Shown: positions 1 through 64,000 of the stretch, one piece after another
Layout of the letters: each line of letters begins with the position of its first letter
How positions within the stretch are numbered: position 1 is the stretch's first letter
NCBI GenBank assembly: GCA_964347335.1
Contig: CAYFYO010000003.1
Span: forward strand, 6,180-70,179
Origin: an uncultured Thermodesulfobacteriota bacterium
Lineage (GTDB): Bacteria; Desulfobacterota; BSN033; WVXP01
Reading direction: 5' to 3'
DNA length: 64,000 nucleotides
The notes under the pieces: model-generated
The model's input: only the letters and a program-made list of their open reading frames with translations
Databases searched by the model: none
What the model was told of the DNA's origin: nothing
Program-made: the position numbers and the translations under genes

Positions 1-594
1 GGCATCATCATGGCGCTTCAAGCCGCCTACCAACTGAGAAGAGTGGGTGCCCTCATTTACGTGGCCGATCTTGTTGGGATCTCGATTACCAGAGAACTCG
101 GGCCCCTGCTGACGGCAATCATCCTCGCCGGCAGAAGTGGCTCGGCCTTCGCAGCTGAAATTGGTTCAATGAAGGTGGCCGAGGAGATCGATGCCATGGT
201 GGCAATGGGCCTTAACCCGACCAAATTTCTGGTTTTGCCGAAGATGGTGGGGATCATGATCATGCTTCCGAGCCTCGTTCTCATCGCCGACTTCGTGGGG
301 ATTGCTGGCGGATTTCTCATCGCCGTGGGAAGCCTGGGCCTGAACTTTGAGCGGTATCTTACTCAGACGGTGAACGCGCTGGTTCTGAGCGATGTCGTGA
401 CTGGGTTGACGAAAGGTCTCGTTTTCGCACTCATCATAGGATTTGTTGGCTGCCATGAGGGCTTCAGCGTGGATCGTGGAGCCGAGGGTGTCGGGCTAAG
501 AACAACCCGGTCGGTCGTGACCGGCATATTCCTGATTATTCTGGCTGACTGTTTTTTCACGGTTTTGTTCTACCTATTTGGTCAACCGGCATGA
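1..594 (+). CDS. mlaE: MlaE-like ABC transporter permease (5'-truncated by window edge)
   Basis: Multi-TM hydrophobic C-terminal part typical of the YrbE/MlaE family; followed by MlaF and MlaD-like genes. Confidence 0.7.
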   Translation, partial: GIIMALQAAYQLRRVGALIYVADLVGISITRELGPLLTAIILAGRSGSAFAAEIGSMKVAEEIDAMVAMGLNPTKFLVLPKMVGIMIMLPSLVLIADFVGIAGGFLIAVGSLGLNFERYLTQTVNALVLSDVVTGLTKGLVFALIIGFVGCHEGFSVDRGAEGVGLRTTRSVVTGIFLIILADCFFTVLFYLFGQPA

Positions 595-1414
595 AAATCG
601 AACTGGAGAGAGGCGAATCGTGTCGGATTCTGTGATCGAAGTTATCGATTTGGTCACTCACTATGGACACCTCAAGGTTCTGGACGGCGTGTCTTTCAAA
701 ATACCCAGAGGCGAAATCACGGTCATCGCGGGGAGCAGTGGTTGCGGCAAAACAACCCTCTTAAGAAATATGATCGGACTCCTGAAGCCAACTTCTGGCA
801 AGATCCTGCTTCGAGGGGAGGATATCGTCACCATGTCCGAGAAAGACCTCTACCGGATGAGAACTCGGCAGGGTGTGCTTTTTCAAAGCGGCGGGTTACT
901 GAATTCGATGACCCTCGCCGATAATGTGGCCCTTCCCTTACGGGAGCATACAGAATTGGAGGAAAGCACACTTCGGATTATGACCCGGATGAAGCTCGAG
1001 CTCGTCGGGCTCCTTGGGTTTGAGGGATTCTTCCCCTCAGAACTCAGCGGAGGGATGAAGAAACGGGCCGGACTGGCCAGGGCCATCTCGATGGATCCTG
1101 AAATTCTCTACTTCGACGAACCGACCGCCGGGTTAGACCCGGTTACCTCGGCCGAGATGGACGAGCTCATCTTGAAACTGAAGAAGACCTTTAACATGAC
1201 GATTGTGGTCGTAACCCATGAGCTTCCCAGTATTAGAAAGATTGGGGATTGGGTCGTCATGTTAGACCGGGGAAAGGTGGTTTTTTCGGGAACGCTTCAG
1301 GAGATACTGGCGTGCGAGGATCAGACGGTACGGCGATTCCTCGATCGTCAGCCTGGGGATATGGTCTACGATAGTGAAACTTACCTTAATGCGATCACGG
1401 GTATCGAAGTCTAG
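578..1414 (+). CDS. mlaF: MlaF-like ABC transporter ATP-binding protein
   Basis: Walker A GSSGCGKTT, ABC signature LSGGMKKRAGLARA, Walker B ILYFDEP; alternative in-frame GTG start at 620 behind a GGAGAG RBS. Confidence 0.85.
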   Translation: MVNRHENRTGERRIVSDSVIEVIDLVTHYGHLKVLDGVSFKIPRGEITVIAGSSGCGKTTLLRNMIGLLKPTSGKILLRGEDIVTMSEKDLYRMRTRQGVLFQSGGLLNSMTLADNVALPLREHTELEESTLRIMTRMKLELVGLLGFEGFFPSELSGGMKKRAGLARAISMDPEILYFDEPTAGLDPVTSAEMDELILKLKKTFNMTIVVVTHELPSIRKIGDWVVMLDRGKVVFSGTLQEILACEDQTVRRFLDRQPGDMVYDSETYLNAITGIEV

Positions 1415-1430
1415 TCTTGGGCGGTAAGGG

Positions 1431-2405
1431 ATGATGAAGCACAAAACAGAAGAGATCAAAGCTGGATTAGTCCTCCTGGCTGCACTCTTAATTTTTAGCG
1501 CCATGGTGGTCCTCATTGGCGGATCACGGTTTTGGGAAAAACAAGATGTCTATCACATCAAGTTTTCAGCCATTGGCGGATTAGAATCGGGTGCCGCGGT
1601 TCGTCTTGGAGGGTTTCGGGTTGGACGGGTGATGAAGATTGCCGTTGCTCCCGATGACGTTTCAAAGCTCGAAGTCACCATTGCCGTCAAACCCGAAACG
1701 CCCGTCTATGAGGGCGTTGTCGCCGGGGTATACACCCTCGGCATCGTCGGTGATTACTACGTCCTTCTGACTCAGAATCCCGAGGCAACGGAGCCTCTTC
1801 CTCCAGGAAGTGAGATCCCGTCACGAGATATGGTGGAAATGGGAGACTTACTCGCCCAAGCCGCACAACTCTCTCAGACCCTGAGTTCTTCGATCGAGTC
1901 GGTGGTCGGCGCCATCAATCGCACGCTCAGTGACGAGAATATCCAACACATCCAGGCAGCACTTCAGGGAATAGATCGGTTTGCAACCGAAGGGGAAAAA
2001 ACCATTTCAGCAATAGCAGTCGATCTCCGGAGCGTGCTCAAAAGACTGGATACCGCCTTAGTGAATGCCGACGACCTCATGTTGAAGAATCGAGAGAATA
2101 TCGAAGGCACCATTCTCGCGATTAGAGTCCTGGCAGAACGACTGGACACGCTCTCGCTCAATCTCAATCAAACCGTCATGGAAAACCGCGAGAACTTGCA
2201 CGCGACCATCACGACCTTCAAAGAGGGCGGTCAAAAAGCAGGACAACTCATCGACAATCTTAACGGCCGTGTCGCCGTCACCGGCGACTACCTTGATGAG
2301 ACCATGATCAACCTCATGGAGGTCTCGGAGAATCTTCGGCTTCTGTCGAGTCAACTGAAGAGACAGCCATGGCGTCTCATCTACGGAACGGGAGACAGGG
2401 AATGA
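1431..2405 (+). CDS. mlaD: MlaD/MCE-domain substrate-binding protein with long helical C-terminus
   Basis: N-terminal TM helix, MCE-like core (GGLESGAAVRLGGFRVGRV), coiled-coil tail; operon position after the ATPase. Confidence 0.75.
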   Translation: MMKHKTEEIKAGLVLLAALLIFSAMVVLIGGSRFWEKQDVYHIKFSAIGGLESGAAVRLGGFRVGRVMKIAVAPDDVSKLEVTIAVKPETPVYEGVVAGVYTLGIVGDYYVLLTQNPEATEPLPPGSEIPSRDMVEMGDLLAQAAQLSQTLSSSIESVVGAINRTLSDENIQHIQAALQGIDRFATEGEKTISAIAVDLRSVLKRLDTALVNADDLMLKNRENIEGTILAIRVLAERLDTLSLNLNQTVMENRENLHATITTFKEGGQKAGQLIDNLNGRVAVTGDYLDETMINLMEVSENLRLLSSQLKRQPWRLIYGTGDRE

Positions 2406-3019
2406 ACATGAAATACGCGAAGTTTCTTCTTCTCCTCACTGGAATCTACTATGGATGTGCGGCGGGTCCTTCGCCGAGATACTACCGTGTCCCGCTCGAC
2501 ACCTCAGCAATCTTTGAGGCCTCCTATCAATCTCATACCGAGTCCTTGCGGGTCGCACGTTTCCACGCCGTTAATCCCCTCCGCCAGGATAGCATCGTCA
2601 CGTACCGAACCGAATCGGCCCTCGTCGACTTCTCAAGCAATGACCTTTGGGAGAGTTCTCCTTCGGATATTGTAACTCGGAACCTGGCAGAGGCTTTCCG
2701 GACAAGCCGGCTCTTCAGTCGAGTCGATGAAAAGCCGGCTCGAATGCCAGCAGACTATGTAATCAGAGGAAGAATCCTGCGGTTTAACCGGCTGAGAACA
2801 CAGGACGGATCATATGGGGAGGTTTGGCTAGAGGTCGAATTTGTTAACCAGAAAACCCGTGAAATCCTTTGGTCTGCCGTAATCAGGGATCTACAAAAGG
2901 CCGACACGGATAATACCGAGGCGGTGATCCAAGCCATGAGCAAGGCTTTGGGTCAGTGCATTCTCCAGATAGTCCAACAAGTCAAACAAACGACAGCGTC
3001 CCATCTGCATATCGAATGA
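2402..3019 (+). CDS. ABC-transport auxiliary lipoprotein (DUF330/YmbA-like)
   Basis: Lipobox LLTGIYYGC; start overlaps the mlaD stop; common fourth component of Mce/Pqi-type operons. Confidence 0.6.
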   Translation: MNMKYAKFLLLLTGIYYGCAAGPSPRYYRVPLDTSAIFEASYQSHTESLRVARFHAVNPLRQDSIVTYRTESALVDFSSNDLWESSPSDIVTRNLAEAFRTSRLFSRVDEKPARMPADYVIRGRILRFNRLRTQDGSYGEVWLEVEFVNQKTREILWSAVIRDLQKADTDNTEAVIQAMSKALGQCILQIVQQVKQTTASHLHIE

Positions 3020-3639
3020 GCGTATTTTTAGCTTCGAGGTTAGAGACTTCCGCTCACCATTCCAAGATCCTCTTTTTCAAACCGACCGAGCCTGCAATCG
3101 TCGTGAATCTCCAGAATTCCTGAATCAGCCGGGCGAGGCGTGATCCGCGGTCTGATCTCAACCCTCTACGACGCTTCCGGTGAAATTATTGGAGTTTCCG
3201 GATTTTTTGGTTTCTCGCCTAACGAATATTCGCCCAACTTCCTCTGAGCCCTCCTTCAAATGTTTTGGTTCACAAACCTTCGAGATAAGGGAAAAGGAGT
3301 GTAGCGACACTCGGAATCGGATTTTTTGCACTTATCTCAATTCATGAAAGCGCATGAAGTCCGTTTCTCCATCTCTCGCAGAACGCGCTGAGATCTCTGA
3401 GTCTTGACCTGAATCGCTGAGCGGGTGAGAGAGAGTGTGGTCGGGCATTGTCCTGAAAAGCCAATATGAAGACATCTGATGCATCCGGATTCGTTATCTC
3501 ACCCATGGCGCGTTTTTTCAGATAACTCCAGTGAAATTATGGTTGATTTTTGGATTTTGGTTGCTAGAATTGATAGAGTCGAAGGCGGCCACATTCTCGG
3601 GAGCCACAGCTCAAGAGTCAGTTTTGGATTGGGGGTATC

Positions 3640-3927
3640 ATGAGGAGGAATAGTTTTATCGTTTCAATAATCATCCTGATGCTAGTCTCTCCAACGGCTG
3701 GATTTGCATCTGAAGAGGAGGCCCTGGCGGAGGTCGTCGTGAGACCGCTTGGACTTGCCGGTCTTGTCGTCGGTTCTGCGGTCTTTCTCGTCACCCTTCC
3801 GGCTTCTATCCTAGTTGGAGGAAGCGACAAGATGGCCGAGGTTCTTGTCAAGAGGCCGTACCAATTCACATTTCAAAGGGGTATGGGTGAGGGGCTGAAG
3901 CGTTCAGAGTATCCCTCAGATTTCTGA
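3640..3927 (+). CDS. small hypothetical membrane/secreted protein
   Basis: 95-aa ORF with signal-peptide-like N-terminus (cleavage GFA/SEE) and a second hydrophobic helix; RBS GGGGG upstream. Confidence 0.3.
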   Translation: MRRNSFIVSIIILMLVSPTAGFASEEEALAEVVVRPLGLAGLVVGSAVFLVTLPASILVGGSDKMAEVLVKRPYQFTFQRGMGEGLKRSEYPSDF

Positions 3928-4260
3928 GAGATAGAAAAGCTGTTTCCAAAGTGCATTGAGTACACTGCATCGCTAGACCTCGCAAAAACATGAGGCTCAG
4001 GATATGCCAGGGTGTAAGAGCAGGAAAGTCTTTGCCCTGACTTTTCCATCTCTCCGCATTTGCTCTTGACCCCGCAAACGAGAAGATTCCAAAACAGACA
4101 GACTGCGTCCCTCGGAGGCGGCCTGCGGAAAAGGGTATCTGAGCCCAAAAAATGCTCCCTCGACCAGTCAATTGAGTGAAACGAAAGCGAGCGCGCGGTG
4201 GGAGAAGCCGAACCTCTTTCCCGATGAGATCCTAGAAAAACCAGCCGGGTTGTCTCCAGA

Positions 4261-5001
4261 TTGGATACGATGAACCCCATCGTTTATGCCTCGGCGATTG
4301 CAATGGTATCCCTTTTTGTCAGGGGATTCACAGGCTTTGGGTCTGCCCTTGTCATGACCCCCCTCTTGCTCTTTTTCTTCAACATCCGGACAACAGTCGT
4401 CGCGACGGCAATTGTAGAGATCCTGGGAAGTTTTTGGATCACCATTCAGGCCAGAAACGACTTCGATCGGCCCTACCTCACGATCCTTCTTCCCGTAGGC
4501 ATTTTCGGTATGCTTGCAGGCTCCTATGGCTTGGCCAATATCGACAGCGATTTGCTCAAACGAGTCTTTGGGGTTGTCACGGTTGTTTTTGCCATAAGGA
4601 TTATTCTCACTCTGCGCCAACCCCAGACAGCGAAGAAGACCTGGCCCAAGGGGTTCGGTTATCTGGCCGGTGCTTTGAGCGGTCTGCTCGGAGGACTCTT
4701 TGGTACAGCCGGGCCGCCCATCGTCGTGTTCTTGGAAAACCAGGTGAAAAACAAGAATGTGGTCAGGGCAACCCTGCTCGCTTATTTCATCGTCATAGAT
4801 ATTTTGCGTCTCATCCCGTACACACTCTCTCGGCTTGTGACGTGGCAGGTCCTCGAGATCAGCGCTGCCATGTTCCCGGCTTCACTGCTCGGGGCCTACC
4901 TTGGCAAGAGGTTTCACACGAGGGTCGGCGAAGGGGCCTTCCGATTTGCTGTGGGTAGCCTTCTCGCGATCACAGGTGTATTTCTCGCCCTTGGGCATTA
5001 G
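4261..5001 (+). CDS. TauE/SafE (DUF81) family sulfite/anion exporter
   Basis: About 8 TM helices with two glycine-rich repeats (GFTGFGSALVMTP and GGLFGTAGPP). Confidence 0.7.
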   Translation: MDTMNPIVYASAIAMVSLFVRGFTGFGSALVMTPLLLFFFNIRTTVVATAIVEILGSFWITIQARNDFDRPYLTILLPVGIFGMLAGSYGLANIDSDLLKRVFGVVTVVFAIRIILTLRQPQTAKKTWPKGFGYLAGALSGLLGGLFGTAGPPIVVFLENQVKNKNVVRATLLAYFIVIDILRLIPYTLSRLVTWQVLEISAAMFPASLLGAYLGKRFHTRVGEGAFRFAVGSLLAITGVFLALGH

Positions 5002-5116
5002 TCTTTCCGTGAATCGGGAATACCCGGAGGTGAGGTTCTTCCCGACCCCAAAGGTTCGACGGAGACATCGTCTCTTGACCGGCAGTGAGGCGAAACCAAC
5101 GGACAGGTAGAAACCC

Positions 5117-6520
5117 TTGAACCTTTCAGATGAAAAGAACCCTTCCGCAGGAAAAATGGTCGGTGAGCCGATGATTTCAGTGGGAGTGATGACTGTCCAA
5201 GAGCCTATTGAATTCCGTCTGGTTACGAGCTTTGAGGCCAACAGAAAAATGCGACTCTCTCCAGGAGAATACCGAGTTCGTCTTGATGGAGGCAGGATCT
5301 CTCTGCTCACGAACAAAGGTCAGGCCGTCATGCGAGCGCATTCACTCAGGCTGCTCCCCAGGCATCTTCGAGGAAGCCCTTTGGTTCTCAGACAGGTACC
5401 CATCGGGATAGGCTTCCACTGGGAGGAGAAGCAGGACTTGACTTTGCAGGGTGAATTCCACATCGAATGTCCCGAAGGAGAAGAGTTGCTCGTCATCAAC
5501 AGACTCCCTCTCGAGACTTACCTGTCCAGTGTCCTTGGTTCGGAAATGAGCGGCACTGCTCCGCTCGAGTTCCTAAAGGCCCATGCGGTCATCTCCAGAA
5601 GCTGGGCGCTTCGGAGAATGGAGAGAAAGGGTGCCATCGCCTCACCCGCTTCTCGGCCGACTGAGCCAACAGAGGGAACAATCCTTCGTTGGACCGGGGC
5701 AGAGAGTCATGAGGCCTTCGATGTTTGTGCCGATGACCACTGCCAGCGGTACCGTGGATTCCTAAAAGAGACCGCGCGTCCGACCAAACGGGCGGTCCAG
5801 GAGACCCGTGGGGAAATCCTCGTTTACGGAAATGAGATCTGTGACACCCGGTATAGCAAATGCTGTGGAGGAATGACGGAGAATTTCAAAACGGCATGGG
5901 AGGATCTGGACGTTCCTTATCTGCGAGGCCTACCCGATAACGACCACCCACCCTCGGGGTTTTGCTTCCCCCTGTCCGAGAATCGTCATGCCGAAGCATG
6001 GATCACCGGCTCCCCAGACGCCTTCTGCAATACGAGAGAAAGAGAACTCTTCGAAGCGATCCTTTCACCGATTGATCGGCAGACGACTGATTTCTACCGA
6101 TGGCAGATTTCGTACTCCCAAGAGGAAATCTCCGAGATCGTCTCCCAGAAAACGGGGAGACGACTCGGATGGATTCGCGATCTTTTCCCCGTCGAGCGGG
6201 GCGTCTCTGGTCGGATTTTTCGCCTCCGAATCTTGGGAACGTCACTGAACCTCACCGTTGGGAAGGAGCTCGAAATCCGTCGGATTCTCTCGCCCACACA
6301 CCTCTTTAGCTCAGCCTTCATCGTCGAGAAAGAACCAGGGAATCAAGGCATTCCCTCGGTCTTTCGATTTGTTGGAGCTGGATGGGGTCATGGGGTCGGA
6401 CTCTGCCAGATAGGCGCAGCGGCCATGGCCACTCGGGGTAGGTCATACCGGGAAATCTTGCGCCACTATTTCCCGGGTACGCGCCTCACAAAGCGTAACG
6501 GCGATTCGGAGGTTCGTTGA
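5117..6520 (+). CDS. SpoIID/LytB-domain protein (amidase enhancer family)
   Basis: C-terminal GAGWGHGVGLCQIGAAAMA motif characteristic of SpoIID/LytB; start uncertain (TTG 5117 or ATG 5153). Confidence 0.7.
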   Translation: MNLSDEKNPSAGKMVGEPMISVGVMTVQEPIEFRLVTSFEANRKMRLSPGEYRVRLDGGRISLLTNKGQAVMRAHSLRLLPRHLRGSPLVLRQVPIGIGFHWEEKQDLTLQGEFHIECPEGEELLVINRLPLETYLSSVLGSEMSGTAPLEFLKAHAVISRSWALRRMERKGAIASPASRPTEPTEGTILRWTGAESHEAFDVCADDHCQRYRGFLKETARPTKRAVQETRGEILVYGNEICDTRYSKCCGGMTENFKTAWEDLDVPYLRGLPDNDHPPSGFCFPLSENRHAEAWITGSPDAFCNTRERELFEAILSPIDRQTTDFYRWQISYSQEEISEIVSQKTGRRLGWIRDLFPVERGVSGRIFRLRILGTSLNLTVGKELEIRRILSPTHLFSSAFIVEKEPGNQGIPSVFRFVGAGWGHGVGLCQIGAAAMATRGRSYREILRHYFPGTRLTKRNGDSEVR

Positions 6521-6645
6521 AAATCTGGAAACCATATGCTAGATTTCCTGTAAACGATCACGGGATACAATGACCCTCAGGAAATCTGTGCATCCTCTTC
6601 CAAACTAGCGACAGGGGCTCAGAGTGAGCAGAGAATCTACGCTCT

Positions 6646-6682
6646 TTTTGCCCGATCGTGAGCTTTCGATCGGGCAAAAAAG
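6646..6682. other. perfect 14-bp inverted repeat hairpin
   Basis: TTTTTGCCCGATCG-tgagcttt-CGATCGGGCAAAAAA, seen directly in the sequence. Confidence 0.5.
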
Positions 6683-6905
6683 CTCAGTCCTTCCGGCGTA
6701 TTCACCGAGAGACAAATTGAAGGAGCCGGCAAATAGGGCGTCTCTCTGCCTGTCCTTTCCATACCGCCGGAGGCGGTAGCACGCATTTCATTGGGCCCCC
6801 CTGCCCAATGGAGATCTTCCCTCCTCGGCGGCCTCTGTTTCTCTGCGGGAGAGTCATTCCCGATCTGGGATAGGTTGCAAATTCACTCCGATTGAGGACT
6901 CATCG

Positions 6906-9479
6906 GTGGATCAAAGGATCGATCAGATTTTTCCCCTCGTATCTTGCCCAGCCCGTTACATGGGTGGGGAAAAGAATGCCGTCCAGAGGCCTTCTGACCA
7001 CGTCGAACTCCGGGTTGCCCTCGCCTTTCCCGATGTTTACGAGGTGGCCATGTCTCATGTGGGATTGGATATTCTGTACAACATCCTGAATCGAAGAGAG
7101 AATACTATCGCCGAACGGGTTTTCGCCCCATGGCCCGATATGGAAGGTCACATGAGGGCCAGAGGGATCCCTCTCGTAACACTCGAATCCTCTCGCCCCC
7201 TGCGGGATTTCGATGTTGTCGGCTTTTCACTCCAGTACGAACTCAGTTACACCAACCTTTTGAACATGCTCGATCTTGCTGGAATTCCCGTCTACGCCCG
7301 AACCCGTGGTGACGAATTTCCACTCGTGATCGCCGGTGGACCCAGCACGACTAATCCCGAGCCTATCGCAGACTTCTTGGATGCCGCCGTGATTGGAGAG
7401 GGCGAGGAGGTCATTTTGGAGATCTGCGATCGTGTCATCGAAGGAAAAAAGAATGGACGATCAAAAGCATCCCTGTTAGACGAACTCTCGCAGATCGAGG
7501 GGGTTTACGTCCCCTCCCTTTTCCATGTGGACTACCATAAGAACGGGAAGGTCAAGAGGATCGTTCCCCTTCGGGAGGATTACGGTCATGTCAGGAGAAG
7601 GATTGTTCACGATCTCAATAATATCTCCTATCCGACCGATCCCGTCGTGCCATGGTTGAAAGCAATCCATGACCGGCTGAGTGTTGAAATCGCCCGTGGA
7701 TGCAAGCGGGGCTGTCGATTTTGTCATGCGGGGTATATTTATCGCCCGTACCGCGAGCGAAGACCGGAAATCATCGAGGATATCATCAGAAAATCGCTTG
7801 ACACAACGGGCTACGAAGAGCTCTCTTTCCTCTCCCTCAGCACTGGAGACTATGGGGACATCGAGACCCTTCTCGCCAGGGTCATGGACCATTGTCAGAG
7901 AGGAAATGTGGCCCTTTCCTTTCCATCCCTTCGGGTGGAGACGCTAAACTCGGAGATGGTCCAGCAGATCAAAAGGGTTCGAAAAACAGGATTCACTTTG
8001 GCTCCGGAGGCAGCGACAGAGAGGCTGAGGCGGGTCATCAACAAGGAAATGGACGAGGAGAATCTGCTCGAGACAGCGAGAACGATTTACCACCATGGCT
8101 GGAACCTCATCAAACTCTACTTTATGATTGGCCTCCCGACCGAAACCGATGACGACGTGAGGGAGATGATTCATCTGGCCGAAAAGGTTCTCAAACAGGG
8201 CAAAGGGCTTAAGAGGCCCCCCCGCCTCAATGTGAGCGTATCGACCTTTGTGCCGAAACCCCATACCCCTTTCCAATGGGAACCCCAATTCACGCTGCCA
8301 GAGATACGTCTCAGACAGGAACTGCTTCAGAAAGGATTGAACTCTGGGAGAATCCGGTTCAAGTGGCATGACCCTAGGATGAGCCTTTTGGAGGGAGCAT
8401 TCTCCCGGGGCGGCAGGGAATTGTTTCGAGTCATTCACGATGCATGGCAAATGGGGTGCCGATTCGATGGCTGGAGCGAGTCTTTCAATTGGAAACGCTG
8501 GCTGAAAGCCTTTGAGAGGAATGGCATTGCCATCGATGCTTACACCCGACGCAGGGGGTTTTCTGAAATCCTCCCATGGAGCCATATTAAGTGCGGGGTT
8601 ACCGAGGGGTTTCTCAGAAATGAATGGGAGCGGTCCAGGGGGGAAGCCGGAACGCCTTCGTGTCGGACGGCGTGCACGGCATGTGGGATATGTGATGGAA
8701 AAGAAACCGCGGTGGTCTCTTGGAAGAAGCGCGAGAACCCTCCCGTCTCGACGATGCCCGTCCGAAAAAAAGGGGAGAAACCCATCACCCTCATCTTGGA
8801 ATTCGAGAAAGCAGGCCCTGCCAGGTTCCTGGGCCATCTCGACATGGCGAGAGCATTTCATCGTGCTGCGAGACGAGCGCGCATTCCCCTTCGATATTCC
8901 CAGGGCTTCCATCCTGCCCCCAGGATAAGTTTTGAAAGCGCTTTGGCCCTTGGCCTGGAGAGTCTGTGCGAGAAGATGAAATGGCAACTCGACATCCCCG
9001 TAGCCGATGAGTTGCTCCTGGCCGGAGTGAATCGGGAACTGCCTCCGGGACTCCACATCAAGCGACTCCTCCATGTCGGAGGAAAGCACCGTTTTGTCGG
9101 AGGAGCCGAGATGTGGTATCGGTACCTCGTGGCATTTCCCGAGGGTGTGTCGATGAGGCTTCAAAATCGGGTTCAGGAGTTCCTTGCGAGTGACCGATGG
9201 ATCGTGTCATGGGATGGGAAAGAACAGGAATATAACATCCGGCCCCATTTCGAATCGGTGATCCTTGCCAATGCGGTCTCTCTTGACGAATCTGTGATGG
9301 ATGTCTGGGCCGACCTTATCTGCGAGAAGGCGGGCTTTCTGGAAGTCATATTTCATCGAAGAGACAACATGAAGATTCGGATTGACAGAGCCCTCAGCAC
9401 AATGCTGTCTCTATCTGAGGAAACGAGGAGCCAGATCAGAATTCTCAAACTCGATGGGGCGAGCGCTCATGGTCGCTGA
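6906..9479 (+). CDS. radical SAM protein, B12-binding/rSAM domain fused to DUF2344-like C-terminal domain (TIGR03960/TIGR03936-type)
   Basis: GTG start; CxxxCxxC motif ARGCKRGCRFC; MGGEKN N-terminus; classic partner of RNase E/G genes; 857 aa. Confidence 0.8.
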   Translation: MDQRIDQIFPLVSCPARYMGGEKNAVQRPSDHVELRVALAFPDVYEVAMSHVGLDILYNILNRRENTIAERVFAPWPDMEGHMRARGIPLVTLESSRPLRDFDVVGFSLQYELSYTNLLNMLDLAGIPVYARTRGDEFPLVIAGGPSTTNPEPIADFLDAAVIGEGEEVILEICDRVIEGKKNGRSKASLLDELSQIEGVYVPSLFHVDYHKNGKVKRIVPLREDYGHVRRRIVHDLNNISYPTDPVVPWLKAIHDRLSVEIARGCKRGCRFCHAGYIYRPYRERRPEIIEDIIRKSLDTTGYEELSFLSLSTGDYGDIETLLARVMDHCQRGNVALSFPSLRVETLNSEMVQQIKRVRKTGFTLAPEAATERLRRVINKEMDEENLLETARTIYHHGWNLIKLYFMIGLPTETDDDVREMIHLAEKVLKQGKGLKRPPRLNVSVSTFVPKPHTPFQWEPQFTLPEIRLRQELLQKGLNSGRIRFKWHDPRMSLLEGAFSRGGRELFRVIHDAWQMGCRFDGWSESFNWKRWLKAFERNGIAIDAYTRRRGFSEILPWSHIKCGVTEGFLRNEWERSRGEAGTPSCRTACTACGICDGKETAVVSWKKRENPPVSTMPVRKKGEKPITLILEFEKAGPARFLGHLDMARAFHRAARRARIPLRYSQGFHPAPRISFESALALGLESLCEKMKWQLDIPVADELLLAGVNRELPPGLHIKRLLHVGGKHRFVGGAEMWYRYLVAFPEGVSMRLQNRVQEFLASDRWIVSWDGKEQEYNIRPHFESVILANAVSLDESVMDVWADLICEKAGFLEVIFHRRDNMKIRIDRALSTMLSLSEETRSQIRILKLDGASAHGR

Positions 9480-10986
9480 GCTTATTATGAATGCCTCTTT
9501 GGAGGAAACCCGGGTAGCCCTCATTGAGGGGGGCACGGTTGTGGAAGTCCATATCGAGAGAAACAAAGATCGGAGCATTGTGGGGAACATTTATCGGGGC
9601 AGAACGGTGAAGGTTCTTCCGGGCATGCAGGCGGCCTTCGTGGATATCGGCCTGGAGCGCGCGGCCTTTCTGTATGTTTCGGATGCCTATAGCAGCATCA
9701 AGGAGTATTCTCAAATGTTGAATGAGGGTTTTGAGGATCAAGATGCGCTTGAGCTTCAGTCTCCCCATCCCTCCTTCATCGAATCTGTGCAGATTGAAGA
9801 CGTCGTTCGCGAGGGCCAAGAACTTCTCGTCCAGGTTTCTCGGGAGCCTCTAGGAACCAAGGGGACCCGAATCACTTCCCATATCAGCCTTCCGGGACGA
9901 TACCTTGTCTTCATGCCAACGGTGGATCACATTGGGGTTTCGAGACGAATCAGAGACGAGTCCGAAAGGCATCGGTTGAGGGATATTGTACTCGCTGTCA
10001 GACCTCCAGGTGCAGGATTCATCGTCAGGACAGCCAGTGAAGGGGCCCATGAAGAAGAATTCCGGAATGATATGGAAATGCTGACAAAAATTTGGGAAAA
10101 CGTTCAGCGCAAAAATGACGGGGCGCCGACTCCCAGCCTGATTCACAGCGATCACGACATGGTTCTGAGGGCGATCCGGGATCTGATTACACCGGATGTA
10201 AAGCGTGTGGTCATCGATTCAGCAGAGGACTACGAAAGGATAATTCATTTTGTCGAGACCTATATGCCTCGCATAAAATGCGACATCGATCTCTATACGG
10301 GGAGGACCCCAATCTTCGATGCCCACGGCATCGAAACAGAGCTAGACAAAGCTCTGAAGCGCAAGGTCTGGCTGAAGTCTGGTGGACACATCCTCATCGA
10401 GATGACAGAGGCACTGACGGCCATTGACGTGAATACAGGCAAATTCGTCGGGAAGAGGAATCTCGAAGAGACAATACTGAAAACCAACCTCGAGGCCGCC
10501 AAGGAAATTGCTTATCAGCTTCGTTTGAGAGATATCGGCGGTATCATTATCATCGATTTCATTGACATGGAGAAAGATTCGAATCGGGAAATGGTTCATC
10601 AGGCTCTCGAACTCGCCTTAGCAAAGGATCGCACCAAATCGAATATTTCGAAAATATCCGAGTTAGGGCTCGTTGAGATGACTCGGAAAAGAACGAGAGA
10701 GAATCTTAGCCAGCTCTTGGGAGAGACCTGTCCCCATTGTGAGGGGCTTGGATATGTGAAGTCGAAGACAACGATTTGCTATGAGATTTTTAGAGAAATC
10801 GAACGAATCTCCTCCGATCTTGGCGGCGATACAGTTATGGTCGACGTCAATCCTGAAGTTGCCGAGATGCTTTGCGACGAGGAAAGAGCAGGCATAGAAC
10901 ACCTCGAAAGGAAGTTAGGTAAGAGAATCGTCGTGCAGGAGATACCTCGCTTCGAGCAGAGTGAATTTGAGATTGTGGACGTGTGA
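9469..10986 (+). CDS. rng: ribonuclease G (Rne/Rng family, S1 domain)
   Basis: MVAELIMNASLEETRVALIEGG...GNIYRGRTVKVLPGMQAAFVDIGLERAAFLYVSD aligns with the E. coli RNase G N-terminus; ATG overlaps the upstream stop by 11 nt. Confidence 0.9.
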   Translation: MVAELIMNASLEETRVALIEGGTVVEVHIERNKDRSIVGNIYRGRTVKVLPGMQAAFVDIGLERAAFLYVSDAYSSIKEYSQMLNEGFEDQDALELQSPHPSFIESVQIEDVVREGQELLVQVSREPLGTKGTRITSHISLPGRYLVFMPTVDHIGVSRRIRDESERHRLRDIVLAVRPPGAGFIVRTASEGAHEEEFRNDMEMLTKIWENVQRKNDGAPTPSLIHSDHDMVLRAIRDLITPDVKRVVIDSAEDYERIIHFVETYMPRIKCDIDLYTGRTPIFDAHGIETELDKALKRKVWLKSGGHILIEMTEALTAIDVNTGKFVGKRNLEETILKTNLEAAKEIAYQLRLRDIGGIIIIDFIDMEKDSNREMVHQALELALAKDRTKSNISKISELGLVEMTRKRTRENLSQLLGETCPHCEGLGYVKSKTTICYEIFREIERISSDLGGDTVMVDVNPEVAEMLCDEERAGIEHLERKLGKRIVVQEIPRFEQSEFEIVDV

Positions 10987-11030
10987 GGTTCACCCGATCG
11001 GATTTCACAGATCCTCCCCCAGCAGGACGA

Positions 11031-11320
11031 GGGAAAAAGGGGTAAGGAGGGGAACTCCGAACAAGCATTTGTTATTTGTCATTCGTTATTTGTTCCTTGT
11101 TATTTGTCATTTGGCACTTAACCCTCAGTCTCTCGTCTCCAGTCTCTAACCTTAGTCTCTAGCCTCTATTCTCTAATCTGTGGGCTCTAATCTCTGATCT
11201 CAACTCTCTACTCTCTCGTCTATGGCCTCTCGTCTCTGGCCTTTATCCTTGAACCTTTATCCTCTGACCCATGAGCCGGCCCCACGGCTTTCGCAAAGTC
11301 CCTCAGGGACAAAAGGATAT
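11031..11320 (+). repeat. intergenic heptanucleotide tandem-repeat element, copy 1
   Basis: About 34 consecutive degenerate 7-mers in one register (gggaaaa|aggggta|...|catttgt|tatttgt|...|tctctcg|tctccag|...|ctttatc|cttgaac|ctttatc|ctctgac), then conserved hairpin gtccctcagggac; homologous to copies at 19386 and 24030. Confidence 0.8.
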
Positions 11321-11352
11321 CTGAAACTCGAGAAATTGTTTCGAGTCGAACA

Positions 11353-11381
11353 TTGACTTTTCACGGGAAATGGCTTATTTT
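11353..11381 (+). promoter_or_regulatory. sigma70-like promoter for the rplU operon
   Basis: TTGACT-17 nt-TATTTT, 37 bp upstream of the rplU ATG. Confidence 0.5.
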
Positions 11382-11417
11382 TTGGGTTTGTTTTCCTTAT
11401 CCTAGAGGGATTACAGC

Positions 11418-11729
11418 ATGTATGCGATATTCGAGACAGGAGGAAAGCAGTATAAGGCGTCGGAAGGCGATCTTGTCCGGGTTGAGCGCCTGAATGGTCG
11501 GGTTGGCGACGAGGTCCGGATCACCGATGTATTGATGGTCGCTGACAAAAAGGGGCACAAGATCGGTACCCCGCTTGTGCCCAAGGCCCAGGTTATTGGG
11601 CAGATCGTTGAGCAGGGAAGGGACCGGAAGATCATCGTCTTTAAGCATAAACGGCGCAAGGGTTACCGCCGGAAAATCGGCCATCGTCAACCTTACACCT
11701 GTTTAAGAATCGACAAAATCAAGGGATGA
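11418..11729 (+). CDS. rplU: 50S ribosomal protein L21
   Basis: [25 protein letters not shown] conserved L21 N-terminus. Confidence 0.95.
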
Positions 11730-11760
11730 GACACCTCGTGGGTCTCAGGAGGTACCGTTC

Positions 11761-12015
11761 ATGGCACACAAGAAGGCAGGTGGGAGCTCTCGGAATGGGA
11801 GAGACAGTGCTGGACAGCGCCTCGGGGTAAAGAGGTTTGGGGGACAGGTCGTGAGGGCTGGCCATATACTGGTCCGACAGCGAGGAACCAAAATCCACCC
11901 TGGAACCAATGTGGGTATGGGTCGAGACTACACCCTTTTTGCGAGAATAGACGGCAGGGTTCAATTTGAAAAAAGAGGAAAAGACAAGACGCTCGTCAAT
12001 ATAGTCGTCCCTTGA
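11761..12015 (+). CDS. rpmA: 50S ribosomal protein L27
   Basis: [29 protein letters not shown] conserved L27. Confidence 0.95.
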
Positions 12016-12052
12016 TGCCCTCCTCACTGGTCTCTCAATACACAATGACCTT

Positions 12053-13114
12053 ATGAGATTCATCGATCGTGCCAAGGCCTATGTCCGCGCCGGTAATGGG
12101 GGGAATGGCTGCGTTAGTCTTCGGAGGAAGCGATTCCAACCCAAGGGGGGGCCCGACGGAGGGGATGGGGGCAAAGGAGGAGACGTTATCTTTGTCGGCG
12201 ACGCTCAGATGGCGGGTCTCCACGATCTCTCTTCTCGTCCTCGCCTCATCGCCCAGGACGGACAACAGGGCAAGGGGAATAACCAATCCGGAAGGGATGG
12301 CCACGATCTAGTCGTTCGCCTTCCTATAGGTACGCTCGTGATTGACGCGAGGACCAATGATGTTCTAGAGGATTTGAACGAGGACCAGAAGAGATTCTTG
12401 GCAGCACGGGGAGGACGTGGAGGTCGTGGCAATGCAAGATTTGTCACGCCTTCAAACCAGGCCCCGCGGCGGGCACAGAAGGGAGAGAAAGGAGAGGCCC
12501 GCTGGCTCAGGTTTGAATTGAAACTTGCCGCGGACGTCGCACTCATCGGCCGCCCAAATGCGGGAAAGTCCACCCTTATCTCCAAGATCTCCTCGGCCAG
12601 ACCCCGGATTGCCGACTATCCTTTCACGACGAAATCGCCTCACTTGGGAGTCGTGAGGTACGGCGACTTCAAGAGTTTCGTCGTCGCTGATACACCCGGT
12701 TTGATTGAGAACGCCCACCGAGGGTGTGGCCTCGGAATAGATTTTCTCAAGCATGTGGAGAGAACGGCACTCCTTGTCCATGTCCTCGATATCACACGAC
12801 TTCCCGATCAAAGTCCTCTCGAAGATTATGAGATTCTCATAAGAGAGCTCGGGGCCTTCAGCCCTGCACTTCGAGAAAAACCCCATCTGGTTGCCATCAA
12901 CAAAGTGGATCTACTCGATTCCTCTCAGCCATTGGAGGAAACCGAGCGGATATTTGCAGAATTGGGTATCAGCCCCCTTCCGATCTCTGCCCTCACGGAA
13001 AAGGGGCTCGGTGTTTTGGTTGAAGAAATCGCACAGAGGCTCGAAGAACTAAAACCCATTGTCTCAGAGAGAGGATCCATTGGCACGCAAGAACCCTCGA
13101 CCCGGCATCTTTAA
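12053..13114 (+). CDS. obg: GTPase Obg/CgtA
   Basis: Glycine-rich Obg fold N-terminus (RAGNGGNGCVSLRRKRF, GGDGGKGGDV), G1 GRPNAGKST, G3 DTPG, G4 NKVD. Confidence 0.95.
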   Translation: MRFIDRAKAYVRAGNGGNGCVSLRRKRFQPKGGPDGGDGGKGGDVIFVGDAQMAGLHDLSSRPRLIAQDGQQGKGNNQSGRDGHDLVVRLPIGTLVIDARTNDVLEDLNEDQKRFLAARGGRGGRGNARFVTPSNQAPRRAQKGEKGEARWLRFELKLAADVALIGRPNAGKSTLISKISSARPRIADYPFTTKSPHLGVVRYGDFKSFVVADTPGLIENAHRGCGLGIDFLKHVERTALLVHVLDITRLPDQSPLEDYEILIRELGAFSPALREKPHLVAINKVDLLDSSQPLEETERIFAELGISPLPISALTEKGLGVLVEEIAQRLEELKPIVSERGSIGTQEPSTRHL

Positions 13115-14216
13115 AAGGGCCAGACGAATTGTGATCAAGATAGGTTCGAGCGTTCTTGTAGAAAAAGGGCTCGGCCTCGATCTTGTGGCCTTTTCCAAAC
13201 TGGCCAAGCAGATCTCGAAGCTTCACAGCGGTTCCCGAGAGATCGTCCTGGTCACATCTGGTGCAATCGCCGCCGGCATGGAAAAACTCGAATACCGGCG
13301 AAGACCCGATGACATCCCTCACATTCAGGCTGCAGCGGCGGTTGGACAGACGTATTTGATGAAGATATACCAGGACTGTTTTGCAAATTACCATAAGAAG
13401 GTCGCGCAGATCCTCCTGACCCATGATGACCTTGGCAACCGCCGCCGGTATCTGAATGCGAGGAATACGCTATTAACCCTCATAAAACTGGGTTTTATTC
13501 CGATCGTAAATGAGAATGATACGGTTGCCGTCGAGGAGATCAAATTCGGTGATAATGACAACCTCTCTGCACTCGTCACATCCCTGGTGAGTGCGGATCT
13601 CCTGATTATGCTCTCCGACATCGAGGGGCTATATGACGGTGATCCGAAACTCGGTGAGCGAGCAAAGTTGATTCATCTCGTGGAGGACATCGATCGAGAA
13701 ATCTTGGATTGTGCCAAGGAGACAACGAATCCCCTGTGCATTGGCGGAATGGCCAGCAAGATTGAGGCGGCGCGGAAAGCCGTTCGATTTGGCGTCTCGA
13801 CAGTCATTGCAAACGGGAGAGTCGATAGCATTCTCAATCGAATTCTCGAGGGAGAAGTCGTGGGAACGCTTTTTCTGCCTCTGGCCGATCGTTTGAGCAG
13901 CCGAAAACAGTGGATTGCCTATGGTCTCAAACCGGCCGGCCGGATCGTCGTCGACGAAGGCGCCAAAAAGGCCCTCGTTTCGGATGGAAAGAGTCTCTTG
14001 CCGACAGGCATTATTGACGTAGAAGGTGATTTCGAGCGGGGAGATTCAATCTCCTGCTTCGATTCGAAAGGATTGGAGTTTGCCAGGGGGCTGGTGAACT
14101 ATAACCGCCAAGAACTTCAGAGCATCCAAGGGAAGCGGAGCCGGGAGATCGAAGGACTTATTGGATACAAATATAGCGACGAAATCATCCATCGCGATGA
14201 TCTCGTCGTTCTTTAA
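13059..14216 (+). CDS. proB: glutamate 5-kinase
   Basis: IVIKIGSSVL N-terminal kinase motif and C-terminal PUA domain; true start probably downstream (TTG around 13080 or GTG around 13129), because ATG 13059 overlaps obg by 56 nt. Confidence 0.9.
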   Translation: MSQREDPLARKNPRPGIFKRARRIVIKIGSSVLVEKGLGLDLVAFSKLAKQISKLHSGSREIVLVTSGAIAAGMEKLEYRRRPDDIPHIQAAAAVGQTYLMKIYQDCFANYHKKVAQILLTHDDLGNRRRYLNARNTLLTLIKLGFIPIVNENDTVAVEEIKFGDNDNLSALVTSLVSADLLIMLSDIEGLYDGDPKLGERAKLIHLVEDIDREILDCAKETTNPLCIGGMASKIEAARKAVRFGVSTVIANGRVDSILNRILEGEVVGTLFLPLADRLSSRKQWIAYGLKPAGRIVVDEGAKKALVSDGKSLLPTGIIDVEGDFERGDSISCFDSKGLEFARGLVNYNRQELQSIQGKRSREIEGLIGYKYSDEIIHRDDLVVL

Positions 14217-14237
14217 ATAAGTCGTTCAAGAGGTCAA

Positions 14238-15494
14238 ATGGCACTCGGAGAGAGAATCCAGGATATTGGATATCGGGCGAAGATGGCAGCGACTGAGCTG
14301 GCGAAAGCTGACACTGCTGTCAAGAATCGAGCCATCATACGAATCGCCGACTCGCTTGTCGCATCCCGAGAAATCCTCCAGGCAGAGAACGAGAAGGACC
14401 TGCGCCTTGCCACAGAGAAAGGGCTGTCCCCTGGCATGACCGACCGACTCACGCTCAAGGATTCGACCATCCAGGAAATGGCCGAGGGGCTGCAGGTGGT
14501 GGCTTCCCTCCCTGATCCTGTTGGCGAGGTGGTCCGAATGTGGAGGCGACCCAACGGTCTTCAGGTGGGAAGGATGAGGATCCCCCTCGGTGTCATTGGG
14601 ATCATTTATGAATCTCGCCCCAATGTCACGGCCGATGCCGCTGGACTCTGTCTCAAATCGGGAAACGCCGTGATCCTGCGGGGAGGCTCCGAGGCTATCA
14701 ACTCTAATCGGGCCATATGTGCCGTTCTCCAATCAGCCCTCGAGCAGACAGGGCTGCCTGTCGACGCCATCCAGTTAATCCCCATGATCGAACGAGAAGC
14801 CGTGCATGAGATGCTCCGCCTCGAAGACTCAATCGACGTTATCATTCCCAGAGGTGGGGAGGAGCTCATTCGTTTTGTCGTCGAGAACTCGAAAATACCG
14901 GTGATCAAGCATTACAAGGGGGTCTGCCACGTCTTCGTGGATGAAAGTGCCGATCTCGAAATGGCCGAGAGAATCTGCGTCAATGCAAAGGTCCAACGCC
15001 CGAGTGTCTGTAATGCCATGGAGACGCTACTGGTCCATGAGGCTGTTGGCCAGCAATTTCTTCCGAGGATCGCCAAATCCCTGGAAGACGAGGGCGTGGA
15101 ACTCAGAGGATGCCCAAAGACCCGTGAGGTTCTTCCTCACATCAAGACAGCCCAACCAGACGATTGGGGGAAGGAGTTTCTCGACCTCATTCTCTCCGTA
15201 AAAGTCGTTCGCGATTTTGACGAGGCCATAAAACATATCGAGACTCATGGATCGATGCACACGGACGCAATCATCACAGCGAGCTATGAGAGGGCTCAGA
15301 GATTTCTCAGAGATGTCAATTCTTCCTGCGTTTTTGTGAATGCATCGACCCGCTTTAGCGACGGCCATCAGCTAGGTCTTGGCGCCGAGATTGGGATAAG
15401 CACGACCAAGCTTCATGCCTTTGGTCCTATGGGACTAGAGGAGTTGACAACGACCAAGTTCGTTGCCTATGGGAATGGACAGATCAGGGAATAG
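14238..15494 (+). CDS. proA: gamma-glutamyl phosphate reductase
   Basis: Full-length ProA homology; catalytic Cys in KGVCHVFVD. Confidence 0.95.
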
Positions 15495-15583
15495 GGGCCG
15501 TTCCGCAAAGACTTATGATCATAATGGGCGAACACCAAAAACTCAGGAAACTCCGCTGAAATACCAGGAAAGGGAGGGTCACG

Positions 15584-16246
15584 GTGCGCCTGGGACTTCT
15601 CGGGGGAACATTTAACCCCATCCATCTCGCACATCTGAGGGGAGCGGAGGAGGCCCGTGAGGTGTTCGATTTACAAAGGATTTATTTCATCCCTGCAGCG
15701 ATTCCACCGCACAAGAACGAACGAATCAGAGTATCCCCAGAGGATCGACTCAAAATGGTTCGGCTCGCCGTCCAGGAAAACCCGGCTTTTTCAGTCTCAG
15801 ATGTCGAACTGCTCCGAGAGGGGAAGTCCTATTCGGTTGAAACCATCCACTATTTTCGAGACCGTTATCAAGGGGCAGAACTCTTTTTTCTTGTGGGACT
15901 GGACTCTTTCCTGGAGGTCACGACATGGAAAAGTTACGAGAATCTCTTCTCTCTAAGTCACTTTGTAGTGTTCAACCGGCCTGGCTCGCACCGATGTGAA
16001 CCGACAGATCTTTCTCCTCCTGAATTCTGGGCCAAATTTCGTGTGGGAGAGGACAGCAGCCAGTGGATTTTCCTTCCGTCTGGTCTCGTGACACACTTCC
16101 TGAAAAAGCCAGTCATGGATATCTCCTCCACAGAAATCCGTGAGCGAATTCGGGCTGGCAAATCGGTCCGCTACATGATGACGGCAGAGGTGGAAGATTA
16201 CATTTACAAGAACCGATTCTACTCAGAATCCGGTCACGACTCATAA
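15584..16246 (+). CDS. nadD: nicotinate-nucleotide adenylyltransferase
   Basis: GGTFNPIHLAHL (H/T-x-G-H) nucleotidyltransferase motif; GTG start. Confidence 0.9.
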   Translation: MRLGLLGGTFNPIHLAHLRGAEEAREVFDLQRIYFIPAAIPPHKNERIRVSPEDRLKMVRLAVQENPAFSVSDVELLREGKSYSVETIHYFRDRYQGAELFFLVGLDSFLEVTTWKSYENLFSLSHFVVFNRPGSHRCEPTDLSPPEFWAKFRVGEDSSQWIFLPSGLVTHFLKKPVMDISSTEIRERIRAGKSVRYMMTAEVEDYIYKNRFYSESGHDS

Positions 16247-16371
16247 TGCCATCACCGGCTCATTGGGGCATCCTCATTTCCCTGACCGACCGGTATGATT
16301 TCTCTTTCAATTTACGCCTTTTTCTGTTATATAAATTCCACTTCGCCCATCAAAGGTCTCTCTGAGGAGGT

Positions 16372-16761
16372 ATGACCGAGAGTTCCAGAAAAAAGTCTCT
16401 TACGTGCTGGAACGCCGCCGTCAAGAAGAAGGCTTCTGACATCGTTCTTTTGAAACTCAAGGGGATTATCTCCTATGCGGACTACTTTCTCCTCTGCAGT
16501 GGCAGGTCGGATCGGCAGGTGCAGGCCATCGCCCAATCCATTGAGATAGAATTGGGAAAACGAGGCCATCGTGTGTTCGGAATCGAGGGCAGGAGCGGCG
16601 GGAGATGGGTATTGATGGACTACGGCGATGTGATTGTCCATATCTTCCAGGAATCGGTTCGACGGTTTTATGATTTAGAGGGCCTGTGGATCGAGGCTCC
16701 ACGGATCGATCTGAGACCTGGGCAGACGAGTCGAAAGATGAGCAAAAAGGGGAAAAACTGA
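16372..16761 (+). CDS. rsfS: ribosomal silencing factor RsfS (Iojap)
   Basis: LLKLKGIISYADYFLLCSGRSDRQVQAI conserved RsfS core; conserved position after nadD. Confidence 0.85.
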   Translation: MTESSRKKSLTCWNAAVKKKASDIVLLKLKGIISYADYFLLCSGRSDRQVQAIAQSIEIELGKRGHRVFGIEGRSGGRWVLMDYGDVIVHIFQESVRRFYDLEGLWIEAPRIDLRPGQTSRKMSKKGKN

Positions 16762-16765
16762 GATC

Positions 16766-17149
16766 GTGAAACAACAGAAAATAAAGCGCCGAGAAGTTGG
16801 AAAGTTCAGGAATATCCTGCTACAGAAGCGGGAGGAAATCATTGGTGAGGTGAGGCAGATTCATGCCTCCTCTCAGGAAATGGGCCAGGACGGTATTCAG
16901 GACATGGCGGACGAGGCCTCTAACCTCTACGCGAAACAGGTTCTGATGAGCCTCAGCGAGAATCAAAGACAGGCGCTTCGACAGGTTGATGAGGCTCTCG
17001 ATCGGATCCAGGAGGGAACCTACGGAATCTGCGAGAGCTGTGGAGAATCCATCGGCCTAAAGCGTCTTCAGATCAGACCCTTTGCGAAGTACTGCGTCCA
17101 ATGTCAAGATTCCATCGAGAGGCAGACAAACGAGACCTCCATCGAATGA
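16766..17149 (+). CDS. DksA/TraR-family C4 zinc-finger protein
   Basis: Coiled-coil N-terminus plus CESCGESI...CVQC four-Cys zinc finger; possible GTG start at 16757. Confidence 0.7.
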   Translation: MKQQKIKRREVGKFRNILLQKREEIIGEVRQIHASSQEMGQDGIQDMADEASNLYAKQVLMSLSENQRQALRQVDEALDRIQEGTYGICESCGESIGLKRLQIRPFAKYCVQCQDSIERQTNETSIE

Positions 17150-17179
17150 ATACACAACCACCTTTCACGAGGGAAGCCA

Positions 17180-18514
17180 TTGGCACTCAGGGTTATCCTG
17201 TTTATTGTGATCCTCATCTTGTCCCTGCTCGGATATTTGACATACCTGAATCATGAGATTTCCACCACAATTTTTCTCGTCAAAGGAAAACCTCTCTCAA
17301 CATCTCTGCCAGCCGTAATTATCATCTCTTTTGCGTCAGGAGCCTTGATCGTTTTCTTGGCAAGTCTTGTCCGAGATCTATTGCAGGGCTGGAAAGAGCT
17401 GAGGACGGAGAGAAAGGCAAAAAAGAGAAAGAGCCTGCAAGTAGAGATCGAGAGAGGATTGAATTCCCTGAGTAAGGGCGACCTGGAAAAAGCCAAAATC
17501 CACCTGACAAACGCATTGAAAATCGATCCCGAGAATTTGAGTATCTATTCGCAATTGAGCGAGATCCATGCGAGCGAGGGACACCTCGAAGCGGCCATTG
17601 AGGCGTTAGAGAGGGCACTGGCCATCGATCCACAGAACACGAAAATGATTTCGAAAAAGGCCAGACTATACCGCGAGATGGGCAATATGAAGCTGGCTAC
17701 TGAACTACTCGAACAGGTTCGAACGATTGATCCCGAGAATCAAACGATCCTGGCGGAACTGAGGGATCTCTATGTTCAACAAAAGAGATGGGAAGAAGCC
17801 CTCGCCCTTCAGGCAAAAGTCGTGCGGGCCGTGAGCAAAGGTGCCGATGCTTCTCGAGAAGAAGGCGCCTACGTAGGATTCAAGTATGAGTATGCACAAT
17901 CACTGACCACGGATGGAAGCGACGAGTCCTTGGAAAAGGCGCTCAAGTTGTGCAAGGAGGTCGTCAGACAGCAGAAGGAATTTCAGCCAGCCTATCTGTT
18001 ACTGGGAAATTTATATCAAAAACAAAAGCGATGGGCCGAGGCGGGTAAGATCCTCGGCAGGGGATTCCGTGTGTCCAGGAATGTCATTTTTCTCCATCAC
18101 CTCGAGGACCTTTACCTCAGGAGAGACGATCGCAAAACGCTTCTCAAGATTTATCGACGGATCCTTGAGAACAATCCTAATAATCCTGTCATCTCCTTCC
18201 TCTATTCGAGACTATGCCTTAAGCTGAACATGCCGGACGAGGCGATGGACGAGCTCGTGGAAATCAGCAAGCGGGAGAAGGACATCCCCGCTATCCACGG
18301 CCTTATGGCCGAGGTGTTTGTGCACAAAGGACAACTTGGCAAGGCAGTTCGGGAGTACAAGAAGACGACCGAACTTACGGGTTCCCTCCAGTTGCCCTTC
18401 TTTTGTCGATCTTGCCGAAGAGAATCCCTCGAATGGATCGCACGTTGTCCCTCTTGTCATCAGTGGAACACTTATTTCCAGGCATATGAAAGTTCCGATC
18501 AAAGCCCTGACTGA
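17180..18514 (+). CDS. LapB(YciM)-like TPR protein with LapA-like N-terminal membrane segment and C-terminal rubredoxin-type zinc ribbon
   Basis: Two N-terminal TM helices, multiple TPR repeats, C-terminal CRSCRRESLEWIARCPSCHQW. Confidence 0.6.
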   Translation: MALRVILFIVILILSLLGYLTYLNHEISTTIFLVKGKPLSTSLPAVIIISFASGALIVFLASLVRDLLQGWKELRTERKAKKRKSLQVEIERGLNSLSKGDLEKAKIHLTNALKIDPENLSIYSQLSEIHASEGHLEAAIEALERALAIDPQNTKMISKKARLYREMGNMKLATELLEQVRTIDPENQTILAELRDLYVQQKRWEEALALQAKVVRAVSKGADASREEGAYVGFKYEYAQSLTTDGSDESLEKALKLCKEVVRQQKEFQPAYLLLGNLYQKQKRWAEAGKILGRGFRVSRNVIFLHHLEDLYLRRDDRKTLLKIYRRILENNPNNPVISFLYSRLCLKLNMPDEAMDELVEISKREKDIPAIHGLMAEVFVHKGQLGKAVREYKKTTELTGSLQLPFFCRSCRRESLEWIARCPSCHQWNTYFQAYESSDQSPD

Positions 18515-19199
18515 TTTCATATTCCCTCCAAGATGCCCACTGTGTTCCTCTCAGACTGAGTCACCCGACTCCCATTCTCTTTGCCCATCCTGCTTCTCAG
18601 AGGTCACCTTTATCGGCCCACCCTTTTGCATCAAATGTGGCATCCCTTTTGCTTCCCCAGCCGACGAAAGTCACCTCTGTGGACGGTGTCTGTCCCGGGC
18701 GGGTGCCTACACCATGGCGAGATCTCTCTGTGCGTTTTCTGGTTCCATCAAAGCCTCGATTCATGCCTTTAAGTATCAAAACAAAACATACCTGGCCAAG
18801 GCTTTGGTCGGCCTTATCGAAAAAAGCCCTCTCCCCATTCGGATCGATCCATATGATCGACTCGTGCCCGTTCCGCTTCACAGGAATCGCCTGAGGCATC
18901 GGGGCTATAACCAGTGCCTCCTCCTCGCCAGTGAAATTTCCCGTCGGTACCGTACGCCCATGGATAATCGCCTATTGAAGAGAATCCGAGATTCCGTCCC
19001 ACAGGTCGAACTCGCTGGGTCCAAGAGGGAGAGGAATGTGAAGGGCGCATTCTCTCTCGCGGGAGATCCCGCTGACAGTAGCGTCCTCCTCGTCGATGAC
19101 GTCTTTACAACCGGTGCCACGGTGGATGAATGCGCGAGGGTGTTGCTCAAGGGAGGGGCCAAGAGGGTAGACGTGCTCACCGTTGCCAGGACGCTGTAA
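18486..19199 (+). CDS. comF: ComF-family phosphoribosyltransferase-domain protein
   Basis: N-terminal Cys pairs (CPLC, CPSC, CIKC, CGRC) and PRTase motif VLLVDDVFTTGAT; ATG 18486 overlaps the lapB-like stop. Confidence 0.7.
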   Translation: MKVPIKALTDFIFPPRCPLCSSQTESPDSHSLCPSCFSEVTFIGPPFCIKCGIPFASPADESHLCGRCLSRAGAYTMARSLCAFSGSIKASIHAFKYQNKTYLAKALVGLIEKSPLPIRIDPYDRLVPVPLHRNRLRHRGYNQCLLLASEISRRYRTPMDNRLLKRIRDSVPQVELAGSKRERNVKGAFSLAGDPADSSVLLVDDVFTTGATVDECARVLLKGGAKRVDVLTVARTL

Positions 19200-19385
19200 T
19201 TTCCCAACCCGATGTCTATGACGATGAAGCCTTTAAAGTTTCCAGGGTATTACATGATCAATGATCGGCACGGCTTGAATGTCCCAATGATTTCGATTTC
19301 TCCTGGTAAACTCCATTGTCTCTTCCACTCGGACGCTCCCGCTGTGACCCTCTCTGGCTTCGTACACTCTCCTGTAGGAGGTCAA

Positions 19386-19470
19386 AGGAAAAAGGGGAAA
19401 GGAGCAAGGAGAACCCGAACAGACCTGAGTCCTCTCGCTTTATCCTTGAACCTCTATCCTCTGACCCATG
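19386..19470 (+). repeat. heptanucleotide-repeat element, short derivative (copy 2)
   Basis: ggaaaaaggggaaaggagcaagg...ctttatccttgaacctctatcctctgaccc matches both ends of copy 1 but lacks the long internal array; followed by GC hairpin cccgccgcaggcggg. Confidence 0.7.
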
Positions 19471-19644
19471 TTGGTGCCCCATCCCGCCGCAGGCGGGATC
19501 GCTCACGGACCATGGAGTTCACCAGAAACTAGGGAAACTTCGGTTTCACCTTTATTGATACTAAAGGGAGAGCCGCGAACTGTCGAAAAGACTGTTGGGG
19601 GATGAAGCAAGATTTTTCAGAGCACGAAGAGGGAAGGATTATCA

Positions 19645-22290
19645 TTGAGAAAGCGGACAATCAATCTTATCCTCTCCATCATCTGTCTCTTTTTCATATT
19701 TCTCACACTGACTCCTCTCCTGCTGAGCTACTATATGGGCCCTAAGCTCACGCGAAGGGTCTTAGAAGAGCAGATTGAACATCTTCTCCAAAAGAAGGTC
19801 GAGGTCGGGCAGTCGGGGATCAATATTTTCGGAGGATTTGGTGTCGAATACAAGAACGTCAGAATCGTCGGGACCGAGGGGGAGGAGTTCTTTCGAGCCG
19901 ATGCATTTGTGCTCAAGCCATGGATTCAGTCTCTCATACTGGGGAGACTGAGGTGGAAGAGTCTCATTCTGAAGAGCCCCTCGATTCGCGCCACCAGGTC
20001 GTCGGATGGGCGCATCGATTTCTACCACAAAGGAGGGAAAGGGCCAAAAGGCACGGGTACAGAAATCTTTCAAGGCCTCAAAGATATCGCGACCTTACTT
20101 CCCACTCGGATCATTATCCGAGGCGGGAGGATCAGTTTCACGGATTTGGCCGTTTCAGAAAAGCCCGTTGTGACAGAGATCGAAGCCGTGGAGCTATCAG
20201 CCGAGGACATCTCGTCTGCAAAGCCCTTGTCCTTTGAGCTTAGCGGTCGGTTCACGGGAGACCTGAAAGAGACGTTTGCCATCTCCGGTCAGATAAGCCT
20301 TCCAAGGGAGCCAAGCAATCCGAAACCAATGGAGTTTGCCATCTCTCTGAAAGCCGACGGGGTCAATTCACAGCGGATATGGCCGTATGTTCGCAAAGCC
20401 GCTCCTTTTCAAGAGATCGGCGGACGCTTGGATCTCAAGGTCAAGCACCGGGGAGGACTGAAGGCCTTCCACTCATCCGGGGAGATGGTCATCCGGAATG
20501 GCCGAATCGGTATCCCCTCACTTTACACGGCTCCTATCGAGCCCAGTGAGGTTGCGCTTGCCTACGATCTCGAATTTGGAAACGAAGAGATTTATGCCTC
20601 TTCTGTGAGTGTCCGCACACCAAGCGCTTCTTTCCACGGGACGGTCTTGATCGAAAAAAGCACCAGCCCTAATCCATATGTCTCCATCGACCTCAAGAGT
20701 GGGAGGAGCTCTCTCAAGGCGATCACACCTTTCTTGCCGGACAGGCTCGTCCCGAAAAAACTTCTCTCTTTTCTTACTGACGCTGGAATCCGGGGGTCCG
20801 TCGAGATCGAAGAGGCTCGTCTCGATGGACCCTGGGACAAGATCAATTCAGAGGGTCTCCATAAGAATCCTGAAATGCTCTCTCTCCGGATGCATATGGA
20901 TAAGTGGAGTTTTTTCCTCGATCCGAAATTTCCCATTCTTCGAAATGTTTCCGGAACTGTCACCGTGCGGGGAGATCAGGTCGCCATCGAGGGCTTTCAT
21001 GCGCAGTTCCTCCAGACACGACTCGTCGACTTGAGCGGGTCCATTTCCCGAGTCTTTTCCCGCCCTCGAATCGCATTGGCTTATGAGGCAGATGTTGATC
21101 TTAAGGGGCTCGCCTCTCTCCTGAAAGCGAACAAAACACCCGAGAAGATCCGAAGGGCCCTCGACCCGATCAGCAAGGTTTCCGGTCGGGCCAATATGGC
21201 TGGCACGATCCGATATCTGTTCAACAAGCCGACCGGCCTGACGTACAAGGGCAAAGTCACCCTCAAACGGGGCCGTCTGGCAATCGCCGGTATCCCTCCC
21301 TTAACGGATCTGGAGGGTGAAATTCGGTACGATGAAAAAGAGATCCTCCTGTCTCATCTCAAATGGAGGATCGGAAAGGGTGTCTACCAAGGGAAGGCTT
21401 CTATTCTCGGTTATTTGACAAAGCTCAAGAATAGACTCACCCTGTCCAAGAGAATGCGGATCTCCTTTGACCTGGGAGCCGAGGAAATTCACTTCGATCG
21501 TTTTTTCCCAGCAGGTCGAAAGAAGCGAGACATTCAGATCGACCCGAAATCGATCTGGGTAAATTCCACCGTTACGGGAAAAATGAGAATTTCCCGAGGC
21601 TGGCTCAGAGGGGTTCACCTGGGGAACCTGAAAGCGACTTTTGTCCTGAAGCGCGGCCTCCTGAGATTTAGGAGATTGCAGGCGGAGGCACCGGGAGGAT
21701 TCTTCAGATGCAGGGGATGGGTCAATCTGAGACGTAAACCAGGGTTATCTTTCAAGTTGATCCCGGAGATCCATCATTTGAGCATGACCGAGGTGATTCC
21801 CATATTTCTTGATCATCAGAAAGAACCAATGATAACTGGAAAACTAGATCTGGACGGAATCATCACGGGCCGCGGCGGCTCTGCTGAGGGGATCAGGAAG
21901 TCTCTCAGCGGAGATCTCCGGGTTCGCGTTGGGGAGGGTCGCATACACGGGCTTGAAGGGTTCAAAGGAGATGAGCTTTCTTACAATAGGGCAACCGGCC
22001 AGATCGCAATTCAAGGAGGAGTCGCCTCGACGAGAGACCTCTCCTTGGACAGCGATGCCATGAGCATGGCTATCAAGGGCCAGGCAGACCTGAATAACCA
22101 GAGGCTAGACCTCTCTATCGGGGTTCGTCCGCTTCAGAAAACGGATAAGGTCCTCAGCAACGTCCCCCTTGCCGGATGGCTTCTCGCCGGCAGGGATCGG
22201 AGCATTCTCACCTTTGGTTTCAGAGTCCGAGGCACATTCAATGAACTGCGCGTTGAACCTCGCGAGACTCGGACGGAGGAGAATCCGTAG
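19645..22290 (+). CDS. AsmA-family outer-membrane assembly protein
   Basis: N-terminal TM anchor, AsmA-like N-terminus (VEYKNVRI...KSPSIRATRSSDGRIDF), large beta-rich periplasmic body, 881 aa; TTG start. Confidence 0.7.
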   Translation: MRKRTINLILSIICLFFIFLTLTPLLLSYYMGPKLTRRVLEEQIEHLLQKKVEVGQSGINIFGGFGVEYKNVRIVGTEGEEFFRADAFVLKPWIQSLILGRLRWKSLILKSPSIRATRSSDGRIDFYHKGGKGPKGTGTEIFQGLKDIATLLPTRIIIRGGRISFTDLAVSEKPVVTEIEAVELSAEDISSAKPLSFELSGRFTGDLKETFAISGQISLPREPSNPKPMEFAISLKADGVNSQRIWPYVRKAAPFQEIGGRLDLKVKHRGGLKAFHSSGEMVIRNGRIGIPSLYTAPIEPSEVALAYDLEFGNEEIYASSVSVRTPSASFHGTVLIEKSTSPNPYVSIDLKSGRSSLKAITPFLPDRLVPKKLLSFLTDAGIRGSVEIEEARLDGPWDKINSEGLHKNPEMLSLRMHMDKWSFFLDPKFPILRNVSGTVTVRGDQVAIEGFHAQFLQTRLVDLSGSISRVFSRPRIALAYEADVDLKGLASLLKANKTPEKIRRALDPISKVSGRANMAGTIRYLFNKPTGLTYKGKVTLKRGRLAIAGIPPLTDLEGEIRYDEKEILLSHLKWRIGKGVYQGKASILGYLTKLKNRLTLSKRMRISFDLGAEEIHFDRFFPAGRKKRDIQIDPKSIWVNSTVTGKMRISRGWLRGVHLGNLKATFVLKRGLLRFRRLQAEAPGGFFRCRGWVNLRRKPGLSFKLIPEIHHLSMTEVIPIFLDHQKEPMITGKLDLDGIITGRGGSAEGIRKSLSGDLRVRVGEGRIHGLEGFKGDELSYNRATGQIAIQGGVASTRDLSLDSDAMSMAIKGQADLNNQRLDLSIGVRPLQKTDKVLSNVPLAGWLLAGRDRSILTFGFRVRGTFNELRVEPRETRTEENP

Positions 22291-22748
22291 GTCCATGAGT
22301 TCTGAGAGGCTTTGCGTCCAGTGCCGATCATCCCGCATCCCTCTTCCTCGCCCCTGTGAGACTGTCACCAGGTCCGAGGCGATGTAGTTTGGCGATCCTC
22401 TGTCTCTGGAGACTCTCGAGCGGCCCAGCCGACCTTCTGTAAAGGCACTCAAGCAAATCATGAGAAAAAAAAGGCGGAATGGACCGGATCTCCTTCAAAT
22501 GGTCATACCGTTCCGATGGGCAAGTCCCGCTCATTTGCTTATCGATGGTAAGGGTTTCCCCAAAAGTGCCCCACCCGATCAAGAATTTGGTATGCTGGGT
22601 TATGAGTTCACCCATGGGAACGGACCGTACCTCTAGCCGAAGGTTCGTCCGAATTCCATGTTTGCCTTGACTTAGGCCATATATTGACGTATATGCATTA
22701 ACAAATACAATATATGGGCTATCCACCTCCCTCAGGGATTCGATTCGC

Positions 22749-23468
22749 ATGGAGGAAAAAAGGGATTCCAGAAGCACCACAGAGAAAGAAAAGCTCCTTC
22801 GGAAAATAGCGCGTCTCCGGAGGGAGAACGAGGAACTCAAGCGAGGACTGAAGGAACTGCAAGAACTCAAAGACCATTATCGCGAAACGATGCGGGAACT
22901 GAAAGCTGCCAAGGAGAGAATGAAGCAACTTTCGATAACGGACGACATGACCGAGACCTACAACTATCGTTATTTCGTGGATTCCTTGGAACTCGAGTTA
23001 AGACGGGCCGAGCGATATGAATATCCGATCTCTCTCATGATGTTAGATATCGACCATTTTAAGCTTTACAATGATACCCACGGACATGTTGCAGGAGATA
23101 AGGTTCTGCGAGAGGTTGCAAGGGTGATTAAAGAAACGGTTCGGCACACGGACCTCTTGGCTCGTTATGGAGGAGAAGAGTTCGGCGTGATTTTGATTAA
23201 GACCAATCTGGCTGAGGCGTGTCAGGTCGCTGAGCGAGTCAGACAAGCCGTTGAGGATTCAGGTTTTGACTACGAGGACACGCAGCCGGCCGGCCGTTTG
23301 ACCGTGAGTGTCGGAGTGAGTGCTTTGTGTTCTCAGGGTTCCTCGGTCAAGCAACTCATCAAAGCGGCTGACGACGCCCTATATGAGGCGAAAAGAACAG
23401 GAAGAAACCGCGTGGCTACCAGTCAGAAAGCCAATTCGGAAGTGCCCAAGTCGGCTTGTGGGGGGTGA
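22749..23468 (+). CDS. GGDEF-domain diguanylate cyclase with N-terminal coiled coil
   Basis: RYGGEEFGVIL active-site motif; N-terminal charged heptad coiled coil. Confidence 0.85.
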   Translation: MEEKRDSRSTTEKEKLLRKIARLRRENEELKRGLKELQELKDHYRETMRELKAAKERMKQLSITDDMTETYNYRYFVDSLELELRRAERYEYPISLMMLDIDHFKLYNDTHGHVAGDKVLREVARVIKETVRHTDLLARYGGEEFGVILIKTNLAEACQVAERVRQAVEDSGFDYEDTQPAGRLTVSVGVSALCSQGSSVKQLIKAADDALYEAKRTGRNRVATSQKANSEVPKSACGG

Positions 23469-23917
23469 AACTGATAAAACCAAAGACAGCAATCGTACCT
23501 GTCACTGCGGGAATTATTATCAAGGACAAGAAGGTTCTCGTGGTTCAGAGAAAGCCGGCTTCCAGTCGCGGGCTCCTGTGGGAGTTTCCAGGTGGAAAAA
23601 TCGAAGAGGGCGAAGATCCTCGAAAATGCCTCAAGAGGGAGATCAATGAGGAATTGGGAATCGAAGTCGATGTTGGGGAAAGATTTGAGATCGTATATCA
23701 CCAATACGAGGACGTGAGAATTCTACTCCTCAGCTACCTATGCCAGTTGGTCCGGGGACATCCTCAGGCGATGGATTGTCACATGTTCAAATGGATCACG
23801 GTGAAGGGGCTGAGAGAACTACCCATGACAGAGGCCGATATCCCTCTCAGAAACGCGATCTGCATCGAAGGTAGCCTTTTCCAATCGCCTCCGATGAGGC
23901 GGGTCCATCACTCATAG
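23456..23917 (+). CDS. Nudix hydrolase (MutT-like)
   Basis: Nudix box GGKIEEGEDPRKCLKREINEELGI; alternative GTG start at 23465 gives a GTGA overlap with the GGDEF stop. Confidence 0.8.
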   Translation: MWGVKLIKPKTAIVPVTAGIIIKDKKVLVVQRKPASSRGLLWEFPGGKIEEGEDPRKCLKREINEELGIEVDVGERFEIVYHQYEDVRILLLSYLCQLVRGHPQAMDCHMFKWITVKGLRELPMTEADIPLRNAICIEGSLFQSPPMRRVHHS

Positions 23918-24029
23918 TCGCCCTCCCACACCCTCACATCCGTGGCGTTATCCCTGATCAGATTGTATTTGGAAGGACCCCTGAAAACCTTAAGCGTGAA
24001 AGACTTCTGGGGATTTTCCCCAGTTTTGT

Positions 24030-24300
24030 GGACGCTCATGTCCCCGAGGGACGTTTGCGGAAGCGGTGGGATTCTCAGAAAGACTGGAGACCGGAGACTG
24101 GAGACGAGAGACTAGAGATTAAAGACTGGAGACGAGAGACTACAGATTAAAGGCTAGCGGCTAAAGGCTAAGGCCAAATAGCCAATAACCAATACCCAAT
24201 GACCGATAACAAATAACTGATGACCAGTAACAAGTAACCAATAACAAACGCTCGTTAGGAGTGCATTTCCTTGAACCTTTTGCCCTTTTCCTTGATCCTG
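24030..24300 (-). repeat. intergenic heptanucleotide tandem-repeat element, inverted copy 3
   Basis: On the plus strand about 25 phased 7-mers (cggagac|tggagac|gagagac|...|caataac|...) are the reverse-complement classes of copy 1; flank gtccccgagggacgtttgcggaag is the reverse-complement homolog of the copy-1 3' flank. Confidence 0.8.
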
Positions 24301-24708
24301 CGAGAGCAGAGTCTGTGAGCCCCGAGAGGGTCAACGCGAGAGCAAGGGAGCGAAGGGATATGGGCGTTCCATCTGAAGATCCAAGATTCTTTGAAGCATC
24401 AAGAGGTTAGAAACTTCTTGCTTTGAAAACTCAGGAAACTCCAAAAGGCTTCTTCGTTGACAACGCCTTCCAAAATCGTTACCCTTGAATTCCAGGGAGG
24501 GCATAATCATGTCAGAGGCCGCGGCTTTGCCATATGACCTGGCCCTCCAGGATACCAAGAAGTGTCATCCTTCCCTATTGGAACCGCCTTCTAGGCGCAT
24601 ATCCCGATCCCCCCCTGGAAAAACTCAGCCACGAGGTGAGGACTCTTCGGATCCATGCATGAGAATCATCCCTGGAGGGTGAAGCGTATTGAGAAGAGCA
24701 AGGGAAGA

Positions 24709-26322
24709 ACGATGAAGAAAATGATGCTAATCAATGCGGCCCAGACCGGCGAATGTCGGGTGGCCATTCTGGAAGATGGAAACCTCGTGCAGCTCAACAT
24801 AGAAACGAGCGGACGAGAGAAATCGAAGGGCAACATATATCACGGCATTGTCACTCACGTCGAGCCGAGTTTCCAGGCCGCCTTCGTTGACTATGGTGGA
24901 AGACGTCATGGTTTTCTCTCCATGTCTGAAATGAATCCCCAAAATTTCGACAAACCGGCTGAAGCGAAAGAGAAACTCCGAATCGAACACTTATTGAAGC
25001 GAGGGCAAAAAATCCCCGTCCAGGTGATAAAGGAAGAGACATCGAACAAGGGGGCAGCGCTGACGACCTATATCTCCCTTCCGGGAAGGTACCTCGTTTT
25101 GATGCCAGGAAGCAAGAGCCATGGCGTGTCTCGGAAGATCGGAGACGAAAAACGGCGAGCAAGGCTTAAGGAGATTGTCAAAGACTTCAAATTGCCTGAG
25201 GGGATGGGCTTTATCGTTCGAACAGCAGGTGTGGACGAGAGCAAAAGGGAACTTTTCAGGGACTGCTCATACCTGTTACGACTGTGGGAAAGTATACAGG
25301 CAAAAATGCAAGAAATCCCCGCACCTTCGCTGCTTTATCAGGAGAGCCATGTCCTTATACAGTCCATCCGAGAGTATTTCACTACGGACATGGAGGTTCT
25401 CGTAGATGACAAAGAAGCCTATCGCGAGGTTAAAGATTTCTTTCGGCAGTTGATGGCTCAATACCAGCGAAGGGTAAAACTCTATCAAGACAAAAGGCCC
25501 CTTTTTGCCGCATTCAACCTGGAAGAGCAGATCGAGGCCATCTACGCTCGCGAAGTTCCTCTGAGATCGGGCGGAAGCATCTCCATCGATCCCACCGAGG
25601 CACTTGTCTCTATCGATGTGAACTCTGGGAGACTCGGAAAGTCCAAGAGCATTGAACAGACAGCCCTCAACACGAATCTGGAGGCGGCAGAGGAAATCGC
25701 CCGACAATTGCGGTTGAGAGATCTGGGTGGGCTCATCGTCATCGATTTCATCGATATGAAGGACCGGAAACACAACATGGAGGTGGAACGCTGCCTTCGC
25801 AATGGGTTAAAGAAGGACAAGGCCAAGACGGATATCTCCCGGATTTCGAAATTTGGGCTCTTAGAGATGTCTCGACAGAGACTCAAGACCCCCCTGGCCG
25901 AAGAGAGCTACAAAGTTTGCTCCTATTGTCGCGGTCGGGGGAGGGTAAAATCCACAGAGTCCGTGGCGCTCGTGGTCTTGCGGAAGATCCTCGAAAGGGT
26001 CATTGAGGGGAACGTGGCCCTCGTCAAAGGGGCGTTCTCAAGGCCCGTGGCGACACACCTTCTCAACCGTAAGCGAAGAGAGATCGCCGAAATCGAAAGG
26101 GAGTTTCATCTTCAAATCTGGTTTACCAGTCAGTGGGAAATGGCCCCAGATGAATACGACCTCGAGTTTCTGACCCGTGAGGAACTCGAAAGGCTCGAGG
26201 AGGGAGAAATCGAAAAGGAAAGGCACCCCCTCGGTTCCAAGTCAATCCCAATACCCTCTTTGCCAAGGTTTGAGGATGATGCGGTCAAGAAACCCTGGTA
26301 TCTAAAGATCCTCAGGCGATGA
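24709..26322 (+). CDS. ribonuclease E/G family protein (second paralog)
   Basis: S1 domain and catalytic-domain homology to Rne/Rng (GNIYHGIVTHVEPSFQAAFVDYG); AAGGGA RBS before ATG 24709; preceded by a roughly 400-nt leader. Confidence 0.85.
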   Translation, partial: TMKKMMLINAAQTGECRVAILEDGNLVQLNIETSGREKSKGNIYHGIVTHVEPSFQAAFVDYGGRRHGFLSMSEMNPQNFDKPAEAKEKLRIEHLLKRGQKIPVQVIKEETSNKGAALTTYISLPGRYLVLMPGSKSHGVSRKIGDEKRRARLKEIVKDFKLPEGMGFIVRTAGVDESKRELFRDCSYLLRLWESIQAKMQEIPAPSLLYQESHVLIQSIREYFTTDMEVLVDDKEAYREVKDFFRQLMAQYQRRVKLYQDKRPLFAAFNLEEQIEAIYAREVPLRSGGSISIDPTEALVSIDVNSGRLGKSKSIEQTALNTNLEAAEEIARQLRLRDLGGLIVIDFIDMKDRKHNMEVERCLRNGLKKDKAKTDISRISKFGLLEMSRQRLKTPLAEESYKVCSYCRGRGRVKSTESVALVVLRKILERVIEGNVALVKGAFSRPVATHLLNRKRREIAEIEREFHLQIWFTSQWEMAPDEYDLEFLTREELERLEEGEIEKERHPLGSKSIPIPSLPRFEDDAVKKPWYLKILRR

Positions 26323-26429
26323 CCCCCATGGCAAGGTGCGCTGGGGTATCAATCCAAACATAGGATCGTCATAGGAGGTAAAACCGCGTTCCGCCGGCTG
26401 AATCCGCGAAGCGGAAGGAGGTCAATTTC

Positions 26430-27533
26430 ATGTCCCTTTATCCGGACTTGCAAAGGAGAATCCAAGAAGCTGAGGCAGAGGAGGCCATTGAGATTCTGCA
26501 CAGCCTTTGGGAACAGGGAATTGATACAAACAGCCTCACTGCCTGTTTAGTCGAACCGGCTGCGGCGAGTCTTCAACTGCGGTTTGACACTCCTCACGCC
26601 ATGATCTGTCTCGATTCACTCTTGCAGCTCCTTGATCTCATTCCCCCTCCGGATCGTCTCTATTTTCTCGAATGGTTCGTCCGGTACCTTTCGGGTCTCC
26701 CCAAACTCTTCCTTGATTTTAAGGAGACGGAAAAGATCGGCACCCTGGGGGTCAAGGACGCCAGAAAAGGATACGCCCGTTCTCTTCTGGAGCATAAGGT
26801 CAACAACGCCTACTATTATGCCATCCGCTTCGTCGAGGAAAGGGGACTCGAGAGTTTTATCCACCATTGCCTCGAAATTGCAGCCCATGAAGTGGACTTC
26901 CTCGGACATGTTTTCATTTATTCGCACACTTTGGGCAGACTCTGCCGTAATGTTGATCCAAAGGTGGCAAAGACCCTGATTTTTCAGCTCACAGAGTTTC
27001 TCGCCCGCAGGGCTCAAGTCGGGACGGAGGTTTCCCGGAAAGAGGGTCGGGAGGTGGACAGCTTGATTCCGATTGCCTTCGAAAGAATCAACATCTTGGG
27101 ACACAATACGATCTTTGCCCATAAGATCAACCAGGCGGTTGATCACTTAGAAGGCCGATATGTCGAGCATCTCTGTTCTCAGCTGATTCGAAATATCGAG
27201 AACTCACCTGATCGGTTTTCTCGCGATGATATGGATGAAATGGTCGCGGGAATTCGAGATGACACGAGAGATCCACTGGGAGCCCTGAGGAAAAGTCTTA
27301 CCCGAGGAAACAGTCGACAGAGTATCTATTACTGCCGTCGCTATCTGGAAGATTTTGGACTCACCGGCGAATTTTCCTCAACGCTCGTGAGGTTTCTCGC
27401 AGCCAAGGACCCAGTGCAGCCGCATTATATAATCTTCCCACAGGCCGTCTTTGACTTGGCCCAATCCGTAGATCAGCCAAATATCGAACTCGCCCTGTCG
27501 AGAGTTATCCGAATGATCTGCGGTCAGGATTGA
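26430..27533 (+). CDS. hypothetical protein
   Basis: 367-aa all-alpha-looking ORF with RBS GGAAGGAGG; no family recognised. Confidence 0.5.
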   Translation: MSLYPDLQRRIQEAEAEEAIEILHSLWEQGIDTNSLTACLVEPAAASLQLRFDTPHAMICLDSLLQLLDLIPPPDRLYFLEWFVRYLSGLPKLFLDFKETEKIGTLGVKDARKGYARSLLEHKVNNAYYYAIRFVEERGLESFIHHCLEIAAHEVDFLGHVFIYSHTLGRLCRNVDPKVAKTLIFQLTEFLARRAQVGTEVSRKEGREVDSLIPIAFERINILGHNTIFAHKINQAVDHLEGRYVEHLCSQLIRNIENSPDRFSRDDMDEMVAGIRDDTRDPLGALRKSLTRGNSRQSIYYCRRYLEDFGLTGEFSSTLVRFLAAKDPVQPHYIIFPQAVFDLAQSVDQPNIELALSRVIRMICGQD

Positions 27534-27788
27534 TGCCTCTCGGCAGGAGTCAATGATCAGACGTGAGAAGTCAGAATGAAATGAGAAGATCTCGTAGATT
27601 GTTTTAACCGAGTCTCTTTCCGATTCCGTGTGGGAATCTCGTGATCGTATGTTCTTCGAAAAGATCCAAGAGATCTTGATACCCAGAAGATCCACGCATC
27701 GGATGAAAGCGCTGTCGGATTCGCCCGATGCATTTTCTAGACTTATTCTGCGGACCGACTCCTGGTCTCTGGCTCTAGACCCGATTAT

Positions 27789-29057
27789 CTATCCCATGTT
27801 TTCGATAACTCGATCTGCAAATTCGGAGCATTTCACCTGACTGGCCCCACTCATTTGACGGGCGAGATCATAAGTCACCACCTTCTCTCGGACGGTCCTC
27901 TCCAGGGCCTTCTGAATGATGTGAGCTGCCTCATCCCAACCGAGATACTCGAACATCATGGCACCAGAGAGAATGAGGGATCCCGGATTGACCACGTCCT
28001 GACCCGCATACTTCGGGGCTGTTCCGTGGGTTGCCTCAAAAACCGCGTGTTTGTCGCCCACGTTACCGCCCGGGGCCATACCGATGCCGCCGACTTGCGC
28101 AGCGAGGGCGTCTGACAAGTAGTCGCCGTTCAAATTCGGCATGGCCAGCACCGAGTATTCCTCCGGCCTCAGGAGAACCTGTTGAAACATGGCATCGGCG
28201 ATCCTGTCTTTAATAACGACCTCTCCCCTGGGCCGATCCTCTCCAGATCCTTCGAGAATCCGTTCTTCTGTTATCGTTTGCTCAGGGAATTCGTCTTTCG
28301 CGACCTCATAACCCCATACCTTGAAAGCCCCCTCAGTGTATTTCATGATGTTCCCTTTGTGGACGAGGGTTACACTTTCCCGCTTCGTGTCGATCGCATA
28401 GCGGATCGCCTTTCGAACCAAACGTTTTGAACAGAAAGCACTCATCGGTTTCACGCCAATTCCTGAGTCGGGTCTTATCTTCTGGCCCATTTCTCGAGTC
28501 AGGAAATCGATGACCCGTCTTGCCTCCTCGGTACCCTCCCCCCACTCTATGCCTGCGTAGAGATCCTCTGTGTTCTCTCTGAAAACCACCATGTCAACCA
28601 AATCAGGATTCTTCACGGGACTGGGAACGCCAGGAATGTGCCTCACGGGTCTAATACAGGCATAAAGATCCAGTGCCTGTCTGATGGCAACATTAAGACT
28701 CCGCAAGCCTCTGCCAACAGGGGTCGTCAGAGGGCCTTTGATGGCCACTCGGAACCGCCTGATTTTGTCAACCGTTTCTCGAGGAAGCCATGTCCTCTGG
28801 GTATCGAATGCCTTCTGGCCGGCGAGAAGTTCGAGCCAGACAACTCTTCTCCGACCCTGGTAAGCCCGCGCGACAGCCGCATCGAAAACGCGAACAGAAG
28901 CTCTCCAGATTTCCGGCCCAACGCCATCACCCTCGATGAACGGAATGATCGGATCGTCGGGAGTCATCATCCGACCATCCAGACCAAAGCCCATAGGATG
29001 ACCCTTTGAAAACCCTCCCACCACGGTTCTCCTCCATTTTCTCATCTCGAAAGTCAT
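27789..29057 (-). CDS. icd: isocitrate dehydrogenase (NADP)
   Basis: Collinear with E. coli Icd ([48 protein letters not shown]). Confidence 0.9.
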
Positions 29058-29699
29058 CGCCCTTAGGCGAGCTTTCGCGGTGATAGTTATTACAAAAAAC
29101 CCTCGAAAAAATCAATGATCAATGGATGAGGAGTTAGCCCGTTCTTCAATGCAGCGTTGGCCTATGATTTTGATTTTGTTCAAAAATCCAATTTGCGAAG
29201 TGGATTCTCCCATCCCTTCGCTCCCACGCTCTCACGGTGACCCTATGGCGGTTCGCAGGTGGGGAAAGCCTCCCCCTTCCTGCTCACACGCGGCGGGTAC
29301 CCCACCGCTTCCGCTGACGCCGCTCAGGAATAAGAGAATCCGCCACAACTGAGGAAGGTGCTCCCATACTCCTGGTTGACCTCCGAATTTCTGGGACAAC
29401 TCCTCTCGATGGGTCCGAATATCCACAGCCCAGATTCGGAACATCCGAAAATAATATCGGAAATAGTGGATCTGCGGATCTGGAGTTCACCAACATGGTT
29501 CTGGGAGAATATTTTGAAATGTGATTGACTCGAACCGAGAAACCTGGAATCATAATGAATCCAGGACACCCTTGCTGCCCTCAGTGACAATCGAATGAGT
29601 TCCATGAATTCCACCGGGCCAAGCGGCTACCTCGGGGCTTAAGAACCCCTCGGGCAGTTTTCGTCTCAGTCAACATGCTCGGAGGAGGAGAGACCCTCT

Positions 29700-30830
29700 T
29701 TGAAATCCCTCTTCATCTACTCTCAGGAACTTAGCCGATTTGATTTTGGACACGACCATCCCTACAAGCCGGAGCGAGCTATCAAGACCTATGAGCTTTG
29801 CAGGCGCTACGGTGTTTTGGACTATCCATGGATGCAGATCGTTAGCGCTCCGCCAATTGATCCCAAGGCGTTGATCTCATTTCATGACGAGCACTACTTG
29901 CGAGTTCTGAGGGAGGCTAGCCTTGGGAGGATGACAATTGAAATGCTTTCGTACGGCCTCGGGACCGATGACAATCCCATTATCCCGGGTATCTATGAGT
30001 GGTCCGTCATGACAGCCGGTGGCACCTTTCTCGGCGCCGATCTCATCGCGACGGAGGAGATCGACGTCGCCTTCAATCCTCTCGGCGGATTTCACCACGC
30101 CCGAAGAGACCGGGCCGAGGGATTCTGCTATATCAACGATGTGGCGGTCACCGCCCTCGACCTTCTCAATCGAGGACTCAGACTGGCCTTTGTCGATATC
30201 GACGCCCATCATTGCAACGGCGTCCAAGAGGCCTTTTATTCAGATGACCGGCTTCTCATGATCTCCCTCCACGAAAGTGGGGAGACACTCTACCCAGGGA
30301 CAGGAAGTGAGAATGAGATCGGAGAGGGAAAGGGGCGTGGCTTTACCGTAAATATCCCGCTGGATGCACAAACGGATGATGAGGTCTACCTTGAGGCTTT
30401 CCGAGAGATTGTCCCCCCCTTGGTTGAGGCATTCCACCCTGATCTCCTTATCGCAGAAGTGGGAGCCGACACGCAGATTTCCGATCCCCTGACTCATCTC
30501 AGATTGACAAACAATGCCTATCAGGAAGCCGTGACGATCCTCAAGATGCTAGGTAAAAGAATTCTTGCCCTTGGAGGCGGCGGATACGATATCTACCGAA
30601 CCGCCAGATGTTGGACCCTTGCGTGGTCAATTCTCAACGATGTCGAGCCAGAGGATGAATTTGCTGGACTCGTCGGTGGTATGATGTTTGGACCCGAGCA
30701 TGAGGTTGGTAGTCTCCGAGATGGGCCCCACCCCACCACAGGAACGGAGAAAGAAAAGGCGAGAGTCCGGGCTCGGAAGGCCGTCAAATTCATAAAAAAA
30801 GAGGTCTTTCCCATCCACGGAGTCCGGTAG
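29700..30830 (+). CDS. histone-deacetylase-family protein (AcuC/acetylpolyamine aminohydrolase-like)
   Basis: HDAC-fold motifs DIDAHHCNG and GGGGY; TTG start. Confidence 0.8.
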   Translation: MKSLFIYSQELSRFDFGHDHPYKPERAIKTYELCRRYGVLDYPWMQIVSAPPIDPKALISFHDEHYLRVLREASLGRMTIEMLSYGLGTDDNPIIPGIYEWSVMTAGGTFLGADLIATEEIDVAFNPLGGFHHARRDRAEGFCYINDVAVTALDLLNRGLRLAFVDIDAHHCNGVQEAFYSDDRLLMISLHESGETLYPGTGSENEIGEGKGRGFTVNIPLDAQTDDEVYLEAFREIVPPLVEAFHPDLLIAEVGADTQISDPLTHLRLTNNAYQEAVTILKMLGKRILALGGGGYDIYRTARCWTLAWSILNDVEPEDEFAGLVGGMMFGPEHEVGSLRDGPHPTTGTEKEKARVRARKAVKFIKKEVFPIHGVR

Positions 30831-31006
30831 CCATTGCAACGCGACAAATTAAGAATCCGGCATGAGCATTTCGCCGGAGAACCCGCTTGAAGCGAGAATT
30901 ACATCGTCTTTTTCGTTCTCTTCGTCTGGTTTTTTTGCCCTTTTTTCAGCCTTTTTCCGAGAGCGCTGACCCTTTTCTCGAGAGCTTCAGAATCCTTTTT
31001 GTTCAC

Positions 31007-31249
31007 TCAATCGAGGCTCTTCAGACCCTTCTGCATGAGAGACACGATCTCGTCCGGTAGGCTCTTCAATTCCGTTTTGCTATTCCTGATCCATTGATCG
31101 GCGAAGCGTTCCGCTTCCTCGGTGGAAAGCTTTCCTTCCGCGACGAGTCTATCTAGGATCTTACGGACCCGCTCCCGTGTTAGGACCACCGCTCCCATAC
31201 TCGCCTGCACCGTCTTCTTGATGCCTTCGAGCATGACATTTTCTCCCAT
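31007..31249 (-). CDS. hypothetical coiled-coil protein (phasin-like?)
   Basis: 80-aa helical ORF; TGA stop is followed in frame by a Lys-rich 35-codon tail. Confidence 0.3.
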   Translation of the reverse strand: MGENVMLEGIKKTVQASMGAVVLTRERVRKILDRLVAEGKLSTEEAERFADQWIRNSKTELKSLPDEIVSLMQKGLKSLD

Positions 31250-31629
31250 CTTCTGGAGATGGTTTACCGACTTGGGGATCCCTTCGAGGTTCGCACATCG
31301 ATTCCGACAGTAAAATCGGCCACGGCTTGCCTTGAATCACCCTCTCGGTCATATTCAACAATCAACAAAGGACGTTCCCCCACCCCTCTCTGCACACAAT
31401 TTCTGCCCCCTTCAGAGGCTTTCCGCCCTTCGGCAGGAGTCGATGCGACCAAATCGAAACGAACTGGCATACACCTTGCTCTAAAAAACCTGGCCAATCA
31501 CGTCCCAGGTCAAAATCGTTTGTCGACGTGATGATGCCCGATGAGTAAAGGGGCTCACTGGGTAATAGCGGACCAATTCCGTGCCGAAAACGGCTGAATT
31601 CTCCTCACCGAGACCCGAGGATTCAGAAG

Positions 31630-32070
31630 GTGGCCGAATCTTACGCTTATGGGAAGAAAAAAGAACCCGTTGTCCTTTCTGCAGAAAACCCGGATGTGGA
31701 AAGCAGCGTGTCAAAGCGGAGAGACAGAAGAAAATCCCGCCGCATAAGGGATCCTATACTGATCTTTCTGTACAGGGATCGTCTGGGAAACAAATCAGCG
31801 AGGCCCCTCGACCTGTCCCTGGAAGGAATCGGCATCGAGACATCCAGCCCTCTAGACATGGACGAATACGTTCAAGTGGCTATTATCATCGGCGAGTGTC
31901 AGATCAATGCCCTCGGGAGGGTCATTTACACGAAAAAAGAGAAATCTGGAAGGTTCCGCTCAGGAATCAGGTTCGAGAGGATCTCTGGCCGCAATAGGGA
32001 CATTATCAGGCTATACCTCGAAAAAACCCAGCGATCAAGGGGGTCAAAAGCGCATGAACAAAGCTCTTGA
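31630..32070 (+). CDS. PilZ-domain protein
   Basis: RRKSRRIR and DLSLEGIGIE match the PilZ RxxxR / DxSxGG c-di-GMP-binding motifs. Confidence 0.7.
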   Translation: MAESYAYGKKKEPVVLSAENPDVESSVSKRRDRRKSRRIRDPILIFLYRDRLGNKSARPLDLSLEGIGIETSSPLDMDEYVQVAIIIGECQINALGRVIYTKKEKSGRFRSGIRFERISGRNRDIIRLYLEKTQRSRGSKAHEQSS

Positions 32071-32383
32071 AAAAGAACGGAGAAAACACAAGCGCCTGGA
32101 ACTCACCCATCTTGTTGCCTACAAGAGCTTTCACATCGAAGAAGTCTCTGAAACCGTTAACATCAGCATGGGCGGCATGAAGATAAAAACGGAGTTCCCG
32201 ATTGAGCGGGACGAGAGCCTCGAAGTTTCCCTCAAGATCGGTGAGAACGATTTTAGATCCAAAGCTCGAGTGATCTATTGTCACTTGAGAGCGGATGAGA
32301 GTTATGACGTTGGTGTCAGGTTCGAGGACACAGCTCCACGGCATATCCACATGTTGAGTGAATACCTCAACAATCGGGGCTAA
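32054..32383 (+). CDS. PilZ-domain protein (second, overlapping tandem copy)
   Basis: RRKHKRLE and NISMGGMKI PilZ motifs; ATG 32054 overlaps the upstream stop. Confidence 0.7.
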   Translation: MNKALEKERRKHKRLELTHLVAYKSFHIEEVSETVNISMGGMKIKTEFPIERDESLEVSLKIGENDFRSKARVIYCHLRADESYDVGVRFEDTAPRHIHMLSEYLNNRG

Positions 32384-32426
32384 CTTACCCATCATTCGGG
32401 AACCGATGGGTATCCATTGGGCGCTT

Positions 32427-33827
32427 CTACAGAGACTGATCTCCCCTTGGCGATCGAATTCGAACCAGCACAAGCACGACAATCAGATAGGTAATGATTC
32501 CTGCGAGCGCAAATCCGACACCCCTTTTGACCTGCCTCACCCTGCGGTTCATGGCGGCCTTGGAGAATCCAATCTTCAGGTTTTGTCCTTCCGGGTCATC
32601 CCCCGACAGGGGATAAGAAATCATCAAGATATCCTCTTCTGCTGTGATCTGCTTCGCGTGGTAACCCACCACCACCTGATTGCTCCGCATCATCTCAATA
32701 AAAACAAGATGAGCATCCCTCCCGATCTCTTCGATGTACCGTTCGAGGAGTCCTTGGTTGTTGCCGATTGCGGCATCGTTCACAAGAAGGGAGAACATGT
32801 AAGCAATATGACGACCTCGAATCGCCGCATCCTTCTGAAGAATCTTCTTCTGTGATTCAATGATGAAATAGCCAAAGAGAAACGCCGCAACCATCAGGAT
32901 AAGTCCCACGGTCATTGACAATCTGAAAAAAACGGGCATCTGGCTTCTCTGCGTTGGACTGTAGGGACGCTCCCTCCTCGGTCTCTCCCGTTCCCCATCG
33001 GCTGCGGCCGACTGCAACAGGGCATCCTTGAGTTCTCGAGCTGTTTGGAAACGGTGAGCGGGGTCCTTGGCAAGGCACTTCAGGACAATTCCTTCCAGTT
33101 TCATCGGAATGTCAGGGGCAATCTTCCGGGGAAGGACAGGTTCTCCATAGATGATTTGGTTTATGGTTTCTGCAATAGATTCCTCGTGAAACGGTAGAGC
33201 CCCAGTCAAAAGCTGATAAAGAACAACCCCGACAGAGAAAATGTCGGTTCTTCGGTCGATGTTTTTGAACTCCCTGAGTTGCTCTGGTGAACAGTAGTAG
33301 ATGGTCCCCATAAAAGTCTGGTCTCTCGTCTTCACCATGTCGGATTTTTCAAGCCTGGCGATTCCAAAATCGGTAATTTTCACCGTGCCATTGTTCAGGA
33401 GAATCAGATTGTCAGGTTTGACATCTCGATGAATAACCCCATGCTCATGGGCGAAGTGGAGACCATCACAGACCTGATAGAGCCAGTTGAGAATCGTATC
33501 GATATCATACCGCTCTCGGGTCTTGAGAAGGTCGCCGAGCGAGGAGCCCGCGAGGTATTCCATGATGATATAGTACTGTTCCCCCTGCTGTCCCACGTGG
33601 TAGATGGAGACGATGTTGGCGTGATTCAACCGGGCTGCCGCTTTGGCCTCCTGCTGGAATCTGAGGATGATTTCTTTTCTCCCCGCTTCTTCGAGCCCAA
33701 GCCGTGGATCAATCCTCAGAACCTTCACGGCCACGTCGCGGTCCAAGCGGGTGTCATGGGCGAGATATACTGTTGACATCCCGCCGCTGCCAATCCTCTT
33801 TTTGATCTTATAGCTGGATTTTTCCAC
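32427..33827 (-). CDS. Hanks-type Ser/Thr protein kinase with C-terminal TM and extracytoplasmic domain
   Basis: GSGGMSTVY, VAVK, HRDVKPDN, DFGIA, SPEQ kinase subdomains; TM helix near residue 310. Confidence 0.85.
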   Translation of the reverse strand: MEKSSYKIKKRIGSGGMSTVYLAHDTRLDRDVAVKVLRIDPRLGLEEAGRKEIILRFQQEAKAAARLNHANIVSIYHVGQQGEQYYIIMEYLAGSSLGDLLKTRERYDIDTILNWLYQVCDGLHFAHEHGVIHRDVKPDNLILLNNGTVKITDFGIARLEKSDMVKTRDQTFMGTIYYCSPEQLREFKNIDRRTDIFSVGVVLYQLLTGALPFHEESIAETINQIIYGEPVLPRKIAPDIPMKLEGIVLKCLAKDPAHRFQTARELKDALLQSAAADGERERPRRERPYSPTQRSQMPVFFRLSMTVGLILMVAAFLFGYFIIESQKKILQKDAAIRGRHIAYMFSLLVNDAAIGNNQGLLERYIEEIGRDAHLVFIEMMRSNQVVVGYHAKQITAEEDILMISYPLSGDDPEGQNLKIGFSKAAMNRRVRQVKRGVGFALAGIITYLIVVLVLVRIRSPRGDQSL

Positions 33828-33976
33828 TATGCGAAACTCTATCGGGTCCCCTTACACTTATCAGAATTCTTCCCGCCTGTCAAAGCATCTTTCCTTGTAA
33901 TTATAGGGACTTTCATCCGTATCTCCTGAGTTCTCTGCCTCCCCTTCCACCTCAGCCTAAAACCCAATCTGATGCC

Positions 33977-34156
33977 TTAGGTTTTGGGATCACCTTCCTG
34001 ACGGATCCACGCATCAATCTGATGGCGTTCGAACCGCCATTTGTTAAGGATCTTTTTCGCAGGTATTTTCCCTTCCCTGGCGAGCTTATACAAGGATCTC
34101 TTGCCAATCTGCAAATAATCTGCGAGTTGCTCAATGGTCATAACAGAGCGGACCAT
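33977..34156 (-). CDS. excisionase/MerR-type helix-turn-helix DNA-binding protein (59 aa)
   Basis: MTIEQLADYLQIGKRSLYKLAREGKIPAKKI matches the excisionase-family HTH (TIGR01764-like); RBS GAGAGGAGAG; same strand, 149 bp upstream of the kinase. Confidence 0.6.
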   Translation of the reverse strand: MVRSVMTIEQLADYLQIGKRSLYKLAREGKIPAKKILNKWRFERHQIDAWIRQEGDPKT

Positions 34157-34567
34157 CTCACTCTCCTCTCTCGCGTATTGCTGTTCGTCAGAAGAAAAGG
34201 CAAAAAGAGTACCAATTCTCCATCTGAGAGGGAATGAATCTTTCTGGTCCGTGTGCAAGCTCTCGCCTAGACACTGAAGCGTTTGGTGAACAGAGATATG
34301 GCTATCAGGACCGACTCGACTTGCTCGTGACGATGCGAGTGGTCCTCCACCGGTGACTTTTTCCGTGCATGAAACGACAAGCAAACGACACAGACTGCCA
34401 AATTATTGACACAGCATGCCAGCCTAGAAGAAACTCCACCGCTTCTCCAGTGTCGTTGAGGGACACGGAGATAGCCGACCTTCACGATAGCTCAAAAAAG
34501 TCCGGAGGCCCCAGCCATTTTCCACCCTTGAAGGGCCCACCTGATTGAGGTATCCTGAGCGTACCAG

Positions 34568-35062
34568 ATGACTCGAAGGGTACGGTCGGAGACGATGTGG
34601 CCATTATTCAAGAAAATGCTCCCACTCATCCTCGTGGCCATTTACCTCCTGAGTCCTCTTGATCTTGTCCCGGATCTCTTGGTCGGTCCGGGCTGGATCG
34701 ATGACCTCGTCCTGATTTGCCTGCTCATTTTGTTTCTGTCAGGTCGATCCATTCCTTTTTTCAACCGTTTTGGCACTTTCCGAAGCGGAAAAAAGAGGCA
34801 CGACGAGGGGACCTCACGGGAGTACTCCAGATCATCAACAAAGCCGGACGATGACTACGGTGGCACCGTGGGAGACCCCTATAAGGTCCTCGGGATTCGG
34901 CGAGGGGCGACCAAGGAGGAGATCAGGGAGGCCTATCGCATTGCGGCAGCCAAGTACCATCCGGACAAAGTGAGCCACTTGGGAAAGGAGTTTCAAAAAC
35001 TCGCCCACAAAAAGTTCGTGACCATACAGGAAGCTTACGAACGCCTGACCAAGGTCCGCTGA
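34568..35062 (+). CDS. membrane-anchored J-domain protein (DjlA-like)
   Basis: N-terminal hydrophobic helices; C-terminal J domain with HPD (DPYKVLGI...KYHPDKV). Confidence 0.7.
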   Translation: MTRRVRSETMWPLFKKMLPLILVAIYLLSPLDLVPDLLVGPGWIDDLVLICLLILFLSGRSIPFFNRFGTFRSGKKRHDEGTSREYSRSSTKPDDDYGGTVGDPYKVLGIRRGATKEEIREAYRIAAAKYHPDKVSHLGKEFQKLAHKKFVTIQEAYERLTKVR

Positions 35063-35064
35063 AC

Positions 35065-35388
35065 TCAGCGCTTCAGAACCCGCCACCATTTGCGAACCTG
35101 CGAGGCCGTTTCGCGGACAGTTTTGATTTCTTCAACGCCCGGAAGGTTTTCGATTTCCTCTTTCAGACTCGCCGATTTTGCCTGATTATCTTGTCCAGGA
35201 CGCTGAGGTGGACCACTCTCCGACGATTCCTCTTTTTTTTCGTCTTTTTTGCCATCTTTCGATATATTTCTGATTTCTTTGACCGTTTTCCCCAGTCCCT
35301 GGCCGATTTCTGGAAGTCTCTTGGCCCCGAAAATAAGCAAAACGATGACCCCAATGACAATGATCTCGACAATGCCCAAACCAAACAC
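35065..35388 (-). CDS. tatA: twin-arginine translocase TatA/E
   Basis: [34 protein letters not shown] canonical TatA N-terminus. Confidence 0.8.
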
Positions 35389-35556
35389 CCTCTACCCTCC
35401 GATCCGTCAACAATAGGATACGATCGCTGACAATACAACGGTCTATTCGAGATTGGCCTCCTGCCATGAGGTCAAGGCCTGCGCTTCACTGGGTCTATTT
35501 CATGGCAGACTTCACCAATTTCTCAAACCCGCTCTAGAAACAGAGAGACTCCGCAA

Positions 35557-36774
35557 TCACTGCCACGGCCGAACGACAGGTCGACTCCACGCTGTCAGAG
35601 GGCGAAAACGCTGGGACATCCGGTCGAAGCGAAATATCCGGGCCTGGGACCCTAACAGATGAAATTCAGCCTCGTAATCGATCGGACCTGCCAGCCCATG
35701 GGTGTTGAGATTCTGAATCCGCCTTAAGGTATCGATGAAGGCTTGCCGGGTCAGGTCTCTCCCCGCATTTCGCAGAGCCTCCCCAATGAGGAGTCCACCA
35801 ACATACCCAAGAACATGCTGTCGATGGAGGGTGCTCGTGTTCTTCTTCGGATAGTATTTCTGCGTACTCCCGACCATGAGGGTGACCCCGGGGGATCTCT
35901 CCCAAGGTTTACCGAGGTAATCTACCACGAAGTAGTTGTCTATCCCTTCGCCTGCCTGAGCCATCATCTCTGGATCGGCCGTCGACGAGGTTCCAAAAAA
36001 CCAAGGAAACCACCCTATCTCACTCGCCTCTCGTATGATTTCCAGTGCCTCCCGACTCGTGGCTCCAAGGACGACATGATCTACCTGAGCTGAACGCAGG
36101 CCATCGACAATAGGAGTGAAGTCGGACGTATCCGATCCGTAATGTGCTTCCCCGACAACTTCGAGTCCGTATCGTTTGCTAGCCCGGTGAAATCCCTCAT
36201 CCACCTCTTTCCCGAGAACACTCGCCTGAGAGATCAGTCCCAACCTAGGATTCAGCCCAGGGTTCCTTTTCAGGAGATACTCGATCGCGAGAATCACCTG
36301 ATCTCCGTGGGGCATCCCGAAAACAAAGACGTTACTCCCTGATCCCGAGAGAAGCGATTTGAAGGGGGCCCCAAAGGCCAGAAGGGGGATGTTCTCGGCC
36401 GGGACCCATCGTTCAAGGAGCGCCTGAGTGGTCTGGATCTCCGAAGCAGAGACAATACCAAATACCCCATCAGCCGAAACCATCCCATCGACTGCAGCCA
36501 CGCCTAGGTCTGGATCCCCACCGTCATCCCGGGTTTGCAAAACGATGGCTCTCTCATGAACCCCACCGATATCGTTGACGTGTCTGACATATGTCTGAAG
36601 TCCCTCCAGAAAACTCCCGCCCGCCGAGGCACGAGGTCCTGATAGAGGGCAGAGGATACCCATCGTAATTGCCGAATCAGTCACGCCTTTCGCTGGTCCC
36701 TGGGCAATGGCAAAAGAGGTCAGAATCAGCACGCCAAAAAAGGAGAGACCGAAAGACGATTTCCAATTTGCCAT
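35557..36774 (-). CDS. ABC transporter substrate-binding protein, LivK/branched-chain amino acid family
   Basis: Signal peptide plus type-I periplasmic binding fold similarity (ITMGILCPLSGPRASAGG). Confidence 0.75.
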   Translation of the reverse strand: MANWKSSFGLSFFGVLILTSFAIAQGPAKGVTDSAITMGILCPLSGPRASAGGSFLEGLQTYVRHVNDIGGVHERAIVLQTRDDGGDPDLGVAAVDGMVSADGVFGIVSASEIQTTQALLERWVPAENIPLLAFGAPFKSLLSGSGSNVFVFGMPHGDQVILAIEYLLKRNPGLNPRLGLISQASVLGKEVDEGFHRASKRYGLEVVGEAHYGSDTSDFTPIVDGLRSAQVDHVVLGATSREALEIIREASEIGWFPWFFGTSSTADPEMMAQAGEGIDNYFVVDYLGKPWERSPGVTLMVGSTQKYYPKKNTSTLHRQHVLGYVGGLLIGEALRNAGRDLTRQAFIDTLRRIQNLNTHGLAGPIDYEAEFHLLGSQARIFRFDRMSQRFRPLTAWSRPVVRPWQ

Positions 36775-36898
36775 GAAATGAAGTCCTTAGAGTATCCTCG
36801 AATGATATGGAATTCTCGATCCCTGAAACCCCAGTGCTGCCCGTCACAGAGCGGAAGAAAAATATGGTTTTATGAAAACAGGCCCTCAGAGGTTCGAA

Positions 36899-37171
36899 TC
36901 AAACCGACCGTCCCCTCCCAAAATTGAAACGATAGATTTTTCTGTGCCTCCTCATCTCATTCGAATCAGGACAGAGAAGAAGGCGGCGCCCCCAAAGGTC
37001 ATAATGGGGTTTCCCGCTCCGGCTGATATGGATCGTCCGAAGTCCATGTCGCCTCCCCCAATGGATGAGCTCGTCCAGAGAATCAGCGAGCACCTTGCAC
37101 ATGGGAGAGCCCTTCTTCATTTGGAGTCGAGGATAGTCGGTTGGAGCTGAGTGTGAAAGAAAGTAGAGCAT
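36899..37171 (-). CDS. DUF4031-family small protein
   Basis: MCKVLADSLDELIHWGRRHGL...HYDL resembles the DUF4031 consensus (MCHMLAD..ELH..A..IG....HYDL). Confidence 0.4.
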   Translation of the reverse strand: MLYFLSHSAPTDYPRLQMKKGSPMCKVLADSLDELIHWGRRHGLRTIHISRSGKPHYDLWGRRLLLCPDSNEMRRHRKIYRFNFGRGRSV

Positions 37172-37536
37172 CTCTGAGGCTCCCAGAGCAACGGTGCTGA
37201 AGAACGCATTCTATGCGGTGAATCGCTCCAGGCCGCCTTCTATCATGCCAGGGCAGATCGCCCTTGTCAAGTTTCAGATTGATGGGTTCCTTTTTTCGAC
37301 TTCAGGCCGCTTCATGTTTTCAATGCTTCCTGACCCTTTGGCTTGAATGGTTTTTGATGCCTCTGGGTTCGACAGCCCTAGGCGACGGGAGAGCTCTGGG
37401 CGTTGAACCGTCTGTGGGGTACAGGCAATTTCGGAAAAAGTGAAGGCAGTGGAAAAGGATATTAGAAAATACTCTTGGAATATCAAATAGATAGAAGATT
37501 TATTCAAAATTGCGACAGAAAGGATAAAAAACAAAC

Positions 37537-37564
37537 TTGACATTAACGTGAATGTTGATATACT
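37537..37564 (+). promoter_or_regulatory. consensus sigma70 promoter for the sigma-factor gene
   Basis: TTGACA-16 nt-TATACT, about 22 bp upstream of the start codon. Confidence 0.55.
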
Positions 37565-37585
37565 AGCACTGAAAGGGGGGTTGAT

Positions 37586-38872
37586 GTGATGTCACCACAT
37601 ATAAAACCAAGACAAAATTTCTTCGCATATACACAATTCGTTGAGGATAAGACTTTTGAAAATACCGGGCGTCCCTCTGCCAATGAAACCGAAGAGTCAG
37701 AAGAACTCGTGATCGCAATGATCGCTCAAAGTGACACCGCGACGGCAGAGGCGGACTCAGACGAGACTCTTTTTGACTCGGAGGAGGCTCAGGAAGACGA
37801 CGAAGATGAGGCCGTTCTGAATGACCACGATGAAAACATCGCTAGCATCTACCTCAGAGAGATGAATAATATTCCGCTCCTCAGCAGGGAAAGAGAGATT
37901 GAATTGGCGAGAAAGATTCAGGAGGGGGAGCGGAAAATTCAGAAGCTTCTGCGGCAGCGAGAAATCGCCCTGGACCGACCCCATCCTCGAACTCGGAAGG
38001 GTGAAGCGGGTCATCGGAGAACCGGACCTGTTGATCTCTCCGTCCAAAAGCTCGTCCGGAAACTCTTCAGAAAGGCCAGATCTCACAAGCAGAATCCAGA
38101 TCGGCTCAGGCAACTCCTCAGGGAATTAAGGAGAACAGAGGCCCATGTAAAGAGAGCAAAGGCCGAGATGATCCAATCTAATTTGAGGCTCGTCGTCAGT
38201 ATTGCGAAGACTTATATCAATCGCGGTCTATCTTTCCTCGATCTCATTCAGGAAGGGAATATGGGTTTGATGAAGGCCGTCACAAAATACGATTACAGGA
38301 AAGGATTCAAATTCAGTACCTATGCCTCCTGGTGGATTAGACAGGCAATTACCAGAGCCCTGGCCGACAAATCTCGAACCATCCGTATCCCCAATCATCT
38401 TCTGGAAACGAGGAGCAAGATCATCAAAGCCTTTCATCAACTGATCAGGGATTTGGGAAGAGAGCCATTGCCGGAGGAGATTGCCGAGAAGGCAGGGCTT
38501 CCCCTCAGCAATGTGATAAAGGTCATGTATCTGATCCATGAACCGGTTTCCCTGGAGACTCCGGTAGGGGAAGACGGAAGTCAACTGCAGGATTTGATTG
38601 GGAGTGAAGAAAGTGTGACCCTTAATGATGATCTCATCGAAAACATGGACGTGGCAAAGAAAACCAAAGACCTCCTTTCTCTCTTGAACCCAAGGGAAGA
38701 AGAAATTCTGCGACTCAGGTTCGGCATCGGATTACCATCGAGCTACACACTCGAAGAGATTGGCAAGCGATTCGGCATATCTCGAGAACGAGTTCGGCAG
38801 ATTGAGGAAAGAGCGATCAAAAAGCTGAAGTTTCCGGTCCGACCAGAAACTCGCCCCGTCGAGGCCGGATGA
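37586..38872 (+). CDS. rpoD: RNA polymerase sigma-70 family primary-like sigma factor
   Basis: Acidic N-terminus, region 2 (DLIQEGNMGLMKAVTKYDYRKGFKFSTYASWWIRQAI), regions 3 and 4 (LEEIGKRFGISRERVRQIE). Confidence 0.85.
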   Translation: MMSPHIKPRQNFFAYTQFVEDKTFENTGRPSANETEESEELVIAMIAQSDTATAEADSDETLFDSEEAQEDDEDEAVLNDHDENIASIYLREMNNIPLLSREREIELARKIQEGERKIQKLLRQREIALDRPHPRTRKGEAGHRRTGPVDLSVQKLVRKLFRKARSHKQNPDRLRQLLRELRRTEAHVKRAKAEMIQSNLRLVVSIAKTYINRGLSFLDLIQEGNMGLMKAVTKYDYRKGFKFSTYASWWIRQAITRALADKSRTIRIPNHLLETRSKIIKAFHQLIRDLGREPLPEEIAEKAGLPLSNVIKVMYLIHEPVSLETPVGEDGSQLQDLIGSEESVTLNDDLIENMDVAKKTKDLLSLLNPREEEILRLRFGIGLPSSYTLEEIGKRFGISRERVRQIEERAIKKLKFPVRPETRPVEAG

Positions 38873-39131
38873 TCCGATAACCATCCGACCGCGATCACTG
38901 GATTGAGCCACCCCTCCTCGCTCTCCGAAGGGCCGGGAGGGGTAAACATTTCGCCGGCAAATGTTCACAAACCGAGACGGTCCAAAGAGGCCATTTCCCT
39001 CCCCCCTAGCCGAGGGTTTTTCCCGATAGAATCTATTTGACAGCGCATGGCGGTCATAGTAATTTTTCGAAAAGAGCCTTGCCCAAATCTCTGCAGCCAG
39101 TCGGGTCCGTACGGACCCATAATCGAATCCG

Positions 39132-39824
39132 ATGGACACGATCATAAGACTCATTGATGTGGCAAAAATCTATCATGAAGGCAACCAGAGGGTCATCGCC
39201 CTGAACGGAGTAAATCTCGAGGTCCCAAGGGGACAATTCCTCGTCATTCGAGGGCCGAGTGGCTGCGGCAAAAGCACGCTCATAAACCTTCTTGGAGGTC
39301 TGGATGTTCCCACAAAGGGAAAAATCACCATTGACCAGATGAATCTGAACGAGATGGATGATGCCCAACTGACTCGCTTCAGGAGAGATCGTGTGGGGAT
39401 TATTTTCCAGTTTTTTAACTTAGTCCCGATCCTGGATGTCCGAGAAAATGTAGCGCTTCCCTTCATGATCAAGGGAAAGCCCGCGAAGGAGGCTAACGAG
39501 CGGGCCATAGAACTTCTTCGGATGGTCGGGCTTTTGGAACGCCAGTACCATCACGCCCAAGAGATTTCCGGAGGAGAGATGCAGCGGGTGGCCATCGCTC
39601 GGGCCCTGATCAATGATCCAGACATCATTCTCGCCGATGAACCGACTGGCAACCTCGATTCCAAAACTGGACGGAAGATTCTTGAGCTTCTCTCTCGCCT
39701 GAGGTCTGAGTTGAGTAAAACCATTATCATGGCCACTCACAGCAGTGAAGTCACCGAGTTCGCCGATCGAGAACTGATGCTCAGAGACGGACAACTCTCT
39801 GAGGAAGGAGAGGCCACCGATTGA
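39132..39824 (+). CDS. ABC transporter ATP-binding protein (LolD/MacB-type, AttE-like)
   Basis: Walker [10 protein letters not shown], signature [14 protein letters not shown], Walker B ILADEPTG. Confidence 0.85.
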
Positions 39825-42379
39825 TCCGTCTTTTCCGTCTTATCTCGATACGGCATTTCTACCTGGAGAAATGGAAATCCGTTCTCACGATTGTCGGCAT
39901 CGCTTTAGGCGTTGCTGTTTTCATCAGTATTCGAACGTCCATCCATAGTGCCTTAGATGCCTTTCGGAGCACGATCGATCACGTTGCCGGAAGGACCCAT
40001 CTTGAGATCGTTTCCCAGAGGAATGGCTTTGACGAAAATCTCTTTGTTCAGATCAACAGGCTGGAGGGCATTTCTGTCGCAGCCCCAGTGGTCCAATACA
40101 TTGCTCAGTCCGCGCAGCCCATCAATGAACCCCTCCTGATTCTCGGGATCGACATTTTCAGCGATCGGAAGTTTCGGTCCTATCAATTCGAGGAAAAGGG
40201 GGATGTCGATAACATCCTCAAATTCCTCCTTGAGCCCAGCGCCATCGCAATTACAAAAACATTCGCCACCAAATTTCGACTCGCCATAGGTTCTCGACTC
40301 AAACTCCTCATCGGTTCAAAAGAGGTTGCTTTCACCGTGAGAGGAATCATGGACGAAGAGGGCCCAGCCAGAGCCCTCGGAGGAAATTTCGCCATCCTCG
40401 ACATCGCCCATGCTCAAGAGGCCTTTGGCAAGGTAGGTCTTCTCGACCGCATCGATCTGATCCTGGCCCCTGAGATTTCTCCAGATATGGTTCTCCGGAG
40501 CTTGAGAGAGACTCTTCCACCGCAGCTGGTTGTTCGTCGACCCCAGACTCGCAACACTCAGGTCGAAAACATGATTGGAGCATTCAGGCTGAATTTAACG
40601 GCACTCAGTTTCGTCTCCCTCTTTGTCGGAATGTTTCTGATCTGCAATTCCATGTCGATTTCTGTGATTCGGAGGCGGCGGGAGATCGGGATTTTGAGGA
40701 GCCTCGGTGTCTCGGAAAGAACAGTTCTCCTCCTATTCCTGGCGGAGGCCGCCATGCTGGGTTTTCTTGGGGCCCTCTTGGGGATCGGGATAGGCTTAGT
40801 CATGGCCAAGTTCACACTCGCCTCCGTTTCAAGCACGGTCACGGCGCTCTATATTCTCGTGAAGACAGAACATCTCACCATCTCGGCATCTACGCTGATT
40901 CTGGGAACCGTGATTTCCGTATTCGTTTCCGTTGTCTCTGCGGCGGGACCCGCCCGGGAGGCGTCGAGAACCAGGCCAAGGGAGGCTCTGTCTGTCAACC
41001 ATCTTGAGCGGAAGGTGGCATTCCATACGGGAAAGCTCCTCCTTGGAGGGCTTGCGGCCCTCTTTTTGGCGCTCATCTGTGCTCTCCAGAAGCCCTTGCT
41101 GGGCAAGCCTATCTTGGGCTTCGCTGCGGCCTTCTTTATTCTCGTTGGATTCTCCCTCATCACGCCGGCGAGTACTCGCTGGCTAAATGCTCTTTTCGGA
41201 CCTGCCGTGGGAAGGTTTTTCGGTACCGAGGGCAGATTGGCGAGCCACTATCTTCAGGACTCCCTCACCCGGACGGCTATCACCATTGCCGCCTTGATGA
41301 CGGCACTGGCCATGCTGATTAGCATCTCTATCATGATCCTCAGTTTCAGAAAGACGGTGGAAATCTGGGTCGGACAGGCAATCACTGCTGACATCCTTAT
41401 CACCCCGGCCAGCTTTGCTGTCTCTGGTTGGGACGCGCTCCTGCCTCAGGAGGTCATCGACTATTCGAAGAAACACCCAGATGCAAAGGCGACGGACCTC
41501 ATCCGCGTGTCTGAGATGGAATATGAGGGAAGACCCGTCCTCCTCTGGGCAGCACGAACGCCCGTCCTGCTTCGTCAAAATCGTCTCAACTTCGTTCGGG
41601 GAGACCAGACCGAAATCATCGAAAGGGTCACCAAACACGGAGAACTGATCATCTCGGAAACGTTCTCACTGAAGTTTGAGGTCGAGGAAGGGGCGAAACT
41701 CCTTCTCCAGACGCCACGGGGTCCAAAGGCATTCAGAATTGCAGGAACATTCTATGATTACACTACCGAAAACGGAATGATCATCATCGATCTCGACATT
41801 TATCGAGAAATCTGGAACGATTCAAAGATCAATCGAGTGGCCCTCTTTTTGAGAGATTCCTCGCGTCTCGAGGCGTTCAGAGCGGATCTGGCGAACCGTT
41901 TTTCTGGCAAATACGAAATCTTGGCTGTTTCGAACAGAGAATTGAGAGACGAGATCCTCCAGATCTTCGACCAGACCTTTGCAATTGCCCACGCCTTGAA
42001 AGTGATCGCCTTTGTCGTGGCGATTCTCGGAATCGTGAATTCCATGCTGGCTCTGGTCATCGAGCGGGAAAGGGACTTCGGGATTCTGCGAGCGATCGGG
42101 ACCTTCAAAAGACAGATCCAAAAAATGACGCTTCTAGAGGCCCAGCTCATGGGAATTTTCAGTTTTTTCCTCGGTTCGGGAAGTGGCATCCTCCTTTCCA
42201 TGGTTCTGATCTATGTGATCAACCGGCAGTCTTTTGGATGGACCATCCAGTTCTTTCCCGTTCCGTCTGTGTTTATGCAATCCATTGTGCTCGTCGTCAT
42301 TGCAGCTTTTCTTGCCGGCCTCATCCCAGCCCAAATGGCGGCCAAAAAACAGGTGGCCGAAGCGGTGAAAATGGAGTGA
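39821..42379 (+). CDS. FtsX-family ABC permease with two FtsX domains (AttF/G-like, fused)
   Basis: 852 aa, two four-TM FtsX modules each after a large periplasmic loop; start overlaps the ATPase stop. Confidence 0.8.
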   Translation: MIRLFRLISIRHFYLEKWKSVLTIVGIALGVAVFISIRTSIHSALDAFRSTIDHVAGRTHLEIVSQRNGFDENLFVQINRLEGISVAAPVVQYIAQSAQPINEPLLILGIDIFSDRKFRSYQFEEKGDVDNILKFLLEPSAIAITKTFATKFRLAIGSRLKLLIGSKEVAFTVRGIMDEEGPARALGGNFAILDIAHAQEAFGKVGLLDRIDLILAPEISPDMVLRSLRETLPPQLVVRRPQTRNTQVENMIGAFRLNLTALSFVSLFVGMFLICNSMSISVIRRRREIGILRSLGVSERTVLLLFLAEAAMLGFLGALLGIGIGLVMAKFTLASVSSTVTALYILVKTEHLTISASTLILGTVISVFVSVVSAAGPAREASRTRPREALSVNHLERKVAFHTGKLLLGGLAALFLALICALQKPLLGKPILGFAAAFFILVGFSLITPASTRWLNALFGPAVGRFFGTEGRLASHYLQDSLTRTAITIAALMTALAMLISISIMILSFRKTVEIWVGQAITADILITPASFAVSGWDALLPQEVIDYSKKHPDAKATDLIRVSEMEYEGRPVLLWAARTPVLLRQNRLNFVRGDQTEIIERVTKHGELIISETFSLKFEVEEGAKLLLQTPRGPKAFRIAGTFYDYTTENGMIIIDLDIYREIWNDSKINRVALFLRDSSRLEAFRADLANRFSGKYEILAVSNRELRDEILQIFDQTFAIAHALKVIAFVVAILGIVNSMLALVIERERDFGILRAIGTFKRQIQKMTLLEAQLMGIFSFFLGSGSGILLSMVLIYVINRQSFGWTIQFFPVPSVFMQSIVLVVIAAFLAGLIPAQMAAKKQVAEAVKME

Positions 42380-42384
42380 TGGGA

Positions 42385-43482
42385 ATGGAAAGAAAGCGAC
42401 TGTGGTTCCTATCCCTGTGCCTTGCTTATTTGGCCGCCGTACCTGCCACTGCACAGGAATTTCAAAAAGCTCTGCCGGGCAGAACGATGGCTTTTCCCCA
42501 GGACCATTATTCCCATCCTGATTACCAAACCGAGTGGTGGTACTACACGGGCCACGTCAAGTCACGAGATGGAAGATCTTTTGGCTACCAACTCACATTT
42601 TTCAGAACCGCCCTCAGACGACAGGGAACCGAGCAATCGCGGTGGACACTCAATACGGTTTATTTTGCCCATTTTGCCCTAACGGACGAAGACAGAAAGA
42701 CTTTCGTCTATCGAGAGAGAATCAGCCGGGGGGCCCTTGGACAAGCGGGAGCCGCGACAGACCGGTTGCACGTTTGGGTGGAGGACTGGTCTCTCAGAGG
42801 AGAGGGGGAGGACCACCTGCTTAAGGCACGAGATCCCACCATGGCCATTCGGTTTCGATTGTCACCCTCGAAGCCCCCGGTCGTAAACGGCATAGACGGC
42901 GTCAGCCAGAAAGCCGAAGGTGAGGGGTATGCCTCTTACTACTATTCCATTACCCGGATGAAGACCCAGGGTGAAGTGACCGTGAAAGGGAAAACTTTCC
43001 AGGTGGAGGGCCTCAGTTGGATGGACCATGAATTTGGATCAAACCAACTGCGGGATTATCAGGTCGGGTGGGATTGGTTCAGCATTCAGCTGGAAAACGA
43101 CTCGGATTTAATGATCTATGTGATTCGACACAAGGACGGAGAACCTGATCCCCACTCCAGCGGAACCCTGACTTTCCCCGACGGCACATCCCGACACCTT
43201 CGCCTGGAAGATTTCGGCGTCCAGGTTTTGGCGGATTGGCAAAGCAGAAAGACGGGGGCCCGCTACCCTGCCCGATGGAGAATCCGCGTTCCCCACTCAG
43301 GCATCGAACTGACGGTGACTCCGGCCGTTTCCGATCAGGAACTCCTCACCCAAGAGTCTAGCCGAGTCGTCTACTGGGAGGGGAGCGTCAGAGTCCATGG
43401 CATGTACAAAGGAGAGCCTGTTTCCGGAGTCGGGTATGTAGAATTGACTGGGTATGCCGAGCCTTTGAGCAAGGGGATCTAA
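42385..43482 (+). CDS. AttH/CrtC-like (hydroxyneurosporene-synthase-fold) secreted protein
   Basis: Signal peptide; HPDYQTEWWYYTGHV and WMDHEFG motifs typical of AttH/CrtC lipocalin-like proteins; attEFGH-like gene order. Confidence 0.65.
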   Translation: MERKRLWFLSLCLAYLAAVPATAQEFQKALPGRTMAFPQDHYSHPDYQTEWWYYTGHVKSRDGRSFGYQLTFFRTALRRQGTEQSRWTLNTVYFAHFALTDEDRKTFVYRERISRGALGQAGAATDRLHVWVEDWSLRGEGEDHLLKARDPTMAIRFRLSPSKPPVVNGIDGVSQKAEGEGYASYYYSITRMKTQGEVTVKGKTFQVEGLSWMDHEFGSNQLRDYQVGWDWFSIQLENDSDLMIYVIRHKDGEPDPHSSGTLTFPDGTSRHLRLEDFGVQVLADWQSRKTGARYPARWRIRVPHSGIELTVTPAVSDQELLTQESSRVVYWEGSVRVHGMYKGEPVSGVGYVELTGYAEPLSKGI

Positions 43483-43516
43483 GCAGGGCGTTTGCAGAAA
43501 ATACATGCCCCATTTG

Positions 43517-44509
43517 CTATTCCCGGGTCGGAGGAGCATCGTATTCATCCTCAATCTCCCCGACGATCTCCTCTACAATATCCTCAAGCGTCACCAGTCC
43601 GGATACCCGCCGATGCTTGGTGACGACGATGGCCATGTGCTGTCCAACCTGTTTCAGATGAACGAGAAGACCGGAAATGCTCTTGTTCTCTGGAACGAAA
43701 ATCACCGAACGTCTGACTCGGTAGAGGGGCAGACTAGAATCCACGCCGACAACATCCTGAACCGCAACGTATCCAACGATATTGTCAATCCGTCCCTCGT
43801 AAAGGGGAAGCCGAGAGTGACCGCTTTCTCTGATGAGCCTCATCGCATCGGCTACGGTTCCTCGCACGTCCGTAACCACAACCCTCTCGAGGGGGACCAT
43901 GATAGACCTCGCCACGATCTCGCTGAACTTGAACAAGTGCCCAATCATCTCTTGTTCGTGGACATTGAGCTCGCTATGGGCGCCCATGATCAGCAATTTG
44001 AGTTCCTGGCGGGTGACAAAGGGGTTTTTCACTTTGTCACGATCACCGATGATCCGAACAAGCACCTTCGCTGGAAGCGAGCAGATCTGAACAACGGGAT
44101 AGAAAAGAATGGAAAAGACCTGTAACACTGGGGCAATTCTCAGAACGATCCAATTGGCATGCTGGTAGAAGAAAGCCTTGGGGAGGGTTTCTCCAATGAT
44201 GAGCATGATGGGGGTCATGACAATCGTCGCAACCGCCATGCCGAGTTCCTCTTGCTGCCGAACAAGCGAAATCGTAAAGGTCGCTGCGAGGATCGAACCG
44301 AGAACCACAAAGATGTTTGTGCCGACGAGGGTGACCGACAAAATCCACTCCGGCCTGGCCAGAAACTGCTGGACTGTCGCCGCCCTTTTGTTACCCTGTC
44401 CGGCCAGATGACGGATTTTGATCCTGCTGGCTGAGACGATGGCTGTTTCAGCCCCTGAGAAGAAGGCGGAGCCAAGAAGGCAAACCATGATGAAAATCAG
44501 ATAGGTCAT
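43517..44509 (-). CDS. DUF21/CBS-domain (CNNM/TlyC-CorC family) membrane protein
   Basis: N-terminal DUF21 TM domain (FFSGAETA) followed by a CBS pair. Confidence 0.75.
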   Translation of the reverse strand: MTYLIFIMVCLLGSAFFSGAETAIVSASRIKIRHLAGQGNKRAATVQQFLARPEWILSVTLVGTNIFVVLGSILAATFTISLVRQQEELGMAVATIVMTPIMLIIGETLPKAFFYQHANWIVLRIAPVLQVFSILFYPVVQICSLPAKVLVRIIGDRDKVKNPFVTRQELKLLIMGAHSELNVHEQEMIGHLFKFSEIVARSIMVPLERVVVTDVRGTVADAMRLIRESGHSRLPLYEGRIDNIVGYVAVQDVVGVDSSLPLYRVRRSVIFVPENKSISGLLVHLKQVGQHMAIVVTKHRRVSGLVTLEDIVEEIVGEIEDEYDAPPTRE

Positions 44510-45759
44510 TGCCTCACCGAGAACCTTTTTTTCGGAATTCTCTTGGCAAGCATTCTGACGATGCGGTTAGGCTCAGCTTTGACGATCTCGAATTGAAGGT
44601 CTCCGATCCTCAGCCGTTCTTTTGCCTCTGGAATTCTTCCGAGGCGATTGATCACATAGCCTCCGATACTCTGGGCTTCCGGATCGACGAGTTTGGTCCC
44701 CATCTTCCGGTTGAACATCTCAAGCTCCGTAACCCCTTTCACCAAGGCCGCACTCCGGCCAATCCTTCGGAATAGATCCTTCCTTGGGACTGCCGCGAAA
44801 GCCTCCCCGACGACTTCCTCCAGAAGGTCGTCCATCGTGACCACTCCGCAATACACCCCGTACTCATCGATGACGACAGCGAAGTGCTGTCTATTCTTCC
44901 TGAACTCGTGAAAGAGCGTATCAATCCGGCGGGTCTCTGGAACAAACTGGGCTGGGCGGAGAATAGCTCGAAGTGATTCGGCCTCTGGCGTATGAACGAA
45001 ATCCTTGATGTGAAGGATTCCAATGATGTGCTCCTCTTGTCCTTCGTATACAGGGGCTCGGGAGTAACGTCGATTTTTGAGCGTGCTCAGGGCCTCTCCT
45101 GGCAGGGTATCGACTGGAAGACTCAACACCTGGACCCGGGGGGTCATCACCTGCTGGACAGTCTTGTCATGAAAGGAGAAGACCTTGTGAATGATCTCCC
45201 TTTCCAAACGGTTGACCACACCCTCGTCGAAGCCGATGTCGACAAGGGTCCTGAGTTCTTCCTCAGACGGACCCTCACCCCGATCGATTGTCCTCACCCC
45301 GAAAAGGGCCAACAGGATTTCGGTTATCCGCCGTAACAACCGACGGATTGGGCCAATGGCTGATGAGAAGATATCCAACGGCCTTCCAACCCAGAGGGCA
45401 ACATTCTCAGACCTGTGCACGGAGAGCGTCTTTGGAGTGATCTCTCCAAAAACGAGAATCAGAAGGGTCATGGCCAGAGTAGCCAGGACAATGGCCCCTC
45501 TCTCGCTCAGAAAACTCGAAATAATGTTCTGTCCGAGACTCGCGGCGGCGATGTTGACAAAAGTGTTACCGAGGAGGAGGGTGGCCAGCAGGCGAACGGG
45601 ATTCTCCATCATCCTCGCAACGAGCTTCTTTTTCGGTGTCCGACTCTTGGCAAATCCTCGCAGTTTCCCATGGCCCAGGCTGAAAAAAGCAGTCTCAGAA
45701 CCTGAGAAAAAACCGGAAAGAACGAGAAGGACGAAAAGGATGAAAATCTTGAGCATCAA
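44506..45759 (-). CDS. DUF21/CBS/CorC_HlyC-family membrane protein (paralog)
   Basis: FFSGSETAFFSL DUF21 motif, CBS pair, C-terminal CorC_HlyC domain; 4-nt overlap with the downstream paralog. Confidence 0.8.
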   Translation of the reverse strand: MMLKIFILFVLLVLSGFFSGSETAFFSLGHGKLRGFAKSRTPKKKLVARMMENPVRLLATLLLGNTFVNIAAASLGQNIISSFLSERGAIVLATLAMTLLILVFGEITPKTLSVHRSENVALWVGRPLDIFSSAIGPIRRLLRRITEILLALFGVRTIDRGEGPSEEELRTLVDIGFDEGVVNRLEREIIHKVFSFHDKTVQQVMTPRVQVLSLPVDTLPGEALSTLKNRRYSRAPVYEGQEEHIIGILHIKDFVHTPEAESLRAILRPAQFVPETRRIDTLFHEFRKNRQHFAVVIDEYGVYCGVVTMDDLLEEVVGEAFAAVPRKDLFRRIGRSAALVKGVTELEMFNRKMGTKLVDPEAQSIGGYVINRLGRIPEAKERLRIGDLQFEIVKAEPNRIVRMLAKRIPKKRFSVRQ

Positions 45760-46128
45760 TCGCAGATCTCGAGAGTCGAGGAATTGATCTACCTTGCTAT
45801 ATTATATCTTGGCTAGGCCTGTCAAATGCGCTCGAACAGATTTCACAACGAATCGCGTGGGGGGCCCCAATCAATACATGCGAAGCGTGGACGCTTTTGA
45901 TCTGAATCGCCCTCTCAGCGATTCGGGGCGAAACTCAGAGATCTCCGTGTGCTCCGGGAGAGATGGAAACGGGCTTCATGCGCCTGCACGAATTGAGATA
46001 AGTGTAAGAATCTGATTCCAAAAAGTCCGAAAACACCAGACGCTGTCTCCTTGACAAAACCGGGAAGGGTGATTAGTTTTCCGTCCAGCAGGAGATATTG
46101 GACGCTCGGCTCCATTAACGCTCCATTC

Positions 46129-46464
46129 CTCATGCCTATATACGAATACAGGGTTATCAATGGCGAGAGGGGCTGCCGCAGATGCCAGACGGGAGTCGAG
46201 GCAATTCAGCGCATCAATGAGGATCCCCTGAAGAGGTGTCCCCACTGTCACGCCCCGGTGACACGTGTGTTCTCGGTCTCCAGCTTCCGAATGGGAAGCG
46301 AGAAACGCACCCCTGTGGAAAACCAGATTCGAGATTACGAAAAAAAGGGCCTTTACAGCCACGCAGCCGAATTGGCAGACAAAGAGGCGGAGAAAACCAA
46401 GCGGGAAGATTTGAAGACGAGGGCCCTGGATAATTACAAGAAGGCCGGGTACAAGGACTTGTGA
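46129..46464 (+). CDS. FmdB-family zinc-ribbon protein
   Basis: MPIYEYRV...CRRC...CPHC matches the FmdB/TIGR02605 zinc ribbon. Confidence 0.6.
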   Translation, partial: LMPIYEYRVINGERGCRRCQTGVEAIQRINEDPLKRCPHCHAPVTRVFSVSSFRMGSEKRTPVENQIRDYEKKGLYSHAAELADKEAEKTKREDLKTRALDNYKKAGYKDL

Positions 46465-46560
46465 CCAGGACAACTTGACAACTGCCATGGCCATGATTAG
46501 TTTTTGGACGATTCAGCTACCCGAGAAACGACTTGAAATCAAATTATAAGAAAGGAGATC

Positions 46561-46854
46561 ATGATGAAAATCAGGCCTTTGCAAGATCGTGTCATTGTGA
46601 AGAGGGTCGAAGAGGAGGAAAAGACCAAAGGCGGCATCATTATTCCCGATACGGCTAAGGAAAAGCCCATCGAGGGAAAGGTCATCGCCGTGGGCAAGGG
46701 AAAAGTCAGAGAGGACGGTAAGGTGCAGCCCCTCGACGTCAAGAAGGGAGATCGGATTCTCTTTGGAAAGTATGCTGGAACTGACATAAAGATCGAGGGG
46801 GAAGAACACCTTATCATGAGGGAAGACGACATCCTTGGTGTGATTGAGAAGTAA
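46561..46854 (+). CDS. groES: co-chaperonin GroES
   Basis: [35 protein letters not shown]. Confidence 0.95.
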
Positions 46855-46872
46855 TGGAAATCTTTGTATTGA

Positions 46873-48513
<1,641 letters not shown>

Positions 48514-48555
48514 TTTCGAGGGTTTTCGCAGGGACTCAAGGTACATTCAAAGGTC

Positions 48556-48593
48556 GGTGGGCCAGATTTCACGCTGGCCCACCTCGTTTATCG
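48556..48593 (+). terminator. rho-independent terminator after groEL
   Basis: 10-bp GC stem GGTGGGCCAG / CTGGCCCACC, loop atttcacg, then TCGTTTATCG. Confidence 0.6.
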
Positions 48594-48629
48594 TAACCTC
48601 GCGCCACACCCTCTCAGAAATACTTGCTC

Positions 48630-49751
48630 ATGGCCAAAAGAGACTATTATGAGGTCCTCGGCGTTTCCCGCAACGCAACAGAGGATGAAATCAAGAAGGC
48701 CTATCGGAAACTGGCCCTCCAGTACCACCCCGACCGGAATCCCGGGGACAGGGAGGCCGAAGAGAGATTCAAAGAGGCCGCTGAATCGTATGAAGTCTTG
48801 CGGGACCCTCAGAAAAAGGAGATCTACGACCTCTATGGTCATGAAGGCCTGAAAGGTACCGGATTTACTGGTTTTCGGGGTTTTGAAGACATTTTCTCGA
48901 CATTCAGTGACATCTTCGAGGATTTCTTCGGATTTGGAACAGGTTCACGCCGAAGAAGGCAGAGCCATGCCCAACCCGGACAAGATCTTCGATACGATCT
49001 AACGATCAGTTTCGAGGAAGCAGCTTTCGGTACCGAAAAAGAAATCGAAGTTCCCAGATCCGAAAACTGCTCGAGTTGTAAAGGCACCGGAGTCGCTCCC
49101 GGAACGTCACGTTCTGAGTGCCCTTACTGCCATGGAACCGGGCAGGTGACGCACTCTCAAGGTTTTCTGACCATCAGCACAACGTGCAGCCACTGCAGAG
49201 GAGAGGGAAGTTTCATCACCCATCCGTGTAAGGAATGCCGAGGTGGAGGGAGGGTCAAGAGAGAGAAAAAGATCCATCTCACTATACCCGGAGGGGTTGA
49301 CACGGCCTCGAGGTTGAGAATTCAAGGTGAGGGTGAACCGGGCTTTCGCGGCGGGCCACCAGGCGACCTTTACGTCATTATCCACACAGAGCCCCATGAG
49401 TTCTTCGAAAGAGAGGGGGATGATATCTATTGCCAGATTCCCATCTCTTTTCCCCAAGCAGCCATTGGAACCCGTTTGGATATTCCAACTCTGGAGGGGA
49501 CAGAGTCCCTTGAGGTCCCACCAGGCACACAGTCTGGGGAAGTATTCCGGTTACGTGGAGGTGGGACCAAACATTTGAGAGGGGGAGGCCGGGGCGACCA
49601 AATTATTCAAGTTATCGTGAAGACGCCGACTCGCCTGGGCAAGCGACAGAAGGAACTTCTTGAGGAATTTGCTAAACTGTCGGGCGAAGAGCCGCCGATC
49701 GAAAAGCCAAAGAAGAAAAAGTGGGGCCTCTTTGCCGAGGGGAAGGAATAA
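48630..49751 (+). CDS. dnaJ: chaperone DnaJ
   Basis: J domain with HPD, G/F region, four CxxCxGxG repeats ([32 protein letters not shown]). Confidence 0.95.
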
Positions 49752-50065
49752 ACCCCCGGTCCAATCCCTATCCAGAAACTCAAAACGTCCACTCCTTCGC
49801 ATCGGTTTCATGTTTTGCCAGTCCTTTTATCTCCTCCCTTTTCGGCTTTGAAAGATTTCAGGACTCTTTGTTCTCACGGATCCAGTCCCTCATTTGCATT
49901 TCACAAATGAGATCGCATCAGGTGCCAATTGTTGTCCGGTTTGGTAACAATTTTCGTCATTATCCGATGAATATTCTCACAAAAAGTCGAATTCCAAAAT
50001 GGAACTCAATCGAGAATCCCATTAGATTCAAAGACTTAATGGTCAAGTCTTGCTCATGTCCACCG

Positions 50066-50081
50066 TGGTATGAAAATTGCT
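50066..50081 (+). promoter_or_regulatory. candidate sigma-54 (-24/-12) promoter
   Basis: TGGTATG-AAAA-TTGCT fits TGGYAYR-N4-TTGCW with correct GG/GC spacing, 67 bp upstream of the response-regulator ATG. Confidence 0.35.
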
Positions 50082-50147
50082 CAGTAATGCCTGCCATCGC
50101 GCCATTCCATTTGGAGGCGCTTCTTTGCTCTTGGAAGGAGGTGGAGG

Positions 50148-50627
50148 ATGGAACGACTCCAAGGGAGAAAAAAAGCCAAACAAATCTCGGTCGACCAAAT
50201 ACTCGTCAAGGCGGTGAGCAGGCAAAAAATCAGGAAATCAAGAGCCAGGATACTCGTCGTTGACGACGAACCTCGAGTCGCTCAAACCATTCGGGACCTT
50301 CTCATGTTTGCCGGCTTCGAGGTGAAAACGGCCCACAATGGAAAACAGGCTATAGACCTTCTCGAGAGTGTCGATCACTTCGATCTGGTGATCACTGACA
50401 TGAAGATGCCGGAAATGGACGGGATGGAGCTCTTGAAACTGGCCCAGGAGTTCAAAAAGACGCTTCCAGTGGTCGTTTTGACCGGTTGTGGGACAGTCGA
50501 CAACGGGATCCACGCTTTAGAAGCAGGTGCCTACGACTATGTCCTGAAGCCCTTCAATACGCAGAAGCTTCTTCTCGTTGTCTGGCAGGCTTTGAGGAAA
50601 AGTCCTGCAGGGGTTTGGGCCGCCTGA
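50148..50627 (+). CDS. single-domain response regulator (CheY-like receiver)
   Basis: ILVVDDEP, phospho-acceptor D in LVITDMKMP, T in VVVLTG, K in YVLKP. Confidence 0.75.
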   Translation: MERLQGRKKAKQISVDQILVKAVSRQKIRKSRARILVVDDEPRVAQTIRDLLMFAGFEVKTAHNGKQAIDLLESVDHFDLVITDMKMPEMDGMELLKLAQEFKKTLPVVVLTGCGTVDNGIHALEAGAYDYVLKPFNTQKLLLVVWQALRKSPAGVWAA

Positions 50628-50761
50628 GTTTTCTTTCAAAGATCAAAAGAATGCCCTGGACGGGTCCGACAGGGTGACCCCTTGATGAGAGAAGGAGAGG
50701 TCTCCCCTGACCAGCCGGGATGACCATTGCCAGGAGTTTCGGCGAGAGATTGGCTGGGCGC

Positions 50762-52096
50762 TTAGCCTCGTGTCACGAGAGTCTGGAAATCAATAAGCTC
50801 GACAGGACCCACCGTTTCCATCGCTTTCTGGAAGACTTCACCGTTTCCGACAATCACAACCGCGAAGACGTCTGGAAAAATATGACGACGAGCCGCTGAA
50901 CCGATCACCCTCTGTGTGACGCCTAAGATTCTCCGGGGATAATCGGCGAGGCTCTCAAGACCGAGTCCATACAATTCAACTTCAAGAATCTCCCGGGCAA
51001 CCTTGCGAGGCGTTTCAAACCGAAAGGGATAGCTTCCCAAATAGTAATTCTGTGCCTCCTTCAATTCCTTCGACGTTACCCCTCCATGAATGAATGTGCC
51101 GACAACCTCTAGAATTTCGTTGACGACCGCTAAGGTATTATCGTTTGGCGTAAAGGTCGAAATGACAAAAGGTCCGGGATTCCTCCGCCCCGTGAAACGG
51201 CTCGAGATCCCGTATGTATAGCCCATCTGGGAGCGAACTTTTTCCATGAGCCGAGATGAGAATCCCCCTCCGCCGAGGATGTAGTTCGTCACCTGAAAGA
51301 CATCGTGATCTGGACTTTTCCGTTGTATACCTGAATGTCCCATCCGAATCTGACTCTGCGTGAGGTCTGGGCGGTGTATGATTCGAATCTGTCGACTTGT
51401 TCTGCTCGGTATTGGGAATCGTGGGGAATCAGGACCGTCCAAACCCTTTTTCAACGGACCGAGGAACTCTGCCGCCCCCTGAAATGCCGCTTCGAAATCG
51501 ATGTCTCCAACGATCATGAGAACGCACCGATTTGCCGAAAAGTGGCTGTCATGAAAGGATTCAAGATCCTGAAGAGAGAGGGCGTTAACAGAATCGACAG
51601 TTCCTCGCCGGGGGTGACCGTAGGGAGTCCCTCCGAAAACCAACTGCAAAAAATGCTCATCGGCGACGACCTCGGATTCATCTTGATCCTGGATAAGTCT
51701 CGCGATTCGTCGGCCCTTCAGCTGGTCGAATTCACGCTTCGGAAAAGTCGGCCTCAAGACGAGTTCTGAAATCATTTCGAGGAGGGATTGCAGGTCTTCA
51801 GAGAGTCCTGCGATTTCAATGTAACTCGCATCCCAACAGGCATGAAAACTGAGCCTGGCGCCGAGAGAATCGATTTCGAGGGCGATCTGTTCGCCAGAGC
51901 GGGCCTGGGTTCCCAGGGTCAACATCTCACAGGTGAGATCGGCCTGGCCAGCCTTCCCCTCTTCATCGGCTTCAGCACCTCTTTTGAGCATCAATACAAC
52001 AGTCACCAGAGGGAGGCCTGGAGCTTTGGCCGCGAGAACCTTTAGACCGTTGGCAAGAGTTCGACGTTCAATTTCAGGAAGCTTGATGGAAGCCAT
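50762..52096 (-). CDS. M16-family peptidase, non-catalytic-type subunit
   Basis: M16 fold similarity but no HxxEH motif; paired with the upstream M16 gene. Confidence 0.75.
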   Translation of the reverse strand: MASIKLPEIERRTLANGLKVLAAKAPGLPLVTVVLMLKRGAEADEEGKAGQADLTCEMLTLGTQARSGEQIALEIDSLGARLSFHACWDASYIEIAGLSEDLQSLLEMISELVLRPTFPKREFDQLKGRRIARLIQDQDESEVVADEHFLQLVFGGTPYGHPRRGTVDSVNALSLQDLESFHDSHFSANRCVLMIVGDIDFEAAFQGAAEFLGPLKKGLDGPDSPRFPIPSRTSRQIRIIHRPDLTQSQIRMGHSGIQRKSPDHDVFQVTNYILGGGGFSSRLMEKVRSQMGYTYGISSRFTGRRNPGPFVISTFTPNDNTLAVVNEILEVVGTFIHGGVTSKELKEAQNYYLGSYPFRFETPRKVAREILEVELYGLGLESLADYPRRILGVTQRVIGSAARRHIFPDVFAVVIVGNGEVFQKAMETVGPVELIDFQTLVTRG

Positions 52097-52289
52097 CTTT
52101 CTCTCTTGGGCTCGAAGGGGTCAACTGTCAGGGACCCGGGATCCGTTTTTTGTCGGCCCGTATCCCCCCTCTTTTGAACCCCGTATCACAAGAGCCGGAG
52201 CTGACATTCGAACCCATCTGATGAATCCATTCCAATGATCGCCTGCCATCGTCGGTTCTGCTGACGGCTGACCCCCGTTCCCCGCGCTA

Positions 52290-53645
52290 TTATTCGTATT
52301 CCCCCCACTTAGCACTCTCTTTTGGAGAGACTGGGACCAGGCGAGCGACCGTGCGGTTGTCCTCATTCAGATATCGTCGCGCCACATCCATGACGTTTTC
52401 GGCGGTCACCTCCTGATAGGCCGGCTCGATTCTGTTCACCCATCGATGATCTCCGGTGCGAATCCGGCAAACCCCCGCCATGATCCCTTTATAGAAGTGT
52501 GTCTGAAGAAGCATCAAAAAGGATGACCGCAGTTTCTTTCTGCTCTTCTCTATTTCAGCGACTTCTACAGCGTCGCTTTTCAAGATATCTATCTCCTTCC
52601 AGAGGTCCTGCTCCAACCTGTCGATATCCTCTCGAGGCGAAGCAGCGACTGAGAGGATCAGTAACCCCGGGTCCATGAATATAAAGGGAGGCGGTCCCAA
52701 ATCCGCCTCCGCCTCAACTGCCCTCCCCGTTTTAATAAACTTCCGATACAACCGCGAGGATCGTCCATGGGAGAGAACGGACACGAGAACTAAAAGAGGG
52801 AAAATGTCTGGGTTCGTGATTTCTGGGATATGGAACCCCGCAAAAAGGGCGGAGAGCTGTGCAACCTTCTTGTAGACAACCCGTCTCTCACCCCGCTGGG
52901 GTTTTTCCCGGGTGCGAACCGGGGCCGGGTCTGGCTGAGTATCGAGATGGCCAAAATGCGCTTCCGCAAGTGCGAAAACACGGTCAGGTTTCACATCACC
53001 CACGATCACCATGACGGCGTTATTTGGAGCGTAGTGGATTCTATAGTACTCCAAACAGTCCTCCAAGGTTAGACTTTTCAGGTCCTGATCCCATCCGATC
53101 ACGGGCCATCGATACGGATGAATTTGAAATGCTGTCGCAAAGAGCTGTTCCATGGCCAGGCCAAAAGGACTGTTCACGGTTCGATACTTCCTTTCGCTTC
53201 GGACCACCTCCCTTTCCGTGACTAAGTTCTTCTCGGTAATTCTGAGATTTTCCAATCTCTCTGCCTCCAAATGCATCGCAAGTTCGAGCTTTTTGGCGGG
53301 GAGGTTCTCGTAGTATGAAGTGTTATCCGTGGTCGTGAAAGCATTGGTATGACCGCCATTCGCCTGAATGATCTTGGAGAATTCTTCGGGACCGAGCTCT
53401 TTTGAGCCCCGAAACATCATGTGCTCGAACAGGTGACTGATCCCCGTGATTCCAGGCCTCTCATTTCGCGAGCCTGCGGCAAAATGCATCTGAAAACTCA
53501 CCACGGGAAGACTCGAATCACGAAGCACCAGGACACACAGCCCATTGGAGAGCTTGTGTTCCTTCAAATCCAGTGTCACTGTTTTTGAGACTGCCCTCGC
53601 CATGTCATCCTGCAATCGATATCCGGGTATGAGAAGCGTGGACAT
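52290..53645 (-). CDS. M16-family zinc peptidase (insulinase-like), catalytic-type
   Basis: HxxEH zinc motif in GISHLFEHMMFRGS. Confidence 0.8.
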   Translation of the reverse strand: MSTLLIPGYRLQDDMARAVSKTVTLDLKEHKLSNGLCVLVLRDSSLPVVSFQMHFAAGSRNERPGITGISHLFEHMMFRGSKELGPEEFSKIIQANGGHTNAFTTTDNTSYYENLPAKKLELAMHLEAERLENLRITEKNLVTEREVVRSERKYRTVNSPFGLAMEQLFATAFQIHPYRWPVIGWDQDLKSLTLEDCLEYYRIHYAPNNAVMVIVGDVKPDRVFALAEAHFGHLDTQPDPAPVRTREKPQRGERRVVYKKVAQLSALFAGFHIPEITNPDIFPLLVLVSVLSHGRSSRLYRKFIKTGRAVEAEADLGPPPFIFMDPGLLILSVAASPREDIDRLEQDLWKEIDILKSDAVEVAEIEKSRKKLRSSFLMLLQTHFYKGIMAGVCRIRTGDHRWVNRIEPAYQEVTAENVMDVARRYLNEDNRTVARLVPVSPKESAKWGEYE

Positions 53646-53770
53646 CTTATCTTTTTCAGGTCCGGGTGTAAAGAAGCCAGAGGGAAATCACGCTAAACGT
53701 CTCTCCTTCGTGCTCAAATTCTGTTTTCGACAGTTCCTGAGAAATGAGCAACGATCAATCCGACCCGAAT

Positions 53771-54418
53771 TCAACGCGCTTTACGCCCAAAAAACCGGTC
53801 GTAGAGATCGTCAAAAAGAACAGGGATTCTTCTGTGGAATTCTTTGAGGAGGGGAAGCATCAGTTCCCGAATCTGCGGGTGGGCTTGGGAGCTGCAGCGA
53901 AGTCCGAGGACATGCCGCCACTCACGGAGGTTGCATGTCATGACGACCTCCGTTTTCACCGAATTCGGAAGTACGCTTCTGGCTTCCTGCGGCGTAGCCC
54001 CCAGTTCGATAAGCTTCATATAGTGTGTCTCCGAAGCCTGCATCGCTTCTTCCCATTGTCGGTAGGCGGCAACGTCTCGAGACCAGAAAAGGGGTTTGAT
54101 GACCGAGATTTCATTTCCGAATCGATCCTGACTGTAATTGGCGTAACGCGTGCTCTCTTGACTATATGATGCCAGGCGATGGCGCACGAGTTCATGGCTG
54201 ACGCCCCGATCACAGGTGAACTTGACGCTGATCGAGATGTGTTCGATGACGCTGTGGTGACCGGATTTTATGATCCGCCTGATGAAATCCGATGCCGAAC
54301 CGGCGGTGATTCGATGCTCAGACTTATAGCATGTTCGGCCCGCTCGCTCGAGCTTCGCAAGAATCGCATCTGCATCAATGGGATCGAGTATTTCGAAAGA
54401 AGGTTCAACGATTTTCAT
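53771..54418 (-). CDS. thyX: flavin-dependent thymidylate synthase
   Basis: ThyX signature RHRLASYSQESTRY (RHRxxSxxxxSxR). Confidence 0.9.
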   Translation of the reverse strand: MKIVEPSFEILDPIDADAILAKLERAGRTCYKSEHRITAGSASDFIRRIIKSGHHSVIEHISISVKFTCDRGVSHELVRHRLASYSQESTRYANYSQDRFGNEISVIKPLFWSRDVAAYRQWEEAMQASETHYMKLIELGATPQEARSVLPNSVKTEVVMTCNLREWRHVLGLRCSSQAHPQIRELMLPLLKEFHRRIPVLFDDLYDRFFGRKAR

Positions 54419-54633
54419 GAGGATATAGGCGTCAGCAGAGGCTGTCCACTATCCAGGATCATTCACAACTGAGCAGAGTAAAACCGAGGGGATCGGGCTC
54501 AGGGGGCGGGGGTTTCAACATGGGGCTCCCTTTTACCCTCCGCTACGTGCCTCGAACCTTAATTCCGACCCACCGTCCCACTGTTCCTTCTTCCCGCTCA
54601 TGATGTCTGGGCCAAGTGGATGAGACCCGTTCC

Positions 54634-57354
54634 CTACGAGCACCCACTCGTCGCACCACAGTTGAGGCATTTGTAACACGAACCATTCCGAACCATAATG
54701 GAACCACAGTCAGGGCAGGGAGGAGCGTCTTCCTGGGCAGCAAAGGAGAGGCCTTTCCCCCTATCTCCTTCAGACTCATCCGGCAGCTGTTCCGGAGCGC
54801 CCTCAACAAGCACCCCAACCTCGGCCTGTTCCTCCTTGGTGAGGAACTTCGAGGCGAGCCAGCGGAAGATGTAATCACTGAGAGATTTCGCAATGGCGAT
54901 CTGAGGATTCTTCGTGAACCCCGAGGGTTCGAAACGGGCATGTGCGAATTTATTGACGAGAACCTTCAAAGGAACTCCATACTGAAGCGTCAGAGAGACA
55001 GCCGTGGCAAAGCAATCCATAAGACCCGAAACGACGCTTCCCTCCTTGGCAATCACCACGAAAATCTCCCCTGGAGTCCCATCATCATACATCCCAACCG
55101 TTATATAACCCTCGTGATTCCCGATGCTAAACTTATGGGTGAGGGATTTTCTCTCATCAGGAAGACGACGGCGATAGGGGGTTCCCTTAATCTGAAGGTC
55201 CCCCTCCTGTCTCTGACTTAGCGGCTGGGTCCGCTTTGAGCCGTCTCGATAAATAGCCACCGCTTTCAGACCGAGCTGCCATGCCTGGATATAGGCTTCG
55301 GCAATCTCGTCAACTGTCGTTTCATTTGGCACATTGATGGTCTTTGATATGGCACCTGAGATAAACGGTTGAACGGCACCCATCATCTTAATGTGACCCA
55401 TATAATGAATCGATCGACTCCCAAGAATAGGTTTGAAGGCACAGTCAAAAACGGGCGCGTCCGTCTCTTTCAGGTGAGGAGCCCCTTCGATGGTCTCCCT
55501 TTTGTCCAGGAACTGGAGAATCTCCGTTTTCTCCTCCTCGGAATAACCCAACCGATCAAGAGCCCGAGAAACGGTATTGTTGACAATTTTGAGAACGCCA
55601 CCCCCCACAAGCTTCTTATATTTGATGAGTGAAATATCGGGCTCAATCCCTGTCGTGTCACAATCCATCATAAAGGCGATCGTTCCCGTCGGGGCCAAGA
55701 CCGTTACCTGAGCATTCCGGTACCCGTGATCCTCACCTTCCTCGATGGTTTTTTCCCAAACCTCGTGAACGGCGCCCAGCAATTCCAAGGGAACATATGC
55801 CGAGTTGATCTTAGAAACGGCTCGGTGATGTCTTCGCATCACCTCAATCATCGGTTTCCGGTTCCGCTCAAACGCCTCAAAAGCGCCCATGGCTTTGGCA
55901 ATTCTCGCAGACGTCAGATAGGCCTGTCCGGTCATAACTGCCGTAATAGCCGCCGCGTAGTTCCTTCCGGACTCACTGTCATATGGAAGACCACGCGCCA
56001 TGAGCAGCGCCCCGAGGTTGGCGTATCCCAAACCAAGAGGCCGGAATCTGTGACTGTTCTTGGCGATCACCTCCGTCGGGTAGCCGGCATTGTCGACGAT
56101 GATTTCCTGGGCGAGGATCATAATCCCGACTGCATGGCGAAAGGCTTCCACATCAAACTCCCCCTCCTCGCTCAGAAACCTCAGAAGATTCAGGGAAGCC
56201 AGGTTACAGGCCGAGTTATCGAGAAACATATATTCGCTGCACGGATTGGACGCATTGATTCTTCCGCTATTGGTACAGGTGTGCCAGTGATTGATGGTCG
56301 TGTCAAACTGCATACCCGGGTCACCAGAGATATGGGTTCCCTCGGCAATCAGGCGGAGTATCTCCCGAGCCTCGTATTCCCCCATCACCTCCCCAGTTAT
56401 GACGGCCCGGGTCTGCCAGGTTCCATTGTCCAACACGGCCTTCATGAATTCATCAGGAACTCGAACACTATGGTTGGCATTTTGAAAAAAGACGGATCCA
56501 TAAGCCTCACCGTTGAAAGAGCCATCATATCCCGCGTCGATCAGGGCCCATACCTTCTTCTCTTCCTCCTTCTTGCTGTTGATGAACTCCACAATGTCAG
56601 GATGATCCACATTCAGGATGACCATTTTGGCGGCTCGGCGAGTCTTACCGCCTGATTTGATCACACCGGCAAACGCATCGTACCCTTTCATAAAGGATAC
56701 AGGACCCGATGCCGTGCCACCCCCCGAAAGATATTCCTTCGAAGAGCGAAGAGGAGAGAGGTTTGTGCCCGTACCAGAGCCATGCTTGAAAAGCATGCCC
56801 TCAATCTTCGCCAATTCGAGGATCGACGCCATAGAATCCTCGACGGAATTGATAAAACATGCAGAACACTGCGGCTTCTTTTCGATACCGCAGTTGAACC
56901 AAACCGGGCTATTGAACGAAGCCATCTGAAAAAGAATCAGATATGTGAGTTCATCCTGAAAGGTCTTGCCGTCTTCCGGTGAGGGAAAGTATCCCTGACT
57001 CACACCCCATTGGGTTATCGTATCGACGACTCTTCTGATCAGCTGACGAAGGCTCGACTCCCTCTCAGGAGTTCCCTGAATCCCACGAAAATACTTCGAG
57101 GCAACTACATTAACTGCCATTTGGGACCAGAAGGAGGGGAACTCCAGGTCATCCTGCTCAAAAACCTTTTCTCCACTTTCGTTCACAATGGTCGCACGCT
57201 TACGTTCCCATTCCACCATGTCGAAGGGAGAAGTCTCCTTTTTCGTGAAATAACGACGGACGGTCACATCTTTCGGGGCTTCCTCTGAACGTCTCGCTCC
57301 GGATTCAGATTCTTTGCGCTGCAGATCGCGCTTGGGCATCTTCTCCTGACTCAT
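54634..57354 (-). CDS. nrdJ: adenosylcobalamin-dependent (class II) ribonucleotide reductase
   Basis: NrdJ homology, C-terminal zinc ribbon CPDCGS...CYKCLNCG; start MSQEKM behind RBS AGGAGGGGG (ORF-track ATG is 48 nt further upstream). Confidence 0.9.
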   Translation of the reverse strand: MSQEKMPKRDLQRKESESGARRSEEAPKDVTVRRYFTKKETSPFDMVEWERKRATIVNESGEKVFEQDDLEFPSFWSQMAVNVVASKYFRGIQGTPERESSLRQLIRRVVDTITQWGVSQGYFPSPEDGKTFQDELTYLILFQMASFNSPVWFNCGIEKKPQCSACFINSVEDSMASILELAKIEGMLFKHGSGTGTNLSPLRSSKEYLSGGGTASGPVSFMKGYDAFAGVIKSGGKTRRAAKMVILNVDHPDIVEFINSKKEEEKKVWALIDAGYDGSFNGEAYGSVFFQNANHSVRVPDEFMKAVLDNGTWQTRAVITGEVMGEYEAREILRLIAEGTHISGDPGMQFDTTINHWHTCTNSGRINASNPCSEYMFLDNSACNLASLNLLRFLSEEGEFDVEAFRHAVGIMILAQEIIVDNAGYPTEVIAKNSHRFRPLGLGYANLGALLMARGLPYDSESGRNYAAAITAVMTGQAYLTSARIAKAMGAFEAFERNRKPMIEVMRRHHRAVSKINSAYVPLELLGAVHEVWEKTIEEGEDHGYRNAQVTVLAPTGTIAFMMDCDTTGIEPDISLIKYKKLVGGGVLKIVNNTVSRALDRLGYSEEEKTEILQFLDKRETIEGAPHLKETDAPVFDCAFKPILGSRSIHYMGHIKMMGAVQPFISGAISKTINVPNETTVDEIAEAYIQAWQLGLKAVAIYRDGSKRTQPLSQRQEGDLQIKGTPYRRRLPDERKSLTHKFSIGNHEGYITVGMYDDGTPGEIFVVIAKEGSVVSGLMDCFATAVSLTLQYGVPLKVLVNKFAHARFEPSGFTKNPQIAIAKSLSDYIFRWLASKFLTKEEQAEVGVLVEGAPEQLPDESEGDRGKGLSFAAQEDAPPCPDCGSIMVRNGSCYKCLNCGATSGCS

Positions 57355-57444
57355 TCCGTACCCCCTCCTGATATTGAACGACCGCCTCCTTGACGGCCAC
57401 AATAGTATAAATTAGTCCAATCGATCGCCCGTGTCAAGCGAAAA

Positions 57445-57458
57445 ATACTATATATAGT
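57445..57458. promoter_or_regulatory. NrdR-box-like palindrome in the nrdJ upstream region
   Basis: Perfect palindrome TACTATATATAGTA (NrdR consensus approx acaCwAtATaTwGtgt); abuts a minus-strand TTGACA -35; weaker second site CACAAAATGTTGATGTG around 57483-57499. Confidence 0.35.
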
Positions 57459-57732
57459 ACGTTTTCTCGCCAAATCCACAAAATGTTGATGTGTCAAAAC
57501 GATCTGGTTCCCCCCCGAAGACGCTCTCAGACATAGGAACTCCTGCACGACTGCAGCACTTTTGGGAAGCACGCAAGCGAATAGAACAAGGTGAAACTGT
57601 CCCGGAACGAAGCTCTCATAAAAAATCGAAAAGAGGAAATCTCGCAAAGTGACATCGCGAGCGTCTTCTCAGAAGAATGGTTGATTAAGTCAACGCATGT
57701 ATAGTATAATAATATCAGTGGAAGAGAGACCC

Positions 57733-58344
57733 ATGGCCTTAACCGACCGGCAGAGGCAGGTTTTGGACTTCATCAAGCAGTCCATCCTGAAGAGAGGGTT
57801 TCCTCCTTCGATTCGGGAAATTGGGGAGCATTTCGGCATTTATCCTCGCGCTGCTTTCGACCACGTTAAGGCTTTGGAGAGAAAAGGCTTTGTCAAACGG
57901 AGCGCCGCCAAAAGCCGGGGAATCGAGGTCCGGGATTTCATGGAGCGAGATGTCCAACCCGAGGCTCGTCAAGTCCCCCTTCTGGGACGTGTAGCCGCTG
58001 GCGGCCCGATCCTGGCCGTGGAGAACATAGAGTCCGTCATGAGCATTCCAAGGGGTTGGGCTCCAGGTGAGGAGATCTTTTTTCTCAGGGTTAAGGGTGA
58101 CAGCATGGCTCCCTTTATTCTGGAAGGGGATCTCGTTCTCGTCCGCGCTCAGGCTTCGGCGGATAACGGGGAAATCGTCGTTGCCATGCTCGATGACGAG
58201 GCCACCGTGAAAAGGTTCTATAGAGAGAAGCGCCATGTCGTTCTAGAGCCTGAAAACCCGAGGTGGAAAACGCTTCGGATAAAGGAAGGGGCTCCGGGCC
58301 TCCGCGTCATCGGCAAAGTCATCGGTGTCTACAGAAGGCTCTAG
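57733..58344 (+). CDS. lexA: LexA repressor
   Basis: N-terminal wHTH, AG cleavage site (VAAGGP), S24 peptidase Ser (KGDSMAP) and Lys. Confidence 0.9.
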   Translation: MALTDRQRQVLDFIKQSILKRGFPPSIREIGEHFGIYPRAAFDHVKALERKGFVKRSAAKSRGIEVRDFMERDVQPEARQVPLLGRVAAGGPILAVENIESVMSIPRGWAPGEEIFFLRVKGDSMAPFILEGDLVLVRAQASADNGEIVVAMLDDEATVKRFYREKRHVVLEPENPRWKTLRIKEGAPGLRVIGKVIGVYRRL

Positions 58345-58713
58345 GTGAGTCTGTCCGGCCTTTGGATTTCCTGTCGATAATCCCTCTGTCCAAAAGGATC
58401 CATCCTGGAGATCTCCCGCAGCATACTCTCCGAGGCACCGGCGTGAAGGGTGAGCGTCTGATCAATCATCCGCGAACGTCTCTCGGGAATATGAGCATTC
58501 ACGAAAGCCACTGAAATTAAGAATATTTTCGGATGAAGGAACGCTCAAAGGGACCTGGGCCACTGGCCTCTTGGGGGCGACCGAAAAAGTCCGGAAACTC
58601 TTCATCAATCATCCTTGAAAACCCCTCGCCCAAAGAAATATATTGCAAGTTAAAGCCTTCGTCCACGGCCTCAACGTTGGCCTCCCGCCTCAGGCCTTCT
58701 CTCGGGGTTAGCA

Positions 58714-59799
58714 GTGACAGCAACACAGATCGTAAAATTTCGTGATCGCCTGATTGGGTGGTTTCAAAAGTACCACCGGCGATTGCCCTGGCGCCAAACA
58801 AAGGACCCTTATTCGATTTGGGTTTCTGAGGTCATGCTTCAGCAAACCCAAGTCAAAAAGGTCCTCGAATATTACCAGGAATTCATAAGGAGATTTCCGA
58901 ACATTCAACGCCTGGCCAAGGCCGATTTGCAGGAGGTCCTCAAGGCCTGGGAGAAGATGGGTTACTACGCTCGGGCCAGAAACCTCCACAAAGCGGCTAG
59001 AATGATCGTGCAAGAAATGAATGGCGAGATCCCCGTGGACTATGCCAGATTTCACAAATTGCCGGGTGTCGGGGACTACATTGCGGCCGCGGTCCAAAGC
59101 TTGGCTTTTGACAAACCCTTCCCTGTTTTGGACGGGAACGTCAAAAGGGTAATTTCGCGGCTCTTTCTGATCGAATCGTCATTGAACACCCCCACTGTGG
59201 CAAGATCTCTCAAGGTCAGGACGAGCGAGCTCTTGGACCGGGATAGACCAGGGCTCTTCAACCAAGCGATGATGGAACTGGGGGCCGTGGTCTGCCGCCC
59301 ACGAAAGCCGATCTGCCGAGCATGTCCAGTCCCCTCACTCTGCCAGGCATACCAAAAAGGCAGGCAAAATCACATCCCCATGATCACGAAAGCCAAACCC
59401 GTTCCCACGCATCACATCGCTTGTGGCGTCATTTTCAAAGACAACCAGATATTAATCACTCAGCGGAATTCATCTGGTCTACTGGGTGGGTTGTGGGAGT
59501 TCCCAGGCGGAAAAGTCAGGCCAGGAGAAACGCCTGAACAGGCTTGTGTCAGAGAAGTCAAGGAAGAGGTGAACCTGTCCGTCGAGATTGTTGAGCCACT
59601 CACCCGAGTCAAACACGCGTACACGCATTTTAGAATTGTCCTGGATGTCTTTCGCTGTCGATACCATTCTGGGGAGGTGGCTTTGAGAGGACCTGCAGAC
59701 TACCGCTGGATCAGGATCAATGAGATTGACAAGTACCCATTCCCTGGGGCCACCCATAAATTCATCCCGCTGTTGGTGGGACAAGGCCGACCAGACTGA
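58714..59799 (+). CDS. mutY: A/G-specific adenine DNA glycosylase MutY with C-terminal Nudix-like domain
   Basis: HhH-GPD fold, 4Fe-4S loop CRPRKPICRACPVPSLC, C-terminal LWEFPGGK Nudix-like domain. Confidence 0.85.
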   Translation: MTATQIVKFRDRLIGWFQKYHRRLPWRQTKDPYSIWVSEVMLQQTQVKKVLEYYQEFIRRFPNIQRLAKADLQEVLKAWEKMGYYARARNLHKAARMIVQEMNGEIPVDYARFHKLPGVGDYIAAAVQSLAFDKPFPVLDGNVKRVISRLFLIESSLNTPTVARSLKVRTSELLDRDRPGLFNQAMMELGAVVCRPRKPICRACPVPSLCQAYQKGRQNHIPMITKAKPVPTHHIACGVIFKDNQILITQRNSSGLLGGLWEFPGGKVRPGETPEQACVREVKEEVNLSVEIVEPLTRVKHAYTHFRIVLDVFRCRYHSGEVALRGPADYRWIRINEIDKYPFPGATHKFIPLLVGQGRPD

Positions 59800-60244
59800 A
59801 TCAGCTGCCAAATCAGGGGGGCAACTTTCGACCTTTTATCCACATCGGAAGGTATGGAAAGTCGCCGGTTGGCCATTTTCCTAAGACCGTAAACAATCGC
59901 TGGGGGATCTCTTCTAACCTACAGAAATTAAAATAATTCCTCGTGTTTCCAGAATAAATGACAAGGCAAATCCTCCGGTCCAACAGGCCGCTTTTTCTCG
60001 ACCATTACATTTATCCACAGGATTTCCCCAGGCTTTGGGGCCCACGAAGCCCCATGTCCAAAACGACGGGACGGTCGAGATCGCGATACGCTCCGGCCTC
60101 GAATCGGCTTCCAAGAGTCATATCGTCATCCGAAGTTCGACTCAGAAACCCCGGCTGAAAATCAATCGACGACATGATCGAGCCAATTGAACAAGCCACG
60201 CAAACGTGTTAGGCTAAAGGCAGTGAACTGCAGAGGTAAGCGCC

Positions 60245-60952
60245 GTGAAACCCCGGTTGGTTAAGACATTGGAGGCATTAACCAGACGACCCGATCAGCC
60301 TTTCACATTCGATGAGATCGTCCAAGATATGGGAGCAGGAAAGCATAAGACAACACTCGCGCTTCGTTATCTAAAAGAGAAGGGACTCATCGAGAAGGTC
60401 GTCGATGGGGAAAAATGGAAGCTCAGGGACAAGGCCTTTCCCACTATTGAGGCAATGTTATCTGTCTACCGAAAGGTGAAAAAGAAAAGGCCATCTAAAT
60501 CTGTCCTTCGGTATCTCCTCGCCTCATGCCCCTTCCGGCTGGCGGTCTTCCTCGAAAATGTTAAGGAACAAGGCTTCACGAGGAGAGAAGGACTCCAGTT
60601 CCTTAAAGAGGAGGGGCAGCGAGGGTATCTGAAAGAAGCGGTTATGCTACTGTTGGGCCTACAGATGGCTCACCTCGAATCTTTTCGGTTTTATGCCCGG
60701 GTGAGGTTTGTTAACCCGGAGGAATTTCGTTCGTTCAGGGCCCGATGTGAGATGAAGAGGCTGGATTTTATCGAGGAGGAATTCCTCGTCGGTCAATACC
60801 CTCCCACCATTGTTGAGCAGGCCCGAAGCTATGTGGAAAGGAACGATCACCGTTCCTTGACGCAGAATCCCAGTACGTGGTTTTTTGTCCAAGAGTTTCG
60901 AAAGCGAATCTTGGGCCAACCGGAAAACCCGGTTTACGGGGTCTGCTATTGA
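60245..60952 (+). CDS. hypothetical protein with N-terminal winged-helix-like domain
   Basis: 235-aa ORF, GTG start; N-terminus resembles MarR/TrmB-type wHTH (TFDEIVQDMGAGKHKTTLALRYLKEKGLIEKV); remainder unrecognised. Confidence 0.45.
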   Translation: MKPRLVKTLEALTRRPDQPFTFDEIVQDMGAGKHKTTLALRYLKEKGLIEKVVDGEKWKLRDKAFPTIEAMLSVYRKVKKKRPSKSVLRYLLASCPFRLAVFLENVKEQGFTRREGLQFLKEEGQRGYLKEAVMLLLGLQMAHLESFRFYARVRFVNPEEFRSFRARCEMKRLDFIEEEFLVGQYPPTIVEQARSYVERNDHRSLTQNPSTWFFVQEFRKRILGQPENPVYGVCY

Positions 60953-61041
60953 AAGGGCCGCGTCGACTGCCTTTTGTCCCCGCTTCGCCACCCAAGGATA
61001 ACGCTCCAAGCATTTTGGAAGAAAGCCAAGAGAGGACCCGT

Positions 61042-62610
61042 ATGAAAAGGCAGAAACAGGCAGACAGGCGGCGACTCTCGGAAGAGAAACGCCTGAGAGC
61101 ATACCGGCCAACTCCCATTGTGACACAATTGAAACACACGGTTCTCAATAGGCTCAGTAGAGGGGAGGACGTGATTCCGACGATTGACGGCAGGCGAGAA
61201 ACCAAGGACGACGTTATCCGTGTAATCCTTTCAGGGGCTAATCTCTATCTCGTATCCGAGGAAGGGACGGGCAAGACACGGATGGCCCGGTCAATCGCGG
61301 CGCTTCTCCCTCCGATCCCTGTCATTAAGGGGAGCCCATACAACGACGACCCGAAATGGCCTCGGCATTTGCGCTCGCCATGGTGCCAGGAATTCGAGGA
61401 CCCCGTCAGGGAGCTGGGCATCGAGTGGCTTTCTGGCATCAGGCGTTTCTCCAGGATTCAGGGGAACGAGTACACCAATGAGGCGAAGCTCCTCGGATTG
61501 AAGGATATTCAAGCGATCGCCCAAGGACGGAGTCCCTCCGATCCATCGGTATTTACGGGAACAGGGGTGTTTCGAGCGAATCGAGGGGTGCTTTTGATCG
61601 ACGAGCTTCCGGCGATTCGGACACGAGTCCAAGTGCTTCTTCATCCGATTCTCGAGGAAAAGAAAGCCATTCTTGAAGAATACAACTGGGAGTGGCCCCT
61701 CGATATCTTTTTCGTTGCGACAGGAAACCCGGAGGGATTCTCCCATGTGAACGATGTGCCCCGGCCCCTGATGGATCGGCTGGAAACGGTCTACATGGAT
61801 CTTCCCGAAGAAAAGATCGAAAAGGAGATCATGCTAAAGGAGAGGTTCCAAGAGCCCTCTTGGAGCATGGATGCCTCGCTCGCACAGGCCCTTGAGGAGG
61901 CCACCTTCCAGGATTCTCCCGAATCGACGGAAGCGGAGGTTTTGACCCCCTGGTGGATCTTGGAAGTGATCAACAAGACCGTGAGGCTGACGCGGGAATG
62001 CCCTCGACTGGACAAGAAGGCCACGATCCGGGCAACGACCCGGGCTTTTGATCATACTCGGTCGACTGTCCAGATGAATCTGAGAAGAGTGGCGACCCTC
62101 GCCGACTCTCTCTCTGGCCTCAAACTCGCGTTGCGGAGCCGTGTGGGCCTTCAACCCGATGCCGTGGATTTTGATAACCCTCGGGAGAACTTCAGGACGA
62201 TCGACCGAATTACCGAGGACGTCCTCTCCTTGGCCATGGAAGACCTGGCGGAGGAGTTTTTCAAAAAGGTCCGACCTGACAGGGAGGGAACAGCACTCAA
62301 AGCCGAAGTCGATCGCCTGGTCAAGGCGGGGTATCCCAAAAACGCTCGAGGTCTCGCGGCCTGTCCAGAGGTTTCAAATCTTGTGGGACGGCTGAAAAAA
62401 ATGGCACCCGAAAAAGCAAACCTCACCTTGCTCTCGGACAATGAAAAGGCGCTTTTTACACGTCCCCAGTCCCTCGACAATCAAATCACGGATGAATATG
62501 ACCGCTCCGCCATCGAAATGGTCGTGAACCTGGCTGCTTCAAGAGGAATCCTGAATGGCAACCAGGTGCGCCCCAGTTTCTTTGTGCCGAAGAAATTCGA
62601 TGAATCATGA
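61042..62610 (+). CDS. ChlI/BchI-like (Mg-chelatase subunit I family) AAA+ ATPase with about 190-aa C-terminal extension
   Basis: Walker A SEEGTGKT, LLPxIxVxxGxPxN insertion, Walker B LLIDELP, sensor/arginine block VATGNPEG...PLMDRL as in BchI/ChlI; RBS AGAGAGGA before ATG 61042. Confidence 0.6.
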   Translation: MKRQKQADRRRLSEEKRLRAYRPTPIVTQLKHTVLNRLSRGEDVIPTIDGRRETKDDVIRVILSGANLYLVSEEGTGKTRMARSIAALLPPIPVIKGSPYNDDPKWPRHLRSPWCQEFEDPVRELGIEWLSGIRRFSRIQGNEYTNEAKLLGLKDIQAIAQGRSPSDPSVFTGTGVFRANRGVLLIDELPAIRTRVQVLLHPILEEKKAILEEYNWEWPLDIFFVATGNPEGFSHVNDVPRPLMDRLETVYMDLPEEKIEKEIMLKERFQEPSWSMDASLAQALEEATFQDSPESTEAEVLTPWWILEVINKTVRLTRECPRLDKKATIRATTRAFDHTRSTVQMNLRRVATLADSLSGLKLALRSRVGLQPDAVDFDNPRENFRTIDRITEDVLSLAMEDLAEEFFKKVRPDREGTALKAEVDRLVKAGYPKNARGLAACPEVSNLVGRLKKMAPEKANLTLLSDNEKALFTRPQSLDNQITDEYDRSAIEMVVNLAASRGILNGNQVRPSFFVPKKFDES

Positions 62611-62783
62611 GAAACGACCAAATCCGCCTCCACTGTTCCGAGAGTTCCGGGCCCCCACCTGTCAGCGCGGGTCCACAAGGTCTAGAAATCCCGCGGAAGT
62701 AAACGGTTTGTGCGACTTCGTAAAACCCTCGCGTCTTTAAGCGAGATTGCGGAAGGGGTAGGGAATCCATCCGAGAATACCTG

Positions 62784-62812
62784 TTGACAAATCAATTTCT
62801 GTTCGTTATATA
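62784..62812 (+). promoter_or_regulatory. sigma70-like promoter driving the cobalamin riboswitch leader
   Basis: TTGACA-17 nt-TATATA(CT). Confidence 0.5.
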
Positions 62813-62821
62813 CTGAGTCAC

Positions 62822-63075
62822 GAAATGTTTGGGTGTAGGGAAGACGGTGAGAAGCCGTCGCGGACCCGCCGCTGTGAGTGGGGACGAAAGCCACAGAGTG
62901 GGCCACTATTTCGCTCGAGCGGAATGGGAAGGCGTGGTGAGTAGGAGGATCCACGAGCCAGAAAACCTGCCCAAGACGTTGCTCCAAAAACATTCCTCGA
63001 GGGGTGGGAATATGGAGTCGGCGAGGGAAGTCGGTCTGATCGCAATCCGGGGTCAGGCTTTTTTTGTCTTCGAGA
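62822..63075 (+). ncRNA. cobalamin (B12) riboswitch, cis-regulatory leader
   Basis: GGGAAGACGGTGAGAAGCCGTCGCGGACCCGCCGCTGTGAGTGGGGACGAAAGCCACAG core and B12 box GAGCCAGAAAACCTGCCC; T-run GGCTTTTTTTG about 63058-63068. Confidence 0.75.
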
Positions 63076-63231
63076 GCGTTCAAGCGCCCTCCATTTGACC
63101 AATCTCCTTTTCCCAATATCCCTCTCTTTCTCTATTGCACTTGTCTGGGACACGAATACCAGGTCAGCGCAAAGACCTTCTATTCATATGGAACTTCCTG
63201 TCCCTAAACTGAGAAGTCAAAGGAGAAGACC

Positions 63232-64000
63232 ATGGCAAGATGGCTAAAGTTCAAGTTTTTCGCGACCCCTCTGACCCAGGCTATCGGGTCAGACGGCTCG
63301 AACACCGAGCTCGCAATACCCGAAGTGCGGGGGAGCGATGCCCGGAATCGGTTCATTCACCGCTGGAACGCTTGGGCCATGCTATCCCTCGCACTTGTCT
63401 CAGGCCCGGCTCTGGCTCAGGAGAAAGAGGAGGTACCTATCCTGGGAGAGGTCGTGGTCACGGCAACACGAAAAGAGGAGGAGATCCGTAAGATTCCGGC
63501 AAACGTGACGGTCATCACCGAACAAGACATTGAGAACTCCAACGCCAAGACCGTCGCCGATCTGCTGCGATCTGAAGAGGGCATCGTTGTGAGAGACCTT
63601 ATTGGGAATGGAAAGAGTGCACAAGTCGACCTTCGCGGTTTCGGAGAAACGGCACCCTCCAACACCCTGGTGCTCGTTGACGGGCGGCGGGTCAACGAAA
63701 TCGATCTCAGCGGCGTCGATTGGACACAGATCCCCCTGGACCAGATCGAACGAGTCGAAATTGTCCGGGGCAGCGGGAGCGTTCTGTTCGGGGATAACGC
63801 CGTGGGTGGCGTGATCAATATCATCACGAAAACCCCCGCCGAGAAAGTGACCATGAGGGGTGAAATTCTTGCCGGGAGCTACGGACGAATTAGAGAAGAA
63901 GCATCGATCAGCGGAGGCTATGAGAACGTGGCCGCTTCCCTCTCTGGCAGCTATGACTCAACGAATGGGTACCGGGAAAACGGTGAGTTTCGGACGAGAG
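63232..64000 (+). CDS. TonB-dependent outer-membrane receptor (BtuB-like), 3'-truncated by window edge
   Basis: RBS AAGGAGAAG before ATG 63232 (not in ORF track because the frame is open at the window end); signal peptide AMLSLALVSGPALA/QE; plug domain with TonB box VVVTATR and IERVEIVRGSGSVLFG. Confidence 0.8.
   Translation, partial: MARWLKFKFFATPLTQAIGSDGSNTELAIPEVRGSDARNRFIHRWNAWAMLSLALVSGPALAQEKEEVPILGEVVVTATRKEEEIRKIPANVTVITEQDIENSNAKTVADLLRSEEGIVVRDLIGNGKSAQVDLRGFGETAPSNTLVLVDGRRVNEIDLSGVDWTQIPLDQIERVEIVRGSGSVLFGDNAVGGVINIITKTPAEKVTMRGEILAGSYGRIREEASISGGYENVAASLSGSYDSTNGYRENGEFRTR

Follow-up and report, generated by a model that had tools for sequence, protein, structure and literature searches.

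The 64,000-nucleotide stretch of DNA analysed here (the window) encodes, immediately upstream of rng, a fused protein that we read as an RNA-directed radical-SAM enzyme, in which a catalytically dead pseudouridine-synthase module and a putative metal cluster on a second cysteine motif at the domain junction would accompany the radical-SAM core, and which would be co-expressed with RNase G. We consider this composite reading about evenly balanced between right and wrong. The RNA substrate, probably rRNA, the reaction catalysed and any interaction with RNase G are inferred. Coordinates of the features discussed below are collected in Table 1.

Table 1. Features of the radical-SAM/DUF2344–rng locus, in window coordinates.
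Feature	Coordinates	Strand	Details
Shine-Dalgarno-like GAGGA	6895..6899	+	6 nt upstream of GTG; read from sequence
Fused TIGR03960 radical-SAM/TIGR03936 (DUF2344) protein	6906..9479	+	857 aa, GTG start; ORF list
N-terminal Rossmann-like, 'B12-binding-like' domain	7062..7514	+	residues 53-203
Radical-SAM core	7683..8180	+	residues 260-425; PF04055 73.5 bits
CX3CX2C motif CKRGCRFC (C266/C270/C273)	7701..7724	+	residues 266-273; translation
Second Cys motif CRTACTACGIC	8661..8693	+	C586-X3-C590-X2-C593-X2-C596, core/DUF2344 junction; translation
DUF2344 domain	8784..9458	+	residues 627-851; whole pseudouridine-synthase fold of TruA type, catalytic Asp missing
Stop/start overlap of the radical-SAM/DUF2344 gene and rng	9469..9479	+	TGA 9477-9479, ATG 9469-9471; 11 nt
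Rne/Rng-family ribonuclease, RNase G type	9469..10986	+	505 aa; PF10150 363 bits, PF20833 53 bits
Downstream context	11418..14216	+	rplU 11418-11729, rpmA 11761-12015, obg 12053-13114, proB 13059-14216; ORFs

Within the window the radical-SAM/DUF2344 gene is a routine family member, and its product belongs as a regular representative to the large, already catalogued TIGR03960/TIGR03936 family. Residues 6-596 span positions 1-598 of the 605-position TIGR03960 profile with 753.7 bits (curated NCBIfam cut-off 462.3), and residues 629-796 match TIGR03936 with 132.9 bits (cut-off 71.9). The Pfam models for DUF2344 (PF10105; residues 630-785, 126 bits against a cut-off of 23.8) and Radical_SAM_N2 (residues 53-203, 216 bits) agree, and the B12-binding model reaches 23 bits, under its cut-off of 32.1. 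The domain assignment proposed in the earlier note is therefore borne out by both curated models, and the C-terminal half is indeed related to DUF2344. The same architecture occurs in thousands of database proteins of 800-900 residues, and nothing of substance sets this one apart; a 100% identical NCBI protein (P0001, 839 aa) merely starts 18 codons later, at ATG 6960. Since P15 and Y18, both upstream of that ATG, are kept (77 of 81 and 81 of 81 homologues, respectively), we prefer the GTG start. Between positions 6400 and 11500, promoter and terminator signals were no higher than the shuffled expectation, and an Rfam scan gave no credible match, two hits to miRNA precursors being a mere reflection of a hairpin.

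The full-length AlphaFold2 model (pLDDT 89.7, pTM 0.91) indicates that the radical-SAM core and the DUF2344 module are packed in a predicted fixed arrangement. The earlier note had argued from the fusion that both halves function as a single unit, an idea that the split forms strengthen, the DUF2344 region starting about -23 to +14 nt from the radical-SAM stop in the split Bacillota loci. The fusion itself is no special feature of this locus: it is found in 39 of 80 genome loci (in 38 others a DUF2344 gene lies directly downstream of the radical-SAM gene) and in all 120 of the database matches listed, is commonly seen in Desulfobacterota, Nitrospirota and other groups, and is already encoded in the NCBIfam model names 'rSAM_fuse_unch' (TIGR03960) and 'sam_1_link_chp'.

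The cysteine triad of the core (CKRGCRFC) is kept, along with the surrounding SAM-binding core, in 81 of 81 homologues, and by its sequence provides the ligands of the predicted SAM-cleaving [4Fe-4S] cluster. A second CX3CX2C motif, C586/C590/C593, is newly noted in this analysis. Its three cysteines are retained in 79 of 81 homologues, which come from many phyla and include split forms; the fourth cysteine, C596, is present in 49 of 81. This pattern makes the motif a candidate auxiliary site for an Fe-S cluster or another metal; the cysteines could instead be zinc ligands.

Among characterised radical-SAM enzymes, class B cobalamin-dependent methyltransferases (MgmA/QCMT, CysS, TsrM, TokK) are only 13-19% identical to the protein, scores with the equivalog models fall far below the cut-offs (TIGR04014, 38.7 bits against 360), and, unlike these enzymes, the protein carries an extra conserved cysteine motif and a TruA-like domain. 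The methylthiotransferases MiaB, RimO and MtaB differ in other respects: they possess three conserved cysteines in the N-domain, whereas residues 1-250 of the fused protein contain no cysteine conserved among the 81 homologues; they have a TRAM domain, for which the fused protein gives no match; and their second cysteine motif precedes the core, whereas here it follows it. The methylthiotransferase model TIGR00089 yields 35.3 bits against a cut-off of 251. In its overall fold the protein is similar to enzymes that bind cobalamin (MgmA, TsrM) as well as to others that do without it (RimO, MiaB, AprD4); the fold alone, because AprD4, RimO and MiaB share the architecture, gives no reading on cobalamin.

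The DUF2344 domain points to an RNA substrate. Searched against 177,635 PDB sequences, its profile returned TruA as the top match (E 0.0039), and a 65-residue TruA fragment retrieved the DUF2344 domains of the loci in the same register by tblastn; Pfam likewise groups DUF2344 with the pseudouridine synthases (PMC7955657). The Pfam PseudoU_synth model itself found no match in the fused protein at E values up to 0.01. The profile alignment places G683 on the glycine of the TruA GVHA motif, and the column two positions before it, which corresponds to the catalytic aspartate, is occupied by P (36), S (22), A (8), G (7), T (1) or Q (1) and by Asp in none of 75 sequences; neither do the columns beside it hold a conserved acid in this set. 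An alternative register that equates YSQGFHP with the RTDAGVH of TruA was rejected, given that the profile and tblastn alignments both put G683-x-E-S on GVHA. By fold, the DUF2344 module has the catalytic domain of a TruA-type pseudouridine synthase, and on these alignments it is predicted to be catalytically dead. It differs from TruA, Pus1 and Pus3 in missing their catalytic RTD motif, in having an extra conserved S-x-G-F-x-P-x-P insertion, and in being attached to, or encoded beside, a radical-SAM enzyme. The basic residues K635, R640, R653, R656 and R657 are conserved, and neither the window nor the loci examined contain a truA gene. Fold matches of the module also include the pseudouridine-synthase-fold proteins of mitoribosome assembly 9hny_FB, 6sga_FB/FC and 6yxx_ED, which we take to be catalytically inactive and which are eukaryotic organellar proteins that have no radical-SAM partner. 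The TruA-type fold lends real weight to the earlier note's suggestion of an RNA-modifying enzyme, though the step from fold to function is still one of interpretation.

An RNA-type binding fold alone is no proof of an RNA substrate: some of the closest relatives with solved structures have protein substrates, MCR for MgmA and ribosomal protein S12 for RimO. The TruA-like module might accordingly have been re-used for protein docking, with a protein of the translation apparatus (ribosomal L21, L27 or L19, or RNase G) as the substrate. We judge this unlikely, even though MgmA and RimO are the two best-matching characterised folds and both act on proteins (PMC11796369), RimO offers the precedent of an RNA-type TRAM domain used to bind S12, and ribosomal proteins are as frequent as RNA enzymes among the neighbouring genes; set against this are the retention of the entire TruA fold with its basic residues, and the fact that the solved Asp-less relatives of the fold (9hny_FB, 6sga, 6yxx) belong to mitoribosome assembly complexes.

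The gene downstream encodes a ribonuclease of the RNase E/G family: its product scores 530.9 bits with TIGR00757 (cut-off 326), has the RNase E/G catalytic domain without the scaffold of RNase E, as its length reflects, and aligns end to end with NF008689, at 562.2 bits just below the cut-off of 594. The ATG at 9469 falls on position 1 of that RNase G profile, yields the N-terminus MVAELIMN, in line with the conserved MxxELIIN of relatives, and recurs in independent gene calls of relatives. The start thus lies at the end of the radical-SAM gene and not far downstream, and the 11-nt overlap reported in the earlier note holds. Part of the overlap arises because a conserved Glu codon of rng (NNT-GAR) supplies the TGA. 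Of four close relatives, three have an overlap at this junction (11, 11 and 8 nt) and one a gap of +10 nt; this tight spacing (-11 to +10 nt) is limited to close relatives, the spacers of Geobacteraceae measuring 38-148 nt. Judged from this layout, translational coupling of the two genes is plausible. A 5-bp hairpin at 9465-9481, around the rng ATG and the radical-SAM TGA, was considered as a coupling element and set aside, as it is not conserved in relatives.

The overlap of the genes hints at stoichiometric production of the two proteins, and together with the dead pseudouridine-synthase module it would suit a role in which the protein regulates RNase G or assists it without being a catalyst, for instance as an RNA chaperone with Fe-S/redox or SAM sensing that passes on substrates. 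We regard such a role as very unlikely, however, given that a cysteine triad and SAM-binding core invariant throughout the homologues argue for retained radical chemistry, and that many carriers have no adjacent rng.

Across genomes, 39 of 70 informative loci have rng or rne as the next same-strand gene after the radical-SAM/DUF2344 unit, and these 39 represent at least four phyla (Desulfobacterota, Nitrospirota, Bacillota and Actinomycetota). The linkage described in the earlier note as widely conserved is therefore real in its breadth and partial in its occurrence: the remaining 31 loci (44%) have no rng nearby, so that RNase G is not an obligate partner. These loci without rng could be taken to mean that the gene simply hitch-hikes in operons with rng and ribosomal genes while serving small-molecule or otherwise unrelated metabolism, with DUF2344 as a structural lid. 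Their neighbours vary widely, with 130 Pfam families represented in 89 ORFs (a count for which alone we used the longest-ORF calls, which gave antisense artefacts), and the rplU-rpmA-obg-proB-nadD cluster, seen in relatives L082-L084, is itself functionally mixed. Adjacency to one given gene would nevertheless arise by chance about once in several thousand per genome, compared with the frequency observed here, and the rng linkage persists in the four phyla across the transition between fused and split forms. Ribosomal genes, moreover, recur where rng is absent: six loci from Clostridia have rplS (L19) on the same strand no more than three genes downstream, and in locus L075 rplU-rpmA-obg comes directly afterwards. 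We find hitch-hiking quite unlikely. The rplU-rpmA-obg-proB order of the window recurs, there with Pfam labels, in L082-L084.

According to the mechanism that we propose, the gene would be transcribed with rng, heading the rng-rplU-rpmA-obg-proB cluster, and the [4Fe-4S] cluster on C266/C270/C273 would cleave SAM to give a 5'-deoxyadenosyl radical. The Asp-less DUF2344 module would dock a structured RNA and bring one of its nucleotides to the active site of the radical-SAM core; an rRNA precursor or an intermediate of ribosome assembly is the most likely such RNA, a tRNA less likely. An auxiliary cluster on C586/C590/C593 may bind or activate the substrate or donate an atom, and the Rossmann-like N-domain may either hold cobalamin, leading to methylation, or be a structural relic that has no cobalamin. 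Co-expression with RNase G would put the modification into the same step of RNA maturation.

A search of the full-text literature on DUF2344, TIGR03960/TIGR03936 and radical SAM with RNase G found no functional study, in keeping with the earlier description of the family as functionally uncharacterised. The literature does record detection in the proteome of F. duncaniae. Clustered at 50% identity, the DUF2344 domain alone has 8,234 representative clusters, and it occurs in many bacterial phyla, gut Clostridia and Streptomyces-type actinomycetes included, and no classic model organism appears in the locus sample. To our knowledge, E. coli and B. subtilis lack the family, which would explain its neglect.

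Extended to the family as a whole, TIGR03960/TIGR03936 might form a distinct, undescribed class of RNA-modifying radical-SAM enzymes, with two metal sites or dependent on cobalamin, whose Asp-less module everts a nucleotide in an rRNA precursor. In Desulfobacterota, Clostridia, Actinomycetota and others, these enzymes would install an unassigned rRNA modification at the maturation step that depends on RNase G/E; we put this wider proposal forward tentatively, leaning somewhat against it. The analysis turns 'radical-SAM beside RNase G' into a testable hypothesis, in which the substrate is RNA, C586/C590/C593 form an auxiliary site, and a dead TruA module reads the substrate. If true, this hypothesis would reveal a new mode of substrate recognition for radical-SAM RNA chemistry and would probably give an orphan modification of rRNA or tRNA its enzyme.

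The window gene belongs, as an ordinary member, to a catalogued family, and its exact protein is already in NCBI. The earlier note read it as an 857-aa protein, which is preferable to the public version: in NCBI, the identical P0001 (839 aa) has its annotated start at an ATG at 6960, which would drop residues (P15 and Y18) kept in 77-81 of 81 homologues. Since this conservation and the GAGGA lying 6 nt 5' of the GTG at 6906 both favor the upstream start, the annotation of P0001 is probably 18 codons too short. The proposed assignment to TIGR03960 and TIGR03936 held, both models scoring above cut-off, and the classical B12-binding Pfam model scored below threshold on the 857-aa protein.

Coordinates of the features discussed (window positions, or residues of the 857-aa protein)
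Feature	Position	Strand	Remarks
TauE/SafE-family membrane protein	4261-5001	+	upstream neighbour
SpoIID/LytB-domain protein	5117-6520	+	TIGR02669, 182.8 bits; upstream neighbour
rSAM/DUF2344 ORF	6906-9479	+	857 codons, GTG start
TIGR03960	residues 6-596		NCBIfam, 753.7 bits, cut-off 462.3
Radical_SAM_N2	residues 53-203		Pfam, above threshold
Radical_SAM	residues 260-425		Pfam, above threshold
CKRGCRFC	7701-7724
TIGR03936	residues 629-796		NCBIfam, 132.9 bits, cut-off 71.9
DUF2344	residues 630-785		Pfam, above threshold
rplU, rpmA, obg, proB			downstream of rng, in that order
Cobalamin riboswitch	62814-62988	+	RF00174, 97.2 bits

The fusion itself, to which the earlier note drew attention, proved to be common. 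PF19864, PF04055 and PF10105 share one chain of ~800-900 aa in all 120 matches listed (the best 120 of at least 8,000), whose JGI product name is 'radical SAM family uncharacterized protein/radical SAM-linked protein', and the NCBIfam short names ('rSAM_fuse_unch' and 'sam_1_link_chp') already say so. Scanning a single genome for each species gave 80 loci from many phyla, of which 39 are fused (Desulfobacterota, Nitrospirota, Ignavibacteria, Aminicenantes, Sumerlaeota and one Ruminococcus) and 38 are split (Bacillota, Chloroflexota, Actinomycetota), with the DUF2344 gene immediately 3' of the rSAM gene and, in Bacillota, starting about -23 to +14 nt from its stop. The DUF2344 domain alone retrieved 8,234 representative clusters (E up to 1e-3), the best 150 of which include both stand-alone (~220 aa) and fused (~850 aa) proteins. 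The two halves, fused or encoded one directly after the other, clearly work together, as the note had argued and database models already record. From its name alone, we take Faecalibacterium duncaniae C7H7V6 to be a stand-alone DUF2344 protein. If so, the stand-alone form is expressed, since this 'Radical SAM-linked protein' was found by proteomics and listed among insoluble-fraction-enriched proteins (PMC13020158).

The full-length model (pLDDT 89.7, pTM 0.91) indicates a defined packing of the modules. Its radical-SAM part resembles MgmA, a cobalamin-dependent glutamine C-methylase (22.3; 360), CysS (19.5; 389), RimO (18.8; 340), MiaB (17.7; 361), TsrM (17.6; 399), AprD4 (17.4; 364) and TokK (16.1; 393). 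At the sequence level, MgmA and RimO are the only solved relatives. MgmA is described as consisting of a cobalamin-bearing Rossmann domain, a partial TIM barrel and a further domain at the C-terminus (PMC11796369). The label 'B12-binding-like plus radical-SAM core' is therefore right as a fold, but the same architecture occurs in cobalamin-free enzymes, so the protein may work with or without cobalamin. After the riboswitch comes an open frame (63000-64000) that runs off the window end; its product resembles the plug domain of a BtuB-like, TonB-dependent receptor. The organism thus appears to take up B12; this agrees with a radical-SAM enzyme that depends on cobalamin, without counting as evidence for it.

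The N-domain has no conserved Cys, so a MiaB-type auxiliary cluster site is ruled out there. Where the TIGR03960 part ends, a second CX3CX2C motif (C586, C590, C593) is present in 79 of 81 homologues, including the split forms; C596 is kept in only 49 of 81. This three-Cys site would fit an auxiliary [4Fe-4S] cluster that leaves one iron open, but the same residues may instead form a zinc site.

The DUF2344 half turned out to be related to TruA. AF2 modelled residues 610-857 with confidence (pLDDT 90.6), and Foldseek returned Pus3, TruA and Pus1 with E 1.5e-7 to 5e-5 and TMq up to 0.58. A profile built from 75 diverse DUF2344 domains placed T. thermophilus TruA top among all PDB sequences (E 0.0039), a TruA fragment picked up DUF2344 regions in the loci with the register unchanged, and Pfam groups DUF2344 with pseudouridine synthases (PMC7955657). 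In the profile register, G683 lines up with the Gly of TruA RTDAGVHA and the catalytic Asp column falls on A681; none of the 75 DUF2344 sequences has Asp there (P36/S22/A8/G7/T1/Q1). Unlike TruA, DUF2344 carries its own signature, S-x-G-F-x-P-x-P; the basic residues K635, R640, R653, R656 and R657 are kept. Given this homology and the loss of the Asp, DUF2344 is a pseudouridine-synthase homologue unable to use pseudouridine-synthase chemistry.

The following gene encodes a 505-aa Rne/Rng ribonuclease whose ATG (9469) aligns with RNase G profile position 1. With the rSAM TGA at 9477-9479, inside rng codons 3-4 (NNT-GAR, the conserved Glu of MxxELIIN), the 11-nt overlap reported before is confirmed. 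Four close relatives (59-71% identity), which share the order SpoIID - rSAM/DUF2344 - rng - rplU - rpmA - obg, have gene calls overlapping by 11, 8 and 11 nt or separated by a 10-nt gap, and Shine-Dalgarno-like purine-rich runs precede the rng ATG in most relatives. Spacing is about -29 to +309 nt in more distant fused loci and 38-148 nt in Geobacteraceae. The two genes are very likely co-transcribed; the suggested translational coupling is plausible and would be confined to the clade of close relatives, where the genes overlap or nearly abut (-11 to +10 nt).

Around this pair, SpoIID also lies immediately 5' in relatives L082-L084. The 385-bp SpoIID-to-rSAM spacer (6521-6905) holds an isolated hairpin at 6645-6680 (+) with a perfect 14-bp stem (TTTTTGCCCGATCG-N8-CGATCGGGCAAAAA), the only one such in the window (fold of 6615-6710, z = -3.4); lacking a T-tail on either strand, it is not a textbook terminator. 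The rng-rplU spacer (10987-11417) is unusually long (431 bp, against 133-248 bp in L082-L084), with no Rfam match and no promoter or terminator signal above chance. ORFs after proB have the sizes and order of proA, nadD and rsfS in relatives.

Among the 70 loci whose downstream sequence reaches 1.8 kb or more, Rne/Rng is the next same-strand gene after the rSAM/DUF2344 unit in 39 (21/33 fused, 18/37 split), from Desulfobacterota, Nitrospirota, Bacillota and Actinomycetota, far more often than by chance. The other 31 loci have no rng nearby. That the protein is a non-catalytic RNase G partner is very unlikely. In six Clostridia loci without rng, rplS (L19) lies on the same strand, at most three genes downstream; L075 has rplU-rpmA-obg directly after the unit. 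These Clostridia gene pairs are those of L038, L039, L058, L064, L073 and L075; in L058 a gene for a class I SAM methyltransferase separates the pair from rplS, and L054 has an RsgA/MMR_HSR1-type GTPase close by. The recurrence of ribosomal genes where rng is absent indicates that the common theme is the translation apparatus generally, not only RNase G. A protein of that apparatus is a possible, though unlikely, substrate; plain operon hitch-hiking with an unrelated substrate, to be weighed against the same recurrence, is improbable.

No functional paper on the family was found. The protein would combine an N-domain, a radical-SAM core, a second metal site and a nucleic-acid-type binding module, the same logic of architecture as in MiaB and RimO but with different parts. 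This architecture and the linkage to RNase G/E and ribosomal genes point to a radical-SAM enzyme directed at RNA, probably rRNA, as the best-supported reading, with about an even chance of being correct. The TruA fold with its Asp lost, the conserved second Cys motif and the quantified linkage are new here, and for a large orphan family they make a testable hypothesis more precise.

Follow-up and report, generated by a model that had tools for sequence, protein, structure and literature searches.

A phased heptanucleotide array upstream of rplU as the probable interior of a decayed MITE copy

The rng–rplU spacer and its periodic tract

In the window, which is the whole stretch of 64,000 nucleotides analysed here, the RNase G gene rng (9382–10986) is followed by rplU (11418–11729). 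The spacer between them had been predicted to carry an intergenic element of about 240 bp made up of phased heptanucleotides. Self-identity of the segment 11031–11320 at a lag of 7 nt was 0.541, whereas 500 dinucleotide-preserving shuffles gave 0.261 (z = 10.4). The signal recurred as harmonics at lags of 14 (z = 8.2), 21 (z = 5.8) and 28 nt (z = 5.3), and no other lag between 1 and 29 exceeded z = 2.4. The 7-bp periodicity is therefore well beyond chance, as claimed. A recent 14-nt duplication lies at 11213–11242, and its copies are 93% matched according to Tandem Repeats Finder. The same program placed arrays with periods of 7, 14 and 27 within 11067–11263. When the 64 kb were scanned with a sliding segment, lag-7 identity rose above 0.52 at only two sites, 11012–11299 and 24043–24281, the second belonging to a periodic tract (24043–24284) of the opposite strand orientation.

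Read on the plus strand, the tract upstream of rplU begins with a purine-rich head, GCAGGACGAGGGAAAAAGGGGTAAGGAGGGGAA (11022–11054). The head is phased by 7 nt, is homologous to AAAGGAAAAAGGCAAAAGGTTCAAGGAG of the short copies described below and corresponds to the 5' arm of an ancestral hairpin. Block A (11066–11114, plus strand) consists of seven units of the (C/T)ATTTGT type, with the phase of TTGT constant from 11069 to 11104. Block B (11129–11240, plus strand) is built of (T)CTCTNN / GTCTC units, about 16 in number, with periods of 27, 14 and 7, while block C (11241–11268, plus strand), with the units CTTTATC CTTGAAC CTTTATC CTCTGAC, is complementary to the head and corresponds to the 3' arm of the ancestral hairpin. 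A conserved 3' tail module (11269–11320, plus strand) completes the tract and includes the hairpin GTCCCTCAGGGAC at 11298–11310. This GC hairpin had been singled out in the original prediction as a conserved feature following the array. It is indeed present, but as part of the 3' module of a larger element rather than as a feature of its own.

The 7-nt register is almost constant, and the claim of a single register holds except for one 6-nt unit in block B (CCTTAG, near 11150), which shifts the phase by −1. Similarly, the count of about 34 consecutive 7-mers starting at 11031 describes a real array, but the first five (11031–11065) belong to the purine-rich arm of the ancestral hairpin and lie outside the pyrimidine-rich array. 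Pyrimidines account for 71% of this array on the plus strand as against 49% for the window, and the two arrays in the window span 65–71% on one strand. No open reading frame longer than 62 aa crosses the array and none is plausible, in line with the expectation that no protein would be encoded.

Alignment of the two periodic sites, here called copy 1 (upstream of rplU) and copy 2, showed homology well beyond the repeats. They have in common a purine-rich head (GCAGGA..GGAAAA..AAGGA..ACTCC.AAC), a non-repeat segment (GTTsACCC..TCGG..TCACAGA), the order of the unit classes and a tail (CCCACsGCTTyCGCAAA(c)GTCCCTCrGGGACA). Copy 1, which aligns with copy 2 over head, array and tail and has a heptamer-type centre, extends from 10987 to about 11332 on the plus strand; the proposed size of about 240 bp was thus too small. 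It begins right after the rng stop codon (10984–10986), at a point that corresponds to about nucleotide 110 of the full element, while decay has left CTGAAACTCGAG (11321–11332) as its 3' terminus. With its 5' end missing and its 3' terminus decayed, copy 1 is a truncated relic, and for the same reasons it is probably immobile.

A family of dispersed MITEs

Copy 2 (24011–24442, minus strand) is a full-length MITE of 432 nt. Its 5' terminus, GGAGTTTCCTGAGTTTTC, lies at 24425–24442 and is matched by the inverted end CAAAACTGGGGAAAATCCCC, so that the complete copy has inverted termini of the form GGAGTTTCC…GGAAACTCC. Target-site duplications flank it on the left (AGAAGCCTTT; 24444–24453) and on the right (AGAAGTCTTT; 23999–24008), both read on the minus strand and agreeing at 9 of 10 bases. 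The array of this copy (about 24066–24253) keeps one 7-nt register over about 190 nt and includes a 28-nt block duplicated at 24095–24152 with 96% identity. The window contains four copies or relics in total. Copy 3 (19318–19541, plus strand) is 5'-truncated with a divergent tail, and has an unexpanded heptamer-type centre in which about 25 nt separate the head from the 3' arm. Copy 4 (29192–29365, plus strand) is also 5'-truncated and has a GC-rich centre without heptamers.

An exact-pattern scan of one genome per species with the tail pattern GCTTYCGCAAAN{0,1}GTCCCTCRGGGAC, in which GTCCCTCRGGGAC is the hairpin, returned 39 matches on 34 contigs, dispersed and with flanks unrelated to one another. 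One MAG, 'Proteobacteria bacterium CS1-C027' (WVXP01), accounted for all of them, and the tail of copy 1 matches this family. Many of the matches lie at contig ends, as expected because repeats break assemblies. Deep marine sediment is the source of this MAG, which has a size of 3.7 Mb with 50.7% G+C (PMC8319310). Synteny between it and the window, at about 79% nucleotide identity, shows that the window comes from a related genome, not from the MAG itself.

Copy 2 and the MAG copies bear the terminal inverted repeats (5' GGAGTTTCCTGAGTTTTC, 3' GAAAACTGAGGAAACTCC), and the termini follow the form (NN)GGAGTTTCC…GGAAACTCC(NN). The outer two bases beyond GGAG…CTCC vary by sub-family (CT/AG, GT/AC, GA/TC) and are complementary between the ends in 16 of 21 copies, extending the inverted repeat by two variable bases. 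Direct repeats of about 9 bp (7–12 matching bases) flank 17 of the 21 full-length copies, as exemplified by TATCTTTTC in locus L032 and AGTCGTCTTAC in L039. Copy lengths range from 186 to 432 nt with a mode of 261–262 nt. The element codes for no protein and contains short chance ORFs only.

Orthologous rng–rplU spacers were obtained by way of RNase G homologues, the closest of which belong to MAGs labelled Proteobacteria or Deltaproteobacteria. In relatives with 79% RNase G identity, the spacer is empty and measures about 190 nt (L042/L043) or about 90 nt (L044), with the same promoter, TTGACTTTTG…TTAGATT / TTAAATT. In a relative at 83% (L039/L040), it is occupied by two tandem MITEs without heptamers, of which one is full-length and has a GC-rich centre; AGTCGTCTTAC flanks them as a direct repeat, with the −35 box 14 nt past the element end. 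A relative at 73% (L045/L046) has a degenerate element relic with a short GTGTTCG heptamer tract. With spacers differently occupied or empty, this spacer has thus taken several independent hits. A JGI contig with 98% identical RNase G (P0001) has a spacer of 397 nt versus 431 nt in the window, and the difference may represent an array-length allele.

The rplU promoter proposed originally, TTGACT-17-TATTTT, was found among the predicted promoters at 11353–11381 on the plus strand. It is host sequence outside the element and is kept in spacers with and without a MITE. Since it lies 3' of the array and persists in relatives that do not have the element, the array falls outside the rplU leader. 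For the same reason of position, and because no terminator is predicted after rng, transcription of the array is probably limited to the rng 3' untranslated region.

The original prediction had likened the tract to a MITE, and proposed counting copies and looking for target-site duplications as a check. The abundance of copies in the related MAG and the duplications at most full-length copies bear this out, together with the terminal inverted repeats and the empty sites. The array, however, is only the variable interior of an element of about 260–430 bp. The structure of the element and its insertion polymorphism suggest that it has been mobile. In neither the window nor the 88 fetched loci did a search for a parent IS find a terminus pair around a long ORF, and no similarity to the element was found in plasmid and phage collections. 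The sequence family, unmatched in these collections and in Rfam, is new.

The element resembles bacterial MITEs such as Correia/NEMIS, ERIC, RUP and MITEAba12 in being small (262–432 nt) and non-coding, with inverted termini and fixed 9-bp duplications. Like them, it has dozens of dispersed intergenic copies, shows insertion polymorphism among relatives and has left many truncated relics. It differs from them in belonging to a new sequence family, in inserting close to TTGAC hexamers and in having an expanding heptamer array in one subfamily. Its modular build, in which conserved modules at the ends enclose internal ones of varying number, also resembles that of the pneumococcal BOX elements, which have 45-nt boxB units and are without clear inverted termini or target-site duplications. 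Another counterpart is the BrickBuilt MITE of Porphyromonas gingivalis, which contains an internal minisatellite with a 23-nt unit (PMC4596501). As in the element described here, leader and tail subunits enclose an internal tandem repeat of varying copy number, and the location is always intergenic. Unlike the homogeneous 23-nt unit of BrickBuilt, the unit here is 7 nt long, heterogeneous and drifting, and stems from a 7-nt-phased hairpin.

Other small elements have the same termini and different interiors. One of these, at 3191–3529 in the window (plus strand, 339 nt), has the related termini GGAGTTTCCGGATTTTTT … CAGATAACTCC and is flanked by GTGAAATTAT, a 10-bp duplication without mismatch. 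A solo terminus with one mismatch, GGAGTTTCCTGAGTTTTT, abuts a coding region at 15537–15554 (minus strand) and is probably a relic; over its first 30 nt it is similar to the beginning of the element at 3191. Another element type, which begins with GGAGTTTCCTCAAAAACCAG..ATGTA..TATGCAAGTAG, occurs in tandem with the main element at loci L010, L018, L021, L027, L036 and L039. Both element types share the same 9-bp duplicated target, indicating that exactly the same site was hit repeatedly. The window also contains two Rne/Rng-family ribonuclease genes within 15 kb (9382–10986 and 24655–26322), each with an array-bearing copy in a flanking spacer. The pairing of two ribonuclease genes with two array-bearing copies is probably a coincidence.

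Growth of the array and alternative readings

In most MAG copies the centre is GC-rich and free of heptamers. A heptamer sub-family (L016, L020, L023, L026 and L033) has the head AAAGGAA AAAGGCA AAAGGTT CAAGGAG, followed by a short loop and by CCTTTAA CCTTTAG CCTTTAT CCTTTAA. These complementary arms, (AAAGGNN)4 and (NNCCTTT)4, are phased by 7 nt, and in the short form they fold as a long hairpin (−19.7 kcal/mol, z = −5.95). In copy 3, which is unexpanded, and in the MAG copies, the sequence corresponding to block C directly adjoins the head. Head and tail are 42–49 nt apart in the five MAG copies and about 50 nt apart in copy 3, the distance rising to about 125 nt in a metagenomic relative (L068), 188 nt in copy 2 and 223 nt in copy 1. 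Expressed in heptamer units, the interval holds about 6–7 in the short copies versus about 27–32 in the expanded copies of the window. The expanded copies have their units in the order TTGTTAT / TGGTTAT-type, CCTTTAG-type and xGTCTCx-type, and the junction …CATTTGGCACTTAACCCTCAGTCTCTCGTCTCCAGTCTC… is common to copy 1 and L068. In all five array-bearing copies (copies 1 and 2 of the window; L068, L071 and L087) the array has the identical position between the same head and tail.

These comparisons suggest a route by which the array may have formed. The loop and 3' arm of the heptamer-phased hairpin expanded from about 45 to about 190–225 nt in the lineage of the window, probably through slipped replication or unequal exchange that added 7 nt or a multiple of it at a time. 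Point mutations in single units would later have been re-amplified, giving rise to the drifting unit classes and to the super-periods of 14, 21 and 28 nt. Judged from the repeat pattern, slippage or unequal exchange is the most likely cause of the expansion, and we infer that the array is a micro- or minisatellite seeded by a pre-existing heptamer-phased palindrome. The periodic tract upstream of rplU is thereby read, with a probability of about 0.8, as the expanded and fast-changing interior of a decayed MITE copy and as neither a stand-alone regulatory array nor an RNA gene.

The element is a MITE carrying an STRR-like heptanucleotide microsatellite and unites two known kinds of repeat. The earlier comparison with STRR applies to form, namely tandem heptamers in intergenic DNA, but not to unit sequence or to a cyanobacterial host. 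The STRR1–3 units are CCCCAGT, TTGGTCA and CAACAGT. They are not the units found here, where isolated TGGTCAT units alone resemble STRR2, and the host is an uncultured sediment bacterium labelled Proteobacteria/Deltaproteobacteria, not a cyanobacterium. In common with STRR and other heptameric repeats, the tract consists of intergenic tandem heptanucleotides with heterogeneous units, length variation and occasional inversion. It is set apart by its units (TATTTGT / TGGTTAT, CCTTTAG and xGTCTCx) and by being embedded in a transposable element. Across bacterial genomes, heptameric repeats are reportedly over-represented, for which polymerase slippage has been put forward as an explanation (PMC4692102). 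They are known in Xanthomonas (GGGAATC), Nostoc (GGGGAYT) and Calothrix (STRR), where their length varies greatly among close relatives and where they are sometimes inverted (PMC4692102). Repeats of TAACTGA have been described from Beggiatoaceae, cyanobacteria and Bacteroidetes (PMC4679880). The present case illustrates how a heptamer-phased hairpin can give rise to a long heterogeneous array, and bears on the old puzzle of why 7-nt repeats are over-represented in bacteria.

The distribution of the heptamers outside this family was assessed by a metagenome scan with the array 19-mer AGTCTCTCGTCTCCAGTCT, which gave 43 matches on 42 contigs (L047–L088). Three of these contigs, L068, L071 and L087, represent the same element, and their arrays differ in length. 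The remaining 39 contigs have unrelated flanks and 34–67% G+C, and almost every one has xGTCTCx tracts, which range from 3 up to about 26 units (L061, L063), showing that this repeat type is widespread outside the lineage. At 10 of the 43 matches there were at least three inverted GAGAC/TAGAC units within 200 nt, and several such contigs are hairpins of GAGAC and GTCTC heptamers (e.g., L055, z = −5.3). The related MAG has other heptamer tracts with the units GGATTTT, ACTTCTG and CAGTTGT / AACTGAC (L005 3173–3270; L014 250–320; L024 3405–3441; L034 3075–3105), those of L024 and L034 lying inside another element-like repeat.

The array was also put forward in the original prediction as a series of binding sites. 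In such a functional platform, OB-fold proteins (cold-shock proteins, S1) would bind one per unit on the rng 3' untranslated region or on single-stranded DNA, or else a DNA-binding protein would modulate rng/rplU. The pyrimidine bias on one strand with its preserved 7-nt phase is consistent with this, as is the recurrence of GTCTC-type tracts in many unrelated metagenomic contigs. Bacillus subtilis CspB reportedly binds heptamer direct repeats with one protein per heptamer and a preference for T-rich units (cited in PMC4679880). On the other hand, unit number and sequence vary freely among copies and relatives (6 to about 30 units), and most copies of the element have no array at all. Relatives keep the same rplU promoter without it, and copy 2 has no comparable gene arrangement beside it. 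With drifting units, freely varying copy number and no special fold, a binding-site array is unsupported and we consider it improbable. Most likely, the array itself serves no sequence-specific function. The strict phase, the pyrimidine bias and the recurrence of xGTCTCx in unrelated contigs could nevertheless stem from selection and not from neutral drift.

An autonomous STRR-like repeat, which arose or landed in the spacer independently and has only an incidental link to the MITE, would explain why tracts of the same units are found in unrelated contexts without this MITE. It would also fit the tracts in other intergenic regions of the related MAG, such as the GGATTTT units of L005. This explanation is less probable still, since all five array-bearing copies agree in internal position, head, tail and unit-class order, and since the short copies already bear the heptamer-phased arms from which the array grows.

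A known RNA or an encoded protein would have pointed away from a repeat, but there was neither an Rfam match nor a plausible ORF. At gathering thresholds, the only Rfam hit in the whole window was a cobalamin riboswitch at 62.8 kb (RF00174, 97 bits; 62814–62988, plus strand), and at a permissive E-value (E ≤ 1–10) both copies gave chance-level matches only. Folding was no better than that of shuffled sequences for copy 1 as RNA (z = +0.34) or copy 2 as DNA (z = +0.67), which excluded a structured RNA or a long foldback. No promoter was predicted ahead of copy 1 or copy 2, and no intrinsic terminator after the tail hairpin. A terminator role for the hairpin GTCCCTCAGGGAC was rejected, as it has no T-run behind it and the terminator scan was negative at copy 1; the sole terminator-like site falls on the opposite strand, at the mutated end of copy 2. 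A non-coding RNA gene (e.g., a protein sponge with repeated motifs) or a part of the ribosomal-protein leader might be read from the conserved head, tail and hairpin and from the several AGGA / AAGGA motifs of the head, but these Rfam, folding, promoter and terminator results and the position of the conserved rplU promoter downstream of the array make it the least credible reading, and the conservation is accounted for by recent transposition, given the target-site duplications and inverted termini.

The preferred reading, the interior of a decayed MITE copy, has a practical value for annotation. The periodic tract beside an essential ribosomal-protein operon should be regarded as the unstable interior of a transposon relic, and labels such as regulatory RNA or binding-site array should be avoided.

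Insertion beside −35-like hexamers

The pattern of insertion at the edge of promoters is of more interest than the array itself. At 15 of the 34 distinct 3' ends of MAG copies, drawn from loci L001–L038, TTGAC lies 13–14 nt beyond …GGAAACTCC. Its background frequency is 1 per 845 positions, which gives a binomial P of ~1e-30 for this number of 3' ends. TAnnnT often follows 16–18 nt after TTGAC, and in 14 of 16 cases the next ORF is co-directional.

The 5' flanks were used as a control and showed the same hexamer feature, read outward, in other copies. A fixed orientation of the 3' end toward the promoter was consequently dropped, since both orientations occur at about 2:1. Among the 19 full-length MAG copies, 15 have TTGAC 13–15 nt from a terminus, ten on the 3' side, five on the 5' side and none on both. 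The four others have it on neither side, and two of these adjoin another element. The position of copy 1 upstream of the rplU promoter is explained by this accumulation of the family beside −35-like hexamers.

From the sequence pattern, the data suggest that the insertion target is chosen 2–3 bp upstream of promoter −35 hexamers. More specifically, the superfamily with (NN)GGAGTTTCC termini would pick its sites by the sigma-70 −35 hexamer, with a 9-bp staggered cut 2–3 bp upstream of TTGAC(A/T) in either orientation. This is a tentative proposal, to which we assign somewhat less than an even chance. The hexamer pattern may originate from a transposase that reads the sequence, from one that reads promoter-bound polymerase, or from selection. 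A shallow literature search found no precedent for −35-targeted insertion in bacteria. If true, a bacterial transposon homing to the upstream edge of promoters would be a new mode of target selection in bacteria and a natural source of promoter-proximal variation. The hypervariable array of the one subfamily would then be a fast-mutating spacer immediately upstream of promoters, the rplU promoter being one example.

Hexamers of this kind were also seen beside individual copies. In the window, TTGATA lies 13 nt past the end of copy 3 (19541–19560) and TTGACC 11 nt past the end of copy 4 (29365–29382). A −35-like hexamer lies beside the element copy in L039 (5011–5031), and the element at 3191–3529 is followed downstream by TTGATT-16-TAGAAT (3531–3570).

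Follow-up and report, generated by a model that had tools for sequence, protein, structure and literature searches.

The window, that is, the whole 64,000-nt stretch of DNA analysed here, comes from an uncultured Thermodesulfobacteriota bacterium of the sulfate-reducer type. It contains four clear copies of a repeat family, besides a remnant with an internal deletion and two or three fragments (Table 1). All copies in the window are intergenic, occur in both orientations and encode nothing. Their neighbours are housekeeping genes: RNase G, rplU, proA, nadD, comF, asmA/yhdP, NUDIX, RNase E/G, IDH, deacetylase and lexA; no transposase gene was found in the window. The region 19386-19470, to which the first-pass annotation had confined the element, is the central hairpin region of a complete copy of ~310 nt, copy 3, and the bounds are corrected to ~19235-19542 on the + strand. 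It should be mentioned that the ORF at 19212-19532 over copy 3 is spurious and not a gene.

Table 1. Coordinates of copy 3, its parts and the other family members in the window
Feature	Position	Strand	Basis or remark
Copy 3, left terminal inverted repeat AAAGTTTCCAGGGTATT	19235-19251	+	Aligns with the left ends of five other copies
Copy 3, left spacer region	19252-19302	+	Homologous to the same region in copy 2 and in the L088 and L004 copies (alignment)
Copy 3, inner inverted repeat, left arm CTGGTAAACTCCATTGTC	19303-19320	+	Pairs with 19507-19525; closing stem in the MFE folds of all copies
Copy 3, conserved 5' module ..CGCTCC..GCTCCCG..TGACCCTCT..	19321-19381	+	Alignments; invariant columns
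Copy 3, GA-heptad arm, AAAGGNN units	19382-19413	+	Tandem Repeats Finder, period 7, 4.3 copies; alignments
Copy 3, linker, where other copies hold the long heptad array	19414-19437	+	Short-copy alignment; comparison with copies 1 and 2
Copy 3, CT-heptad arm CTTTATC CTTGAAC CTCTATC CTCTGAC C	19438-19466	+	32/33 to 11241-11273
Copy 3, 3' module with subfamily hairpin	19467-19506	+	Alignment of 12 right arms
Copy 3, hairpin CCCGCCGCAGGCGGG (= cccgccgcaggcggg) in the 3' module	19483-19497	+	
Copy 3, inner inverted repeat, right arm GGACCATGGAGTTCACCAG	19507-19525	+	MFE folds, RNAalifold, covariation
Copy 3, right terminal inverted repeat AAACTAGGGAAACTTCG	19526-19542	+	Reverse complement matches the left-end consensus; alignment of right arms
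Copy 1, RNase G/rplU spacer	10987-11345	+	5'-truncated at the RNase G stop codon
Copy 1, GA arm	11029-11066	+	
Copy 1, 29-heptad array including CT arm	11067-11269	+	
Copy 1, 3' module	11270-11323	+	
Copy 1, right terminal repeat	11324-11345	+	
Copy 2, NUDIX/RNase E/G spacer	24009-24442	-	Full length
Copy 2, left terminal repeat	24426-24442	-	
Copy 2, right terminal repeat	24009-24027	-	
Copy 2, inner repeat arms	24355-24373, 24028-24045	-	
Copy 2, GA arm	24250-24295	-	
Copy 2, ~24 heptads	24081-24249	-	
Copy 4, IDH/deacetylase divergent spacer	29130-29364	+	nhmmer; inverted-repeat pairs with copy 2
Internally deleted remnant, proA/nadD spacer	15513-15554	+	Alignment with L001 and L002; exact 17-mer
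Degenerate copy or fragment	3191-3320	+	Left terminal repeat GGAGTTTCCGGATTTTT 3191-3207; GGTTCACAAACC..GATAAGGGAAAAGGAG 3267-3299
Fragment	58470-58601	+	3'-module-like CCGCGAACGTCTCTCGGGAATATGAGCATTCAC 58470-58502; right terminal repeat AAAAGTCCGGAAACTCT 58585-58601

The CT-heptad block of copy 3 (33 nt, 19438-19470) is identical to the block 11241-11273 of copy 1 at 32 of 33 positions, with a single difference. When CTTTATCCTTGAACCTYTATCCTCTGACCCATG was searched through the whole window with up to 3 mismatches, only these two places were matched, and the chance expectation from 100 dinucleotide shuffles was 0.00. In the repeat finder the match between the two CT blocks stretches to 44 nt with 86% identity. 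The GA-rich block of copy 3 aligns with the GA blocks of both copy 1 and copy 2, and nhmmer with copy 3 as a query recovered the 5' part of copy 1 at E=1.7e-4 and that of copy 2 at E=5.7e-8. This means that the likeness of copy 3 to copy 1 is homology beyond GA/CT richness, because the shuffles give none and the 5' parts are recovered. The homology continues beyond the GA/CT blocks, for ~150 nt on the left side and ~75 nt on the right, through sequence that is not of low complexity, and end-to-end alignment was achieved for the left arms of 8 copies and the right arms of 12. The reading that the region 19386-19470 resembles copy 1 by chance, through shared GA/CT richness alone, has nothing in its favour once tested. 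It is refuted by the near-identity of the CT block and by the flanking homology, and is left with practically no probability.

The first-pass annotation had thus rightly seen that the region repeats the CT heptads of copy 1 with almost no array and shares its GA-rich end, and the similarity of these blocks survived alignment with proper scoring. Its description as a short derivative of the same element holds in so far as the 11-kb, 19-kb and 24-kb copies belong to one family. Judged by its sequence, however, copy 3 is a complete member of a subfamily other than that of copy 1, whereas copy 1 is truncated and lacks its left ~110 nt. Copy 3 and two copies in relatives, L001 7160-7401 and L006 1463-1706, are 76-77% identical over ~245 nt, each from a different genome and none at a locus orthologous to the others. 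The GA and CT blocks, which had been taken as the conserved ends, are inner inverted arms located ~150 nt and ~75 nt inside the true ends.

In copy 3, the GA block at 19384-19413 was reported by Tandem Repeats Finder as AAAGGAG x4.3 with a period of 7. The CT arm is approximately the reverse complement of the GA arm and consists of four heptads, with no additional array; its block is also present in L001 (twice) and in L006/L007. The hairpin at 19483-19497, which had been placed after the element, lies inside the 3' module. The same hairpin occurs in the L006/L007 copy of another genome, with one loop change, C>T. The stem is followed by ATCGCTCACGG and not by a T-run, and a terminator scan of 19150-19700 found none. 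This hairpin is therefore not an intrinsic terminator, because the T-run is absent.

A second hairpin of the same shape, claimed at 6764-6782, exists: CCGCCGGAGGCGG is present at 6764-6776. With up to 1 mismatch it has 2 matches in the window against 0.36 expected, and 7 of the 100 shuffles reach 2. By eye, about 20 of 26 flanking positions agree with copy 3, but its kinship to the family is not supported by nhmmer, in which searches with the family copies never reported this region. The stretch 6759-6785 around it is possibly family debris. Beyond its terminal-repeat match, the fragment at 3191-3320 is likewise a weak call made by eye. In the proA/nadD remnant, the outer left part ..GGGCGAACACCA is fused directly to the right terminal repeat AAAACTCAGGAAACTCC (15538-15554). 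Copy 4 keeps both terminal repeats, the inner-repeat arms and the modules, with only the mini hairpin GGTGGGGAAAGCCTCCCCC (29258-29276) at its centre.

From the alignments of left and right arms, the layout of the family can be described from outside to inside as terminal inverted repeats of ~17 nt, an inner inverted repeat of ~13-18 bp, conserved modules of ~60 nt (5') and ~40 nt (3'), the inverted GA/CT arms, and the array. The consensus of the terminal inverted repeat is GGAGTTTCCTGAGTTTT. It is found exactly at the left end of copy 2 (24426-24442) and, inverted, at the right end of the proA/nadD element in the window, L001 and L002; this 17-mer has 5 matches in the window, where 0.26 would be expected. 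The idea of a whole-element palindrome was discarded: apart from the GA/CT arms and the terminal and inner repeats, the two halves do not align (109 transversions). The copies are 235-434 nt in size, and the indels among the short copies are not multiples of 3; the family is without coding capacity and non-autonomous. A small hydrophobic ORF through the copy-1 array was set aside, as it has no proper start-to-SD spacing and is not conserved among the other copies. The modules are GC-rich, in a window of ~52% GC; in the long arrays, AT-richness is confined to the first half. Module cores, such as CGCAAAGTCGCTCAGGGAC, are strongly conserved across the 12 aligned right arms. Such conservation exceeds what a decaying selfish element would need, and could reflect a function.

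The copies often sit directly upstream of the promoter of the next gene: for rplU and RNase E, the end of the element is separated from the downstream -35 hexamer by 13-16 nt. Two RNase E/G paralogues each lie beside a long-array copy, and this link was put down to coincidence. The right terminal repeat of copy 2, read on the + strand, was called as an intrinsic terminator for the NUDIX gene, and the left end of the L006 copy, CCGAGTTTCCTCGGTTTTT, is terminator-like. Several variants of the terminal repeat are predicted to form a hairpin with a T-run facing into the element, and plausibly serve as terminators for the neighbouring genes. Such use of the ends would favour their being kept.

The array between the arms holds from 0 to ~29 units and is strictly 7-nt-phased. 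Tandem Repeats Finder reported long period-7 arrays at 11067-11263 and 24081-24245. The array of copy 1 is 203 nt, exactly 29x7, against 106 nt in its L001 orthologue, and that of copy 2 is 169 nt; between orthologues the array lengths differ by approximately multiples of 7. This agrees with the earlier suggestion of repeat expansion and contraction by slippage, and the array would grow and shrink by slipped-strand mispairing. The skeleton of the array is GTYWYTN, and the heptads drift along a single array from ATTTGTT to TCTCGTC. They are made of 7-nt units set head to tail, with nothing between them, and hence do not have the form of a CRISPR array, in which identical repeats of 24-48 nt alternate with unique spacers of similar length.

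Folding of copy 3 from inner repeat to inner repeat gave z = -4.2 on the + strand and -4.7 on the - strand against shuffles; for copy 4 the values were -2.8 and -4.1. The region 19386-19470 alone and the arrays alone folded no better than shuffles (z = -1.4, +0.5 and -0.6). The closing stem, formed by the inner repeat, was also found by RNAalifold. Its two sides have both changed at 10 of the 13 pairs, 80.8% of the cells are paired as compared with 36-42% when the partner is slid, and the covariation score was reached by 0 of 500 shuffles. The reverse strand folds better in 6 of the 7 copies, and by hand count the stem has 10 mismatches that could pair as G.U on the reverse strand, against 3 on the forward strand.

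These features raise the alternative that the elements are structured-RNA genes or cis-acting parts, in which the fold, with its closing stem, module helices and GA/CU hairpin, is selected and the heptad loop is either tolerated or a functional single-stranded extension. Pairing kept through change, folds ~4 sd better than shuffles, the better-folded reverse strand with its G.U-compatible mismatches, and the strong conservation of the module cores would all be accounted for. The kept pairing, however, could reflect selection on an RNA or single-strand hairpin as well as a matching of transposon ends, since co-variation of the arms is equally expected from transposon end pairs or from gene conversion between the arms. 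The 10:3 asymmetry is small and comes from copies that are not independent, and over the whole element the G.U bias is 33:23, together with the 109 transversions; an assignment of the strand by this asymmetry is no more than suggestive and was not adopted. On either strand, moreover, the orientation relative to the flanking genes is inconsistent. No sigma-70 promoters beyond chance were found inside the element, the promoters detected being native ones outside it, and no convincing internal terminator was found. A sigma-54 reading of TGG..N..ATTGT at the start of the 5' module was rejected by eye, since most copies deviate by one from the required spacing and no -12 GC is present. Rfam 15 at the gathering threshold gave no match in the whole window save a cobalamin riboswitch elsewhere; at E<=5 it gave only chance matches to miRNA hairpins (16-19 bits against 78-100 required), and none in copy 4. 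A tRNA/tmRNA search found nothing. In addition, the copies decay freely by deletion. Taken with these points, a structured RNA seems an unlikely explanation, though one to be kept in mind.

Loci of relatives were obtained with ProA and IDH homologues and with one metagenome pattern scan; these relatives have ProA identities of 77-92%, L001 being at 92% and L004 at 77%. Further copies were found at L001 2726-2975 (the copy 1 orthologue), L004 18300-18650, L004 20006-20196, L088 9615-9890 and L090 1-102, besides L001 7160-7401 and the L006/L007 copy. The comparison of orthologous loci, which had been proposed as a check, showed presence/absence differences: the comF/asmA spacer carries an element in the window and is empty in L002 and L004. 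Some copies persist at the same spacer across species divergence, and copies decay through internal deletion, independently at orthologous spacers. In the proA/nadD spacer, L001 has a full short copy, the window has the outer left part and the right terminal repeat, and L002 has the 3' module only. In the NUDIX/RNase E spacer, L004 keeps both terminal repeats and the modules, with only CCCACCGGTGGG where the window has arms and ~24 heptads, and L002 keeps scraps only. The IDH spacer has the mini hairpin centre in the window, compared with heptad arms of 5+5 units in L088.

In two of these spacers the orientation of the interior also differs. In the IDH/deacetylase spacer, the junction between terminal repeat and flank beside IDH is the same in the window and L090; the interior faces IDH in L090 and L088, and has the opposite direction in the window. 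In the NUDIX/RNase E spacer, the window, L004 and L090 agree in the junction on the RNase E side, which is 14-16 nt away from TTGACA, with the interior on the - strand in the first two and on the + strand in L090. Constant junctions with opposite interiors are what would be expected of an invertible DNA cassette, whose terminal inverted repeats are recombination sites and whose flipping alters what the neighbouring promoter region sees. The differences, however, lie between species and not within a population. Both spacers contain extra element debris, so that repeated site-specific insertion is an alternative. There is no invertase gene nearby, no promoter was found inside the element, and rplU, RNase E and IDH are implausible targets of phase-variable control. 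A cassette of this kind is therefore considered to be very improbable.

We regard the family as probably a dispersed, non-coding, non-autonomous and MITE-like modular repeat, and the region 19386-19470 as the central hairpin region of its complete ~310-nt member. According to this model, the copies would have spread by a transposase supplied in trans, and the interior might be flipped by recombination between the terminal repeats. The family has several features of MITEs: small size (<~600 bp) without coding capacity, terminal inverted repeats, a variable or deletable interior, and dispersed copies with presence/absence at orthologous sites, at least four copies plus remnants being found in 64 kb. 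Relative to the genome, its sequence is not enriched in AT. Comparisons of filled and empty sites revealed no target-site duplication, and no direct repeat adjoins copy 2, copy 3 or the orthologues of either; such duplications may have been lost from old insertions. A CCTTTA repeat lies near copy 3, offset by 8 nt on one side. No autonomous partner or transposase with these terminal repeats was found in the window, the relatives' loci, or the plasmid and viral collections. For these reasons the term "MITE-like", already used in the first-pass annotation, stays a resemblance. Several copies are old residents at orthologous loci; therefore, we infer mobility only from the similarity of non-orthologous copies and from the one clean presence/absence case.

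The distribution outside these relatives was also searched. A 25-mer of the CT block gave 0 matches in a scan of a genome-contig collection, and the metagenome scan matched only L006/L007. The core of the 3' module gave 0 matches among viral contigs, and blastn of the element against plasmids gave no match. L21, ProA and IDH of the window have no exact protein match on record, and the best ProA among species representatives is 66% identical. The lineage is poorly represented in genome collections.

In architecture, the closest analogue is the pneumococcal BOX element, boxA-boxB(n)-boxC. In BOX, the ends are formed by boxA and boxC, and the tandem boxB array is of variable size; the element bears terminal inverted repeats, folds into a structure and differs in length among strains (Croucher et al. 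2011, PMC3049150). Both are composite intergenic repeats, non-coding and non-autonomous. Each has terminal inverted repeats and conserved end modules, between which tandem units vary in number, and in each the predicted fold is strongly paired with little contribution from the tandem part; BOX also varies between strains at one locus. The differences are as follows: BOX is reported to make a target-site duplication (PMC3049150), whereas none was found here. Against ~45 nt in BOX, the repeated unit of the present family measures 7 nt, and its sequence drifts. The array here lies inside an inverted pair of heptad arms, and there is a second, co-varying inner inverted repeat. The two come from different phyla, and the likeness is one of architecture only. 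To our knowledge, nothing in the element resembles the boxA, boxB or boxC sequence.

Correia elements of Neisseria and ERIC of enterobacteria are 100-450 nt in length, intergenic and present in both orientations, as is the family here. They likewise have terminal inverted repeats, a rod-like fold and possible terminator-like ends, and are both kept and decaying at orthologous loci. Unlike these and classical MITEs (by the criteria quoted in PMC3049150), the present family is not AT-rich, and neither a target-site duplication nor a parent insertion sequence was found. We know of no expandable microsatellite core in the Correia and ERIC families. Compared with known miniature mobile elements, the 7-base stutter core of variable length is unusual. 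The family is also distinct from REP/BIME (clustered, imperfect GC-rich palindromes of 20-40 nt, with a RAYT transposase): the unit here is 235-434 nt, the modules are non-palindromic, and no RAYT-like gene was found nearby.

Tandem heptamer arrays are known from other bacteria too, among them the STRR heptamers of cyanobacteria. Arrays of the heptamer TAACTGA occur in Beggiatoaceae, Cyanobacteria and Bacteroidetes (MacGregor 2015, PMC4679880), and single-strand binders of the S1, Csp or CsrA type have been proposed as their readers (PMC4679880). As in the present family, the 7-nt units are intergenic and reach tens of copies. The TAACTGA and STRR arrays, however, consist of a near-perfect single heptamer, usually just upstream of start codons, without flanking modules or inverted arms, whereas the heptads here are degenerate and lie within a foldback element.

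Heptad arms also occur apart from this family. Paired GA/CT heptad arms without the modules were found in MAGs of distant Desulfobacterota (L036, L068, L019 and L048); a scan for arm pairs gave 10 pairs per 1.4 Mb scanned, as compared with 0 across 20 shuffles. CCTTGAACCTTTATCCT is identical between the window and a Syntrophales MAG. The GA and CT arms share a heptad motif, with an AAGG/CCTT core, more than they show strict complementarity; in the arm pair of L068, the variable positions match at 2 of 10 by a hand check. The arm pair of L019 sits between proB and proA.

The nearest phylogenetic precedent is the multicopy paired tandem hepta- and octanucleotide repeats of Geobacter metallireducens, which belongs to a related group (the former Deltaproteobacteria). 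In the account of that genome, the multicopy sequences are divided into classes 1-3, class 3 being MTYCTGA x5 (Aklujkar et al. 2009, PMC2700814). They are multicopy and intergenic; 3-5 tandem units of 7-8 nt on one strand have a counterpart of similar make-up on the opposite strand, at a distance that varies, and one such pair also lies between proB and proA (PMC2700814). The heptads differ from those here, and the account describes no flanking conserved modules or terminal repeats (PMC2700814). In G. bemidjiensis, multicopy sequences are present in 12% of intergenic regions (PMC2996986). The authors of the G. metallireducens account read its repeats as sites for regulators of the IHF/HU type (PMC2700814).

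In line with this precedent, the heptad arms and array might be protein-binding sites, either for a nucleoid-associated or global regulator on double-stranded DNA or for a single-strand binder with a cold-shock domain on a transcript. The motif shared by the arms in place of strict complementarity, the recurrence of paired arms in distant MAGs without the modules, the identical CCTTGAACCTTTATCCT, and the paired inverted five-fold repeats of G. metallireducens with a proB-proA pair (PMC2700814) would be consistent with such sites. The array skeleton GTYWYTN also resembles the heptanucleotide consensus of Bacillus CspB, GTCTTTG/T (PMC1904285), which is a lead only: that preference comes from a distant organism, and the putative protein partner here is hypothetical. 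Against binding sites, orthologous loci carry arrays of anything from 0 to ~29 units without apparent consequence, the heptads drift within one array, and a period of 7 bp does not keep step with the DNA helix, which suits a simple one-face binder poorly. Protein-binding sites as the explanation of the arms and array are accordingly judged to be distinctly improbable. We give slightly less weight still to a broader possibility, in which the heptad core is functional: a single-stranded array, in a transcript or a replication intermediate, would offer up to ~29 GTYWYTN sites, close to GTCTTTG/T, and would act as a tunable platform or sponge for a chaperone of the cold-shock type, with its length as the dose and the cassette flippable at the promoter.

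The MITE-like family explains a set of odd low-complexity stretches in this genome. For annotators, it means that the arrays are assembly-prone and length-variable, that ORFs across them are spurious, and that the terminal repeats can be mistaken for terminators or may serve as such. Across the relatives, the terminal repeats and the module cores persist, whereas the heptad core and the orientation churn. The family provides a well-dissected modular foldback repeat from uncultured Desulfobacterota, and links to the unexplained "paired tandem heptanucleotide" elements described in Geobacter in 2009. If the heptad arms prove to be protein-recognition sites, they would give a handle on a regulator shared across the phylum. 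If the heptad core is indeed functional, the same heptad-arm hairpin in distant Desulfobacterota would mark a conserved, undescribed system of protein-nucleic acid recognition.

When different genomes were compared, two orthologous spacers turned out to hold the element with its interior in opposite orientations. One is the IDH/deacetylase spacer, in which copy 4 of the window was compared with L090 and L088, two loci of relatives; the other is the NUDIX/RNase E/G spacer, in which copy 2 and its counterpart in the relative locus L004 were compared with L090. In both cases the junction between the terminal repeat and the flank is kept and the interior is reversed. This arrangement points to either an inversion between the terminal repeats or repeated site-specific insertion.

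Coordinates of the element comparisons and of neighbouring features
Feature	Locus	Positions
Copy 4 and its counterparts	window	29130-29364
	L090; L088	1-102; 9615-9890
Copy 2 and its counterparts	window; L004	24009-24442; 20006-20196
	L090	4950-5041
Element end near promoter (equivalents in L004 and L090)	window	11324-11358; 24426-24462
RNase E/G-family paralogues	window	9382-10986; 24655-26322
ORFs across copy 3	window	19212-19532 (+); 19258-19506 (-)
~105-nt repeat	window	3323-3428; 45907-46010
Degenerate element fragment	window	3191-3320
12-bp palindrome	window	15513-15524
Looser relative of palindrome	window	19258-19275
Different heptad array	L090	9238-9276 (-)
Inverted heptad pairs	L036	13929-14014
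	L068	6483-6574
	L019	6154-6250
	L048	1-100
Cobalamin riboswitch	window	62814-62988 (+)

A separate intergenic repeat of ~105 nt occurs twice in mutually inverted orientation (inverted pairs I1/I2; 76-80% complementary when aligned), and its first copy directly adjoins a degenerate element fragment. This repeat could belong to a divergent subfamily as its 3' part, or have no relation to the element. In the proA/nadD spacer, a perfect 12-bp palindrome, TTATGATCATAA, is immediately to the left of the element remnant; its counterpart in the relative locus L001 is imperfect (TTATGATAATAA), and a looser relative is found upstream of copy 3. This palindrome could be an operator, or a piece of the left region of the element. 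The only match in the Rfam search of the window was a full-length cobalamin riboswitch, which scored 97.2 bits against a gathering score of 31.5.

The comF/asmA spacer, which holds copy 3 in the window, carries in L090 a different array (CCTGACA ACTGACC CCTGACA GCCGACA ACTGCAG), which looks similar to the MTYCTGA heptads described in Geobacter metallireducens. In distant Desulfobacterota and Syntrophales MAGs, tandem heptads form inverted pairs (AAGGNNN / NNNCCTT or GGCNNAA / TTNNGCC) that lack the flanking modules of the element. One such pair, in L019, is located between proB and proA, and L036 has the 17-mer CCTTGAACCTTTATCCT in common with the window.

The mechanical ORFs across copy 3 (106 and 82 aa, respectively) are not conserved in homologous copies, which carry frame-breaking indels, and do not warrant annotation as genes. 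Each of the two long-array copies adjoins one of two RNase E/G-family paralogues, which have a 108-nt stretch in common (repeat D2; 71% identity). This pairing is probably a coincidence. Only 13-16 nt separate an element end from the -35 hexamer that lies downstream of it, both at the rplU promoter (TTGACT) and at the RNase E promoter (TTGACA). The element may prefer to insert at such positions, or a terminator or insulator upstream of the promoter may be under selection.

Follow-up and report, generated by a model that had tools for sequence, protein, structure and literature searches.

The heptanucleotide array that lies 5' of an RNase E-like gene in the 64-kb stretch of DNA analyzed here (the window) is part of a mobile element. 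Specifically, we regard it as highly probable that positions 24007-24444, in minus orientation, constitute one copy of a non-autonomous DNA transposon (MITE), and this reading best explains the observations as a whole. The copy is full length (438 nt), and its interior is a compound heptanucleotide array. It belongs to a family that numbers more than 100 copies among related bacteria of marine sediments. The preliminary description of this DNA confined the feature to 24030-24300. The feature is real, its limits were drawn too narrowly, and the true unit is 24007-24444. The same description proposed a dispersed family present in both orientations, and that proposal holds in a stronger form, since the dispersed sequence is a MITE present more than 100 times in related genomes.

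Ends and arms of the element

The window holds four copies of the family plus remnants, and we refer to the one at 24007-24444 as copy 2. Its extent was established by nhmmer with a family HMM, by a family alignment (A3), and from its inverted repeats. In nhmmer, the left arm matches HMM positions 2-133 at 24443-24313 (E 7e-35) and the right arm matches positions 198-264 at 24077-24011 (E 1.7e-15). In alignment A3, the heptad array stands in place of HMM positions ~134-197; the usual interior, a GC-hairpin module, has been replaced. The conserved left arm (ATCCCTTCGCTCCCTTGCTCTCGCGTTGACCCT...), together with the terminal inverted repeat of the 5' end at 24424-24444, occupies 24313-24444 on the minus strand. 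The conserved right arm (24030-24077, minus) carries a small palindrome, GTCCCCGAGGGAC, and the sequence CGCAAAC...GCGGAAGCGG; this arm is what had been called the flank of the array.

The paired terminal inverted repeats are located at 24009-24027 and 24424-24442. The repeat at the 3' end of copy 2 (24007-24029, minus) reads CTGGGGATTTTCCCCAGTTTTGT on the plus strand and aligns to the family repeat GGAGTTTCCTCAGTTTTGTGG. Immediately outside are the two copies of a target-site duplication, AAAGACTT on the left (23999-24006) and AAAGGCTT on the right (24444-24451), which agree at 7/8 positions. Copy 2 has no internal ORF of 80 or more amino acids. The 3' terminal repeat has a predicted secondary property: a terminator-like hairpin, CTGGGGATTTTCCCCAG, is followed by a T-run, TTTTGTGG, at 24007-24031, 90 nt 3' of the NUDIX stop codon. 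A GC-rich hairpin, a T-run, and a location 3' of a gene are the marks of an intrinsic terminator, and copy 2 carries all three. The canonical family terminal repeat makes a poorer hairpin than the mutated version in copy 2.

A compound array in a single register

Between the arms, 24079-24302 reads in the phased listing as 29 heptads in one uninterrupted 7-nt register (the source looks like a short-read metagenome assembly, and exact heptad counts may be collapsed), in good agreement with the earlier estimate of about 25 phased heptads. All classes lie in minus orientation, and their sequences drift freely within the array. Ten heptads of the GAGAC class (NNGAGAC on the plus strand, GTCTCYN on the minus strand) fill 24079-24148; on the plus strand they are AAAGACT, GGAGACC, GGAGACT, GGAGACG, AGAGACT, AGAGATT, AAAGACT, GGAGACG, AGAGACT, and ACAGATT, with 14- and 28-nt super-periods (TRF periods 7, 14, and 28 at 24081-24152). 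Four transitional AAAGGCT-class heptads follow at 24149-24176 (AAAGGCT, AGCGGCT, AAAGGCT, and AAGGCCA on the plus strand; TRF and phased listing), related to the CCTTTAG class of the other strand. At 24177-24246 are ten heptads of the AATAACC/GATGACC class (TTGGTTA/TCGGTCA on the minus strand), which on the plus strand read AATAGCC, AATAACC, AATACCC, AATGACC, GATAACA, AATAACT, GATGACC, AGTAACA, AGTAACC, and AATAACA (TRF 24177-24245, period 7, 9.9 copies). A unique 21-nt junction, the reverse complement of which is GCACTCCTAACGAGCGTT, occupies 24247-24267; it corresponds to the loop of an ancestral heptad hairpin, and copy 1 contains it as well. Finally, 24268-24302 holds five CCTT-class heptads (TCCTTGA, ACCTTTT, GCCCTTT, TCCTTGA, and TCCTGCG on the plus strand; AAGGNNN on the minus strand). 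These form the 5' arm of the family's heptad-hairpin module and align with the AAAGGAAAAAGGCAAAAGGTTCAAGGAG arm of the metagenome copies L039 and L050.

Within the 64 kb, period-7 autocorrelation computed in 63-nt windows reaches 0.55 or more only at 11037-11295 and 24062-24260, and no other period from 3 to 13 reaches that value, except in a few windows at period 9. TRF reports arrays of period 7, 14, 21, and 28 at both long-array sites.

Other copies in the window

The second long array belongs to copy 1 (about 10987-11339, plus), a member of the same subfamily as copy 2 that is truncated at its 5' end and occupies the stretch from the rng stop codon to the rplU promoter. Its right arm, at 11280-11337, matches the HMM with E 1.7e-6. 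Copy 2 had been described as an inverted homolog of copy 1, hairpin flank included, and so it proved: copy 1 and the reverse complement of copy 2 align with 78% mean column identity over ~300 columns, the hairpin flank CCCACSGCTTYCGCAAA(C)GTCCCTCRGGGAC among them. Unit classes, class order, unique junction, and hairpin flank of copy 2 all match copy 1 in reverse complement. The junction pattern ACTCCnAACnAGCnTTTGTTATT, common to both copies, occurs only at 11054 (plus) and 24240 (minus). This shared junction, together with the match of an HMM built from outside sequences to the non-repetitive arms (E 1.7e-15, 7e-35, and 1.7e-6), argues that the likeness of the two copies is not a mere effect of low complexity, the outcome that would have undone the proposed homology.

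The remaining copies lack long arrays. Copy 3 (19236-19541, plus; HMM E 1e-3 and 0.014), between comF-like and asmA-like genes, is a diverged full-length copy with only a short heptad hairpin (AAGGNNN x4 ... NNNCCTT x4). Copy 4 (29129-29356, plus), upstream of icd, is full length (nhmmer positions 2-259, E 9.9e-33), belongs to a second subfamily with no heptad array, and forms the inverted-repeat pairs I3 and I4 with copy 2. A solo terminal repeat, AAAACTCAGGAAACTCC, remains at 15538-15554 (plus) between proA and nadD. The right end shared by copies 1 and 3, TCCTTGAACCTNTATCCTCTGACCC, had no matches in a scan of the genome collection.

A family of mobile elements

A 22-nt block from the left arm of copy 2 matches, among the matches listed, more than 119 metagenome contigs, and these contigs contain at least 73-74 full copies, counted without redundancy, that are bounded by the inverted repeats of the family. 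The terminal inverted repeats are imperfect, ~17-21 nt long, and of the form (NN)GGAGTTTCCTSAGTTTT, with AAAACTSAGGAAACTCC at the other end. Allowing up to 3 mismatches, GGAGTTTCCTSAGTTTT has 242 matches in the collected loci, paired at a modal spacing of 261-262 nt. Copies range from 225 to 540 nt, with the mode at 261-262 nt and further classes at 242, 287, 293, 333, and ~500 nt. Family conservation ends abruptly at GGAGTTTCC... on one side and at ...GGAAACTCC on the other.

A perfect 8-bp target-site duplication, offset 2 nt from GGAG, is present in 20/73 non-redundant copies and a duplication matching at 7/8 or more in 27/73; control offsets of 0, 1, and 4 give zero. The terminal dinucleotides are complementary (GA..TC, GT..AC, CT..AG), and the target sites are 62% A+T. 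Of 74 copies, 71 are free of overlapping long ORFs and count as intergenic. An HMM built solely from sequences outside the window matches both arms of copy 2, the right arm of copy 1, and copies 3 and 4, and finds no match in the MITE-free loci L001-L003. The neighbors of the copies are unrelated to one another: asmA-like, icd, and nadD genes in the window, and, beside ten sampled metagenome copies, genes for acyl-CoA synthetase, PurE, HflX, a beta-eliminating lyase, PilZ, PAS, and GAF proteins, and others. Thus, dispersed, small, non-coding, intergenic copies with terminal inverted repeats, a duplication of fixed length (8 bp), and unrelated neighbors identify a MITE family.

Mobility of the family is evident. 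Movement would depend on a putative transposase, provided in trans, that binds the inverted repeats and cuts with an 8-bp stagger; any current activity is likewise putative. Repeat pairs spaced 700-4000 nt apart in 889 kb of contigs yielded no autonomous partner that combines these inverted repeats with a transposase gene. The candidate partners that such pairs offered turned out to be neighboring MITEs flanking ordinary genes.

Interchangeable interiors and the probable growth of the array

The interiors of family members are alternatives: GC hairpins, a short heptad hairpin of the form (AAGGNNN)4 - loop - (NNNCCTT)4, or nested extra sequence. Such internal variation would be expected if movement needs only the ends. 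Most copies have no long array. One copy with the short heptad hairpin, L039, folds as a single long hairpin (z = -3.9), unlike the expanded copy 2 (z = +0.16). In copy 1, copy 2, and the metagenome copy L110, the heptad hairpin is expanded to a compound array of 170-300 nt with three or four unit classes in one register; the array of L110 holds an N gap. Copy 1 and L110 share the unique junction GTCATTTGGCACTT, and unit numbers differ among the three, as seen in a motif tally (GTCTC, GGTYA/TGTYA) and in the phased layouts. Junctions shared at unrelated loci and in different species, with differing heptad numbers, show that the array is inherited as a module. The array most likely travels with the element as it moves.

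How did the array arise? Judging from its pattern, the array most likely lengthened in 7-nt steps, through replication slippage or unequal exchange, and point mutations were then amplified into sub-arrays. Growth by slippage would yield the unbroken register, the gradual change from class to class, and the 14-, 21-, and 28-nt super-periods. Slippage does not account for the 7-nt unit, nor for the recurrence of identical GTCTCYN units in distant phyla. Among the short tandem periods of the host lineage, surveyed in 889 kb of contigs, 7 (with 14) predominates, in agreement with the over-representation of heptanucleotide repeats reported for bacteria and summarized in two earlier papers (PMC4679880, PMC4692102). 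One-register compound arrays occur in Chloroflexota, Planctomycetota, Acidobacteriota, Bacteroidota, and Kiritimatiellae as well as in the host lineage, often with GTCTCYN or NNNCAGT-type units. Stop-to-stop ORFs were too noisy in high-GC genomes to give the ORF context of these cross-phylum matches, and a literature search with the exact heptamers returned only unrelated papers.

Position relative to the predicted rne and rplU promoters

Copy 2 lies between the NUDIX gene and a promoter-like pair, TTGACA-N17-TACCCT (24457-24485, plus), predicted to serve the RNase E-like gene and located outside the element. That gene, a member of the Rne/Rng family (NCBIfam TIGR00757, E 1.5e-151), spans 24712-26322 on the plus strand, with its start at 24712 or 24724; database protein P0001 is 100% identical to its product at 532 aa, and the nearest protein homologs are labeled Proteobacteria or Deltaproteobacteria bacterium. 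The promoter-like pair is an invariant block in the alignment with L001, L002, and L003. In all, it is conserved at five loci in four other genomes, and three of these (L001-L003) have no element. Copy 2 ends at 24444, 12 nt before the predicted -35 (24457). Because the element stops short of this conserved -35, it is placed upstream of the promoter and outside the 5' UTR. Likewise, some 13 nt separate the end of copy 1 (~11339) from the predicted rplU promoter (11353-11381) that follows it.

Relatives differ in what they carry at this site. The syntenic loci L001-L003 (77% RNase E identity) lack both the element and any period-7 array. Locus L149, at 82% RNase E identity, carries a MITE that is oriented like copy 2 and lies no more than 1-2 nt from the copy 2 site, and its promoter-like pair is TTGACA-N17-TAACTT; the interior of its element contains no heptad arrays. 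Presence of the L149 copy at the same rne site could reflect long retention, possibly under selection instead of neutrality. Crude ORF calls show an apparent bias of the family toward promoter-containing spacers (15 divergent versus 2 convergent gene pairs). We picture copy 2 as having landed, or been retained, 12 nt 5' of the rne -35 and just 3' of the NUDIX gene, where it would displace the DNA upstream of rne by 438 bp and its mutated terminal repeat would offer a terminator-like hairpin. Effects of the copies on neighboring promoters, if any, may be incidental.

Alternative explanations

The preliminary description took the location of two copies in the 5' regions of RNA-metabolism and translation operons as a hint of a regulatory or RNA-processing role. 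Under this idea, the heptad element would be a 5'-UTR cis-regulatory or RNA-processing signal, such as a cleavage or binding platform for RNase E/G. Two of the three known long-array copies do lie upstream of rplU-rpmA-obg and the rne-like gene, related genome L149 retains a copy of the same MITE at the same rne site, and the leader of the rne-like gene is long (~220 nt) and partly conserved, recalling the autoregulation of rne in E. coli. However, we find such a role very unlikely. Both copies stop before the predicted -35 sequences; in L001-L003, rne has its conserved promoter and leader without the element; the same-site copy in L149 has a different interior that lacks these arrays; and more than 100 family copies sit beside unrelated genes. 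Copies 1 and 2 are oppositely oriented to the downstream gene, so that one RNA would be rich in pyrimidines and the other in purines. Furthermore, the array as RNA folds no better than shuffled sequence (z = -0.8; z = +0.16 for the whole copy 2 element), and Rfam gives no match at E up to 1. Thus, three marks of a cis-regulatory RNA, namely a leader position (judged by the predicted promoters), conservation with the gene, and stable structure, are all missing, and a structured RNA was rejected on the folding and Rfam results. A CsrA sponge acting via the GGA motifs of the GGAGAC units was set aside because the number of such motifs varies from copy to copy and with orientation. A rut site on the C-rich, G-poor strand was likewise dropped, given the opposite orientation of the two copies to transcription.

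A different possibility is that MITE-delivered arrays have been domesticated, either as a phased protein-binding platform or as a length-variable spacer that tunes promoters in the manner of a contingency locus. The candidate binders are a single-strand binder with a ~7-nt footprint (cold-shock or S1-type OB fold) and a nucleoid protein. CspB is reported to bind heptamer direct repeats at one protein per heptamer (cited in PMC4679880), and heptad repeats recruit regulators at the ctxAB promoter, according to the abstract of a preprint (10.1101/2021.05.14.444153). Both long arrays abut predicted promoters, the family may favor promoter-containing spacers, a MITE has been kept at the rne site in two species, and near-identical units recur in one-register compound arrays in many phyla. 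We nonetheless judge domestication unlikely: the elements have no candidate binder associated with them, the units of an array vary freely in sequence, most family copies lack the long array, and orientation to the neighboring promoter is not conserved. We also entertain, as a speculation of low probability, that heptad arrays are more than passive products of slippage and reflect a conserved process or ligand with a 7-nt step (a phased single-strand binder or a repeat-generating activity), that MITEs spread the arrays, and that the copies at rne and rplU have been exapted. The one-register compound arrays of several phyla, with their often shared units, would fit this speculation, as would the closeness of the units to those of cyanobacterial STRR. 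The arms do contain several short GC-rich palindromes, and a REP/BIME-like or IS200/IS605-type element could be moved by a Y1 transposase via small hairpins such as GTCCCTCAGGGAC. Elements of those types are not known to cause target duplication on insertion or to have terminal inverted repeats, whereas the present family has clear terminal inverted repeats of 17-19 nt and an 8-bp duplication, and we hold such an origin to be extremely unlikely. Finally, short-read assemblers handle tandem repeats poorly, the L110 array contains an N gap, and one could suspect an assembly artifact or a chance low-complexity likeness. The likelihood of either is close to negligible: the arrays sit between unique MITE arms that match the family well, copy 2 is bounded by a target-site duplication of its own, the sequences of copies 1 and 2 have drifted apart, and the family is present in several independent assemblies. 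None of the collected contigs is from the window's species (the best match has ~81% nucleotide identity), and SNPs are the only differences among loci common to three pooled assemblies (L054, L056, L063).

Implications

Recognition of the MITE frees the regions 5' of rne and rplU of a regulatory label that is tempting but lacks support, and it marks ORFs that overlap the elements, for example 19212-19532, as probably spurious. The consensus and HMM are ready for masking a repeat family of more than 100 copies in an uncultured marine-sediment lineage. The family is a clean example of a MITE with interchangeable interior modules that can ferry a hypervariable microsatellite between sites, and it provides one concrete route for the genome-wide dispersal of heptanucleotide arrays. 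The preference of bacterial intergenic tandem repeats for 7 nt has been on record since 2007 (Mrazek et al. 2007, cited by PMC4679880 and PMC4692102). The present case adds to that question a new lineage and near-identical units across phyla.

Comparison with known systems

MITEs are an established kind of bacterial element, exemplified by Correia/NEMIS of Neisseria, Nezha of cyanobacteria, and Chunjie of Geobacter, and the family described here is a further member, one with heptad arrays. By description, it resembles the others in being short, non-coding, and high in copy number, with inverted repeats, a fixed duplication, a mostly intergenic location, subfamilies, and nesting; it departs from MITEs in general in its interior heptanucleotide arrays and its uncultured marine-sediment host. 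The pneumococcal BOX element has a similarly modular design, with conserved end modules and a variable number of internal units, but its internal unit is ~45 nt rather than 7 nt.

In repeat unit, the arrays resemble the STRR arrays of heterocystous cyanobacteria, whose units are CCCCAGT, TTGGTCA, and CAACAGT. Both sets of arrays consist of intergenic tandem heptamers in both orientations, often with several unit types adjoining, and the present units CTCCAGT and TCGGTCA/CTGGTCA are one base from STRR1 and STRR2. In contrast to STRR, the present arrays occur in a non-cyanobacterial host, their units are not identical to those of STRR (here GTCTCYN, rotated CTCCAGT; TTGGTTA/TCGGTCA; CCTTTAT), and they lie inside a transposable element with inverted repeats and a target duplication. 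Sections of two reports place STRR repeats in Calothrix (PMC4692102), GGGAATC and GGGGAYT repeats in Xanthomonas and Nostoc (PMC4692102), and intergenic heptamer direct repeats such as TAACTGA in Beggiatoaceae, Cyanobacteria, and Bacteroidetes (PMC4679880). For such arrays, polymerase slippage with a ~7-nt footprint is proposed there (PMC4679880, PMC4692102). As far as those sections go, the published arrays and ours are alike in being intergenic and absent from the orthologous spacers of close relatives. Many of the arrays they describe lie directly 5' of start codons (TAACTGA) or are capable of forming G-quadruplexes, whereas the present arrays do neither; TAACTGA occurs once in copy 2. The MITE context further sets our arrays apart, as the sections concerned make no mention of MITEs.

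In architecture, the element compares with BrickBuilt, a MITE of Porphyromonas gingivalis with an internal minisatellite (PMC4596501). In both, small inverted-repeat ends enclose a tandem array of variable length between a conserved "leader" and "tail"; BrickBuilt is always intergenic (PMC4596501). For the present family, this arrangement emerges from alignment A3, the motif tally of copy 1, copy 2, and L110, and the phased layouts. BrickBuilt repeats a single kind of 23-nt unit, whereas our unit is 7 nt and comes in three or four classes, each passing gradually into the next without a change of register. Moreover, on this comparison of architecture alone, the array of the present family, unlike that of BrickBuilt, is one of several alternative modules, and most copies do without it.

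Phased heptad arrays in two related elements

Across the 64-kb window, sliding autocorrelation detects a period-7 signal only at 11037-11295 and 24062-24260, and the other periods from 3 to 13 give no such signal, save a few period-9 windows. Tandem Repeats Finder places arrays of period 7, 14, 21, and 28 at both sites. Specifically, reading the plus strand from 24079, upstream of the second RNase E/G (rne-like) gene, three heptad classes follow one another in a single register: ten GAGAC units, four AAAGGCT units, and ten AATAACC/GATGACC units. A unique 21-nt junction then precedes, on the plus strand, five CCTT units whose register is unchanged. The total is 29 heptads (24079-24302), although the true number of units in the window may be higher, since assemblers struggle with such arrays, as shown by the NNNN gap that interrupts a similar array at metagenome locus L110:927-1222. 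Autocorrelation, Tandem Repeats Finder, and the one-register layout all bear out the preliminary description of a real phased array at this site.

The element containing this array (copy 2, 24007-24444, minus strand) was proposed to have a flank that, hairpin included, is the reverse-complement homolog of that of copy 1 (about 10987-11339, plus strand). Alignment of copy 1 with reverse-complemented copy 2 yields a mean column identity of 78% over about 300 columns, and the match takes in the flank CCCACSGCTTYCGCAAA(C)GTCCCTCRGGGAC and the small palindrome, as proposed. The two elements have in common a unique junction, ACTCCnAACnAGCnTTTGTTATT, present only in copies 1 and 2, and their non-repetitive arms match a profile made wholly from sequences outside the window. 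Thus, the similarity extends beyond low-complexity composition.

The family is a MITE

In repeat finding within the window, the two outer flanks of copy 2 (24030-24070 and 24313-24359) turn up again at 29212-29341, in inverted form and separated by only about 40 nt, and a 33-nt terminal stretch of copy 1 reappears at 19438-19470. These recurrences suggest that conserved flanks, rather than heptads, define the family. In a metagenome scan, a 22-nt arm block, GAGAGCNNGGGAGCGAAGGGAT, has matches in more than 119 contigs; among the matches listed, almost all come from the pooled marine-sediment assemblies JABAOC, JABAOD, JABAOF, and JABAOH, the last of which belongs to the Gulfs of Kathiawar study (PMC8319310). 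Conservation across copies starts abruptly at GGAGTTTCCTGAGTTTTCAAAGC and stops abruptly at CAAAACTGAGGAAACTCC, and these ends are 17-19-nt terminal inverted repeats. When they are paired, element lengths peak sharply at 261-262 nt, and further classes occur at 242, 287, 293, and 333 nt and near 500 nt. The flanks contain an 8-bp direct duplication, set 2 nt outward from GGAG. Among 73 non-redundant copies, its two sides are identical in 20 and agree at 7 or more of 8 bases in 27, while control offsets in the same 73 copies give zero duplications. The two bases between duplication and GGAG are complementary across the ends (GA..TC, GT..AC, CT..AG), so the inverted repeat extends by 2 nt. Target sites are 62% A+T, and 71 of 74 copies overlap no long ORF.

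Given its inverted repeats, length, duplication, and intergenic location, the family is a MITE, or miniature inverted-repeat transposable element: the hallmarks tested, namely inverted repeats, target-site duplication, short non-coding length, and numerous copies, were all found. No transposase-bearing element with matching repeats was found in the 889 kb fetched. The earlier claim of a dispersed family was correct, but the thing described is a MITE.

A family HMM built from 29 canonical copies, none of them window sequences, matches copy 2 in two parts: 24443-24313 corresponds to HMM positions 2-133 (E 7e-35) and 24077-24011 to positions 198-264 (E 1.7e-15). Since the matches split around 24078-24312, the heptad block stands in for the canonical GC-hairpin module (HMM positions about 134-197 in the alignment of family copies). 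The flanking duplications are AAAGACTT (23999-24006) and AAAGGCTT (24444-24451). A terminator-like hairpin that follows the NUDIX stop codon by 90 nt, CTGGGGATTTTCCCCAG with TTTTGTGG, is copy 2's own slightly mutated terminal repeat. Copy 1 is 5'-truncated and carries a long array (right arm E 1.7e-6). With the family HMM, copy 3 (19236-19541) appears as a diverged member possessing only a short heptad hairpin; copy 4 (29129-29356, E 1e-32) represents a second subfamily, without an array. A solo terminal repeat remnant lies at 15538-15554, and weak remnants, partial arm matches to the HMM, lie at 58468-58507 and 62717-62771. The latter, a right-arm match (minus strand, E 0.004), is just upstream of the putative promoter of a cobalamin riboswitch (RF00174, 97 bits, 62814-62988, plus strand). 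ORFs of 80-106 aa at 19212-19532 (+), 19258-19506 (-), and 19316-19558 (+) lie wholly over copy 3 and are probably not genuine; annotation errors by gene callers are likely at MITE copies such as this one.

The window also harbors a second, unrelated repeat of about 115-135 nt, whose inverted copies at 3301-3435 (+) and 45907-46019 (-) are 81% identical. Both sit in stretches with few or no long ORFs, the latter partly overlapping a 172-aa minus-strand ORF. A search of Rfam gave no match for this repeat, and the 889 kb of metagenome loci contain no copy; it may represent either a small RNA gene or a further repeat family.

Location with respect to the rne and rplU promoters

Two Rne/Rng paralogues are encoded in the window (9382-10986 and 24712-26322). 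Immediately upstream of the RNase G-like gene, and overlapping it, a radical SAM protein is encoded that belongs to the TIGR03960/TIGR03936 fusion type; the two together span 6906-10986. From the location of copies 1 and 2, a regulatory or RNA-processing role had been proposed. That role is unsupported, and the evidence is against a dedicated function at rne and rplU. Specifically, only past about 24440 does the rne upstream spacer align with three syntenic loci (L001-L003) from relatives whose RNase E is 77% identical, and the first invariant block, CGTTGACAA...AAAA..GTTACYCTT, is TTGACA-N17-TACCCT at 24457-24485. This promoter-like sequence and the roughly 220-nt, partly conserved leader after it, within 24457-24723, are common to L001-L003 and a further relative, L149. 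Copy 2 ends 12 nt upstream of the predicted rne -35 and thus outside the leader, and both MITE and period-7 array are missing at the L001-L003 rne loci. Copy 1 likewise stops some 13 nt short of TTGACT-N17-TATTTT (11353-11381), the predicted rplU promoter, and the two copies have opposite orientations relative to the downstream gene. Folded as RNA, the heptad array has no excess structure (z = -0.8), and the element has no Rfam match. Membership of any 5'-UTR regulatory RNA class was ruled out by location, conservation, and structure, each tested and none fitting. Neighbors in ten sampled copies include acyl-CoA synthetase, a cytidylyltransferase-like protein, choline/APH kinase, FAD oxidoreductase, PurE, HflX, a beta-eliminating lyase, and GAF, PAS, and PilZ proteins. 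The promoter and leader at 24457-24723 are a more plausible place to seek rne autoregulation.

Two observations leave a little room for effects that would be incidental or exapted. At L149 (GCA_011772575.1, WVZF01000418.1; 82% RNase E identity), a 532-nt copy of the MITE (241-772), oriented as copy 2, ends 13 nt before the equivalent rne -35. Its interior differs from that of copy 2 and includes GTCAGTN heptads; the copy could be an old shared insertion or the product of repeated targeting. Moreover, among the 74 full copies on metagenome contigs, crude stop-to-stop ORF calls give flanking genes that are divergent in 15, co-directional in 22, and convergent in 2, a skew that suggests insertion or retention near promoters.

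Origin and spread of the heptads

In the 287-294-nt copies at L039, L050, L054, L060, and L063, the GC hairpins are replaced by a short module, (AAGGNNN)x4 - loop ACCACTCCCAACAAAC - (NNNCCTT)x4. In L039, the heptad arms pair, and the whole element forms one long hairpin (z = -3.9). Copies 1 and 2 and L110:927-1222 possess the short-module arms and loop junction, plus long TTGGTTA- and GTCTCYN-class arrays. The L110 element, whose arm sequences differ, is a third copy with a long compound heptad array and has about 27 GAGAC-class units and at least 16 AATAACC-class units. Junction GTCATTTGGCACTT is common to copy 1 and L110; this and ACTCCnAACnAGCnTTTGTTATT indicate that the compound array arose once or a few times and was then carried to unrelated loci. 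The array occurs in more than one species, since the fetched contigs reach at most about 81% nucleotide identity to the window.

Motif tallies and phased layouts show that unit numbers vary among copies; L060, for example, has one CCTTTAT unit more than L039. Classes grade in fixed register (TTATTGG > CTATTTG > GCCTTAG > CCTTTAG > CCTTTAA > TCTGTAG > TCTCTCG), a pattern to be expected of slippage or unequal exchange in 7-nt steps, with mutation, from which we infer that the arrays most likely grew in this way. This notion agrees with the heptanucleotide-repeat excess reported in bacteria and with its explanation by slippage, both summarized in two reports (PMC4679880, PMC4692102). In 889 kb of host-lineage contigs, 7 (with 14) is the dominant short tandem period. 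Further compound arrays, of CCTTTNN, CTGACTT, GGTCAGN, TTGGATT, and CTCTTSA units, exist in the metagenome contigs at L043:1780-2080, L097:2693-2988, L037:2400-2507, and L055:8994-9270. No MITE arms were found around these four, so heptad arrays in such sediment bacteria extend beyond this MITE.

Copies 1 and 2 have in common a 19-mer of three GTCTCYN units, AGTCTCTCGTCTCCAGTCT (11128-11146, 24094-24112, and 24122-24140). A collection with one genome per species contains 26 exact matches, versus about 4 naively expected. About half belong to period-7 arrays or to inverted (GAGACNN)n - loop - (NNGTCTC)n pairs, and the arrays are often fused in register to other heptad classes; a few matches, such as one in an rpsS-rplV spacer, look like chance. 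The hosts are MAGs from at least seven phyla and include Chloroflexota, Planctomycetota, Acidobacteriota, Bacteroidota, Kiritimatiellae, and Desulfatiglandaceae. These matches widen the known spread of compound heptamer arrays and prompt one to ask why the same units appear repeatedly.

Comparison with known systems

The arrays resemble the intergenic heptamer repeats (STRR) of cyanobacteria, but the units differ. The units here are one base away from the cyanobacterial STRR1 and STRR2 units. The arrays also resemble the TAACTGA heptamers of Beggiatoaceae and Bacteroidetes (PMC4679880) and the heptamer repeats of Xanthomonas and Nostoc (PMC4692102), again with different units; the portions consulted of these two reports mention no MITE context. 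In architecture, the closest described element is BrickBuilt, a P. gingivalis MITE with a 23-nt minisatellite inside it (PMC4596501). What marks the present MITE is an internal compound heptanucleotide array that travels with the element.
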